DNA of 64,000 nucleotides from Ascidiella aspersa. Lineage: Eukaryota. Position 1 is the stretch's first letter. Every line of letters starts with the position of its first letter. The notes beneath the pieces are model-generated. The model saw only the letters and a program-made list of their open reading frames with translations, made no database searches and was not told the DNA's origin. The position numbers and the translations under genes were made by a program. Of this stretch, positions 1 through 64,000 are shown piece by piece. The stretch is from the NCBI GenBank assembly GCA_963924565.1, contig OZ004607.1:8680001-8744000 (forward strand), in the 5' to 3' direction.

Positions 1-1388
1 AGTCTACTTTCACACCTCAATATAATATACGTAGGCCTAAATCCGAAAATTGGACGCAATTTCTGCTAAACATTTATGTGAGTCGAGATAGGCAATTAAA
101 AATTATATTGACATCTTATACAATTGATTGGGAGGTATTTCGCTCAACGTGATTAACAGTTCAGGTAAAAATAAGTCGTTTAAAATTAGTGGCCTCGTCA
201 TACTATACTGGAAACCTATTACTTTATGGATATCGAAGAAAATGAAAAGTTAAACGCCTGGACATTTTGCTGGAACAGATTTGTTTATACCATGCTTCTT
301 TACATGTTACTACTGAAAAGGCTACTGCTGAAAGAGTTGGGAAAAAACGTTTGAAAACTGCGTGATTTCTTATTAAAATACACGAAAATTGCTTTTTTAT
401 TTATGTTTTATTATGACACATTTTTTTGTATAATTAGCACATAGCAATACACGCATTTTACGTAAAAGCGACAATAAAAATCTAAAAATAAACTCACAAA
501 TACATTTATTTATCATATTTGGACGACGATAGTATACATCATACCGAATATAGTAATGTGCAGTTTACGCTAAGATACATTTTTATCAGAAACATGTATA
601 GAAATACCTCACGCGTCGTCTTATAACATAGCTGTGACAAATCAAGACTTTAAACTTCAGAATAATATTCACTTTAAACTTCAGAATAAAACAGGTTACA
701 GGCAACTCGCAAACATTTTGTGGATGACTTAAATCGCAAAATACCTCGAAACACAGTCACAAAATTTCACTTTTTAAAAAACCAGACTGATTTGAAAGGT
801 TACATGGAAAGTTAAAAAGTATCGCAAAACGTGTTATTGAAGTACATTTGTTATTTACATTTCACCCAACATACCTGATAACTTTGCTAAAATCAGCGCG
901 TAGTTGACGACCGCGAATTGCAACAATAAGCACAATCTAACCACATACCTTTACGACTTACGTGTACATCGTACATAAAAAAACACTGAAGACAAATTAA
1001 CAACACACAAGCACATACAAAGCAATAAAAAAGCGTTCACTTTGCGATTAAATCGTCTTGCGCCCCAAACTACATGACAAAAGCTAATATTTTTTTAAAT
1101 AATGAAAACTTTGCGTCATCATTTCATTTCCTATTTTACTCAAAAACTGATTTTTACACTGAAAATGACAACTAACATTGTTTTGATTTTACGATCAACA
1201 AAATAGCCCTTTGCAACGTCAATACCTATTTGCATCTTAAAAAATAAAATTTACTCAAATAAATCCGTTTTCGGAAGTCGTTTTACATCAAAAGGTGATT
1301 TGCCATGGAGTCACAAAGAAGAGAAATTGTTGCAAAACCTGTAGGAAGGAGATTGTCAGCGTCTCAATCGCAAATCAGCAGGCGAAAG

Positions 1389-4300
1389 TCACTTCTTTTT
1401 TAGTAGATCGCCCTGGCCCATAAAAGCTTCTTTGCTCAGCTTACCGCATTTCAGGTTGGAAGGCACGGCAACATCTGTACAAACGACAAACGTGTATATG
1501 AGTTAATACTAGTTAATCGCGTCGCAGGGTTATCACAGGGCAGCCGTCAGGGGCGGAACATTAGGCAAGCACTGTACCAAATTATACTTATTTTTTTTTC
1601 GTTTTAAGGACATCTATTCAGCCCTCATACTCTGGCATGTTACCTCATGTGAAGTTATAAACTTTATAAAGTTCAATTTTTTGTCAAATTACACTATTAG
1701 TTATTTTATTTCGCGCAACATGTGAATCTCTTTTATGTGCCCAACGTCACAGAACCTTTTACATTAGAAGTGCTGACAATTTAAATCAAATAAACGTAAT
1801 TTTTGGCACTTGCGCTATAATACTGAATTCGGCTGCAATTATAATATTTTAGTTATTTATGGTCATGGTTTAACCTTTTTAGTGTCATTTCGCACAGCAT
1901 TAATAAAAATAAATAAACAAGCGAAAGGATGGATTATATTATTTGCTTATTAACCTTGTATTTCATATGATTGTCAAACCTAATCCACGTTTAATGGTCA
2001 TTTGAGCATAGGTATTTTTATTTTTTTAAGGAAAATTGTGTGACGTTTACAATAAGTAACACTAAAAATTGTAAGAATTGCGTGGCATTCGATAAATAAA
2101 AAAATTTGTAAAACTTTGTATTCAATACCACATAAGTTTTGACCCAAGCTAAACTTAATGCAAATACTTAGGTCAATTATTCGGTTACGTTTTACTAGCA
2201 TACAATAAACACAATTCTTTTTGCGTTTGTTTGTGCTATAAACCAGGCTGCCTAAAGACACATTACCGCATGACTTGCTATTAAATTTATGCAAAGCCTT
2301 ATTCCAATCAAAGGACGGCAGTGTATTTAACCTTAAAAATAAACAAAATCTGCCGACGACGCGTTTTGCACTGCTTACATAGCTAGCCGGGGGCCTACAG
2401 TGTACAGCAGTAGGCGTTACCTAAAAGCAAACATCAGCCCACAGCCGCAGTCGCAATGTCAACACACTACAGCCAATGGCAACAGCTCACACGCCCACCC
2501 CACGCCCCCTATTATTAGTTAGAGGCTGCGAACTGAACGCCACAGATGAACCGAAGGACACAAACTCTACAAGGCCTTTCGAAAAGCTTTTTAAACAATC
2601 GGGTGACCAATTATAAAATTAGTTACACCATCAGCTACCCGTTTATACCACCTTAATAGAAACGCGACATAGCAGCAGCCTCATATAACCGCAGGTGTTT
2701 TTAGAGTGACGTTGTTTTTTTAAAGCATTGCTGAGAGCGGTTTCACCGTGTCTGCAATACTGTAAAGCTCTTTTTAGTTTTTCAGTTTTACGATTTTCGA
2801 ATTGTTGCGTTTTAAAAACGTACTGGAGCACACAAAAAAAAGCTTTCAGTGAAAAATGTAAATTGGTGGAAAACCACGTGATGGAAAACCGTTTAACGAC
2901 TATAACTTAGTCAACATATAAACTATTCCTGTCAGACGAAATATAAATCAAAAGCTCATCTGAGAAATACAATAGCTAGAAAAGCTGTTTTGCTTGATAA
3001 CTCGGTTGATTAGTACCGTTTAATATGGTTTTAATTTACAAGTTGTGAAAATGATAAGTCACCTATCATCTTGGGATACTTGAGATTAAGTTCCTTCATG
3101 AACTGAACGAATTCGTCCTTGGGCAAGGTCAGACGCGGGTTGAGCAGTTTTTCTTCAGCCACCGTCGTTACTGAAAAACCTATGAAAAATATTTTTTTAA
3201 ACTTAAATAGGTGTAACTAATGCATTTTATTTCATGGTCAATATTTAGAAAACTACAGCGTATAGATTTTATACGAAACACCCAACCCTAAATACATTCA
3301 AAAACGATTTTTCCCCAAAAGCACCAAAAAGTTAATAAAGGTATTAAGAAATATTTCCAATGTTTAAGAAAGAAGCACATTACACCGTCTGGTAAAATGG
3401 ATTCCGGGGAAAATCCATTTAAGTTGTGATATCGGGAAAACAAACTAAAAAATGTGTTTGCAAATAGCAAGACACTTCGGTACGAAAAAGACAAAGAAAA
3501 TCCTTGTTAAGACGTGTACTTGACTGCATTTGAAGAAGTCCAAATAATAGCTTACCCAATCTATAAATAGACTCGTTTGATTACTAACGCTGTCTGCCTT
3601 CAACGGTGAGGTTCGGGTTTAGCAAAGAGAGAAACTGCTGGCTCATTTAAAATGCTGTGATAAGCTATTTTCGTAGGTACACAAAGGGAGCCCATACGCG
3701 GGACATGACAAAAAACAAGCATGGGCGTCTAGTTTAATTCAGACACAATACCCCACTGTAGTTCTTCACGATTGACAAATTCAATTTCGGAAGGAATGAC
3801 GTGGAGTTTAACGAACACACGGTGCAACGCTTAAACAAGCGCAAACACATTTTATCACTTGTCGCAACTATAGCACAATGATTCTTTATTTCACTGTTTA
3901 ACGCTTTCCTTGTTGTTTGGCCATCAACAACCGGCCAACCACTCGTAATTGACCGGCCTTAAAAGTCAAAGGTAGGACGCATACGGCGTACTGTTTAGCA
4001 ATTTAAAGCTTAAACTGGATCATTAAGTACATCGTTGACCTTATAGACTGAATTTGATTTTGGTTTTGAGCTAAATATCGAACACAACTGTGTGACGTAT
4101 GTCGGAAAGTTAAGGTTGTAGTTTACCCGAGTAGTCGTGAGCCGGGTAGAGAAAGTAGTGGTCAGGCAAGGAAAAAATGCGATGATGCACGGAATCGTAG
4201 AGTAGTGAAGAGTCGCCTGCAAAAAACAAATCAAGTTCAATTTTGTTTAAAAGGGAAAAAATAGTTTTCTGAGAAAAGAACAAAAAAATTGTTACGCTTC

Positions 4301-7078
4301 ATTCCCTTTGAAGTAAACAATTTTGCTTTAGTATGTTGCACCACCCTTTTCAGTGTGTTTGACAATGGATCACACACTTTTGCAGAAAACATTACAACAC
4401 TAAGGTATTTTTTACTGAATCTGAAAGCAATGATATCAATTTTTTGCCTTTCAACTTCGCTACGTTTACTCGTATATTAACAATCAAAAAGTAAACGCAA
4501 AAAGTAAAAAAAAACAAGGGTTTAAACGCATGATACTGTACTTTGCTGGCTTTTTAACTCTGGTTTAACTTCCTCACCAAAATATAATAGCTATCATATA
4601 TTTAAGGTGCTTAATCAGGGCATTAATGGGGTCGCTGGCGTTTCAGGTTACAGGTTGGCATTTATGACATCCACTTGTGTAGTAAAAAGGGCTCACGGTG
4701 GAAAAACGTGATCTGCTGGAATCGCCTAATGGAGAGACTGTCTAACAATTAAGCAGTTTTTTCTTAAAGTTACCTACAATATGTAACTGGATTAAAACCG
4801 CCCAAAAATGTTAAAACGTTTTTTTTTTGCACAAAATGCAACATGGCCAAAACAATTAGGCTTTGGTTTATCGCTTACTTTTTGTTGAAAACACTATGAG
4901 GAGTTTTTGACTGGTATATTAGGTCTAATTAAAAAATGTTTGCCTTTTGAAATGATTTTTTTGTATTCAGCTAAATAACTATCTTACTTTACCCAGGTGT
5001 GCAGGTGCAAGATAAAATGCAAGGGTTGTGTAAAAGGGAAAATAAACTTGTTTTATTAAAAAAAAATAATTTTGTCCACGTTTTTACATGCAGCTTCTCG
5101 CTAAAGTAGCTATATCTCATAAACGATAGAATACCTTGTTGAAAGTCTGTTCTACCACACGCTCTTATTAGCAGAGTATCTCCTGTAAAGGCCATGGAGT
5201 GGTCAGGAAGGATGTAAGTCATACATCCACTTGTGTGACCGGGTGTCGCTGAACAATGGATGGACTGCCACACACAAACAAATATTTATTAACCTAATAA
5301 ATTGGAATAATGATCATTAATTAATAAGAAAAGAAAATAGTCTTTATCTTGCCCCAATTTTTTAAGGATGAACAAATAAAAAATATTACAATGTTGATGC
5401 TGTGTTACAAGCAAATACAATGGTTATACTAATTTGGAAAACTTTTTACACTTAAATCTATCTCCTGTAGCATAAAATTTTAACATCACTAGCTATTTAA
5501 TAAAAAAAACTCTCTCTCTCTCTCTCTCTTTAAAATATGTTTCTATGTAAAAATAAAGCTCACAAATTTGTTTTAACTAAAACGAAAAAGGTCACAAACA
5601 GGAGACAACCTGATCTCCAAAAGGTATCACTTGACCATCTTCAACTAACAGATCGGCCTTGCCACCTGATACTTTGGAAAGAACTGAACTGAAGTTGGGC
5701 AGAAACTCCTTTAGCTTTCCGGTGCCAGTAACATGATCAGCATGCACATGAGTGTTCACTAGCAATACAAAATATATGTCATTATAAAAAAAACATTCGT
5801 TTTTATTTAGTGTCATAAATTGTTGACGAATTCAATAAAAGTATTTTTTATTTGCTTGTAGTAAAATTCCACGTACAAATGTACATTTATGCTGTAAAAA
5901 TAGTTTTAAAAATTTATTTAATCAAACATTAACATGGCAAAGATAATACCATTTTAAGGTACTTCCAATGAATGATAAACATTTAGCTGAACCATAAATT
6001 GCAACAGTGTGTAAAAGAAACAGTGTAATTTACAAGACAACATTTACCAAGCAGAAAAACTTACATCCATAAACAAGATTTAAATTCATTTCCTTGGCAA
6101 AGTTCAAATCCCGTTCCACCTAAACAAAAAATTTTCACAATTATCAAAAAAATAATTTATGCCTATTAAACAGTAAAAAAGTAATCACAATAAAAAATAC
6201 TGCTGAGTCATTCCATGTCAAACGTCCAAGAAAAATAGCAAAAGTTAACCCACCCTCTCAGATTTTGTTGAAAATTGGTAGTCTTATAGAACTTTTCACC
6301 ACGATTCTGAAAAAACTAAGTCTAAGAAAAAAAAAATCGCTCGAGAATCGAGAAAGTTATCGCCAATTTGAGTTTGGGTCCTGTGAGGTGGTTCTCGCTC
6401 ATGAAATATATCATAAAAGCATGAGCATAAGTTTAAACCACTATAACTTTTTTTTAATCAGTTTATCAATTTGTTTATTTGAAAACTGGTGCTACCCAGA
6501 TGTATTTTACAATATTTCACTGTTAAAAAAACATTGACGTCTTAGCTCCCCCTGTGTTTGGGGGGGAATCGGAGCCCAGTTTTCATGTTTATTCATGCGT
6601 AACGAAAACTTTTGATGCCTGTATCTCGAAGAGCACAGAAGGTATCACCTTGTGTAATACATCATTTGAAAGCTCTTCACTAGCAGAATTTGCTTGTAAA
6701 ATCTGAAGGCTGCTTCTTTTGTTTAAGGCAAAAAAGTACATGGAATGCTCTCAAACATACAAATAAACAAAAGTCACTAAAAAATAAAAAAAACCTACCA
6801 TTTCAATTACTGGATCAATGATAACAGCTTTATGAGTCTTTGCGCATCCGAGAATGTAAGTGTAAGTGTAGGATTCATCATGAAATAACTTGAAAAATAA
6901 TGTTATACCTTTAAGTGGTATGTATTATTAACATGGCATGTATCTTTCATTAATATAACGATTTTCAAATTTAAGTAACTGGTAAATATATATTTTAATA
7001 TTTGATAATACCTGGCGAAATATTAGGCTTTGTCTGTCACTTTTAACCTGGGCATGCTGGTGTCGGGCTAGTTGAATC
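1389..7078 (-). CDS. ETHE1: Persulfide dioxygenase (metallo-beta-lactamase fold), spliced; 5' start unresolved
   Basis: GT-AG exons in continuous frame: 7078-7012 (..SLIFRQ), 6888-6799 ([30 protein letters not shown]), 6119-6065 ([18 protein letters not shown]), 5758-5610 ([14 protein letters not shown], HxHxDH), 5264-5135 ([27 protein letters not shown]), 4216-4127 ([20 protein letters not shown]), 3179-3063 ([14 protein letters not shown]), 1474-1389 ([14 protein letters not shown]). Motifs match the ETHE1 family. Confidence 0.96.
5509..5528. repeat. (CT)n microsatellite in an ETHE1 intron
   Basis: Direct reading of the sequence. Confidence 0.85.
6205..6750. mobile_element. Non-autonomous DNA transposon with GAG...CTC termini (Sola2-like, tentative) in an ETHE1 intron
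   Basis: Left GAGTCATTCCATGT, right ACATGGAATG-CTC (inverted, 1-nt deletion). No clear TSD. Confidence 0.55.
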
Positions 7079-8299
7079 CTCAAAAAATAAAATAAAAAAT
7101 TTAAGTATTTTAAAACAAACTTTTAATCTAAAAAAGACAGAGAAAAAAACTGTATCATGCAAATAATGCATACCCATTACATTCCAGTCCTTCGCTGCAA
7201 AAGATTTATGATGTGTGTGCCCAAAACCCGCCAGTGATATTATTTTGTATTAAATATCGCCGGCCTAGTAAATAACAAATTTTGGTAAGATTTCACAAAA
7301 AATATTTTTTGGTGGAAATCTTTGTAGGCCACAAATTATGCTGTCAGGACTGCAGATAACCCACAGTCAATTTAATCAAGAAATTCTAATTTTGTTTTGT
7401 GAGCTATCACCAGTGCTTCCTAACTTACTGTGAAGCTTGGGGAGCACAGACTGTTTTGTTTAGTGACACTGTTCCTAGTCCTGAAAACTGCTTTGTAGAC
7501 GTTGAAATTGTTCTTCCAGGTCCACACAGTATCCGACTTAATACAAGTAAACTTCTCATGTTTAGGAAACAATCTGGTATGCAACTATGAGCTCTGCCAT
7601 ACATAAAACATATAAATAAAAATTTATTACAAGTTTATATCTTGAGCGCTCTATCTGTTGTTTATGTATGTCCTTGTCTCTGTATCTAGCCTTTAGTGAA
7701 CTACCATCGACCAACTAAACGTTTATGATGTGTCATTAAAGAAAACCATTGCAAACATGGGAAAAGTCACGTAGTTTAAAGCATGCTAAACGTGTTTCTA
7801 CAAAATACTAAGATTGGTCAACATTGTGGTGTAAAAAATACAATATTTTTAAATATATAAATAAAGCAATTAGTTTCAGGGCAAGTCACGGTGAAAAACT
7901 TTATTCTTATTTGAGAAACTACATGTTTACAAAAAGAACATAACAATGATCACGTGACCTTACGTAACGCCTGAGTAGGTTTATTTTTTCCAGGGGTAAC
8001 TCCCTTTTAAGTGTTCTATAATACGAAAACGCAGGTTGGAAATTTTGATTCCAAGTGGTTCTTGAACAATTTCATAAAATTTGCATGACGTAATGAATTA
8101 AAAATTTTCACGCCCCTTAGATCTTATACTGTTAAACAAAGCACTTATTGTCCCCTGTTTTGGCATGCATAAATTGTTAGTAACCTATTGGGTTTTTATG
8201 GGTTTGTTTTGCATTAGTTTGCAACTTTACATATCAAAAGGACGAAAATGTACAATTATTACAGTAACAACACTTTTGTGAGTTGATGGAGCTTTACGG

Positions 8300-8364
8300 C
8301 CGTCCCATTAAACTCGCACAATCTTACTGAAGACCGTCCCATGTAAACTCGCACAATCTTACTG
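8300..8364. repeat. Two-copy ~34-bp tandem duplication
   Basis: CCGTCCCAT(G)TAAACTCGCACAATCTTACTG at 8300 and 8334. Confidence 0.85.
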
Positions 8365-8779
8365 GTCCCCAGATTGGGAAGTCCTGGGCAATCCGACGCC
8401 GATTGACGTTATTACTATGTCAAAACAGGCAAAATAGATAATATTTAACCGTTTTTTACGCTATTGTGGCCAAATTTTCTTTGTTTGGAAAGTTAAGTTA
8501 TGTCTTAGATGTTAAATTACAATTTTTTCTTGAACTTTTCTTTCAAGGTAGAATCGCTGCGTTGGTGCGCAGATCATGGCTGAAATTCATCGCAGGAGTT
8601 CCGATACTACTTGTTGGCACCGGATATCGACGAGATTCAATATTATTGGAATCCTCAAATGTAAAAAAAAACACTGAAGTTGAGTTTAAAACCGGTGAGT
8701 TGGAATTAAAATGTTTGCCAATGTATAGCAGGCGCAAGTAATATTTGGCAAAATTACCCAACTGCGCCGCCTGTAGTAT

Positions 8780-9527
8780 TAGGGCTACCATATTTCCAAA
8801 ACCCAAAAAGAGAACATTTTTTTAAAGTAAAACGAAAAGTAGAATTGTTACGTTTGAGTTTGATGATGTTTTATATTTCCTTGGTATAGTTGCATGAATA
8901 CTTTGCGGTTCCCTTAATTTTTCTAACAAGGAATGATCATTTTTATTGAGATCGTGAAATTATATACAAACTTCGAGATGCTCGAAACTGATCCAACTAA
9001 TAGGCTGTCTATTTCTTCGGCACCATTGTGGCTGCAAGAAAAATGCGTTTAATATTTGCATTATGGGCTATAATGCTAAAGTAAAATTACGCGATCTTTA
9101 ACAGTTCACTATAAACATTTTCTTCGGTTCTGAAAAAGCTGGAAATAATGCTGGACATACAGTGACACTGATATAGGCTAGGCCCACGAGACTCACACCT
9201 TTGCTTTAATAATGAGCCTTTTTACATGTGAGTTTCTATTGCAATTTTTCTGGCGCAATGTTTGCAATAACAATCAAGAAGGTATAGGGCTGGTAGGGCA
9301 ATTTAAAACCTCTTTTAAACCAGCCATTCAGCATGTTTCATGGCTACAGTATTTTTTTGGAAATAAATGCAACGTCTCGCCTAACTGTCTTGTTGAAAGT
9401 ATAAGCAGCTAACTCGAAATGCGAAAAAACAGGTCATTTGGGCATTTTTTAGCGTCCTCGTAGGACCTTTTACTTTCCTTAAGAAATGAGGACAAATCCT
9501 CCTAAAAGAGGACATATTGTAGGCCTA
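8780..9527. mobile_element. Degenerate hAT-type MITE (TAGGG termini, AAAAGAGGACA subterminal motifs)
   Basis: TAGGGCTACCATAT left, ATATTGTAGGCCTA right. A related end lies at ~12480-12502. Confidence 0.5.
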
Positions 9528-9738
9528 CTTTAGTTACTCGGCTTTACACTAGCGGATTAAATCGTGGTGTGTACTGAGATTTAACTATCTATATAAATAA
9601 CAGGCAATTTTGACTGAGTGAAATGACTCTGTTTAGAGCTCAAGAAATTATATTGACACGGACAGTTATTATAACGGCCTGCCCTTTATGAGTCGGATAC
9701 ATACTAAATCACACGCAAAAGACTTATAGCCTCTATCC

Positions 9739-10721
9739 CAGGGGTTCCCAACCTTTTTACGATCTCGTACCACTTGGACGCTTTGTACTGCCACGCGTAC
9801 CACTTCTTAACGAAAAACTAATTTCATTAAATCATTTTTTTATCTATTTTTAGCCTACAACTAGCATTTATCAACGCTATTTGTAGACCAGCGTGGGCCA
9901 ATTTTTTTCATCGCGGGCCAAAAACAATTTTTGTTATATCTTGCGGGCCAATATTTTTAAATAGCGATTCTTAGGCTTATTGCTGACAAATTATACATAG
10001 TTTTTAACTTTTTTTCAGCCGCACCTCCTTTGGTAATTTTGCAATGCCTTTCGCCCCCCTACAAAAAGCAATTCGGAATTTTCAATTAAATATCACTTAG
10101 ACAATTTAAAAATAGTAACGCGAGTTGTTGGAAAATTGTTTTAGTTTAATTGGTTGGATTGGCGCTAAACTGTAAATTCAGGAGGCTTTCCGCATTGGCC
10201 ACACAACAAATTACTCGTGCTCGACACATTGATTTAAACAGTACGTTATCTTGCTTCAAAAGATCACCAGGTTAAAAACCGCTGGCCTATGGTATATATA
10301 CTAACTATATAAAATGTACACCTTTGTTCAGCTATGGAAGTTATGAAATCACAAAGGATCAATTACGAAGTTTTTTTGTTAATTACAATAACAAAAATTG
10401 AAGTGATATTGCTAGATTGAAGAAAAGCTGACTATCAGTTCGCGGGCCAAAAAAGCGGAGCTCGCGGGCCAACTTTGGCCCGCGGGCCTGCAGTTGGACC
10501 ACAGTGTTGTAGACTAAGCCGTAAAACAGTAGATCAGGGGTGGCCAACAAGCGGCTCGCGAGCCACATGCGGCTCTTCAACCAGTTTTACACGGCTCTTA
10601 CGTTTAGGTTGTAGACTATTTGAACAAAATGTAAAGTTATTAATCCATGTTTTTGTGAAAAACGGAAGCTACTCGCGTACCACCTGATAAACTGTCGCGT
10701 ACCACAGGTTGGGAACCCCTG
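9739..10721. mobile_element. hAT (Buster/Charlie-type) MITE, outer member of a nested cluster
   Basis: Perfect TIR CAGGGGTTCCCAACC...GGTTGGGAACCCCTG. 8-bp TSD CTCTATCC/CTCTATAC. Confidence 0.9.
9889..10506. mobile_element. hAT MITE nested inside the previous element
   Basis: Imperfect TIR CAGCGTGGGCCAA...TTGGACCACAGTG. Perfect 8-bp TSD TTGTAGAC (9881-9888, 10507-10514). GCGGGCC subterminal repeats. Confidence 0.88.
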
Positions 10722-11580
10722 CTCTATACCGAATAAATGGGGCATTTCAGTCATAATTTGACACCCAACGCAGTCTACCATAAAATATAAGTTTGTCAAA
10801 AAAATAGGTTAACAACGATTTGACCTAAAAATGGAAAAATTACAGTTGAATTTTTAAATTTTATCTATTTGTCTTCTTTGAGCAAAATAATGACGTCATT
10901 TGGTATCGGATCGCGATACTTTTTGTCCAAAATATCAGGGATCGGTATCGGAATAAAATGTCAAGCAGCAGAAATCTCCATAATGTACAATGTAATATTC
11001 AATATGTTTTTATTTCAACTATTAAAAATCACTTCGTGGAATCCATTAAACGCCACACGACTATTGAGTTAAATCAGTATACGAAGACGTGGTTAGTATT
11101 AATGAAGTCCAGCCTAATTTATTCAATTGCCTGTTTTATTTCTTAAACTATGGGTCCCTGTTTGATTTGGTTGGGTCGCCGAATGTCTGCAGTCGGCGAC
11201 TCAACTATATATTAAACAGCGACGTAATTTTAGGTCGCGACACATAAGTTGAGAAAAACACTGCCTTAAAGAAACGAAAGACGTGTTCATTTAAATTGAA
11301 CATAAACGTGCGTTACACACGAGTATTTCACAATGTCAACTTAAAAATAAAGCAGATTTTGGTTATGTATACTGTAATTTAAGTTAAATACGGTGTTTTT
11401 ATTTTAAATTCGTTCAAAAAAATTAAAAAAAATATTCTTAGGGAATTATAAGTAAACTGGGCTCATTGCCCCAATTGTATACAATATTTGTGCCATTTAT
11501 TAAAGGTCGGTTACCACCTTGTGAATCGTGCTACCATCTTACGATTATCACGTGGGGCCATGAGACCAGCATAAGAGGTG

Positions 11581-11622
11581 ATAAAAAAACGTGACGTTTA
11601 TCATAAAAAACGTGACGTTTAT
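11581..11622. repeat. Tandem ~21-bp duplication, each unit containing ACGTG (HRE core) overlapping TGACGT (CRE-like)
   Basis: ATAAAAAA(A)CGTGACGTTTAT twice, in the ETHE1/HIF-alpha divergent intergenic region. Confidence 0.75.
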
Positions 11623-13329
11623 TTTTTTGCCGTACTTCACTTTGGCCACTAGACCAATATACCATACGCAATACACATCTCTTTTCAGGTCTACGGTTTT
11701 AATAAATGTTGTGCATGTGCGCAGTCTAGTGTTTTAAAATTATTAAAAGTAATATTTTTGTAGAATTAGTAGGATAAGGCATTTATTAGCTGAGGCAAAA
11801 CAACAGCGGTGAACTCAAGCCTTGAAGAACCCAAAGACATTCAGTTATCACGAGAAAAATAAACCGTAAAACCCGTTAAGCGCACGTGTAGTTAAAATAG
11901 TATTTTGAACAGACTAAAGTTACTATAGAACTGTGGTTCCCAACCGTTTAGTGTGTACACCGTAAACACCGAGCAGAGAAACAGCTTTACTTGTATAAAG
12001 TAATAGAAAATGTGTTATTGCTCAAACAGCTATTTTGGCAGCGAAACGAAACAAAGTCCACTGTGGGACAAACTTTGAGGACCCTAACTAAGACTTGACC
12101 CGAGTCGCGCAACATATAAAGTCTGGTCACTTAAAAAGAGGACAATTTTGCCTAAAAAATCCATAAGTCCCATGAAAATAATATCAAGTTTAATGAACGT
12201 ATCTACTGTTTTTTGAATAAAACGCGGCAATTTTGTTTAGCAATTTACATAATAAATATTTAGAGTTTTCCACTTTTTTAAATATGAATTTTTAAAAGAA
12301 TTATAAGAAAAATGATCAGAACTGGTGCTGTCGCCGAAAAGTCATTTTGACTTATGTTCCATCCTGAAAACTCTACTAATAATTTATATATGTTGTAAGT
12401 ATAAAACAAAATGCTAAATGACAAAATATAGGAAGGTTTCAGTATCCTCGAAGGGTCATTTCAAAGGTGATTCCTATAAAAAGAGGATGTATCGTAGCCC
12501 TATTTTATAGTGTGCATTTTTATGGTAATTATGTACTTAAGAGAGATTTGTCTCAAGGATTTTTTTAACTTTGTCATGAGTAAATATTATAAAGCAATGC
12601 ATAATCTGTGAGCCTTATTAAAAAGTATAACATCAGACAAAAATTACAAAGCGCAATTTAAAAGTTATGCAGCTTTGTTATAAAAATAACTTCCAAGTTT
12701 GAATTAGGCGCTCAATGAAGTACTCCGAGTCAAAAATAAAAAAGAGAGTGTATTCTAATCCACACAAATATCTTCTTGAGTAGGAAACTGCACGGATCTC
12801 TATACAAGCTCATATATAGAGGTCACTGAAAATACCAAACAGATTTTCCACTAGCAGAGATAGAGAGTAGAAAACGTGACTTGAATATTGCAATAAACAA
12901 GTTTTCATGAGTAGCCTAAAATATAAAATTTTTCTATAATGCCGTAAACGAGCAGCTGTCAATGAAAAATACTGCAAAATCTTAAAGAAGGTGCCAATAT
13001 TAGTGGCAATATTAATTCAAAACAGTCTTTTTTACACTGATCTCCCTCCAAAATGTGAAACTTTCCCATCGCAACATACTATTGATATTTATAGATGGCG
13101 GCTGTGGTATGAACAAGTGATAACATATTCATAATAAATATCTTTCAATTGCAATTTTCGAAAAAAATAAAACGTTTGCTTAAGTAACTTCTCAAACTAC
13201 CCTAAACCCAGCACTGTCCATTAGTCCGTATGTATAGTTTTTACTTAGTACTTTTTTAAAAGAATTGGCAATTCAAATATTTTCAAGAACAATTTAGTTT
13301 TAGATTGCATCATTTTTATTTCGTCATTT

Positions 13330-13476
13330 ATTTGGCTCAGTCCTCTTTGCTTTGGCTGCAGCAGAACAGAAAACCTGTGAAGCGGAGAAATAAATGAGAG
13401 ACAGAAAGAAAAAGAGAGTGGACATCAAAATAAGAGAGAAACGAGAGAAAAAAGCATTTTTTTCTGGAAAGGTCAG
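13330..13476 (+). other. Candidate non-coding first exon of HIF-alpha
   Basis: Purine-rich tract ending in a strong donor CAG|GTAAGA, upstream of the acceptor at 14127. The 5' boundary is a guess. Confidence 0.35.
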
Positions 13477-14198
13477 GTAAGATCTTTTCACCAAATGTGT
13501 TGTTGAAATTGGATAGGTTCGCCGTCTGGAGAAAAGTGCCGAGGCTTGCTGAAACCGGCGTTACTGTGGACGTTTCGTTAAAATGTAGTCACATGTCATT
13601 TCCAAACCCCTGGATTAATATGCTCAAAAGTACTTTGTTGTTTTCATGTGCGCCGGAAGAAATGTAATATGAGACTACAGTTTCTAGACAACGGCAGGAA
13701 TCTTAAGGTTTCAGGTGTGCACAATGTAAGAAAACCCGTGTAAAATAATTGGAAACTTTATCGGATATTGATTTTGTATCAGCACTGGCAGCCGATTGTT
13801 TATGCAGCTTGCAAAGTTCTAGAAATTCCTGGACAAATGTCAGGACTTCTACAAGCTATTATTCTTCCAAGGTTTTGTTTTTTAACCTAAAAAAGGGACT
13901 AGATCTGTGCAGTTTAAAGTTAGGTAATGCTTAAAGTTGATTTACACAATTTTCTGTTTGTTTTTTTATCAAGGCTGATAAACCTAACTCACAAAACCTT
14001 AGGCAAGTCTTCCAAATGTGAAGGATCAACATTGCAGGCTGCAATGAATAAGAATTCAAACAAATAGACAGACAAAACTTTTCTTAAATTTTATTAATTG
14101 CAATATGCATGCTGAACTGTTTTGCAGATATGTGATGTGAACCCAAACAGTTTCGTTAAAATTCTTTGTGTGTGAAAGCTTACCAACTACAAGGAAGT

Positions 14199-17100
14199 AT
14201 GTTGTGCATGTTTGACGAGAAGCCAACAAATGTCAAAAAGTAAGTTGCCTTTTCTGAACTTTCAAAGCTCTATAATGATGTTAATCCGCACATATTGTTT
14301 TGCCGACTTCCTAACTTAAAAGAAATATTATATTAGCTGTCTTTTTTTGAAAATTTTAAAAAATTTGAAATAATGTTTGAAATTTTAAACGGTTCTCAAC
14401 TATAATTTTGTTAAAACAGGCAAATTAGAAGGGAGAAGAGCAGAAATGCAGCCAGGCACCGCAGGAACAAGGAGTCGAAAATGTTCGATGAGATCACGGA
14501 CATGCTCCCAATGCCACACGACCTTGTCAGCAACCTTGACCGGTAATTTTTTTAATGGCCATCGAAAGTGCATGTTTTTGTATCATGAATAAGATTTTTT
14601 AGTGTATTACAGTCTTTTGTATGTATGTAAGACTTGTTTATGTCACATTAGGTGCCTTTTGTTTAAAAAACAGTTGCTATAAATTTCTGCATTTTGTTCT
14701 CCACCGCTGGCACATATTTTTGTAATAATCCAGTGCGTTTTCTCTTAAAATGTAGTGGCAAATATGACAATTGTTAAATATTTTTGTAGTTTTTTTTTTC
14801 ATTAAAACACAACCCAATCCCCCAAAACAGAATTGCAACTTTTGTACTGTGCATTTTCTCCAACATAATAAATTCCCTGTTCATATGTTAATCCTTCACC
14901 CTTTCTTTCTTCCAGTTCATCCATTATGCGACTGGTAAACAGCTTTATCCGACTGAGACAAAGTTTAATCAGGGATCCAGCAAATCCTTACACACTAGAT
15001 AAAGAAGGTGGGTTCTACTGGTTCTTGAATTTTGAGCTAATTCAACCACCAGTTTCAAGGATTTTACAAAAGTAAATTTTAAAACTTTTTAATTTTAGAT
15101 TTAACTGTGAAGCAAGAGGTTCTAGCTGACAACTCACACTTAGTGGCCAGCGACGATTTCGTCAACGCTTTGAACGGCTTTCTTTTTGTTTTATCCTCGG
15201 ACTTTGATATACTCTTTGTGTCGGAAAATGTGAAAGCCTATCTGGGCCTCTCCAAGGTAAATTTAGGCCAGTGACTTCGTAGGTGTTTAGCTCAACATTT
15301 ATAGCAACATTGCTTCATGATTTGTATTGAACTCTTTTCAGTTTGATCTTGTCGGCCAAAGCGTTCTTTCATTTGTCCACGAGGGAGATCATGATGAAGT
15401 GAGGGAGTGCTTCAACGATACAAAGGGTGAGATTACGTTTTGGTAATGTCAAGTTATTATTTCTGTGTGTCAATCATAGCATAAACATACACTAAAAATA
15501 TAGTGTGTCACTGTGTAATACGCTGGTTTTACCCTCTCTAAAGACATTATAATTTTTTTTTTGAGATTAGAATATAATACTTAATCAAAGCTTAAAACCA
15601 GGCGTTCTTAAGCTAGGGACGCTTTCAAAAGTGCAGCTTGAAAGGGTTATCAAGGGGACATAGGGACTTCCTGTGAAAGCCTGATTAGCAACAGTTTGTT
15701 TTTAATTTCTTGTGTGCTGTTGATACAAATTGAAAAACCTTGACGCTGTATAATGCAGGTCATATCGAATTAACAGTAATAGTGAAATCACACAGGCTTT
15801 GTGGCCATGAAACATATCGTTTAAAGGACAGGCCGCGAGTTTCAATAAACAGTATCAAAGGGGGTGCCAAGCAAAAAGTTGAGAAATCTGTGATTTTAAC
15901 TGATTTTTTACCACTTTTATCCTTGGCAGAGATCCAGTCGCGACGGTCGTTCTTTCTGCGCATGAAAAGCACGCTGACGGTCAGCGGAAAGAGCATCAAC
16001 CTTAAATCCGCCGCCTACAAGGTAAGACGATCCCATTCGGACATGGCCTTCCGTGCGTTCATTCATAAATGAAAGCAATCCTATTTGGGCTTGCGACACA
16101 TGAAACTTAACTGTCGTCATTGCGCTGTACATTGTTTTGAAAAACCGATTGTCCATAGACTGCTGTTTCTCGAGCTTTTAAATCCCTGAAGAAGCTTCTA
16201 GAGTCTGTGATTAGAATGTTTGTATAAGTAGGGACTTGAAATGTCATTCTTCTACACTACTTTGAAATTTTTAAGTATGGGAGCGCTGCTACTAACATGA
16301 CTATCATTCCTTCCTAATTGCTAAGATTTTGCCTTATTTTAGCTGCTGTGTCGTCTTGTTTATTCTAAATGTCACGATCTTTTTTGCATTTGCCGTTTGC
16401 TTTTCAAGCACCTTAGTTTAAATCAGTTATGATAGGGTTGTATAACTGTATTAAGCGTTTTGCAATACCACATTTAAATTTTTTAAAGTTGGTTTTGGGG
16501 GTTGATAGCTTGTCCTTATTTTGATTAAATGGCTGGCTATTCAGCCACCATCGCGATTTAAGGTGAGAATGAAATCCTTTGGCGATTTTGACTTGGTGCT
16601 GACTGACAGTTACAAGCGATTACTGTGGCTGCTGTTCGACTAGTTCGAGCGGCCATTGCCCGTCGAATTAGCTGCACGTACGCACCTCTCATTTATTTTC
16701 TCTTTAAACTCTGCGCCTTCTCTCATACGTCACTGCTCCGAGTAGGAAAGTAAGAAAAAACGAGCGAGAGAGAGAGAAAGACAGAGAAATGGAGCCGTGT
16801 AATTTTAGATGTAGCCAGTAGCTGGGAGCATTCACGTCGTGGTGATTCCCCTCCGTGTCAGGCCACCTCTCTATCTCTCCATGCCATCGCCGAACGCTGC
16901 AATGCAATTAGGATTTAGGCCGGTGTTTGTCCTGTTTTGAGCTTTCCTTGAATCAATCCGGCTTGGCCCGTCAGAGCGGCGGTGTGCGTTTATCTCTTTT
17001 AACCTGTCCGGGAGTCTTTCGTTTCGCATTTTTTTTCTTACCGGCATGACTGCGCGTTAAGCGTGGTTTTGGAATAGTCGCAAACTTTAGCGCAAAGCCG

Positions 17101-20100
17101 CAATTCAAAAGCTGCTGTTTTTGTCGTTAAAGACTTCCGCACAACAATCACTATTAAGGCGGTAATCAATGGGCTGTCCGTTTTGCGTTGCCCGAAGTGT
17201 GCTGTTTCTAACCCGCGTTCGCAATCGTGGTAAAAACCGAAATTACGCAGTTGTTTGTTGTTTGCTACTAAGGGATCTGAAAACCTTGATTAGCAAGACA
17301 TTACCTAATGGTTTTAGTGACAAATTTTTATTGTATTTTGCTTTGTATCACTTGTTTACTGTTCATCGTAACTTGTGTAAAAAAAATTTTTTTTTCTGAA
17401 ATTAGCATTTAAGGTCGTAATATTTTAACTACTCTTTATTCTGTTGCTCTTATCGAAAGGACCCTTCAGCTTAAATTCTTTTTTTTTACAAGAAAGCAAG
17501 TTGCAAAAAAAATATAATAATGAGTTGCATTTAAATAACATTTGGATTTTAAATTGTTTAAGACTTGCAAGTAGTAATAAAAGATATCATAGCAATTAAG
17601 TCAAACGTAAAATTTACTTTGTGGATATTACCCATTGTTCAACCACGGTTCTACGTCTTTTTCCAATATCGGACATTTTTTAATCCGTTTTAAGAAGTCA
17701 TCAAAGATACTATATCAATTTTGTCTAAAATTTTCTTCTGTGACACGTAAAATTTAACTTTTAAAGTATCCTCACACTTAATAAACAAACCATTGCTCTA
17801 GATTGTTGTCACAGTCTGATTTGGTATCAGTTCGCCATCAATCGTCTATGGTTTTCGTTTTAAGTGGTAATCAGAGAACATTATATTATAAACGTTGTTC
17901 AAATTATCTTTTTATAACATGTAAAAAATTGTTTTTCGGGTATACCTAATGTGTAAAAAAACACATGAGTTTTGCATGTGTGTTAATTGCTTAAATACCA
18001 AGTCGTCATTTTAGTTATTCGCCTTTAGTCCGACGACAGGTCGCAGACGTTCGTCCCATAGCGCCCGCCGTCTTTGCAAATTGCGCAACCGCCAGGCGCA
18101 AGTCGAAAGGAATTTTGTTTTGACGCCGCCGCTGTGGCCCAAGTGGGACACGAAGCCGGACATTCCGACCCGGTGCCTACGTCATTCGTTACCCCTGGGT
18201 ACAGAAGGCCAGATGTGGGCGGGGTCGCCCGTGGCGCGCTCACCATTGGTCAATTCCGCTAATATGCTGAGCATATTCATAGCACTCGTGTTTACGCCGC
18301 GCGGGTTTCCGAGATTTTGCTTTGGTAAATTTATAATGCCGAGGCTAAAAACTCAATTTAGTTTTTGACGCCGTATTGTATTACACTTGTGGTTAACGCT
18401 TTTTTGTATTTTGCGTAAGCGTTGAAGTCGAAGTTTTAAAAGTGGTTTATTGCATAAATCGTATTCCACCAAAGCAATTAAGACGAATAGCTTAAAACAA
18501 ATTATTTTATATTTTTTCTTTAAATAACAAGTTTTGCGACGATTAGCACATTCGTGATTTACAGTACATTTTTTAACGATTTGCGTTGGGTTGCAAATTT
18601 TTCTGAGTAAAAGTGGTTTCAATAATATTTTAATATTTGCATTTTAGGGCCAAATATATAAATTTAAGTTATGGTTTTACTTCCCCACAAAAAATGCTAT
18701 TTGCGATACATGGTGAAAAGGTACGACTGACCCATATTTTTGTAAAATTCACTGCCATTACAAACAATGTTTTTTTTATCTTAACCAATCCCAATCTTTG
18801 CATATCGTTAAATGGGCGCATTGACATTAAGTTTTATCTCCAGGCTATGCCATGGTTAGCTGCGCCAACCGTTATAGCTCATTGCCAGCACGATTGCTGA
18901 AAAACAACCAGCTTAAAAGTGTATTTGCGTTCGACATCACAGCGTCCATCTGCAAAATATTGTTTTCGATTTTGGACGATGCGAGCAAACCGGTGATAAA
19001 ACGAGAATCTTCGAGAATGGAAAGAGAACGGATCCTATTTCTCTTTTATGATTTTCTCTTTCTATTCCAACCCTCTCTCTTCTAAACTGTTTCTCCCTTT
19101 CTCTTTGTTTTCTCTCTCTCACCTCCCTTTCTCTCTTTCCCTTTCTCCTCTCTCGCTCGTGTTTGTCGCCGCCTGAAGGGCTTTGACCGTTGCCCAAATA
19201 AACACTTCGCTGACGCTTAACACCGCCTCTGGCGTTTTTAAGAACACCAAACCCTACCTGCTGTGATCACGCCATTATGCCCTGTTAATCTCTAGCGATA
19301 TTTTCAATCAAATTTACGGTCGATCGGCTGACTTTTCTAACCTTTTGTGTTTTTGTTTCTTTAGGTGCTGCAGTGCACCGGTTTTCGGGAGAATGCAAAA
19401 GGTGGGCAAACGATCTTTGTGTTAGTTTTAATCGCCTATTGTTTTCGATTTTATGCTGTCTGAATTTAATTGATTGAAAAATTCATTCATGCGTGTTGAT
19501 ATTAACAGGATTAGGCCTGGGGTGTACATACAATGTAAGGCAATGGTCTTCATGTAAATGTGTTACAATTACAATAAAGCCATAAAAACGAGGAGGTTTA
19601 TTGCTTTGGTAACAATCAGGGATGCAACACACAAAAAATACCATTTTAATCTGTATAACTTTAACTAAATATATTAACGTGTTTGTTCTAAGAGGATTGA
19701 AAATGAATAATAGCCATTTTCATGATTTTAAATCTAACCATGTACTATTCTTGCTTGGTGAACAATGAATGGCTGGTGTTTTTAGTTTGATTTAAATTTT
19801 ATGCAATCAGAAATTTTTGTTTAACTTTTATCAGCCTATTTAACTAACTACCTTCAACCAATAAGAAAATTTGGGATTTAGAAGGGCACAAACTCTTTTA
19901 TATTAAAGGATTTCAATTGTTTTGTAGATTACTTTTTTTAAAGTATTCAATATTTGATTGTACATTGATATCTGATACTGTGATCTAACCAGTCGTCAGT
20001 TGATTTAATCTATTTAAACTTTTTAGGCAACGATGGCGGCTTGTTTGTTGTCCAAGCAGAACCCATTCCCCACCCCTCTAACATTGAGCATTTCATGGAC

Positions 20101-23100
20101 AGCAAAACCTTTCTCACTCAGCACACTCCTGACATGAAGTTCTCCTACTGCGATCAAAGGTATGTGGCCTACTTAAAAAAATGAGTTTTATTATTGCTTT
20201 TTTTCAGTTTTTAATGTTTAAAACTTTTTCAGTTTTAAATACATAACTCTAAAGAATTACAGCCATCTGATAAAATGCCTAGTATTTTTGATGATTTCAT
20301 TTATTTTTGAATATATCTTTATGTTGCCATTTGCTTGTTTGCCGTGTGGCGAAATTAATTCACAGTATTGCGACAAATGAACCTCAACTGATTGTCCTTT
20401 ACTTATTATTTGTTCAGTAAGCCACCTTTGCCTGTTTAATTTGTACAGCTGTAATTGTGTAATGGCATTCAACACAATGTAGATTTTAAGCAAGCTAGGA
20501 TAATTTAGCAGATTGCCTTGCCCTTCTGGATCCTTCCTTCCTTTCTTTGAAGTGCAGCCGTGAACTGTGCGACAGTCATTCAAATTCTATCGGCAGCTTG
20601 CCTTATGCCAAAAAATCCCCGCCAATCTGTTCTGACCGTGACATGCCATGAAGTGAATAAGTTCCCCTCTCATATCTCACGAGATCGATTACCCAGCTTA
20701 ATTTGCCAAAATACAAAAGCTGTATGTGGCTATAATAGTATACTATTCTGCATAAATAAGAGCATGGATTCAAAAGATTCTGTTGTGTTGTTTTAGCATA
20801 ACCGAACTTCTCGGCTATCATGAGAGCGACATGCTGGGCAAGTCCTTCTATGAGTACTGTCATGTCCTGGACATCAAACCAATTGAAGATTTTTTCCATA
20901 AATGTAAGTTCTCTCGTCAAGTTTTGTGATGTAGTAATTAGGCTTGTAGTATGATTATAACGTATATCGTGGAATTAACATCTCTAAGCACATACAGTTG
21001 AACAGATTTCTTAAGGGCAGTGGCTGCCAACCTTTTAGTTCACAGACCTTGTTAAGCAATTGTCATGCTTATAGACCTTTAATTTATTTATAATCACCCT
21101 AGCCATAAATAAAGTATATCTACTTACTTCAAATGTAATTTGTAGTCGAACAATATGCTCAAAACATACAATATGGCTTTTCATTTGAAATAATGCGAGT
21201 TTTCAGTATGATCGTGGACCTTCTGGAAAAGTTTTGTTGGTCGAAACGATCATGATTTGGAACCACTGCTTTAGCATAAAGGAACGGAACTATAATATCC
21301 TCAACAGATTATTTTACCTATTTAGATTTAAGTATTTCGGTCTATTTATTTTCCTACTGAAGCCAAAACCCTAAACAGTCTACCATCACTGTACTACTTT
21401 TTACTCTTCAATAGAATTCATACTTCAATGAAATTATCCTTTTTAGAATTTTTTTGTTTTTTATGTGAAACAGTGTATCGGATCAACCAAATCGAAACCA
21501 CGCAGTATCGCTTCCTGGCCAAAACCGGGGGATACCATTGGGTGGTGACGCAGGCCACCGTCATACCGTGTCCCAAGAAACAGAAACCGCAATGTATTGT
21601 GTGCGTTCACTTCGTCCTGAGGTAGGCCGTCCTTGCCGTTGACAGTTCGTTGAACAGTGTTTTCACTTCTTTGTGCTGTAAAGTCTTGGCGATACTGTAG
21701 TCAGCTGTGTTGGCATTACATTAACGACTGTAGTTTTCTGGGTAAAAACTAAATGTTTAAATTTCCATTGTTTTATTGAGTGGACCTTGAACATTTTGCG
21801 TACTTTCATTTATTAGTGTTGTGGAATTTGATCCTAACCATAGTCAAACGATTAAGTTTGAAATTCCCTGTTCTGCCCATATCTTTATAAACTCTGCGTT
21901 TCTCTTCTTTTGCAACGCCAAATTCGTTCAAAAGCTATAAAGTCAATTTCCCATGCTGCCTCTGAAACTCAAAGCTAGATAAATTACCCGAATTACAGCA
22001 TGCTGTGCGGGTTTATATTTTGTTTACGCGGATGCTGTTGTAAATGTTGTTGATCTGTTGGCCCGTGTAGTTCGCCTAAATCTTGTTAACGTGTTATTCT
22101 TCCTGTATTCGCAGCGAACCAGTTCTTCCACACAACGTGTTCTCTGTGGACCAACAGAACTGCACCGGCCTCATGTCATACGTGGACGAAAAGGTGCGTT
22201 CGCTTTTTATGTCAAGCTAATAGAACATGATTCAAACACACAGATTGTGGCGTTTAGCAGGCTTGCCACAAAGTTTTTGAATAATGAAAATCCTTGGATT
22301 TTTTAACAAAGCGTTGTGTTTTGCAATTTTTTGGCATTGTAAATATTTGTAGACTTTTCTGTCCTAATCAAAGTCAGTATTTTTATAAGATGGCAGGAGA
22401 AATGTGAACAGTATTTCTATTGTTTTATGTTTAACGTATGTGTTTAGAAAGTCGTTGTAAAACAAACTGTGTGTTACAGTGTTTGCCATGGCATTTATAA
22501 ATACTCCCGTGTTTTCGATCTTATATTCGAAGCACGTCGATAAATCCAATTTTAGGTCTTTGAACAGCCATAAATTTTCTTTGAAACTGCTTTAAACGCC
22601 TTTGAATGTCTTTCATAAAAACGTGTGGCAACCTCGTTAAGTCAGGTATATATGACAGCTCAAACTCGTGGTTGGTAAATAGTTGACCAAGCTTGAGTTG
22701 TTTGCCAAGGGTAAACGCTCAAATTTCCTGAGCTCGTTTCCCAATCAACTTGCCTTTGACGATCGATAATCACTGACTGTCGGTTGTAGATCACTTTAAG
22801 AACTCACAAGCAGTGTAACATAATGAACAAAAGCGAACGGATTGTACAATCGAGAGCAATATAGGATTCCCCTGTCCATAGTTCACTAACTGTCATAAGC
22901 TCTTTGTTGAGTTTTAATTATTAGTTCCATATATTTTTTTAGCATTTTGTTAGATGGTCACGGTCTGTTTCACTGAATCCGGCACTCAATTTTTGTATTT
23001 TTAACCGTACTATTTTTGTTCCACTTGACTATAACGCCTTTCGTACGTTTTAACCGTAAAAGTGGGAGGGGATCTACTATTATTGTGAGTGAAAACAAAT

Positions 23101-26100
23101 AAATTTTATGCCAAAAGGTCTACATGCCCGAGGGCTAAAGCATTTGCCTGGACACTAAAGGTCAAAAGTATTGTTTGACGTCTGTAGTAGAAATCCACCA
23201 AAACGATCTATAAATTACCTTATTCCACCAAATTCGTTTGTATTTTGTAACACTCTGAAATGCTAGCTACTTAAAGAAACATAAATCTAAGGAATTCTTA
23301 TAGACAGTTTTAAGAGAAAACAGCATGCTTTTAAACATCCTACATTGTAACACCGAATTTATTTGTATTTTGCAACACCTTTAAATGTTAGTTATTTAAA
23401 AAACTAGAGGTCTGAGGAATTCATAAAGTTTTAAGAAAGAGAAAACGACACGATTGAAACGTTGGTTACATTTTGACACCGCATTCTGTCGGTCCTATGG
23501 TTTTGTTTCCCTTTCAACAGGCTGAACTTGTTGTTGCAGGAAAAGGCAGAAGTGGAAAAAGCTTATTTGGAAAACAGCCTCAGCGAAATCGCACCGTCGC
23601 GGCGTAAGTACCGATTTTCGTACCAAGTCCGTTTTAAAACGGCCCCCTGAAAAGCTTTAATATATTAATTGAACTGCTCAAAAAACGAGCATCGACCGCG
23701 ATGTTGACAGCCTTATCGTTTGGGCAAACGTCGATAAAAATGATTCCATTGTTCGTTAAAATGAAGTGGACGAATCCGTATCAGTGCACAAACGCTTCGT
23801 GTGCCGTTGTCAACCCTCGCTCTTAATGAAGCTGTCCCGCTATATAAGGCCTTTGTGTTCCCACCGGAATTAACCATTAACCAGCAGTTCGAGCTACGAT
23901 TTCTTTAAAAGCATAACCTTGAGCGTTGGACGCTGCCCCTAAGGCAGACACAACACCCTTTTATAAGCTTACGACAACCGAGGACTTTGAAATTGACAAG
24001 GAACTGCATAACACACCGGCTTCTGTTTATATTGAACAACATTGATAAACGTAACCCATTATTAGCTTTGCTGGTCAACTTTGGCTTACTAACGGTCTTT
24101 CTTTTGTTTAAACAGCAATGGAGGATCCAGTCTACAACGAATGTCGCGTTGTGCCGCTCGAATTTTCAGATCTGGACGACAATGATGGTAAGTTAGTAAC
24201 AGTTGTTATAACACTGTGCTACAGAATCTATATTCGAATTCACCGCCGTAATTGTGAATATGTCCAACCAGACTTGGACAACTAGATTTATTTTAGCTTT
24301 TCAAAATTAAATCATTTCATTTTTTTCCAAACTAGATTAGAATTATAATTAGATCATTTTAAGTTTTCTCATATTAGATTAGAATTAGAATTACCAAATT
24401 CGTATAAAAAACGAATTAGAACTAGAATTACATTTATTATTCACAATGAATTTAATTTAAATCGCATTATTTTCATAAGAATCTGAATGCTAAGTATTCC
24501 TGTTCTGATGTTATTCCTTTTAGCATAGCCTATATGCTTTTCAAAAATTACACACAAGTCGTTCAGACCAAAGAGTTTTAGTTCAAATTCTTTGTTTCGA
24601 CTGAGATACTAAAAATGCTGTGGGACAAAGTAGAATTTTTTTGGTTAAATCCGAATTAGAACTAGAATATCGCACATATGGAATTCTCAAATAAGATTAG
24701 AATTAGAATTAGACGCATTTTTCTCTTATGCATTGAACTAGAAAACTAGAATTATTTAGTTGTCCCAAGTCTGTGTCCAACTTAAAAAACTTCCTTTCTT
24801 TTTTAGGTTTGATCGAATGCAAGATCGTTCCGCTTCAGTTCACCGACATGGACGAGAGTGACGGTAAGAGAATATTCGAGAAAATTAACTCGCTTTGCGT
24901 GTTACGTCACGCCACGTCATTTTTTTATGACGTAATCGTTTACGTGGCTCGCGAGAAGGAGCGTGCGATAATTGCTATTAAACTCATAAGGCAATTGCCA
25001 CTGTAAATTGTATAGTTGACCCACAAGTCTATAATAAATATTCATTAAAAACCATACAAATGTACAACACACGGTCAATTTCCAGTAGAGTCGGCTCATC
25101 TGACTTAAATATTCATCAAAAAGAATAAAGTGTGTAAATCACAGTCATAAGGCAATTACCAATGTAGTGTGCCAGCCAGGTTAAACAATCAGCACAAAAA
25201 ATACGGTAAAAAAAAGTATATTATATCTGTTGAAACGTGTAACTTTTGGGTATAACGCAATTTGAATTGGTCGATCAGACTAAATGTTCATCAAAATTTT
25301 TTTTAAAGTGTAAATCATGGAAGGCAATTACAAATTACACTGAATTCGCCGCACCTGGTTACTTAAAAATCAATAAACCCCCAATAAAACAAATCAAAAA
25401 CACGTATAGACCATACCATTGTTATAATTATAAAGCAATCGCATTGGATTTCGGCACCAGGTCTGTCTTAAATATCAATCGATTACAACACTCGTGTGGT
25501 ATAATAATATAGACCGTCGTTTCTTAGCGAAAGGCAGCTAGCCTTTTCAGTCTTCACCCTAAATGAGCTTGTGTCTAATTGGGTCAGTTCAGCTGGTGTA
25601 TGTATGACGTACCCAAACAATCAAGCAATTCAAATTTTCCATTTGATATATACACAACCGACAAATGGTTATATTGTTTATCATAAAAAAACAAAAGACT
25701 AGCACCATAAAAGTAAAGTAAGTTGAATGTTAAGGCACCACGTGGCCAATGACCTTGTACAGCAGTGTTTTTTCAACCTTTTTTTCGCGGCCAACCAAAT
25801 ACTAAGCGTTAAGTCCAACAGCAAAGCTTTGGCGACCCTTTTCTCCAGACTAAAAGTTTGTAATAGAAGATAAAGGCGAATAGCACGAATTAATACGACT
25901 GTAAAAAATATGTCCGCTGTCTTCCTATTTCTCCCACAGTTTTTCAGATTTTTGCGCATCTTGCTCAGAACCTTTTGTATAAGGACAAAACATAAGACTT
26001 AGAGCATAAATAAATTCTCACAGTTTTTATCAAATTCTTTGATATTCTTGTTAATAACGAATGTTAACAAATCGAACCATGTGAACCATTGCAGTCGGCG

Positions 26101-29100
26101 ACCCAACCAAATTGGTGGGTTGAGAAACACTGTTGTACAGCAAGTCAATTACTATACGCAGTTAACTTTGTTACCCGTAAAATGACGCACCAAAAGACTA
26201 CAGCGCAGTAAAACAACCTGATAACTTCAAAGAGAAAACACAAGTGTAGCGTGCTGCTATATCTGGCTCTACATTAGTCCGCTCATTCTTTTTGGCAAAT
26301 AAATTGTTGGCGTAAATTTTGGCCGCAAGGTAACTGACTTCCTGTTGACCTTGCGGATCGATCTGGAATAATCGATCTGAATTTCATTTCGGCAAATTTG
26401 GCGCCCGAAGAGACTCCTTATTTCCATTGTAAACGGATCAGGCGCGTCAAAAGAAGAACCCAATACGCCTATCAGCCCTTCATAAATTGACATTTCATTT
26501 AAAATTTGATGCCGTTACCGTCTGTGGGTGCAGAAACGTGTTTTAATTTATTCCCTTTTTTATAAGGGGTGATGGGTTCTATATCAGTATTCCTTCAAAA
26601 AAAAATTTAATCCAGGGCAATTTTTTTAATATGCTAGCCGAGTTAGCAGAGGCTTAAACTGAATTGCCAACCTAGTTGAGAGTAAGAAAAGTATGTCATT
26701 TTATGGAATTATATCACCAAACACGTTTAATTCACACTACTTCTTGTTTTGTGTTTTTCCAATAGCAATGCACTTGACCAGGTTTATTGCTGAATCTAAA
26801 TAGATTCTGCAAATGCCAAATAAGCATTTTATTACTGCTTTTATATGATTTGTTGATTATTATCAGCGCATTGCGCACCTTAGATGGGACACTGTTGGTT
26901 ACCTTTACCTTGTCCAATATTGATGTTAATGCCGTTTAGCATCTAACCATAAACTGTGCTTCGTAGATTTTCTGTCCGAGGATTTGTTTAACAACGCCCC
27001 GTGCATCGGAGATCCATGGATGGTGCCTCTGCCCGAGAAAGGTGATTTTTTAATATGTTAAGCTGTTTTTTTTATGTTTTTGCCTATACCCTTAAAAAAC
27101 AAATTTAATGGTTCAAACCGGTGTGCAACTTTTTTTTAAATTGTGGACTTTTTAATTTATTCTGCGATGGGTAATTGGGTACGTAAAGCTTTGCAGTTCT
27201 TTCCTTTATTATTTAGATACTTTGGTTGACATGTCATAGAAATAAATTTCATTATTATTTTAGGTCAACGCATTTCGTGAAACGACTCGTTGTATTTACA
27301 CATCATTTATCTTTATTTAAAATATTCAACTTTCATTGCGTATTGTAACGCTTATTTGACCTATTGGTGCATCCTTATTATTGTTTGGATGGGTCTTTCT
27401 ATTGAGAAATGCAAATTGGATAAAAATACTCTTACTTTCAACAAACGCAATCATTAACAATGAAACGTCTGCAATAGGGGCTGCCTATCTTTTGTTACCA
27501 TGCCGCATTTTTTTTCTCTTTTTGGGATGCGCCACGCTAAAAATTGTTGCTATATTTACATTAGAACAAATAAATCGGGTATTATTATTTTTACAACTGG
27601 GCACCCCCCTTTTTCTGTTTTTACTTGCAGTATAGCGAGCCGCTTGTAAACGTAACCGTACAATGTGCCACATGTTGTCCTCCATCTTCTATAGATTGCT
27701 GCGCACGTCTTCTGCGATCAGTAATTACACGCTCATTGTCAGCTTTTATTTTTATTCTTAAACACACAGAACGGCTTGAAGACCTGTTTGACGTTGGACT
27801 AGACAGCGAAAACAATCAGCATGGAGCCGAAGTCGCCAGTCGTCTTGAGGTAAGAAAACGCCTATAAATATCTTTGTTTGTGTTCGTTGAAATGATTGTC
27901 GGGGTTCGGTTGACCTCCTTTTGCCCAAATCCTCTAAATGTCGGCGTGTGGCAGCTATTTTTCGAAATCGACTTGCCCTTTTGGCCCGCTGTGCAGGCGG
28001 TTTTATAAACAGCGTTTTTGTGTTATACCGGAACTACACCCCCTCCTCACACAATCACTATCTTTTAAAGGCGCTTGCAAGACCCGAAATGCTAGCTGTT
28101 TCACGGTATGCCGATGCCGTGCATTTAGTGTTTCTTTATGGCCTTTTGTCCTGTACGTGCGCGGCCTGGAAACGTGGTGGAACTAACAGGGATGTCGCGT
28201 TTTGCCGGACCATCTGCCCTGAATCCAATTTTTTATTCGTGCTTAGTCTTTGGCTGTTTCATTGGAGTGCGATTAGTCGTTATCTGTTTCATTATATGCC
28301 TTACTTTAATAGAGTTTCTAACCTTGTTGCCTCTTATTATGGCCTAAGCCCAGTTGTGGTTAAACAATCTCTATGTTTGGCAGTAAGTAACCCCCAATCC
28401 GTATTTTTACTGGCACTTCTTCCATTACTGACCTTTTTTAAATAATCATGGTTTTTACTTGTATCCGGCCAGCTTCCACGGTATTTCATAATTTATTGGT
28501 CCCTAGTTTTGATCCGCGATTCAGTGAAGTGATTACACAAACAGGGTCACTGTTCATTTCACGCAACAACAGCCCCGCCATTTTTTATCAGTAATCACAG
28601 ACTTGGTTCTTTATTTCTATTAAGATATACCTCGCTTCATTTGGGATTCAAACCTTTTTCCCCCGAGACCCAGCAAGTGGTTAGCTTAACTGGGATCTTT
28701 GCGTTGCGGAAGTAACCGCCCCTTTCCACCCCTGATTTGGGTCACGATTCTCTTAGACGCCCGTGCCCCTACTCTTTCCTGTTTATTCTAGAAACTTTCC
28801 CGCGTTAGTTACTAATCGTGTTAGTTTGCTTAACGTGCTTCCCGGGGAATTTAATGCAAGGTGGACGTGCAACTTTCTATGAGTTTTTTTTTCGCAGAGA
28901 TTGATGTACGGTGGCTATTCCGGCATATTGTTTTACTTTTTTTTTCATTTTTTGCGCAACGCTGCAAAAAGGCCGCGTTGGCCATGAGTTTATATTTTTG
29001 TTTGGCTTTAGTGATCGGCCGTTTTGCAGCGGCCTGCAAGACCTAGAACGTTGCAAAATTTCCTTTATCTTAAAGTCAATGCTACAACGGCATATACGCT

Positions 29101-32100
29101 AAAGATCTTTGTCACACTGACCCCTTTTATTTTAATACGTCGGTTTCCAACCAGGGGCCCGTAAATGTGTTCTAGCTTTTAGGTGTTCCGCGAGTGCACT
29201 GGAAATTTTGCTAAATTTTTTTTAAAACTCAAAATCTCTATGTTCAAGCATGCTCTTTTAATTGGACCAAAATCTAGCATTTAACGTTTTCTAAAATTTA
29301 TAAATGCAAATTTCGTTTTGCAAAATTGTAGTATAGGTCCTTAAAAAGAAATATCAGTCGCGATTATTTTTTGTAAGTGGAACCAAAAGGTTGGGAACCA
29401 TGGTTTTGAACCTGACGCGACCCGGATAATACACTTTGAAAACGTTTCGCATACGTGACTACAACGCAATCTTTCAGGCACAATTGGGCGCCGGTTTTTT
29501 AAATTGGCGTGAAAAAATCCTAAGCCAAGCAAAGTTGCAAAAATGTTTAGCGAACAGCAAGCAGTGCAAGTAGCTTTTCCTTTCGTGACGCAAATCCGGC
29601 AGGGCATCATTGCAGGATTGCCCCAATACTTTAAATATTTAAAAAACTTTGAAATGTTTAAAGTATTGATTTGCGTATTAAAATGTCTTAATGTGTTCCA
29701 GAAATCTTCTTTGATTTTGAACCTAAGTTGGTGTTCAGAAAGTGTTGTTAAAAAAAAACGATTAAAAATAAGTGTGTTGACCATGGCATTTACACTGTGT
29801 TGTTTTCGAATTAAATTTTAAAAAAACGTTGAGCGCTCCAATCTTAGATCTTAAAAACCTAAAAATTTTCTCTTATAAAGTCTTTTGAGTGACAAATTTT
29901 TTGGGTGAAGTTAGGTGGGAACCATGCACTGGTTCGCGTCCAGGCAACCTCTGCTTACCCACGCCAGCCAATCGCGTCACGCCACGTCACCAGTTTTTCA
30001 TTTAAGTCATTGGCGGTCGTTGTCTTACTCACCTGTTTGTCGAGGCCTGTGCTTTCTGCTTTCGGTTGCTTATCGAAAAAAGCGCAAGCGTAATGGGTTT
30101 TGGAAAATAAAGCGTAATATTGTGTTCAAAGTTGAAAGATGTGCGGCTGCTTTTCAAAAACATTTCCCAAATTCGTGAATTAAAATTTTTTTAAAATTCA
30201 GTTATGTCTGGTATGTTTTTGCATAACTTTATTTAAGAAACAAATTTTAAGAGGCAAAGTTCTCTATATTGTTTTTTATGGGCCACGGGGTCGATGGAAG
30301 TATAAGAAGAACCATTGAACATTGGGAACCGCTGAATTGGACAATGTACGCGATCTTGAAATCAGATGGCACTGTTTAACGATAAATTGTTTTAAAATCT
30401 TTTTCCAGGTTTAGAATTTAACTAATACGGCTACCAACAAAGCCTTAGTTCAGGACTCTATAATCTATAGTGTATTTTATTACAAGTCGTACGTTTTTCC
30501 GCCCAAAGTTTTTGCAAAGTTGCATTATCGCGGAATTTCCCGGCAACCACGATCACGTCGGCACGTCATCGAATCAAGCCCTCCACCCCTTCCTGTTTGG
30601 CCACAAGTTTTAAAGCGATTAATAAACAGAGCGCGCGTGACTTTTTGCAGGGCCAACAGCAACAAGGCGGAAAACGCATGGGAAGAATGTGCGTTGACTC
30701 GCCACCTTCCGTACACCTACAACAGCCGCAAATAGCGAGCAAGACCCAACAGCCACTACAGCAGCTGCCGTTGAACTCTGAGCACTTCCGAAGCAATCCG
30801 TCCAGCCCTGGCGACAGTGCCTACTGCGGCAGCCCCCCTGGGGTCCTCGACGATCCCCTAGGGGCCTCAATTGGGGCTCCCAGGTCCCTGGCGCGCGATC
30901 TCGGCCGTCACCAGCGCTACCAGCAGGTTTCTCTGCGCGGCGACGAATTCGGGGAGCATTTGGCCAACCTCAAGCGCGGCTACGTCACGTCTTACCAGGC
31001 GCCGGAGCCGGGCCAGAGCTGCGCGCGCAAGCGGAACGTGGCTCCCCCGCCCCCCGAATCCCCGCACCTGGCCAAGCGACGCTGCTTCGAGCGAAACGCT
31101 CGCGCCGCCCTTGATCCGGACCCGCAGAAGCGAGGTACGTGTGTTTTTTTGCTATGTGGTAAGCCAACTTTATAAAACGAAAGCCTCCAAGACGGGACTT
31201 TTCGGACGCAAAGGCAAAAGCAATAATTAACGCTTGTCGAACCAAATACAACCATGTACAACATGCGCATAGATTCACTGTCTTCTCATTATGTTGAAAA
31301 TCAATAAAGACATATTTAAACGTCCGAAATGGTACCTACCTTTATTTGGGCATTGATATATTCCAGACACGCCAAATCCCAAATTTACAGAAGCTGTTAG
31401 CTAAAAAAAAATGTTTCAAATGACTGAACAAAAACCAACGCCAGAGATGCGATTTTCATTTGGGAATTTCCTTTAATCTTAATTTGAATAGGCTTTAGTC
31501 ACATGGGCGGGATTTACCACTCATCTATACTCGCGATTAAATTAATCATTTACTTATTTAGTCCTACCTTGCTTGTGATGCGTTTTTAAAAGCGAATTCA
31601 TGTTAACTTCTATTTCGTAAAGGGGCCTTTCAAGATCAAAGACCCCTGCATCAGATGGTTAATGTTCTACTGCAACCTGGAAACGGTTACGGATACCAAC
31701 GTAAGTTATAAGCATAATTTGGGTAAAAACGTCCTCTCTTTTAAAAAATGAATAAACCATGCAAAACTCGATATTTCTTTGTGATAGCAGGGTTCAAACC
31801 TTAAAAAAAATATAGCTTTGGTTTAAAATAGGTCTTTAAAGGTATTTTTTTTTTTGCGTTCTTCCACCTATTTTAACGAGCTGCCTTATATTTTATTCGC
31901 AGAAGACCAGAGAGACAACAGCGAAGGCGACTACCTACTCAGGTCGTTATTGCAACCGGAACTGAACACGCAGAATGGTAAGCTTTACTTTTTTTAATTT
32001 TAGTTCTACTTAAGCGTAAAAGTGAACAACAAGGATAGCAACAAGGAAAAATATTTTTTGTTGACCTTATAACGTTTGTGTGAACGATATATCGTTTTAT

Positions 32101-35100
32101 ACAATGCAATAGTTTTAGAAAAATCGAAACAAACTGCTTGAAATGTTACGCAGGGTAGCCATAAAGACTTTTGCATTTGAATATCTCTGATTGTGTTATC
32201 ATTAATTGAAGATTTGAATAGTCTATAAGGTTTAGCAAAAAATTGAATTTATTTATAAAATTGTGGTGAGTCCGCACTTAATTAAAATCGAAGTAATAAA
32301 TTTTATAATCATATCGTGGTTCGCATTACAAGTCGAGCGTGGGCTATATGTTGTACAGGCCTATCCTAGGGTATTTCAATAATCACGTTTTTCCATTTCG
32401 AATTTGTTTCTACATAAATAATATAGTAATGATGCTTTTAGAAGCGAAATATATTTATCGTGTAACATCCAAACAAACTGATGTTCGGCTTGCTAAGTTT
32501 TGCACTTAGTTCAATATTTATCAAATTATCATTGATGTGCGATCAGAATCGTTTTGTTTTTTAACATTCGGATTTTTTTGGAAATTTTTTCGATTTAGTT
32601 TTGCTTTTTTCGATTGTATCTTAAACTTTCCTTCGTCAGCGTGACTTTGCAAGTGTTCGCTGAGAACTAGAAATTAGTGCGCCTTCAGGGCCCGTTAGCT
32701 TGAAATGGGAATTTTATCGTGGTCTTCCGCATCTTCCAGTGATATCATTTATAAGCTATCTGAATAAGGAAAATCCAGGCCACCTAATTATCGTCGTTTC
32801 GAATGGCACGACTTGGAATTTTTTTTACAAACAATTGCCCTTCGGCAAAACTGTCGGCCGTGTCGGTCATTGCGCAACCAGGTCGCGAACCCCAGCATAA
32901 GAAACACTGGTGCATGCCAAAACAAAACCCCTTTTATAAGTGCACGGTACTTCAACCTTCTGAACTAAATAGCCTACAAAATTAACAAAAACGCCTAAAA
33001 CTTTTGTTATGTGAATACTTTTCATATCCTTAGCTATAGTCTGATATAATCATTACTCGCCTTGTGTTTGGGATCCAGGCCGTTTTTTGGGGGTTTCCAA
33101 ATACTAAAAAACGTATTTTGTGTATGTGTACCTTGCCCCTGTGAACTGAGGTACTCTTGCCACATATTAGCCGAAGTGTTCCTGCGATCAATTGCTTTCT
33201 CGAAGCTATTTCTGCTATGGTTGCGAAAAGACGATTATGGTGTAAATTTATCCCAAATCTTAAGTGGCAAGGGTCTTTTTAATAGGTCTGCGGTTAGTCG
33301 TTTTACGTATTTTCTCACTGCAACCTTACCTTATGTGGTGGTTGTAAGTGTTAGGTTGACCTGCCATCGGTTCATTTTACATTGTGGTTGTCTATTACTT
33401 GGGGCTACGTTTGACCTTCTGTCAGTTCACATTCTGTTGTCTTACCGATTTAGGCTTAACTCACAATTATTTTAGATCAAAACGAAATCCCCTTATGAAG
33501 GAATAAAAACAGCAATGTTTTTTTGTTTATTATTGCTTTTTGGGTTTCTTTCGTGTGCTTCTTTAAACACGTTAAAACAAACTTTAACGCTTTTTGCTAG
33601 CAAACAAAATTCGTGGGCATGCCTAATGAACAATGTAGAAATTACTTTTCATCGCGTTATATTTAAGATTTAACATACAAGTTAAATTATTTCCATCATA
33701 TTTATGTATTCATGTCAATCATGAATCATGACAAACATAATGTGATTCACGAATGGGTTTTGTAGGAGGTACGTACTTCATAATAGAGACCAAGCCATGA
33801 AACTTCAACAAAAGACTATTTCATCGGCGACAGTTTCGTTTTGACACCGTCTTGTTTTTTCAACAAATGTCTGTCGTTTTTGGCGATTTTTGCTTACGCA
33901 GTAACGACGCAACCAGTGTGCAACAAATACCTGTCTTTTTTAATTTTTGCTTATTCGCAAGACGGCATTTAAGCCATTGGCGCAAAACACCTATCTATCA
34001 GCGTGAAAATAAACTTACTTGGCACAAACTGCGTTCCATTACCTACCAAAAATACCCGTTGTTTTTTGTGCTTTTTTGCTCAAAAACAAAAAGCGAACAG
34101 CATTTGGGCAAAAATGTCAGACGAGTTCAGCAATCGATAAACGATAGGAGCCAAGGGTGGCGCCTTAGCTGCTCCCAGTGCCTTGTTTGCTTCTTAAACG
34201 GCGACCGCGACCTTTTCTCTCGTGTATTTTTCCGTCGTTTCCTAGGCTTCCCAGCATTGTGCTTCTGTAGAGGCGCCTATAGGCTAACTACTGCCGCGAT
34301 TAGGCTGGACTACTAGATCATTGTTATAGATGTATTATTCGACGAATTAGAACAAAATATCTTTCTAATTTATTACAAGAAATAATTGAGTTCTAACTTA
34401 ACTTTCCATTTGAACGAAAAGGCTTTTTCAACTGGTTTTTGTAGACTTTTAATCCGAACTTGGTTCCAGCCATGTTAGTAAATCGTACGGCGCCCAATCG
34501 TGACATATCATTCTGTGACATAACTACAGAAAGGAAATAAAATGCGATTTCGTGTAAAATTTATTTTAATTAATTAAATGTAATTCTAGTTGGGAATTCA
34601 GTGATATTGCGGGTAATTGTAATTCAAGTCTATTTTGACGAAATATAAAGACTCGTAATTTCGATTCTTGTCTCACCTTAACGATCTTAGGAAAAAATCC
34701 AGTTGTCCAAATACAGGCTGCCGCAGAAAAAAAGGCCGCGTCACCGCCAGACAGACAAACATCGATTGCTTACTGTTGCGTAATCCGCTTTCGTTGAATG
34801 CACACACCTGACCTTTGGCCGCTTTCTTGGGCCGTTTTGCGCACTAACGGCCAGCCGGCCCTCTTTTCGACCAGTCTTTTGTCGTTTCTGTCGGGGGCCG
34901 ACCCTGATTAAACATAGCGATACCGATTAGGAGAAAATAGGACAGGATCCTTATAGAGGACGAAAAATAGTGCAAACAGGATACAGGACGCTTTTTAAGG
35001 GGACCAGAAAATTTGGCCCATTTTATCATTTTCGTTCGTTAAAAATATCCACTAACCTAAAAATGGTCTAACTAACCTAATCGTCCTAAAATGCTAAATT

Positions 35101-35573
35101 ATAGTATTCTACTGCTACGCCGCGTTGGTCATGTTTCATTTAAACTTTTTTTTCAATCAAAAAAGCACTGGAGTAAGTTTGCGCCAAGTTTTCATGAAAC
35201 ATGAGGTAATAAAGTAAAAAACTGTGAGGTCTTGCTTATTTCAATCTTGAAATCGCCGATTTGTTTGCAACAACTATCTATTTCCACACCACTGGTCGTA
35301 TTTTACTCGTTAATCATTTGCTGGCTAGTTTTCGGTTCCCAACTCTATATTTGTGTTATTTCCACCGACCCCCAAGTCGATCGAGCTCAAACCCGAACTT
35401 TTCCTCTCGCAGATTCGTCAGTGTTGAAACTGCACCACCCCTCGGCAGTGGGCAACAACCTACTACCCGAACTGTCGCTCCAGGACTGCGAAGTCAACGC
35501 GCCCCTGCTCATCGGGGCTTTCCCCCTGGGGCCCGACTGTCTGCACGCCCTCGACGAGGGGGGCGCCCTCTAG
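14199..35573 (+). CDS. HIF1A: Hypoxia-inducible factor alpha (HIF-alpha; bHLH-PAS, ODD region, C-TAD), spliced; paralog number not assignable
   Basis: In-frame GT-AG exons: 14199-14239, 14420-14542 ([17 protein letters not shown], bHLH), 14916-15007, 15099-15256, 15342-15426, 15930-16021 ([20 protein letters not shown]), 19365-19401, 20027-20159 ([29 protein letters not shown]), 20797-20903, 21474-21621 ([27 protein letters not shown]), 22115-22193, 23540-23603 (LSEIAP), 24116-24187, 24807-24863, 26967-27041 (LFNNAPCI), 27770-27849, 30630 or 30651-31134, 31623-31700, 31903-31977, 35413-35573 ([23 protein letters not shown]). C-terminal-half exons are less certain than the bHLH-PAS and C-TAD exons. 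Confidence 0.95.
16674..16680 (-). promoter_or_regulatory. Canonical HRE (TACGTGC) in a GC-richer intronic block of HIF-alpha
   Basis: GCACGTA on the + strand. Others: TACGTGC at 28154-28160 and TACGTGG at 24941. Motif match only. Confidence 0.3.
24269..24773. mobile_element. hAT-type MITE with internal ATTAGA/ACTAGA repeats, between the duplicated HIF-alpha exons
   Basis: TIR CAGACTTGG-ACAACT...AGTTGTCCCAAGTCTG. Perfect 8-bp TSD TGTCCAAC. Confidence 0.9.
24905..24919. promoter_or_regulatory. UPRE/CRE-like composite CGTCACGCCACGTCA (copy 1)
   Basis: Contains CCACGTCA, the reverse complement of UPRE TGACGTGG. Identical 15-mer at 29975-29989. Confidence 0.45.
25763..26132. mobile_element. hAT (Buster/Charlie-type) MITE
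   Basis: TIR CAGTGTTTTTCAACC...GGTTGAGAAACACTG. Perfect TSD TTGTACAG. Confidence 0.92.
29968..29989 (+). promoter_or_regulatory. ER-stress response element (CCAAT-N9-CCACG) fused to a UPRE (CCACGTCA)
   Basis: CCAAT cgcgtcacg CCACG TCA, with exact ERSE consensus spacing. Confidence 0.55.
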
Positions 35574-36413
35574 CTCCACCTCCCCCCCAACGGCACCCAG
35601 CTGTGACGACATAAACGGACCCCGGGACACGGCCTCCTTTTCCACGGCAATGCTTGGCCTGTTTGCAGCGCTCCCAAAGTCCAGAGTTTTTCAATTCTTG
35701 CCGCAGCGATGGCGTTAAACCAATGGAATATTCCGACCGCTAAATCTCACGACGGCGAACGACGATTCTGATAAGTTGCCTGTGCACCGCGACCCTCGTA
35801 AGCTTCAAAGTTTGAGCTTGCCGAGAGTTTTACAGAGTAACCATTAGCGACGGTGCTTTTAAATCGGTTGAACCCAATTCCCATCATTAAGGTTTAAAAC
35901 AGGGGTTCTTAAACTTTTTGTAACGCTGACTTCCTAAAAAACAATTTTTGGTTCGCGAGAACCAGGGTCGGCATGAGATTTTAGTGATGTTGTTATTAAC
36001 AAGTTACAGTACCTTAATAATCGTGCTGTTTTCAGTCCGAAAAATGTAAAACTGAAATGAACTCTAATTACATTTAAATATAGACAGCAAGAAAACAATG
36101 CCTGAATGGTTCCTCCAGACTACCTTGTAGATCTCTCTCTCTCTCGCTTTTTCGACCATGCACTCGCATACGTCCCGCTCCTTACATTTACCCGAAATTC
36201 AACGGCAGCCCATTTGTTGTTTTTTGCGTTCGTTTCTGTTTTTATCTTACGCGCTTTATCCCACCGTTTTATGAAGCGTTGCTTTTTAACTTTCACGCTT
36301 GTTTTACCGATTTTTTTTTAAACGCCGAACATCGCAGAAAGGCGTTTCGACCAAATTGCGTCGATTTACTGTACAGTGTACAGTGTGCGTTGAACCCTCT
36401 CGCAAGTCGCAAC

Positions 36414-36714
36414 TAGGGATGTCCTATACTTCTTTATTATATTCCGAAGCGTTACCCGATATTTTGGGTAAAAAGTACCGCTTACATCATATTTATAACT
36501 GTGGTCATATGAGCAAAAAGAAAATAATAGTTTTTTGTCATTGTTAAAGCACATGCTTCAGCTAGGAAGCCTGTTTAACGATTTTTAAAGTTTAATTTTT
36601 TGAGAAATTCAACTTTCAGAGTGCAAAAGCCTACCTTGAACGCTAAACGTGACTAAACGCATAATTTCAATCGGGATCATTTGATATCCAATACCGATAC
36701 ATCGGGCATCCTTA
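36414..36714. mobile_element. hAT-type MITE (TAGGGATG family) in the probable HIF-alpha 3' UTR/downstream region
   Basis: TAGGGATGTCC...GGGCATCCTTA, TSD GTCGCAAC/CTCGCAAC. Related copies at ~49231-50520, ~57806-58194 and ~60573-60696. Confidence 0.75.
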
Positions 36715-38260
36715 CTCGCAACTAACATTTTTTTGGCTATCTGCCATCCAACCACCCTTTGGCGCCACCTAGCCGTGGCTTGCTTGATCATCCTGAAAGA
36801 CAAAACATTGCACTTCGTCTATCTTATCCGCCCCGCTCTGTTCCCTTGCTTTTCGTCAATCATGTTTCTATCCCCACTCGATATAAATATGCTTTTCGAA
36901 AGCTTTCCCGATGGTTCCCCTTCCACTGCGCCTGTCCGTCAAAAATATTGTCCCTTTTACGTTTCAATCCCAAGGTGTGAAAGAATTTTATAGATCTACA
37001 ATTGTACAGTGTTTTGCCACGAAACTACCCTTGACGCTCGCTTGCATAGCCGTGTAAAGCACTCGTCTCGCCTGCGAAGCCTATCCGAGCTTTGTGCTGA
37101 AATCGTGCAGTGTTGTTTCGTTTCCAAAGTTCACCTTTACGTTTTGCTGACGCTTTGCACCGTTCACTTAAAACGCCGCCCATGCTTTTACACCAAAACT
37201 TCGAATGAATTTCGAACGCTTGCTAATCCAGGATTGCTACAAAAGTCTATGAATATGAAAGTCATAGAAGTGATTTGCGTTTTGAAAAGTGTTTGAAAAC
37301 CTTGTCATTTTTTGTTTTTGAATTTTTTTTTTGAAATTTTTTTTTTAAGTTTTGAAATTTTTATGTCCAGCTAAAATTATGTGCTTAGAAAGTTGTTGCG
37401 AAAACAATTTTTTTAACTTGATGTTGTTTTGTTGACTATTGCATTTATACTGTGTTGTTTTTGAAAAATATTCAAACAAACGTTAAATTTAACGTTTTTG
37501 AGAATCTATTAATTTTTTTTGAACAGCTTCATAAAATTTTGTGGCAATCCTGTAATGAGGCCCGTCGCTTAAAATGCCCGCTCAGTTCGTGATATAAAAG
37601 AAGTGTTTTTCAAACATGGAGTCAAAACCTACCAGTCGTTTTTTTATTTTCTGCGGCATTTTGATTTTTTTCTTTTCGTTTGTTCAATGGAACGCAATAC
37701 TTATATTTTGCTTATTGGACTTGAAAATTAGGATATTGAACTTTAAATGTAAAAATTATGCTTACTACTTCTTCTAAGTCGCGCTTTTTGAGCAAGAAGA
37801 GAAATAGCGCTATCAACGTTGCTTACGTCAATAGGAAAAACAATTAACACTAGACGAAATCCAAAATTTAATTCCGGTGTGTATCGCTTGCAGAATTTAC
37901 TGTTTGCCGCGTCGCCGTTTTAAACTCGCCATCTTGTATAAAAAAAAAAACTGTTTCGACGTCGTACCTACAGCAGCAGTGTAAAGAGCCGAAGAAATTG
38001 CGATATCCTACCTGAAAGACGCGCCTTTGCTGTTCTTGTGCTTCTTCTTTCACTCTTTGTTTTGCAAGGCGAGTTAACGAGCGGTATTGCATTTCGCGCT
38101 GGTCTCGACACCTGTAAATAAAATAAAATCTGGTGAAACCAACCCATTGTGATGAAGACGAACCTTGTATGTGAATTAACCTTCGTAAAGTTGTACACCA
38201 ACTAAAAATACCTTTAATAATACACTTAGTTTGTTGGAAAGAATATAGATAAAGAAATAT

Positions 38261-38317
38261 AATTACCAGAGGAGCTTTTTTCTGAATAATATTATGCCTG
38301 GTATCAACAGTTTATAT
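38261..38317 (+). mobile_element. Isolated 3'-end fragment of the Penelope-like pLTR family seen at 59-60 kb
   Basis: AATTACCAGAGGAGC..TTTT..ATGCCTGGTATCAACAGTTTATAT matches the reverse complement of 59092-59150. Confidence 0.7.
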
Positions 38318-38810
38318 ACACTTGGTACCCCTAAAAGTCTTTAAAATTAGTTAACTGGCAAGTATTCTTCTGCTTACAAAGCAATGCTGAGAAAGTTAAC
38401 CAAAGGTGATATTTGAACTTGCGACCTCGACATTCCGAAACGCAAGCTCGCTTCTGTAAGCGTGAACTTTTATATGACCCAGGGTTCAGTACGAAACATT
38501 GATACAAGGTTAGTAAAGATTTCGTTCATGATGATGACAACATTGGCCTGTTTACAAGCGGGTTATTTATGCTGAGGAGTCGGTTTAAAACAACACGAAT
38601 TCGACCATGCCAAAACAATGGTCGATCCCCGATTCCAAACCCAGCCAAATTTAACGAGTCCTTCCCTGACTCCACAAGCCTGTATTTAATCCTTTGACGT
38701 AACCACAATAGGGTGAATATACAGTAATCACCCATATAGGTGTCATACAACTATCCTACTGACAAAACGACGACAAACGTTTATAGAAGGTTAGTAAATA
38801 TTTACTATAC

Positions 38811-39110
38811 CAGTGTTGTAAACAAGTCATTTTAAAATGCCTAGGTGCCAGTTAAGTGTCAAGTCATATTGAGAGCAAGTCGAATTCAAGTCACGTTCTT
38901 GTCATAAAATACCACGTTAAACTATTGGAGTTGTTAAACTCCCATGATTATGAGCAATAACTGAACTAAAGAAAAGCACTTGATTGATTTCAACCCAAGT
39001 CATTTGTCCGAAAGACTCAAGTCAAGTCAATTGCCCAGAAGACTTAGGTCAAGTCAAGTCATTTAAAATGAATGACTTGAGTGCACTTAAGTCAAGTCAT
39101 TGACTTAGCT
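38811..39110. mobile_element. MITE-like element with CAAGT internal repeats
   Basis: Starts CAGTGTTGTAAACAAGTCATTTTAAAATG. The same end recurs at 45935 and inverted at ~48655-48686. Right boundary approximate. Confidence 0.6.
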
Positions 39111-40207
39111 CATTAGAAAACAGCTATTTATATTGTGTCAGCTTATTGTTTTTAAAAGTTTCAGGTACCGTAATTTAAAAAAATAGATTTTGTGTGGGTA
39201 AAACCGTGGTATTTTGCTACAAAGTATCCTAACTATTTTTTTGTGTTTAGAACACATCTAGATTATCTTTCTTTGTAACTTAAATATTTTGTCTTGTTGT
39301 ATATTTTGTTTTGTCGAGCAATTTCTGGTCGTTATTTCTGGTTATATCCAACCTTTTTGCTTAAATTTGATTTACATAAATCTAAAAACTTTTGTGTATT
39401 CCTAGAAATTTGACATTGTTTGAAATTAAGGCCACTATAAAAGTAAACCATATAAAGATTGCCTTTAGAATCCATCAAGTTAAACATGCAACTGGCCTAC
39501 TACATACTTTTGTCGTAATTACATTTTGGGTTGATTTTAATTTTTAAAGGTCCACCGCACTGTTAAAAAAATTTGTAAATTTTACCGTTAGAACAACGGT
39601 AAATATTTTACATTGGTGATTGTAAAGCGTTTTACTCTAAAATAGTGTAAAAATGTTTAATATGTTTGGCGGGAACTTTAGGCCGACCAATCAAATCGCT
39701 CGTCTCAAACGAAAGAAAAAAGTCGGTGACGTAACAGTGAAATGGAAATATTTCTTTGAGCATCCAAAAAAAACGTGGTTAGTAGAACCGGAAAAGTAAA
39801 ATATTTTGTTGGTTGTTAAATTCTTACGAAACGTTAAGAAAATAATTTAATTAGTTAATATGTTTGTAACTTAAGGATAGCAAAATAGACTCTGGTTTGG
39901 TTTATTTTAATGAGTTCATAATTTTTATAAAAAAATATCAGTGTTAAGTTAGTAGTGCATCGAGGTATATTGATTTGATAAAACCTATAACATGTGCCGA
40001 ACTGAAATATTTGAGTTTAGTAATAAGAGAAGAAATGTTTGTGTATAGTCAGGGTTAGTGTAACACATTTTTTGAGCTGTCAGTGTAAGAGAAGATAATC
40101 AATTCTATTTGATGCTTTTTAGGTTGTGGTTGTTCAGTCAAATATGTAAATTTATGTATTTATATTGTAGGTTACTTGCTGCTCATTTCGTAATTCGAAA
40201 GTTTAAA

Positions 40208-41137
40208 ATGAATCTTAAGTGCAATTTACAAATATGTCAAAAAACCTTATGTGATTCCAAGTCTTTGCTTAGGCACCTAAAACTGCACATCCGGACTGGT
40301 TATGAGGTAAAATGTCCATTTGATAATTGTTTTATTTCACATTTTACTTGTGATTATGGATGACGCCATGTGCACTCAAATTTTACACATTTTTTGTGCC
40401 AATGCATTACCACCCTCTTAAATGTAATTAGACCTAAGTTCAGTTGTAAATGTTTTAAGAACTTCAGGTTATAACAACAAAATTATCACTTAGAATTTAT
40501 CTTGCCTGCCAAAACATTTTGAGTGTTTTTTTTTTGGCCTGTGACTATCAAAATTTCACCAACCTGTTATAACGATAGTTTAGTGTAAAGATGACATTTT
40601 TCCTTAGTGCAAGAAAATCTTGTCGTAGCGTTAATTCTTATAAATTCAACTTTGTAAAGTTAGTGACTTTTTACAGAACTTTTGCTGAGTTGAACATTAA
40701 AGAAATAAAAGAAAAACTGAAATTAAAACCAAACACAGAGTTGGCCAAATCATATAGTTTGTTTGATATTCTGTCAAGTTTTTTTAAAGAAGAGGTGTCC
40801 GATATATACAAATGCTATTCGGTAAGTCTATCTGATTTGTTAATTTTATGACATCTAAATGCTAACCATTTAAACCAGATCAATTGCTATAGTTTGAATT
40901 TAAAGGAAATTTAATAGTTATGTAAGGTTGGATAAAAGTTTTTAAGAATAATAATTGTACATTCTTAGGGTCAGATATTTGATGTAATTTATTACATAAG
41001 TTTTATTTTGCAGAGCAACACTCTTTTTGAAAATATAGTTGAAGATGCACCAGCGACACCTTTTATTGTAGTGCTAGGTAAAGTTTTTGCTAGTAATAAT
41101 GTTGTTACAAAATCACTTAGTAAACATAACTAATTAC

Positions 41138-41175
<38 letters not shown>

Positions 41176-42142
41176 ATTGGTTGCGCTATGCGATCATTTT
41201 ATGAGCATGTATGTTTTCTCAACTTGGAACCTGAAACCATAAAACCAAACAAGTTGCTTGTGCAGTGCAACTGTATTACCAAGACAGGCTACAATGCTGT
41301 TAAAGCCTAACTTTAATCTTTGCCTTTTTTGATAATGGTTGTTGAATAAAGATAGGTTGATGGGTTTTAGCATATTACTTTTGTCAGTTAAGTTATGCTA
41401 TTGTTTGTTATGTTGAATAGGTATGACTCCTGTTGATGCCACAAAATTTGTTGTCTTGGTAGAAAAAAATTTGGCCTGCACATTCAGTGACTTTTTTCAA
41501 GCATTTGTCTACCAATTTTGCTCATTTTATGTTTTCAACATGGTATATCCAAAAAGGCTGTGAAATATTGCTGGAGTTTGTGCAAAGGTATGGTTTTACT
41601 TTGTAATTTATCATTTTTTAATTTAATATTTAAAACAGTGCTTCCACTGGATGATAATAGTAAAAATTACACATATTTTCGCCTTGGGAAGTTTAACAGA
41701 AATAACTTGACTATCTTAGACTTTTTGCCTGTAGGTTTTTTTACTTTGCTTCATCGTTATCATATTGATTAAATTTTAATTTTAAATATACTAAGCCAAT
41801 TTGCGACTTCAATAGATGACGCCAGTGAGTAATAAGTTACCATAAATGCACATGTGTAAATGTATTAGGTTAATAATGGTCATAGTTTTGGTTAGGGGTT
41901 TAGTGGTAACCATCCTTTGTATAGCCTACCGTTTAACCTGCAGTCATGTTACATTATTAAATTTTAAACAGAAAAAAAATACAATCTGTAGCGGTATTTT
42001 ATTGTTTGAGATACAATCACTTTGGCTTTTTGTTATTTTCAGATACTTTGCGGCATTAGATAGAAGAGGTATAAAGCGGAAGCGGAAGGATGTCCACCCA
42101 AGGGTTTTACGCCTTTGCAATTTGATTGCAAAAGGAACCTAA
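40208..42142 (+). pseudogene. Transposon-borne spliced gene remnants: N-terminal C2H2 zinc finger plus C-terminal exons of a CMC accessory ORF
   Basis: MNLKCNLQICQKTLCDSKSLLRHLKLH..KCPFDNC at 40208-40363. GT-AG exons ending 40821, then 41014-41077 (APATPFIVVLG), 41421-41587 (FYVFNMVYPK/GCEILLEFVQR, with a 1-nt frameshift in the A-run) and 42043-42142 (RGIKRKRK..*). Confidence 0.65.
41138..41178. repeat. (TA)n microsatellite
   Basis: Direct reading of the sequence. Confidence 0.9.
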
Positions 42143-43607
42143 ATCCAATTCCAACAAATAAACGTCAAACACAGTGTTCAGTATCGTGTTTGCTTGCCTA
42201 TTTGAAAATAAACTAAAAAAAGGAAAGTGGGGTACTAAAAAAATGAAATTTAGTGTTATTAGAATTACAGAAAAAATCCTTAAAATTTTCCAGACTATAA
42301 ATTCTGTAAAAATTACACGAATTTCCCGTGCAGCAGTTTTACCTCAAAATCTAGTAATAATTACCTGCAAAAATGGTGTGAAAATTACATTATTACGCAG
42401 TAAATTTTACAGGCAGAAATCCATATTTACAAAAATTAGTCAGTAATTTTTACCAGTTATTCAACAGTAAAATTTTTACAGTGTTTCCATGTAAAACTGC
42501 TGCACAGGAAAATCGTGTAATTTTTACAGAATTTTTTTAACAGTGCGGTCCGCAAAATTTGTTTTGTAACTTTACTGGTCCGTAAGCTAAAAAGGTTGAG
42601 AACCACTGTTATAACGCATTTTTTTGAATCCCAAAAATTCGAATCCAAATTGTAATCAGATTATAATCAGCCGTTTATATCGGGTAATTGAAACCGATAA
42701 GATGTGTTTGTCTTGTCGCGAAAAGTTATGCCTAGTCGTACCATACGCGAGTGGCGTTAGTGTTTTCTCGGGCGTCCATTATACTTGCCGATAGCCTTCG
42801 CCTAATAACTAAGGATCCATAAAATTCTGTTAGGCAAGCAAATAACATACGTGAAATGCCAGGTGCAGAGATTTCGCATTTTTTTAAAGGGCGTTAAGTT
42901 GCAAAGAAACCATCCATTGTAAAACGTGCAAATTTCGCTAGGCGGTTACATAAGGTCAACTTAAGCCAATATTCAGCATCGTGGCATTATAAACCCTCGG
43001 TATTATCGACTGCATGTCCAGAATAGAATCAAGGATGGGCGTAAAAACGTCAGACGTTATAAATCACAGACGAACCACAGAGGCTCGTTAAGTTTAAAAA
43101 AGCAATTGCTGCCAAATCTTCCTCCTCACCATTGCAATGAAAGCTGGTATATGATAACAAAAGTGATGCTCCATTTTTTGGTGTCTATTCGAGATTTGTA
43201 TACACAATACTGAGCAAGAAGGCCGTCGTAATGTGCATCTAATTCGCTATATCTATCTTCACGAAGTCGAAGTTGGACTTTCTGATCTGGCGTGCAATGA
43301 AACGAAATCCAAAATTCGTCTTGGCGTATGTAATATGACATTCGCTTGGCTCAATACAAAAACAAGCTTTGCAATGACTAACTATAAGTTAATTTAAAGT
43401 AAAATGAATGATTTGCAAGTTATTAGAAAGTAAGTGCATTTATTCGTTAGACTTCGTTTATTGGCTGTATTTGTTAATAACGTGGAGTCGTAAAACAAGC
43501 AAAAACACATTAAATACAATGCGAGTTTTTATAAGCAGTGTGGCACGAGAGTTGAGAGCCTGACCTTATCAAAGGGGTCACGAAGCATAGAATGTTGAAA
43601 ACCGCTG

Positions 43608-44568
43608 CACTACACAATGGGAATAACATTGGTTCTCTACTTGTTTGACATTCAGTAAAGCTTACAGAATGCTATGAAGACATTAAATTCCTGTTGAAAT
43701 CTTTTCAGTATTTCCAATACAAATGAAAAATAAATAAATGGTGACTTAAACATGGTTTTAATACTTCTGGGGTCACAGGCTGGTTATACTAAACATCCCT
43801 GTCTTTTGTGTCTTTGGGCTCCAGGGCTGATATCACAACGCACAAGTTAGCTGACCACGTAGAATAAGTTTCACACCTGTTTTTGAAAGTGTTAAATATT
43901 CTTACGGATAGTTAATCCAAATTATATTGTTTTGTCACCTCTTCACATTAAACTTGTTCTCAAGAAAAACTATACAAATTCATTTGTTAAAGATGGTCCA
44001 ACCTTCAAGTTCTTGCCAATGAAGTTTCCCCGTATCTCTAAAGCTTATAGCTACAAGCAGGAGTCTTCAAGGAGCCCTAATTACGAAGAGCAAGTTAAAA
44101 AGTTTCCTAAAAGCTTTCGATATCATGGAGCGCGGATGTCGGTGAAAATGCACTTTCACCCCGATTGCTGAAAACTGCGGTGACTACAGTGAAGAACAGG
44201 GAGAGAGATTCCACCAAGACCTTCACCAGGTGGAAGAAAGGCACCAAGGATACTGGGAAGTAAATATGCTTGCAGATTACTGTTGGTGCCTGAAAAGAGA
44301 TTTTTCAATTCCAACCTTCAAAGCAAAAGTTTTTTAGTGCATAAACACAAACGTATTCTAATAAAAAAAATGACATCGTGTATGACCAGTTAGTAGTTCT
44401 TTGTGCATAATTATGAAAACAGCTAGAATAATTAAACAGGTGATAAATAAAAAATGTGAACTGATTAAAATAAACTGCTGTTATTTTGGGGTTCAGCACA
44501 AAAAATTGATTTAGAAATAGTTAAACATTTTTGACCTTCGAGAAAAAAATTTTAAACGCAGCTCAGTG
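43608..44568 (+). mobile_element. Decayed, 5'-truncated DNA transposon, Chapaev3-like (CMC) transposase pseudogene
   Basis: Frameshifted or stopped segments: LHNGN..HSVKLTECYEDIKFLL, GDLNMVLILLGSQAGYTKHPCLLCLW, LSPLHIKL, MSVKMHF, SEEQGERFHQDL..EERHQGYWEVNMLADYCWCLKRD. Right end ...GCTCAGTG followed by TAA. Family assignment is from recalled motifs. Confidence 0.75.
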
Positions 44569-46373
44569 TAATTAATCCCTTAACGTGCGCTTTTATAATT
44601 TCAAATACTTGAACCATGTTATAATAAATTAATGATTGGCGGCTTGATACAAGTTAGCCAACTGTTTTCGCATCAGGCAACGAAATTAATAAAATACTAT
44701 TACTGTACTTTAAAAATTAGTCACTAGAAGCAGTATAGAGTCAATCACAAAGTCCTCTTACTCTTAATATCTATCTAATACAGTGGTTCTTTTTGAGACA
44801 GGCCCCCCTTTTACAATTTTAACCAAACTCGCGCCCCACCTTGTTTCAAAATCAAAAAACAATAAGCATAACAGCAACTTATTTCTAGGTAAGTTGCATT
44901 AATGCAAAGGATGTTTTTAACCCGGCCTAACTGTTTTTAACCCAGCCTAACCTAGGGTTGCTATATTTTGAAACGCGGAATTTCTGACAAATTTACCGCG
45001 GTTTCAGTGGCCAATTCCAGATCAGGGACCTTAAAAACACTCAAAAATGACGTCAAAAATCTCTAAAAATGGGGTGGAGTATGGATTTGGGGGCTTTAAG
45101 AATACATTTTAAGTTACAATAAACTGGAAAATAGATTAGTAATGCTTTTTTGCCATTGTTTAATATAAAAATTACAAGGCTTCTGTGTTTTTAAAGAAAA
45201 ACGTACAGTATCGTGTTAGGGGAAGTCCCAGATTTTAGCAAATTTTACTGTTGTAATTTGGAGTGTCTACGGAGCCCCTAAATCTTGTCCAATTGTTTTA
45301 TAAACTTATGAAACTGATTTTTATGTGACACATAATGGGAAATCAAGCCGAAAACATAATTTTTCAAAAAAAAGTTAAATCTGAAACACGCAAAAACTCT
45401 TCAAAGCGAAAACAAAATGATTAAAAAGCCATAAACCTGGTAGTGTGTGACGCAACAATGAACAATATTTTTGAACAATTAACAGTATTAGCACTTTCTC
45501 TGTGAATATTCGAGCTATTTATTGAACAGTACGAAAAATTAAACAAATTTTGGTATTAACAAATAGGCTATCGTTATTAATCGCATGCGTGCGTGCGGCC
45601 CACACCATGTTTTCCTCGAATGGCCGATGAGAGCGGGTAACTTAATCACGTGATTAATGCGTTAGCATAAAGTTTTTGTGGAATCATCTCCTCACAAAAC
45701 GAAAATACTAACCTTAAAATCAACAGGAATATTCTACACAACAGAAAAAACTAATGTGTGATAACTCGATGTTGTCTATTCAATGATCACCATAAAGTTT
45801 AGTCATAATTAATACAGATTTTACATAATTAATACAGAACACTGGTATGCAAATAAAACAACTGGTAAAGGTTCGCGCAAAGGAAATTAAAGGGTGTTGC
45901 CGTCTGACTGATTTCTTTAAAATGTTTTTTACACAGTGTTGTATAAACAAGCCATTTTGAAATTACTTAAGTCCCAGTGCAAATAAATAACAAGTTACGT
46001 CCAAGTCCGTGATATACGCCTTGACCAATTAAAGTAACTTAACAGTGCTTTGTTCAATATCGAGAATGTATTTTACCTATTCTTTAAAAATAGTTATAGG
46101 CTTCATTTACTATATTAGATAGATTAAATAAAAGCACGTTAAAAAAAGTTATCATTATTTAGGAGCAGGGAGCTACGTGTGGGTGCGAGCCAAACCTCTA
46201 CACGAGCTTATGGACGTGCAACGAAGGGTTAAGAACTACTGGTCCAAAGTTATAACGAAGAGGAAAACTAGTAATACGAAGCAGTAGAGTTTGCAGATGG
46301 CCACTGGCCACACTTTTTTGCATATAGTTCGTTGTGCAAAAATAGCAGTAAAAGGAAGAGACCTGGTAAATTG

Positions 46374-47000
46374 CACCCGATCCGTTACAAATTAGTGCAT
46401 TTCTAAGCAAAAAGGTCTACGACAATTAGTGCATCCAAAGGATCAAAAAGTCCGAATTTTAGACTTTGAGGTCTCGGACAATGCACTAATTTGACTTAAC
46501 AATGTGCTTCAAAAGATTAAGTTTAATAATACTTGACCTACCTAAACCCAAACGCTAACCAGCACCCTAACCCAAATAATGTGCATTGAATTAATAATTA
46601 CATAATAACATAAACGCTTTAGGCTCCAATACCTCAATTTGTGACGTAACAATCTTATGGTACCATAGACGAGAAACTATCTTAAGCCCACCCGAGTTTG
46701 GGCTTTTTTACCAGCATTCAAATAATTATTACATTAACGCACATTATTTGGGTTAGGGTTCGGGTTAGCGTTTGGGTTAGGGTGGGTCAAGTGTTATTAA
46801 TGCTATATCTCACACTTTTTGTAATCTTTTGTGAATGTTCAGCGAATATTTTCAATTTATCTACGCTGGGAGTTTTAAAGGTCCAAATTAGTGCATTGCC
46901 AGGACCTAGGTCTAAAAGTCTAGACTTTTCTGCCATTGGATGCCCTAATTATCGTAGACGTTTTTGCTTAGAAATGCACTAATTTCTAACGGATCGGGTG
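46374..47000. mobile_element. Foldback/MITE-like element with long imperfect inverted arms
   Basis: CACCCGATCCGTTACAAATTAGTGCATTTCTAAGCAAAAA...TTTTTGCTTAGAAATGCACTAATTTCTAACGGATCGGGTG. The arms extend inward over 200 bp and include CCCTAA/TTAGGG-like tracts. Confidence 0.8.
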
Positions 47001-48231
47001 TAAATTGAGTACTATATTTTACTAGCACAATGGACCGCTTAAGTTAGTTCTTAAAAAATTGTGTTTGAATCTTTTTGAAAATGCAAGTTTAAGATTTCCT
47101 TGACAAGTTTACTCTAAATAACGCAAGCGGTCCTAACATGCCTATTTTTTTCCTGAAAGTGTGCATTTTTAAATTGACGAACAAAGGTCATGGGGTAATC
47201 CCCCGAAGCCATACCGAGAAAAAGTAAAAGGAACAGCTGTAGATTTCTGAGTTTTAGTTTGGCTTGGCTTGGCAGTATCGTCGCACGCAGTAGGCAAGAG
47301 GCGATTGCATTTCTCTGGCTTTAAAGTCATTATATATTTGCCAGCCTCTTCGAATCGCTCTTTTAAAAGGCCTACCCGACTTTTAAAGTGATTAAATGCA
47401 TGCCCCTTTCCGCGTTAATGCTATAAGAAGGAAGCTATTGTAGTCAAGTGGAAGACAAATAAGTTAGATTTTGTATGAATCTATCGATTGTGTGCTGTAT
47501 TTTAAGCCATATAATTGTTGATTTACAACTGGTATCTAACTTTTAAAGATGTTTTACGATAATAATCATTTTGGGACAAAGTCTATAATTGGCAAGAGTT
47601 ATACTAGGCCACTGTGGAAAGTATGGCAAATGCACCAAAAGTTGGTTTTAACAGATCAAACCTACAATTCGAAAATTGAATATGCAGCAGGGTTTTCCTG
47701 GTGTGGTACACTTTTGACTTTTGGTACAGCTGGTCACCCCCCTTTTTTGCCCTGCACCTATACCAGGTCTTCTCGAGATCTGCTATACTTTTCAGAAAGT
47801 TCACTTGGTACATTATTTGACTAATCATTAAGGATTTTTGTTTCCATTCTAAATTTAGTCTTTAAGCATGCTAAAGGTTCAATTGCCACACATGTTGAAG
47901 CATAAATATTAAACAACCTTCATTGAACCCTATAAAAAATTGTAGAAAAATAGTTTGTAAAAAGGAATTGGTAATTACTAAGTATTCACTTGGGTATAGT
48001 TTTAAATTTATAATGAATTTATAATTCATTGTTGAATTCCAGAAAGAGCTAAAGATTTGTAAAGGAATTGTTTTACTTGAATAACCTTGCCTTGTATTTT
48101 TTAAATAAATGTTATTGAATCATTTTTGAGCAGATATAAAAAAGGTGTTTTGTGTAACACAAGTTTCTTTATTGCCCAGTATAATTCGTTAAATGTTTTG
48201 TAATATTTAAAGTTTTTTGTATGTGTGCAAC

Positions 48232-51200
48232 ATGAAAGTCACCAAACAGAAGGAGCTGAAAAGTAACCCTTTAAAAAATGCTAACTACCTTTCCATGATC
48301 ACCTTTTGGTAAGCTGTAAATACTGTTTTTAAATTTGGTATTTTTGTTAAATATTTATAAAGTGTTGAGTTGCCTATGTGTGTGTTTAAACATTAAAGTG
48401 AAACTAGATCCCTGATTTAGATACAATCTGAATAAAAAGCAATGCTGTCTTGACTTAAGATAATGATGTAGTGGTCAATTTTAATAGTTTAATGTTTTAT
48501 TTATTATGTCAATGACTTGCCTTGAAGTTTACTTGGCTGTAATAATATATTGACTGGGGCTTGACTTGGGTAATTGATAACTTTGACTTGTCTTGTTTTT
48601 TCTCCAAAATACTTAACTACATGTTTATTTTACAAATAATTCTACTGCGACTTGTGTCATTTTAAAATGACTTGTTTACATCTCTGATAAGTGCTTCTTT
48701 TGAACTATTGAAATAAATAAATTCTAATTACTTAACGTTTTCAATAGTGTTATTGCTGTGTTAAACATGGTTTTACAGTAAACTTTAATAATTTACTTCT
48801 GACATACTTCAAATTTATAATATATAAAGTGTATTGCTCTTTTCTTTGCAAGATTGAAGATTTTTCCTAATATGTTAAATATGGTCAATATATTGAATTT
48901 CATTTAAGTAAATTGACATGGCTTTATTCATTATATTTACGCTAAACTTTTTCTTTCAGGTGGCTTAATGGGTTTTTCCGGCAAGGTAAAGAGCGCGATC
49001 TACAAGAGACTGACATGTTTGAGTTGCTTAAAATGGATCAGTCGAACACCATTTGCGACAAGCTTGAAAGGTGTTTACTGTTTACCATATTTATTTGACT
49101 TTTTTTGCTTTAAATAACCAACACATAAAAATTAGTATTATTTATTTATAACAGCAGCTGAGTAATGCGATTCACATGGTAAACCCTATGATCTAGCGCT
49201 AATAAAGTAGTACTTACCAATGATTAGGGCTAGGGGTGTCTAATACCCGGTATTTTGGAAAAAAGTTTCGCAATTTTATCTGATACCATTGGCGTCATTA
49301 CTATAGTCCAGTGATTCTTAACCGGTGCGCCGTGGTGGGCCATGGAAGGTTGTCAGGTGCGCCGCGAGCAAAAGGAAGAAAAAAAAATAACAACAAATAT
49401 ATATATATATATTTTACTCTTCTATTAAGCTTAGCTCATTGATTTCACAGTACTTTAAAGTAGAAAACATAATAAGAATTACAAAGCAGCAATATCTAAA
49501 TCAGATAATCTATAATACCATAGTAATAAAACCACCGACATAATAACGCCAAATTTGCAGGAATAACCACAACAGATTAAGATCTGAAATAGTCTAGATA
49601 GGACCATGTTAAAATAAGTCCAAAATTAATCTGAATAAGACTTAAATGAACAAAATAACGCCTAAGACTGTAGGGAAAGGGTATAGGATGATTGGGGACA
49701 ACCTGTCTGGCATTGGCCGTTTGCTGTCAACATTTGGACGCCGCTATTTTGGCCACGGATTTTTTGCACCTGTTTTGGCTTATGGGTGATGTTAGCAATT
49801 TGGTTAGAGTTGAAAATATGAAGAGAGTTAGTGATAGTTATGCATTGGATTTGGAATTAGACAAAGGTTGTATAGGCCTTATTTGGGCCATATGGGTCTG
49901 ATTCCAATTTCGTCATTATTACGACTATTAGATATTAGTCCTATGTACGCCTTATTCCTAACTGTCTTTTATTCCAAAGTTGATGTTGTTCCAATTTTGG
50001 TCTCAAGGCTCCCTTTAAAGATTTGCAACTTCCTATATAATGCCATTATAATGAAAAATTGCAAGCAATTTAAAGAGTCCTTTTAAAGATTTGAAACTTA
50101 AAAGCCTATTAATTAAAAATTGCAAGCAATTTAAAACAAATACCGGTACACCTCAAAAATTTCGCACTCGCTTCGCTCGCAAGGTACGCCGCCATGTTTT
50201 CATATGTCTCTAGGTGCGCCCCCAAGTAAAAAAGGTTGAGAAACACTGCTATAGTCAAATAAACAAAATACATCAAAATGCAATGGTGATAATTTTTAGG
50301 TTATTAGGGTGAAATTAGCTTTTGTGCTAGTTTATCTTTAATTTTAAATGTAATGTTTTCAAGGAAATTTGCCTTTGAAGGTGGAAAACTTTAGGTTAAA
50401 ATGCAACACATGACTAAATTGCACAAATTAATTTGGTATCAGATTGGCACTGTTTCAGAGAACTGATACTATCACTTGGCATCAGATGTCGGCTTTGATT
50501 CATATTATCAGACATCCCTAACTATCACATACTCATAAATGATATACGGTGTGTGCTCGGAAAGGTTTTCTAGCTTATTTGGCCTAACCAGCAGGTTTTG
50601 TTCAATTAAAATCAATATGGAACTATGCACCAGTATTTGACCTTTCAGGTTAGCATAGGTCAAGAGTTCAAACCTCACCACAGACTATTTTTTAGCCTTG
50701 CAGGAAATCCCCTATTAGGCGAACTGATTTTGGTGAAAGATTCTCTATAAATACCTGGTTTATCATTTGTAACACCCCTATAGCTTATCTTTTATTGTTA
50801 ACATTTGTTCACTCTATCAAAGCATAACTTAAGCTTAAAATTGTTTTGTTATTTTCAGAAACTGGAATAAAGAGCTTGAGGCATATCATGCCACCGGCAA
50901 AAAGCCAAGTCTTTTTAAAGCCGTTGGTCGAACTTTCTTTCTTCGCTGGCTGGTCTTTGGTTTAGTTGCCTGCTTAGAGGTAAGAAAGCAAATAAAACAC
51001 TTGTTGAATTCATTACATCAAAAAGTGATTTCTTTTTTTTCATCAAATAAACTTGTAAATGTAATTATATATATGTAGCGGAATGCCATTGCATTAATAT
51101 TATATAATTTAAAAATCTTGTTTTTTTGCTTATAGATGTGGTTAAATATATGTAGAAGACTGCCATTATATTATTATAAGAATTTTTGATAATAATCGTT

Positions 51201-54200
51201 TTTTTTTAATTGTTTTGTAATATATTAAAAAAAAATTAAGAAGTAGGCAGCTCTATTATCTTTCCTAATGTTGGTAGAAACCATGGCAAAGCTACTATTG
51301 TGGGGTTTATCTGTATGTATTTTGGTCAAATACGTCAGCCTATCCTCCAACTGTATCAGGCCAGTTTACGAAGACAACTTTTCTTTCCAACTTTCGCAGG
51401 AAGTCTTTATGGTGATTAACCCTTTGCTAATTGCTGGCATCCTGAGATACTTTGAGGGCAGGGAACCGATAACGAATGCCTATTGCTACGCGGCCGGCAT
51501 GTTTGTTGTGCCATTCTTCATCAGCCTATTTCACCACATATACTTCTTCAACCTACAGCGGATGGGATGGCATATAAGGGCAGGAACTTGCGCCCTGATG
51601 TACAAAAAGGTGAGTGGTACTAAAGTTCTGGCTTTTTCTCTACTCACTAGTCATCTGGATTGGTTGTGTGTTAAGGATGCTAGCACAATGATTCCAAAAG
51701 TAGGGTCATAATCCTTTGACGCAGGGGTCAACAAACTTTTTTCAGTTAGGGACCGATAGCTCTCTAGGATTGGCAAACAATGGCCTGAGAACTGTAGGTA
51801 TTGAATGTCGCCGGCTGGATTTAAAACTTTGTATTGACCTATTTGACTTGACTATTATTAAACAAAGAAAACAATTGCAATTTTTGAATACAATATAATT
51901 AGTTTTGTAAAATGGTCGTTTAGTTTAACATTTCATCAAAATTTAACCTAGTTTGGCATGTGTCAAAGATGATTTCATAAAATCGGCGCTATAAACACCT
52001 CAGAAAAAACTGCTTTCATATGTTATACATATATCTTAATTACTGCAATAAAAGCTTTTGGGTATTTAAATTCCAAATTTGCAATCTACTTGTTTAAAAC
52101 TGCATTTGTTTATTTCAGACTCTCCGCCTCAGCCAGAAAGCTTTGGCCAGCGCCACAACAGGCCAGATTGTTAATCTCGGTGCCACTGATGTCATGAGAT
52201 TTGACATGGTAATTACCCATTTGTTGTTGAGTTTTATTTATATAGCATGTTTCAATTGTTAAAACGTCGTTAGTACATGTGTTTAATGGGTTTATATTAA
52301 GCCCATGAAAAGGTCAAACATTATTAACCTGTAAACTAATTATATATTTTTTTAAATATAGACTAAAATTGAGGCCTCCTCTCTGTAGCACAATGAATAA
52401 ATAAAAATATTTTCACCAATATTCGAGATACAAAGTTTTTCAGAATAATGCAATAAAAAGATACAATATTATGTCAATTTTGCAGAAATCAAGTGCTGTA
52501 GGCATAATATTTAAAAATAGGCCTGATATGGAATGAATTCACTAAATAACGATGGGTAATTTTAGTTTAAATTTAAGCCCAACTTCTAGTTTTTGCCAAC
52601 TTAATTCTGATCGCATTCTCAAGCAAAACAGAACTACCTCATAATATGCTGTTGCTAGTAGTGCACTAAAAAGAAGTTCTTCCGGTACTTTCATCCAACG
52701 CTTTCATCTGCCATATTGGATGCCAACACCACCACTGTTGTATTACTTCACGTTGTTTCGCTGCATACCCTGATGAAGGCATCCTGTATAGGTAGTCGAA
52801 ACGTTGGTAAAAAATATTGCCGGAAGAGCTTCATTTTAGAACTACTACCAGCTGTCCAATTCTGCTATAGGTTATCATTTTTTTTGACATTTTTTAATTT
52901 TACTTCACAGCTTACCCTTTTCCTGCACTTTATATGGATCAGCCCGGTCACCTCACTGGTGATAACTTACCTGCTCTGGAAAGATTTAGGACCTTCTTCG
53001 TTGGCTGGCATCATTATCATGTTTGTCTTTATGGGAACTCAAAGCTTGCTGGGAAGGCAGTTTGCGCGTCTCAGGTGAACTACAGACCGTTTTATTGTTG
53101 TTAATTGTTAAAGCTTCGTTCTAAATATAACGGCGTGTACGTAACTTGATACGTTGAGGTGAAATGTGTAGTTTGTAAATAAAACAGTGCACGTTGATAT
53201 ACTATAATTGCAATGATTTTCGCTTTAAGTACACTTGATGTTTACCAAAGAATCCTGCTTTTCCTCATATAAAAGATTGCTGTCGAAAATCGTGTCAATA
53301 TGAGAAATTTGTTCTGGACTAGAGATTTACGATACTTTTTTATTTCGTTACTTACGTAAATTATGGCCGAAAAACTTGTGCGTTCAGAGGCTATAATTTA
53401 AACTTACAAAGTAATAATTTCCAGATTGTTAAGTAGTAAATTTATTTTTAAAAAGTTATCAATAAACGTTTCAGTGTTCTAACACTGTACTTTTAAGGTG
53501 GAATACGCTATGAAAGTAAATCAATTGGACGTAATGCACAATTAATCCGTTTTTGTCGCTCACTATACCCCTGTAGTATCGAATGATTGGCGATAACACG
53601 ACCTGGTTTAGAATATATATTCCGATCCGATATTATCGGACATCCCGATCGGGCACCCCCCAATTGCTGTCCTAAACCTTAGTTTTAGAACCCCTTGCTT
53701 TAAGTTAATAGTGCCGAAAATGTATTTTCTGGACATTAGTTATTGCCGAATTTATTTTTCGGTTTGGATTGGTGCGTTTTTTACCGAATTTTTGTCTGGA
53801 GTTTTATTTGTATGTTTATTTTCTCGCAGAGCGAAGATGGCGGTTTTGACCGACAGGCGAGTACGAACTATGAACGAGGTCCTAACTGCGATGCGCGTCA
53901 TCAAGATGTACACCTGGGAAAAGCCATTTGAAAGTCTGATCGGTTCCATTCGAAGGTAGGCAATAGGCATATTCGGTAATTGTGCTCTTTCAGTGGTGTT
54001 CTGTATGTGCATTAGAGGGTGTGTAGTATAGTGTTAACAAAAGTTCACAATTGTCACGTTTCAGAAAAAGTCGCGATTAAAACACGACTAGTGACGCTTT
54101 ATATTTTGAGCTGGTGAAATGTTAGACAAAAATTATTGAATATCTTAAAAAGATGTTCTGTGATTTTAGGCCATCATTTCACAATTGATCAAACTGCTTA

Positions 54201-57200
54201 GTGTCTCTTATTTCAAATTTAACTCTTATTAAAAGTTAGTTCTTTGTCAAAAGAAAAAAAATAGTCCGCTCAAATTGGCCATAATACCTATTTCCTAGTA
54301 TTAGCGAAGTACCAAAAATATTGCCTTCGGACCTTTAGTATTTTAAATCCTTTCGCGTATAATATAATCAGCTTTTTCTATTTAGTGTTGTTTTATTTTG
54401 TCCCAATTTTGCAATAACTATAGGTGTATCAAGGGTATTTATTTAATTTTATCTAAAACGCACTTCACCTATTCGTTTTTTTTAGTTATTTCACGCTATA
54501 CGCAAGGTGTGGCCGATTACCTCCGGGCTAAACCTTTGTGTAGTCGTAAGCTTAAAGTTTAAGATCGCAGTGAAACGAAAAACGAAAAACGCCCTTGCAA
54601 GATAAACGTTCAAACAGCGACAAACCTGTAACTGTATTTACATGTTCTTTGTTCTTACCATTTAATGACGTCATTATGGTAAAAGCCTTGCCGCCAAACC
54701 CCGTTTCTCTTAAGTCCTTTACTTAACGAACCGCGGACAGCAAAACAGTCGGGTTGTTATATACTTACGGCGTGTAATAAGTGGTGAAACGCCTTGAACG
54801 CTTCAATGCGCTGCATGATAAACCGAAATGGAGCTTAGTTTGCAATTTAAATTTGCGGTAAGTGTCAGTAATTGTTTGCGGCCTTTATACGAGCGCTCAA
54901 GCCTGACTTAATATAAGCCGCAGGACGACCATTACGTTGTCAAATGCGTATTTTCTATTTTTCGGTATTTTAAGCTTCTGTTGTTGATGACCTAACATAA
55001 AGTTGTATGTACAAACGGATCAAGCGGTTGTTTTTTGTCTTGCTCCCTTCTGTTTCTGTGTCTCTCAGTTGGTAGAGCAACGGTCCCAAATGAACGATGT
55101 CGTGAGTTCGATCCTCACCGCAGGGTAGTTGTTTTCTGGCCTTGCTTAATTGTAGCACAATCCTGATTAGGTCAACTGATTTATATAACTGCCTTTTCGA
55201 AGATACCCGACATATTGCCCTTTGATGTGAGGAAAGTGAAGCAAACCATTTTTAAGCAACTGTGCTTATGCTTTGTTTATTTAGGTAAAATGGCCTTAGT
55301 ATTATTTTATCTCCAAACGACCACGTTATCGTTATATCTTAAACGATTTTAAACGTCACATTTATAAACCGCTTAAAATGCAATTGTCACTCTTTCGCGT
55401 CGTTTATGGATAGTAGTGATAATCCTGAAAGCCATGTTAGGGCCTAACACTACATTTCTAATTTTTTTGCACATGTTGATTTTTGAAAATTGCGTCCAAA
55501 ACGTGTAAAAAAAAAAAAAAAAGTAGAAACAGCCAAGCTTGAAATTTTCGGATTGGTCATGAGAGTAATCACAAACTTACAAAATATCAATTTACGCGCA
55601 GTTTCTTGTTCTGAAAGGTTACGCAACCCACAGTAACTTCGGTGAGAATGTGCTTCGTCATGTTAGTAGTAAAATCTGCAGCGTCATGTCACGTAACCCG
55701 CGCTACCGTTTGTCCAACCGAAGTCCATTTAGTGACAGCATGCGAAAAATCTAGACCAATGTAACATTGACTTTGTGCCATCTAGATTTCGCCCAGGGCA
55801 TTGTACTCGCGGTTTATTGTCATAGCGCCATAATAACGCCACACACAGGCTATGCGGTCATACCTTAAATCGGGCATAATCTCTTATATCGCCCGTTTAT
55901 CTTTTTGCGATTTAAACGATCGATCGTTCTGCGACCTACGCTTTAGATAAGAACGCAGAAATTTCATGCTTGAAGGCATTTTCCTTGGGGTGCTATGGCT
56001 GCTATATGCAAAGCCATTAAACCTGTATATGTGTGGTGTTAGATGGTTACTATTGGGCCCTGTATTTTTTCCAAAAGGCAGCCAATCGGTTCTTGGCGAA
56101 ACATAAGCTTTCCTCGTTTTGCTAAAACAAACAATAAACATATAGCGGATGTTATATGTAATGACTTTATGACTTTAAATGACTTTTACGGAATCATTTC
56201 CTTACACATCGGAGCCATTAAGTAAAAATTGTTTGTCCGTCACAAAATTTGTTGATATTTATTCTGCTGTATTACCTATTGATGCCTTAGGGATCTATTG
56301 TTTGGCGAACAAAAAAACAAAAAACTAAAAAGATATTGTGAATGAGTAGCGAGATGTTCGAAACGTTCACAATTGACAATGCTACCTACTTCTGTATATA
56401 GGCTTTGGTGTTCTCACTGTGTCTGGTACTATTATATCTTTTTAACAAAAAACGCAATAAAAAACATGAGATTGGACCACTTTAAACCCTAAATTTCTCA
56501 TGCTTAGCATAAAATTTGCTTAGCCTGATAATTTTTTAAGGGGAACACTATAGTAACCACTTTCGCTGCCTACTTTTTTATGGGCTTTGATATTCTTACT
56601 ACGTAAAATTAGCACGATTGGTTGATAAAGTTTTCGTGGTGATATGTTGGGCTTTTTGTGTGATCGCAGGCTGAATCATATAAAAGCAAAAAATATTAGG
56701 CAATGTAGGACAGTTTACCTAACTCCACTTGAACAGCAAACAGCTACGTTTTTATTCTGTAATTTGTGTTGCAAATATGTTGATTTTGTAATGCTAAAAC
56801 AAAAATTATTCAAGCGGCTTTTAGCCGTTCTTGTCGAAGCGCAAAAAATGCAATAAATTAAGGCAAAAAAGTCATTACGTAAAAAAAACTACGTAAAAAA
56901 CGTGTAATACATTAACGCCAAAAGTGTAATAAGAATCTAAAATGTGAAACATTTATGAGGCTGCCGTTGGTTAGATTCTCCATTTGTCGCATTACATTAC
57001 TCCGTAATCTAAAATTCGCAGCTTTATAGACTTTAAAAAAACGTCAGTAAACTTAGCGAAATGTTAAAAAACAGATGGAACGCTACGAAAGTAAATATAC
57101 TAAGTGGTATGCAAACGGAAAAGCTTGATAAGCACTGACGTAATTGCGGAAAAAATCACTTCAGAAAGCAGTTCTCGCACTCTAAGGTAGCTCAAAGAAC

Positions 57201-60200
57201 CGCCGCCGTGGCGAATGCTATAAATTACCTAGTGTTACGCAACCCGTTAAACCACATGCCGCAACTTCTGAGCATAAAGGGAAATTGCGCCATGTCCTGA
57301 AACGCTTCACAGCACTCCCTCCTTGCCAACGGATATTGACCTCATCTCGCTCACTCCCTTACATCCGACCGACAAGTTAAATTTATCGTAATCTAAGTTA
57401 AATTACATTTTAAGTTCTGTTTTTTGACAATGCTTCGCACATACACGGGCATTTGTAAATATACTAGTAATGCCAGACATAGTATAATAAAAAGAAGCTC
57501 TTGCTTAAAGGTACTTATTTATTTAATCCGACATTCCGGCAAAGTGTCCGAACCGAGTATTTTGCCGTTTTAAATTTTAACTTCACTTTTCGTTCTTCTT
57601 TCGTGCAGGCAGGAAATTCGCAAAGTGGCCGTGTCGTCGATCATGAAGGCCTGCAACTTCTCGATGATCTTTGTGACGTCACGCCTCCTCATTTTCGCCA
57701 CAGTCGCCATTTACGTCTCGACTGGAGGTCACTTGACCGCGTCCAAGGTGAATAGGTCGCGTTTTTTTACAGTCACTGGAATTTTGTTTTGTTGATGACG
57801 TGAGCTAGGGATGTGCAATGATTTCGTATCAGAGCCGATATTCTATGCTCAGTGGTATGATGCGATGCCAAATTAATATCGGTTTTTCAGACTTGATTTT
57901 TCATCCCATGCAAAGATTTCTACTTTGAATTAAAAATTAGTTAGAAAACCTAATATAACTAAGTTTCTCAGCGCCAAAGCAAGTTTTTGGCTCATAACCT
58001 TATAACCTATAAATTAAGACTTTTAAATGTCAAAATTTCATTTTAATTGTTGTAATGACGACATTTAATTGAGTAACAGCGTCATTTGATAGCATAGTAA
58101 TAATGACGTTATTTAAATCGAATCGGATTGCGATCCTTTTTGTTAAACTATCCCGCATCGATATCGAAATAAAATGTCTGCATCGGACATCCTTGCATGA
58201 GCTATTTTCGAAATGTTTGTAAAAAGTGAAAGTCGTTACCAGTGTTCCCACTAAAAAATTATCAGACTGATGTTTATTTAGCTAAGCATGATAAATTTGG
58301 GGTTGAGAGTGGTCGAATCTTATTTTATTTTTAGCAGCAGTTATTATGTTCAAAATGCTACCTACTTCTGTATGGAATTTGATATTTTTATTACGTGAAA
58401 CTATAACCTCCAACCATTATGTTCAAAAGTACTAGAGACGTTCTTGTCGAGTCCTGTCACGTATTTAATGAACTTATTGCTGACCTTTTAACAACACAGA
58501 ACTGTTATGAGCTATGGTGGCCGGAAATTATTCAGCAAAACCATCACGTGCGTAGTTTATCAAGCTCCTAATTTAACTTGCTTGGCGACAAAAGGCCATG
58601 ATGACTTGTATAATGCTAACCGTTGTAGCATGCCATCGAAGTTTATGGCCTTTTAGCAGTCATTGATTGTTTTTATAAAGCTAAGGCGAAGTCCGTTTAA
58701 TAGCCAAATGTTTGTACATGTAATAACAAAAAATGCTGGCTGTTTGATACAGCATTTACACAAGCTGAACACACACATACAATGTATTTTGGCCATTAAG
58801 CGGATGCCTTTGAATGTTCAAAGAATAGGCCTAAGCGGGTATAAACTAAGGTTCACAGAATGCTATTGTAAAATAGAGCCATTTGTAAAGAACCAGTAGT
58901 AAAGCAAGCCGCCCTTAAAAGCCTGTCTGTTGTCTGTGTAAAGTTTGACATCCAAAATTCTTTATAGGTAATTGGATAATCATTTTAAACGCCATTAGCC
59001 TTTATTTTATGTTAATGTCTTTTTAACCTTGTAACGTTAGAATTGACAAAAGATTGTTCATTCTTTTTCATTCCGGATAATGTGTCTTAATATATAAACT
59101 GTTGCTACCAGGCATGGTAATATAAATCAAAAACAGCTCCTCTGGTAATTGTAATTATTAACCAACGTTTCGGAAACCTATACAAGCCGCCTTCGTCAGG
59201 GTGATTGACACTGAACGCTCGCGCGTTAATTTTCGTTCGCATCACCCTATTTACCAAATGAGAGGTGTCGTGCGATCACTTGAGGACCAGGCGCGACGCC
59301 TATGTTCTAACAGCATTGAGCGCGAGGTGGAACTTAAAAAGGTACACGAAGCCCTGAAGTCCAACGGTTACCCCAACTGGATGTTCCACGACCGACCGAA
59401 TTCTGTTGCCACGCAGGTTAGTTTTGTAAAAAAAGATGGGTTTGTTACGTTGCCCTACATACCAAAACTAACCGATGTGTTAAGACGTATGTTGGGAGAC
59501 TTCGGTATAGCGGTTGGTGTGCAACCTGCCAATACTCTTCGAAAGCTTCTTAGTCAACCCAAAGATCCCATCAGTTCCTTTGACCAACGAGGTGTGGTAT
59601 ATTCAATCCCCTGTGCGGATTGTAATTTGGTCTATATCGGCGAGACTGGAAGGTCATTCAAGACTCGCCGTAAAGAACACCAAAGGGACGTGGCAAATAA
59701 CGACGCAAAGAAGTCTGCACTCTCATACCATGCTGTTTCTCGAAACCACCAAATTGATTTTGGTGGCGCTTCAATAATAGCACGAGAATCAGACTACAGG
59801 AAAAGATTATTTTTGGAATCGTGGAATATTCATAGGAAGGGTAACACCATGAACGTCAAAACTGACGTGATGCTTTCTGCATGCTACAAGCACCTGCTGA
59901 AGGACTAGCGGCAGTCGCTAATTACTTTCTTATCGTTTTGTTGCTCGCGTTTATTTCTGTTTTTTTCTTTTTTTCCTTTCCATTTATTGCACGAGCGTTC
60001 AGTGTCAATCACCCTGACGAAGGCGGCTTGTATAGGTTGCCGAAACGTTGGTTAACAATTACAATTACCAGAGGAGCTGTTTTTGATTTATATAATGTGT
60101 CTTAATGTATCTTTTTGGTAGATGCTGTTCGTAAACACACTACGAAACCTCCAAATGCCTAAAAAAAAAAAAAAAATAGGCATCATTAAATTAAACATTG

Positions 60201-60436
60201 TTCGACTTGATACACGGCATCACTAAACAATGTTTTCCCATGTGGCCCCGATGAGTTTGGACCACCCTAGCCTATAGCATCTTGTTACGGGATCCATCAG
60301 TAAACCATTTTTTCACACTTTCAAGGTCTTCTCGGCGATCGCCCTGTACAACGTCATTCGCGTCTCGATGGGAATCTTTTTCCCGCTCGCCATTGAGAAG
60401 CTCGCCGAATCCCTGATCAGCATGCGTCGCATACAG
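48232..60436 (+). CDS. ABCC4: ABC transporter C family, MRP4-like ('short' MRP without TMD0); first nine coding exons (L0 + TMD1), continues beyond the window
   Basis: In-frame exons 48232-48308 ([26 protein letters not shown]), 48960-49070 ([20 protein letters not shown]), 50859-50979 (WNKEL..KPSLFKA), 51400-51609 ([26 protein letters not shown]), 52119-52208 ([18 protein letters not shown]), 52911-53074 (FLHFIWISP), 53830-53955 ([27 protein letters not shown]), 57609-57747 (LTASK), 60326-60436 ([20 protein letters not shown]). Confidence 0.92.
49309..50248. mobile_element. hAT (Buster/Charlie-type) MITE nested in a TAGGG-family MITE, ABCC4 intron 2
   Basis: TIR CAGTGATTCTTAACC...GGTTGAGAAACACTG. 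Perfect TSD CTATAGTC. Confidence 0.9.
50659..50730 (+). mobile_element. Degenerate copy of the tRNA-derived SINE-like element
   Basis: GTCAAGAGTTCAAACCTCACCACAG..GCCTTGC..ATTAGGCGAACTGATTT is colinear with 55099-55182. Confidence 0.55.
52648..52855. mobile_element. Old Penelope-like pLTR remnant in inverted (foldback) arrangement
   Basis: 52648-52724 is a degenerate reverse complement of 52778-52855. It shares the hammerhead and the downstream motif with the 59-60 kb element. Confidence 0.65.
52766..52809 (+). ncRNA. Minimal type I hammerhead ribozyme motif (Penelope-type)
   Basis: TACC CTGATGA A GGCATCCT-GTAT-AGGTAGTC GAAA CGTT GGTA: intact core, 4-bp stem I, palindromic AACGTT stem III, two mismatches in stem II. 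Confidence 0.7.
55055..55187 (+). mobile_element. tRNA-derived SINE-like element / tRNA pseudogene
   Basis: A-box-like TCTCTCAGTTGGTAGAGC, B-box GAGTTCGATCC, T-stem GTGAG/CTCAC, acceptor-like CTGTG/CGCAG. The anticodon arm does not pair. The 3' tail is shared with 50659-50730. Confidence 0.7.
59161..59202 (-). ncRNA. Minimal hammerhead ribozyme motif, inverted copy
   Basis: The reverse complement reads ACC CTGACGA A GGCGGCTT-GTAT-AGGTTTCC GAAA CGTT GGT. Confidence 0.65.
59201..59908 (+). CDS. Penelope-like element C-terminal region: RT thumb/linker remnant + GIY-YIG endonuclease (partial)
   Basis: Uninterrupted frame with [66 protein letters not shown]. The first codons derive from the inverted pLTR. 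Confidence 0.85.
   Translation: MIDTERSRVNFRSHHPIYQMRGVVRSLEDQARRLCSNSIEREVELKKVHEALKSNGYPNWMFHDRPNSVATQVSFVKKDGFVTLPYIPKLTDVLRRMLGDFGIAVGVQPANTLRKLLSQPKDPISSFDQRGVVYSIPCADCNLVYIGETGRSFKTRRKEHQRDVANNDAKKSALSYHAVSRNHQIDFGGASIIARESDYRKRLFLESWNIHRKGNTMNVKTDVMLSACYKHLLKD
60011..60052 (+). ncRNA. Minimal type I hammerhead ribozyme motif (Penelope-type)
   Basis: ACC CTGACGA A GGCGGCTT-GTAT-AGGTTGCC GAAA CGTT GGT: intact core, 8-bp stem II including G-U pairs, palindromic AACGTT stem III, 3-bp stem I. Confidence 0.75.
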
Positions 60437-61340
60437 GTTGGTAAAACCCTCTTCGAAGTTGAAAGGTTGAGACTTGAGCGTGCGCCGGTTCGAATCCCGC
60501 CCCTGCCACTTTTGCCGTCGAAAAAAAAAATGTGGTCGAAATTTCCCATGTCAAAAACTTTTACGACAGTTTCAGGGATGTCTGATAATATTAGATCGGA
60601 GCCGATATATGTGGTATTTTATCGTTAATCGTCCGATACCAGGGTGGTATCGATACTTTTTGTCTGAAATATCGGAAAAGGTATCGGATATCCCTACTAG
60701 TGGCATTGAAAAAAATATAGACTAAAAATAGTTAAATATTATTACAAAAATACCGTTTTTTCTTAAACGATATCCCCAGTTTTGACAAAACAAACACAAA
60801 ATAACAAAGGATATAAAACCGAAAGTAGTTTAATTGTTGTATGACGAACCACGGGGACGGCCAAAACATAGCAAGCATTGATTTACTATCATTGAGCGAT
60901 TTATTAATAACTCTTTTGACAATATTTATTAAACCCATGTTGGTGAAAACTTATATACTTCGCAGAAGATAGTATTCTAGCCTTTTCTTGTTTACAATAC
61001 TGGCCTTATTAGACCAAAAAGTTTCGGTAATAGCCTTTTCGAAGGCACCTGTATATTATTACGAGTATGCCATAATCGTTGTTCAGTACTACTTCAGCAG
61101 GGCTGATCACGGTTTAAAGCCATCTGAATTTCACGACTCAGTCGCGCCTAAAAAAGAGTGTTTATTTACGCTAAATATGCCATATAATGTACGCATTTTA
61201 TTCCGATATAAATTACCCTTATATGTTGGATAAAAAAACGTCCCATGCGACATAGTTTTAGTACAAAGGAAAAAAATACAACGGTATTTTGACGGGCTTT
61301 TGTTCAACACCATTATCGAACACCCCCCTACACCCTAGCG

Positions 61341-61789
61341 CAGTGTTTTTGCAACCTGTTTAGAGCCCCAGAACACTTATGCGTTAAAATAATTTTGCGG
61401 AACATTAAACGAAAGTTTATAAATAAGGCATCCAAAAAAAACAATACAATACCAAATTATTCCTCTACAGTTTTTCCTCTGGAGTTGTTTGGAACAGCAG
61501 AAAATTATTATTCGGGCTGTATAAGCAGCAGCAGGCCCTTGCAGTCACCATGTATTATTAAACTTGTTGAGTCTTATTTTAACATTACACAACAATACCC
61601 CCAAATAAAGAAAATCCTGATAGAACATTTAAACTGGCAAAGGATTTTGTACAACAAAAGCAACGTTTTCCTACTAACTAGTGTTTTTTTAAATAATGTT
61701 TAATGGAACATTAGCCAAAATTTAAAAATTGTTGCGGAACACCTAGCGATATTTTGGTTGAACTGCGGAACAGCGGTTGAAAATCACTG
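61341..61789. mobile_element. hAT MITE
   Basis: CAGTGTTTTTGCAACC...GGTTGAAAATCACTG. TSD CCCTAGCG/CCCAAGCA (6/8). Confidence 0.75.
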
Positions 61790-61822
61790 CCCAAGCAAAT
61801 ACTTCTACCCGTGTCCCTAGAC

Positions 61823-62083
61823 CAGTGATTCCCGAACTGTGTGCCGCGAAACTGTTGTCATTTTTGGAAAATAATTATTTGTGTTGCCAATAGGCATACA
61901 CGCAAGCATTTTAGACTTAAATACGCACTATGCATTAAAAATTAGTAATGTTGAGACATTTACATATAGTTTATCGTATTGGGGGCCATTGTCAAATTAC
62001 TCTATTGTTGTTATTTTAAAAGTGAGCCGCGAAATGTAAGATTCTTTTAGTGTGTCGCAAGCTAAAAAATTTGAGAACCACTG
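61823..62083. mobile_element. hAT (Buster/Charlie-type) MITE
   Basis: CAGTGATTCCCGAA...TTTGAGAACCACTG. Perfect TSD CCCTAGAC. Confidence 0.88.
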
Positions 62084-63405
62084 CCCTAGACCGTTTCAAC
62101 CCAGCAAAGCAACCTCGTAAAGGGCATTTTTGGCTGTTTGTCAATCTAGCGACCAACCCCTAGACAGGTTGCATCCGTTGTATGTCACACATCTTCGCTT
62201 TAAACTCTGCCCTGGTTAAATATACCCTTAAATGCCAATCTGGTCGGTGCTTTGATGCCCACATCCACGACAGAGCGAAGCCTGAGATGGCCGTTTCTTG
62301 TTGTTTGACATTTGACGCGCAAAAGGCTGTTTTTATAGCCTCACCTAAGGTGCGCTGTTAAAGGTGCCAGAAAATTGCGTTAATTTGCTACGAGCGTTTA
62401 AACGTGCTCTGTTTGACCTTTTTTAAAATTAGGTCGAATTTGTTAAACCGTGTGATGTTATCTTAAGTGGTTAAACTTACTATTAAGACTCCACCAGTAT
62501 TCAGTGAGTATGTGTGCTGGATTTCAATAAATGGTAACAACTCTAATATGAAAATAAAATGAATATCATAGCCGAAAAGGAAAAAAATAAAAAAGGTCAA
62601 GTAAATTGACATCGTCTTGAAAAAAAAAGACCTTTCGATACGCACTTTGTATCAACTTTAGTTAATCTATGTAGTAAAATATGACCAGCCTAATGCCATT
62701 ATACACGTTCCTGTAATAAGTTGTGCTAAAAGGAAAACAAGGTGCGGTAAATATTCTTCCAACTAGCTTTCGAATATTGGATTTTTTTTCGCTAGAAAAA
62801 TAACACACTTGTAATTTCTGTAACTACTTTAAATATTTCAAATAAGACATACTAAACGTTTAAATTGTCCCTTTGATATGCAAAAAAATATCAAGGTGTC
62901 TTAACTTTAAGCTAGCATTCAAATGTTCTGTTACAATCGCGCGTTGCAACAAGCCAAGATTTGGGAAATGTTATTTATTTTAGAAAAAAAATGTTAAGGA
63001 TATTTGGTTCACTTTATAACGTGAAACGTTGACTATCCAATTTGCCAGTTTTGCAAAATCACATAACTTCCTTGTACGTAGGTACGAAGTTCGAAATTCT
63101 GCCGGCAAGGCGGTCTCACAAGGTTGCGTTCAGTCAGTCGTTTCCCTGTTCAAAGCATACAAAAGCGCTTTACCCATGACCAAGCAGTTTTCACCTGATT
63201 TTGCTGTTTGCCTGTTCTTTTGGTGAACTCTCGCGTTTTTAGATTAGCTGCCGTTGTTTGCCCAATTGCACACGATATCCTTTCTGTCCACGTCTTTATG
63301 GGAATGATTAACCTTTTTTTGACATTGCCCTTCCCTTCGATTCCCCTCACGCGTTTGTACATGCCATTTACGCGAATTTCATTTTTGCTTTTGATTTGCC
63401 ATTTG

Positions 63406-63692
63406 TAAACTTGTTGAACAGTTGTAATACTGAAACGGGTAACAATGGAAATAGGTGAAAAAAGCAAAACGTGATTGACACAAAAACTGAAAAAAAAACG
63501 AAGGAAAATATAGAATGTGCAAAGTATTTCTAAAAGGAAATATAGTGCGGTAAATATTCTTCTAGGAAGACATTTCAATTATTGGATTTCGCATGCATAA
63601 ACTTGTTGAACAGTAGTAATATTGACACGGGCAAAATGGAATAGGTAAAAAACCATAACGTGACTGACCCAAAAACTGAAAAAAGAAAAATG
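63406..63692. repeat. Diverged direct repeat (~95-bp units, 192-bp spacing)
   Basis: TAAACTTGTTGAACAGT..GTAATA.TGA.ACGGG..AATAGGT..AACGTGA.TGAC.CAAAAACTGAAAAAA at 63406 and 63598. Confidence 0.8.
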
Positions 63693-64000
63693 ATTAACTT
63701 AAGTCTCAAAATTAGGTAACAGGCATAACTTAAATTCTTAATTTTTGTTTTGGTATGGTGTATTGGGGGATGTCCGATATTTAGCTGTTTACAAACGGTT
63801 CGGCAATACCTCATCCCATCATCAGTGTAAATACGAAAATAGTTTACACTTATGTTGTTATGTGTTTTACCGTGATGATGGCGTGAGGTATTACGGAACG
63901 TTTGTAAACAGTGAAATGTCGATTTTGTCGAATATAATGGATTTAGTAGTTTTATTGAAATTACTAAAAAAACGTATATTGTGTTCTGAAGTCTGCGTAA

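Follow-up and report, generated by a model that had tools for sequence, protein, structure and literature searches.

A truncated, inverted Penelope-like insertion with a probably silent hammerhead ribozyme in an intron of a putative ABCC-type transporter gene of Ascidiella aspersa

The insertion and its host gene

The window analysed here, 64,000 nucleotides of Ascidiella aspersa DNA (contig OZ004607.1, positions 8,680,001 to 8,744,000 of the forward strand), covers part of a gene matching a 1415-amino-acid ABC transporter of Phallusia mammillata, a protein named CFTR by its source. This protein was mapped exon by exon on the plus strand from window position 48250 to about 22 kb beyond the window end, with 64% identity on one exon, and exons match along the whole of P0001 with no decay seen. 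Judged from these matches, the host is a complete ABCC-type transporter gene; the label ABCC4 given in the original prediction is one that we take to be plausible.

The insertion is located in a 2.6-kb intron between an exon ending at 57748 (57610..57748, plus strand) and an exon starting near 60326 (60326..60437, plus strand), which confirmed the intronic position that had been predicted. The acceptor of the downstream exon is found beyond the arm duplex described below, about 220 nt after the insertion. Within the same intron, positions 58348-58422 contain a short fragment of a high-copy repeat (DNA depth about 600 versus 3-7), and the many stranded RNA reads found there derive from other loci. 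Just after an exon donor, a tRNA-like stretch at 60460-60510 gave a weak match to a T-arm model; we presume that it may be a tRNA-derived SINE.

Sequence comparison within the window revealed an exact 15-mer target site duplication (TSD) at 59077..59091 (left copy) and 60092..60106 (right copy), in line with the 13-15 bp proposed earlier; the first 2 bases of the 15-mer are also compatible with the element end. The left TSD copy is followed by a 'tail' of about 28 nt (59092..59119, minus strand), which encodes the opening codons of the element's ORF, an assignment based among others on a near-full-length family copy (L146), and which is missing at the right end. The tail belongs to the left arm (59120..59221, minus strand), an inverted 5'-truncated copy of the pLTR that is antisense in the host pre-mRNA. 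A 4-nt filler (59222..59225) forms the head-to-head junction between the two element halves. The sense half consists of the 3' part of the ORF (59226..59908, plus strand) and of the 3' untranslated part with the pLTR, ending without a tail (59909..60091, plus strand). Altogether, the tailed piece is 130 nt and the tailless piece 895 nt long. When the reverse complement of 59120-59221 was aligned with 59992-60093, 102 nt matched with 2 mismatches (60039/59174 and 60056/59157), exactly the picture of roughly 100-bp inverted arms with two differences that had been described.

The stop-to-stop frame 59162-59908 of the ORF list encodes 248 amino acids, of which the first ~21 codons are antisense arm sequence. 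The RT catalytic core is absent; only the end of the RT thumb, a linker without a Zn finger and the GIY-YIG endonuclease (EN), with C-x2-C and two His, are retained. Thus, the frame proposed as an open GIY-YIG frame is indeed open, but its Pfam GIY-YIG match (E=7.7e-4, 20.2 bits) stays under the cut-off of 22.6 bits and its start belongs to the antisense arm. The proposed young age was likewise upheld in part: the TSD is perfect and the insertion body is 99.1-99.5% identical to the nearest family copies, but the arms have already diverged by 2%. In one sample, which may be the source of the assembly, unitigs span both insertion junctions at full depth, and the empty-site joint was absent among the best 15 of 114 matches. 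The insertion is a 5'-truncated, non-autonomous Penelope-like retrotransposon (PLE) composed of two head-to-head 3' ends inside a 15-bp duplication.

The element family and its minimal hammerheads

DNA read depth over the arms reached 970-1250, compared with 3-7 in the unique flanks, which corresponds to some hundreds of short 3' ends; the family comprises several hundred copies, most of them short. RT is joined with a C-terminal GIY-YIG domain in one ORF in the copies L146 and L062. Pfam matches to the family ORF were weak (RVT_1, E=0.04; GIY-YIG, E=0.001), and 18 longer homologs were found at 25-42% identity, 13 of them with PF00078. The near-full-length copy L146 (2814-5924) is broken, as a foreign insert of ~700 bp splits its linker. 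Its partial 5' pLTR begins at stem I of the hammerhead, continues into the ORF and has the same sequence as the stretch after the ORF in the window copy; the ORF starts inside the extra 28-29 bases that form the tail. No cysteine cluster, i.e. no Zn-finger motif, was visible in the alignment of the RT-EN linker; a Zn finger at this place is described for Neptune and Nematis (PMC8557442).

The combination of a tail, an inverted 5'-truncated copy and a TSD corresponds to the PLE layout, with a tail of 28-29 nt that is slightly short of 30-40 bp. By its sequence features, the family is an EN+ Penelope-like element, probably of the Penelope/Poseidon type, and the anatomy of the window copy together with the family supports the earlier assignment to PLEs with inverted pLTRs and minimal hammerheads. 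Two other classifications were rejected. A non-LTR retrozyme, built of tandem non-coding repeats that each bear a hammerhead in the same orientation, does not fit, as the two ribozymes occupy opposite strands on either side of an ORF remnant. Likewise, a MITE or fold-back DNA element, which would have symmetric terminal inverted repeats of fixed length, was dismissed because arm lengths and junctions vary from one independent insertion to the next and the two ends are not alike. Copies that looked full-length and tandem, spaced 3.77 kb apart, turned out to be a larger repeat with one small inverted stump. This amplified stump occurs at L066, L067 and 13 other loci (e.g. G000:C3:7681000-7786400); the 3.77-kb unit is tandem on C3 and dispersed elsewhere, and places same-strand hammerheads 3.77 kb apart. 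At L191-L194 and L173-L174 the insertion was duplicated together with its flanks, reflecting local segmental duplications.

As predicted, each strand carries one hammerhead core, starting at +60014 and -59199. The sense hammerhead (60011..60052, plus strand; predicted cut 60049/60050) has an intact core, a 3-bp stem I, an 8-bp stem II, an extra A after A9 and a GUU triplet; C15.2 abuts G16.2, and stem III is reduced to a 6-nt palindrome without a loop. Therefore, two copies are needed to build stem III via this palindrome. With its G10.1-C11.1 pair, the right-arm motif has the features of the minimal type I hammerhead of PLEs. The minus-strand motif (59161..59202; predicted cut 59164/59163) is of the same minimal type, with a C.U mismatch in stem II at 59174, and its ribozyme strand is not produced by the host transcript. 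In agreement with known PLE minimal hammerheads, the sense motif combines the conserved core, an extra base between 9 and 10.1, G10.1-C11.1, an 8-bp helix II and palindromic 15.2-16.2; it differs by the GUU triplet and by a helix I of only 3 bp, compared with the 4-5 bp reported.

The proposed covariance-model search did not return a hammerhead: an Rfam scan of the window at E<=10 gave 4 matches, none to a hammerhead family, and a canonical hammerhead with a full stem III was rejected on this ground. The motif is not a chance match, since a genome search with the exact 23-nt ribozyme sequence gave 132 matches versus 0 in the reversed control. In the fetched loci, 89 distinct minimal-hammerhead motifs were detected versus 2 in reversed controls, and other families show variants of the minimal hammerhead with paired stem II.

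The predicted fold of the monomer is an inactive rod in which the core pairs with the cleavage-site strand, whether the left arm is present or absent. For the Schistosoma motif, Cervera and De la Pena reported no cleavage as a monomer and low cleavage as a dimer (PMC4209133), and a review agrees on this behaviour of minimal hammerheads (PMC6765202). The ribozyme of the Poseidon element PAc was cleaved only with the element protein, and RNA-seq showed no ends at the site (PMC11167929). Pairs of minimal hammerheads on opposite strands, 100-700 bp apart, are also on record (PMC4209133). The sense ribozyme of the window is, according to the fold predictions, likely silent with or without arm pairing.

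A second, older minimal hammerhead from a related family is situated in an earlier intron of the same host gene (52767..52808, plus strand) and has no covering arm. Its element (52666-52839) is bounded by 20-nt inverted ends, with the sense core at 52770, ~100 nt upstream of an acceptor; relatives with 65-91% identity form short head-to-head pairs as well.

Predicted arm pairing in the pre-mRNA and the intron survey

The arm duplex was predicted at -180 kcal/mol, compared with -11 and -22 kcal/mol for the local folds. When the whole insertion was folded, 99 of 101 left-arm bases paired with the right arm and the core nucleotides of the sense ribozyme were bound by the left arm with a probability P of about 1. 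The pairing of the arms into a long duplex over the sense ribozyme, as originally proposed, is thus borne out as a prediction. Furthermore, the inverted geometry implies that the antisense arm is transcribed first whichever strand is read.

To place the window copy in its family, 172 fetched loci were classified; 17 were dropped as copies of one insertion inside larger repeats, leaving 155. Sixty-five loci were head-to-head inverted and 90 single, where the singles may conceal arms <17 nt or 5' ends outside the 941-nt reference. A duplex over both ribozymes would be possible in 25 of the 155 loci.

Long near-perfect duplexes are substrates of ADAR. The hairpin, a predicted intramolecular intronic duplex of ~100 bp that has its like at these 25 loci, could therefore act as double-stranded RNA and lead to A-to-I editing, small RNAs or altered splicing of the next exon. 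We consider such a role improbable. The acceptor is about 220 nt past the duplex, the host exons are free of visible decay, and nothing distinguishes the window copy from other inverted copies. One thin RNA run gave a depth of 0.4-2.3 over the flanking exons and 0 over the unique intron, while the reads over the element derive from many copies and are not locus-specific. In these multi-copy reads no pile of read ends was found at the predicted cut, and the A>G/T>C site counts (10/16 in RNA, 10/18 in DNA) are uninformative on editing at the locus.

According to the original prediction, the duplex would make the insertion tolerated: the sense hammerhead would otherwise cleave the host pre-mRNA, and the insertion would persist thanks to the inverted arm. 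The intact sense ribozyme, the stability of the predicted duplex and the order of transcription speak in favour of such shielding, and canonical retrozymes of Xenopus are depleted in introns according to a preprint (10.64898/2026.07.22.740005), the portion considered here being free of strand data. In its best form, the sense ribozyme would need shielding from a heterodimer with the sense hammerhead at 52770, as the motifs at 52770 and 60014 are sequence-compatible, sharing the stem I strands and the palindrome. Against this form stands the distance, as the 52770 motif is found 7.2 kb upstream, beyond two exons, and its stem II is weakened; in addition, dimers are reported as poor cleavers (PMC4209133), stem I is merely 3 bp, and the monomer would be inactive even without the left arm. 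Moreover, the 52770 motif is itself an unshielded sense minimal hammerhead in the same host gene.

Introns were called over the family with our own exon model, which used codon usage from the host gene and Pfam-confirmed exons together with splice weights. The cut-off was passed by 37 of 155 loci versus 2 of 155 reversed controls, and 42 intronic loci were obtained after removal of one ambiguous locus and addition of six Pfam-based calls. Two PDB searches for confirmation of single exons at intron-call loci gave no match, so that for L075 and L110 the Pfam support is limited to a single flank.

Among the 42 loci, unshielded intact ribozymes were sense in 11 and antisense in 11 cases, 22 informative copies that exclude only a strong bias and are compatible with a weak one; at most, the doubtful intron calls L195, L180 and L208 would turn this central count into 10 versus 11. 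Damaged ribozymes were as evenly distributed (4 sense, 4 antisense), with an under-count of copies damaged in the 5' half of the ribozyme, as loci were picked by an exact match to this half. In three of the sense cases, L093, L205 and L230, one Pfam domain (a carboxypeptidase, an OATP and a Rabin8-like domain) is found on both flanks. Inverted copies were not enriched in introns (16 of 42 versus 49 of 113 other loci, p=0.59), and full coverage of both ribozymes was seen at only 4 of the 42 intronic loci, compared with 21 of the 113 others. A lean seen early disappeared: a first subsample, in which intronic sense ribozymes tended to be damaged or rare (intact and unshielded, 1 sense versus 5 antisense), was not upheld in the larger 42-locus set.

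Shielding is therefore very unlikely, even more so than a role of the hairpin as double-stranded RNA, and the claimed tolerance through the duplex was not supported. As unshielded sister copies are found in introns equally often on either strand, arm pairing is likely a by-product of the insertion and not a protection. The intron count removes the need for a shielding story, and the null result suggests that minimal PLE hammerheads are nearly invisible to selection in host transcripts.

Ends of inverted copies, proposed origin and known systems

The TSDs of inverted copies have a mode of 13 bp and were 12-15 bp long in 45 of 64 cases. Of the classifiable inverted copies in a first set, 39 of 40 combined a tailed with a tailless end (p=4e-11). 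The same was found for 18 of 18 copies in a second set, giving 57 of 58 in total; the exception, L151, was scored as having two tails, on the basis of a weak partner (81%), and is doubtful. In seven further inverted copies, a tail at one end is accompanied by truncation of the other. The single copies were 42 tailed, 47 tailless and 1 truncated. Both kinds of 3' end, which are separated by 29 nt, terminate in an identical 7-nt T/A motif (60085-60093 and 59092-59098 in the window); the motif often has 1-4 nt matching the target and is a candidate priming signal.

Non-majority alleles were common to both sister arms at 66 of 5513 sites in the first set, compared with an expectation of 0.27% (maximum 0.48% in 500 shuffles), a sharing that later gene conversion or two RNAs of one locus could also explain, and sister arms differed at 2.7% versus 4.6%. 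Several of the shared alleles are private to one insertion. End exclusion and shared rare alleles together suggest that both cut ends prime on one source RNA, with different starts.

The junctions consist of overlaps of 1-7 nt or short fillers, and some overlap as small palindromes, at L107 by 21 nt. The tailless arm reached further 5' in 43 of 64 copies and the tailed arm in 19 of 64. A leader-follower model, in which the tailless arm would be systematically longer, was abandoned, since 43 observed cases compare with 38.5 expected (p=0.13) after correction for offset and picking bias. At L076, L110 and L106 an internal second piece without overlap with the first was seen, resembling LINE-1 twin priming.

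Inverted PLE copies have been proposed to arise by self-priming on an antisense template (PMC3846280), and the inverted arm could stem from such a fold-back or from two independent RNAs at one break. Palindromic overlaps as at L107 would suit a fold-back, and two RNAs from one active locus would share alleles, too. However, folding back of the first cDNA cannot account for copies whose tailless arm is the longer one, such as the window copy and the 43 cases above, because the tailed arm cannot have been the template there. At about half of the 56 simple junctions, gaps or fillers take the place of overlaps, which also argues against fold-back, and with independent RNAs the exclusion of tails in 57 of 58 copies is left without a reason. 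We regard these origins as unlikely, but they deserve more weight than a double-stranded RNA role of the hairpin.

Our main reading, to which we assign a probability of about 0.85, is that the window insertion is a truncated inverted PLE stump which probably arose by double-ended priming, whose arms would pair but whose ribozyme would be silent anyway, and which is likely near-neutral. In the proposed mechanism, the element endonuclease would make a staggered cut of about 12-15 nt, and both DNA 3' ends would prime reverse transcription on RNA of a single source element. The tail end would serve as one start site, and the tailless end, about 29 nt upstream, as the other. Each subunit of the element protein would hold one cut DNA end and use a different start site; the two start sites 29 nt apart would yield exactly one tail per inverted copy and arms that share a template. 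Two truncated cDNAs would then be joined head to head via short microhomology or filler. In the host transcript, the antisense arm would be made first and would bind the sense arm into a duplex of ~100 bp. As the hammerhead would need a second copy for stem III, and perhaps the element protein too, the intron would rarely be cut anyway, and the insertion would likely be near-neutral.

The more general claim, that inverted Penelope insertions are the trace of target-primed reverse transcription begun at both ends on one RNA, with two protein subunits and two start sites, stands at about even odds in our judgement. If true, the double-ended model explains the inverted pLTR and the one-sided tail, both long without an explanation, in one step. 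An inverted pLTR with a one-sided tail and a TSD is already known as the typical PLE layout; the notable part is the end pattern at the family level. The locus itself matters little as one of dozens of like stumps, whereas the family represents a clean record of PLE insertion, and the 57 of 58 exclusive ends with their shared alleles make a sharp prediction for an existing in vitro system. The origin of inverted ends and one-sided tails of PLEs is called undefined in PMC8557442. In the open-access literature searched, no statement on mutually exclusive ends on one RNA was found.

In LINE-1 twin priming both target strands prime, and the inverted junction shows microhomology or filler. There, the two segments do not overlap, whereas the arms of the present family repeat the same 3' end.

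The PLE layout with inverted pLTR, tail and TSD is described in PMC3846280, PMC8557442 (as a scheme) and PMC2377424. EN+ PLE insertions such as Pen2a/Pen2 of Adineta vaga (PMC3846280) and Penelope of D. virilis (PMC2377424) share with the window copy the head-to-head 5'-truncated copies, the tail at one end overlapping the ORF start, the TSD and the C-terminal GIY-YIG domain. In contrast to these, the window copy is only 1 kb long and has neither an RT core nor tandem direct pLTRs. The Ascidiella tail measures ~28-29 nt, and the TSD mode is 13 bp versus the 8-10 bp cited for Adineta.

A close biochemical parallel concerns Poseidon PAc of Anolis carolinensis, for which both strands were extended in vitro from two start sites with a protein-assisted ribozyme (Frangieh et al. 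2024, PMC11167929). Like the present family, PAc has two classes of 3' ends one tail apart, AT-rich targets and a hammerhead next to the ORF start. In the parts of that paper considered here, start sites are reported as bulk data for each strand, with no connection drawn to inverted insertions; in the family of the window, by comparison, the two ends are mutually exclusive per insertion and both finish in the same 7-nt motif.
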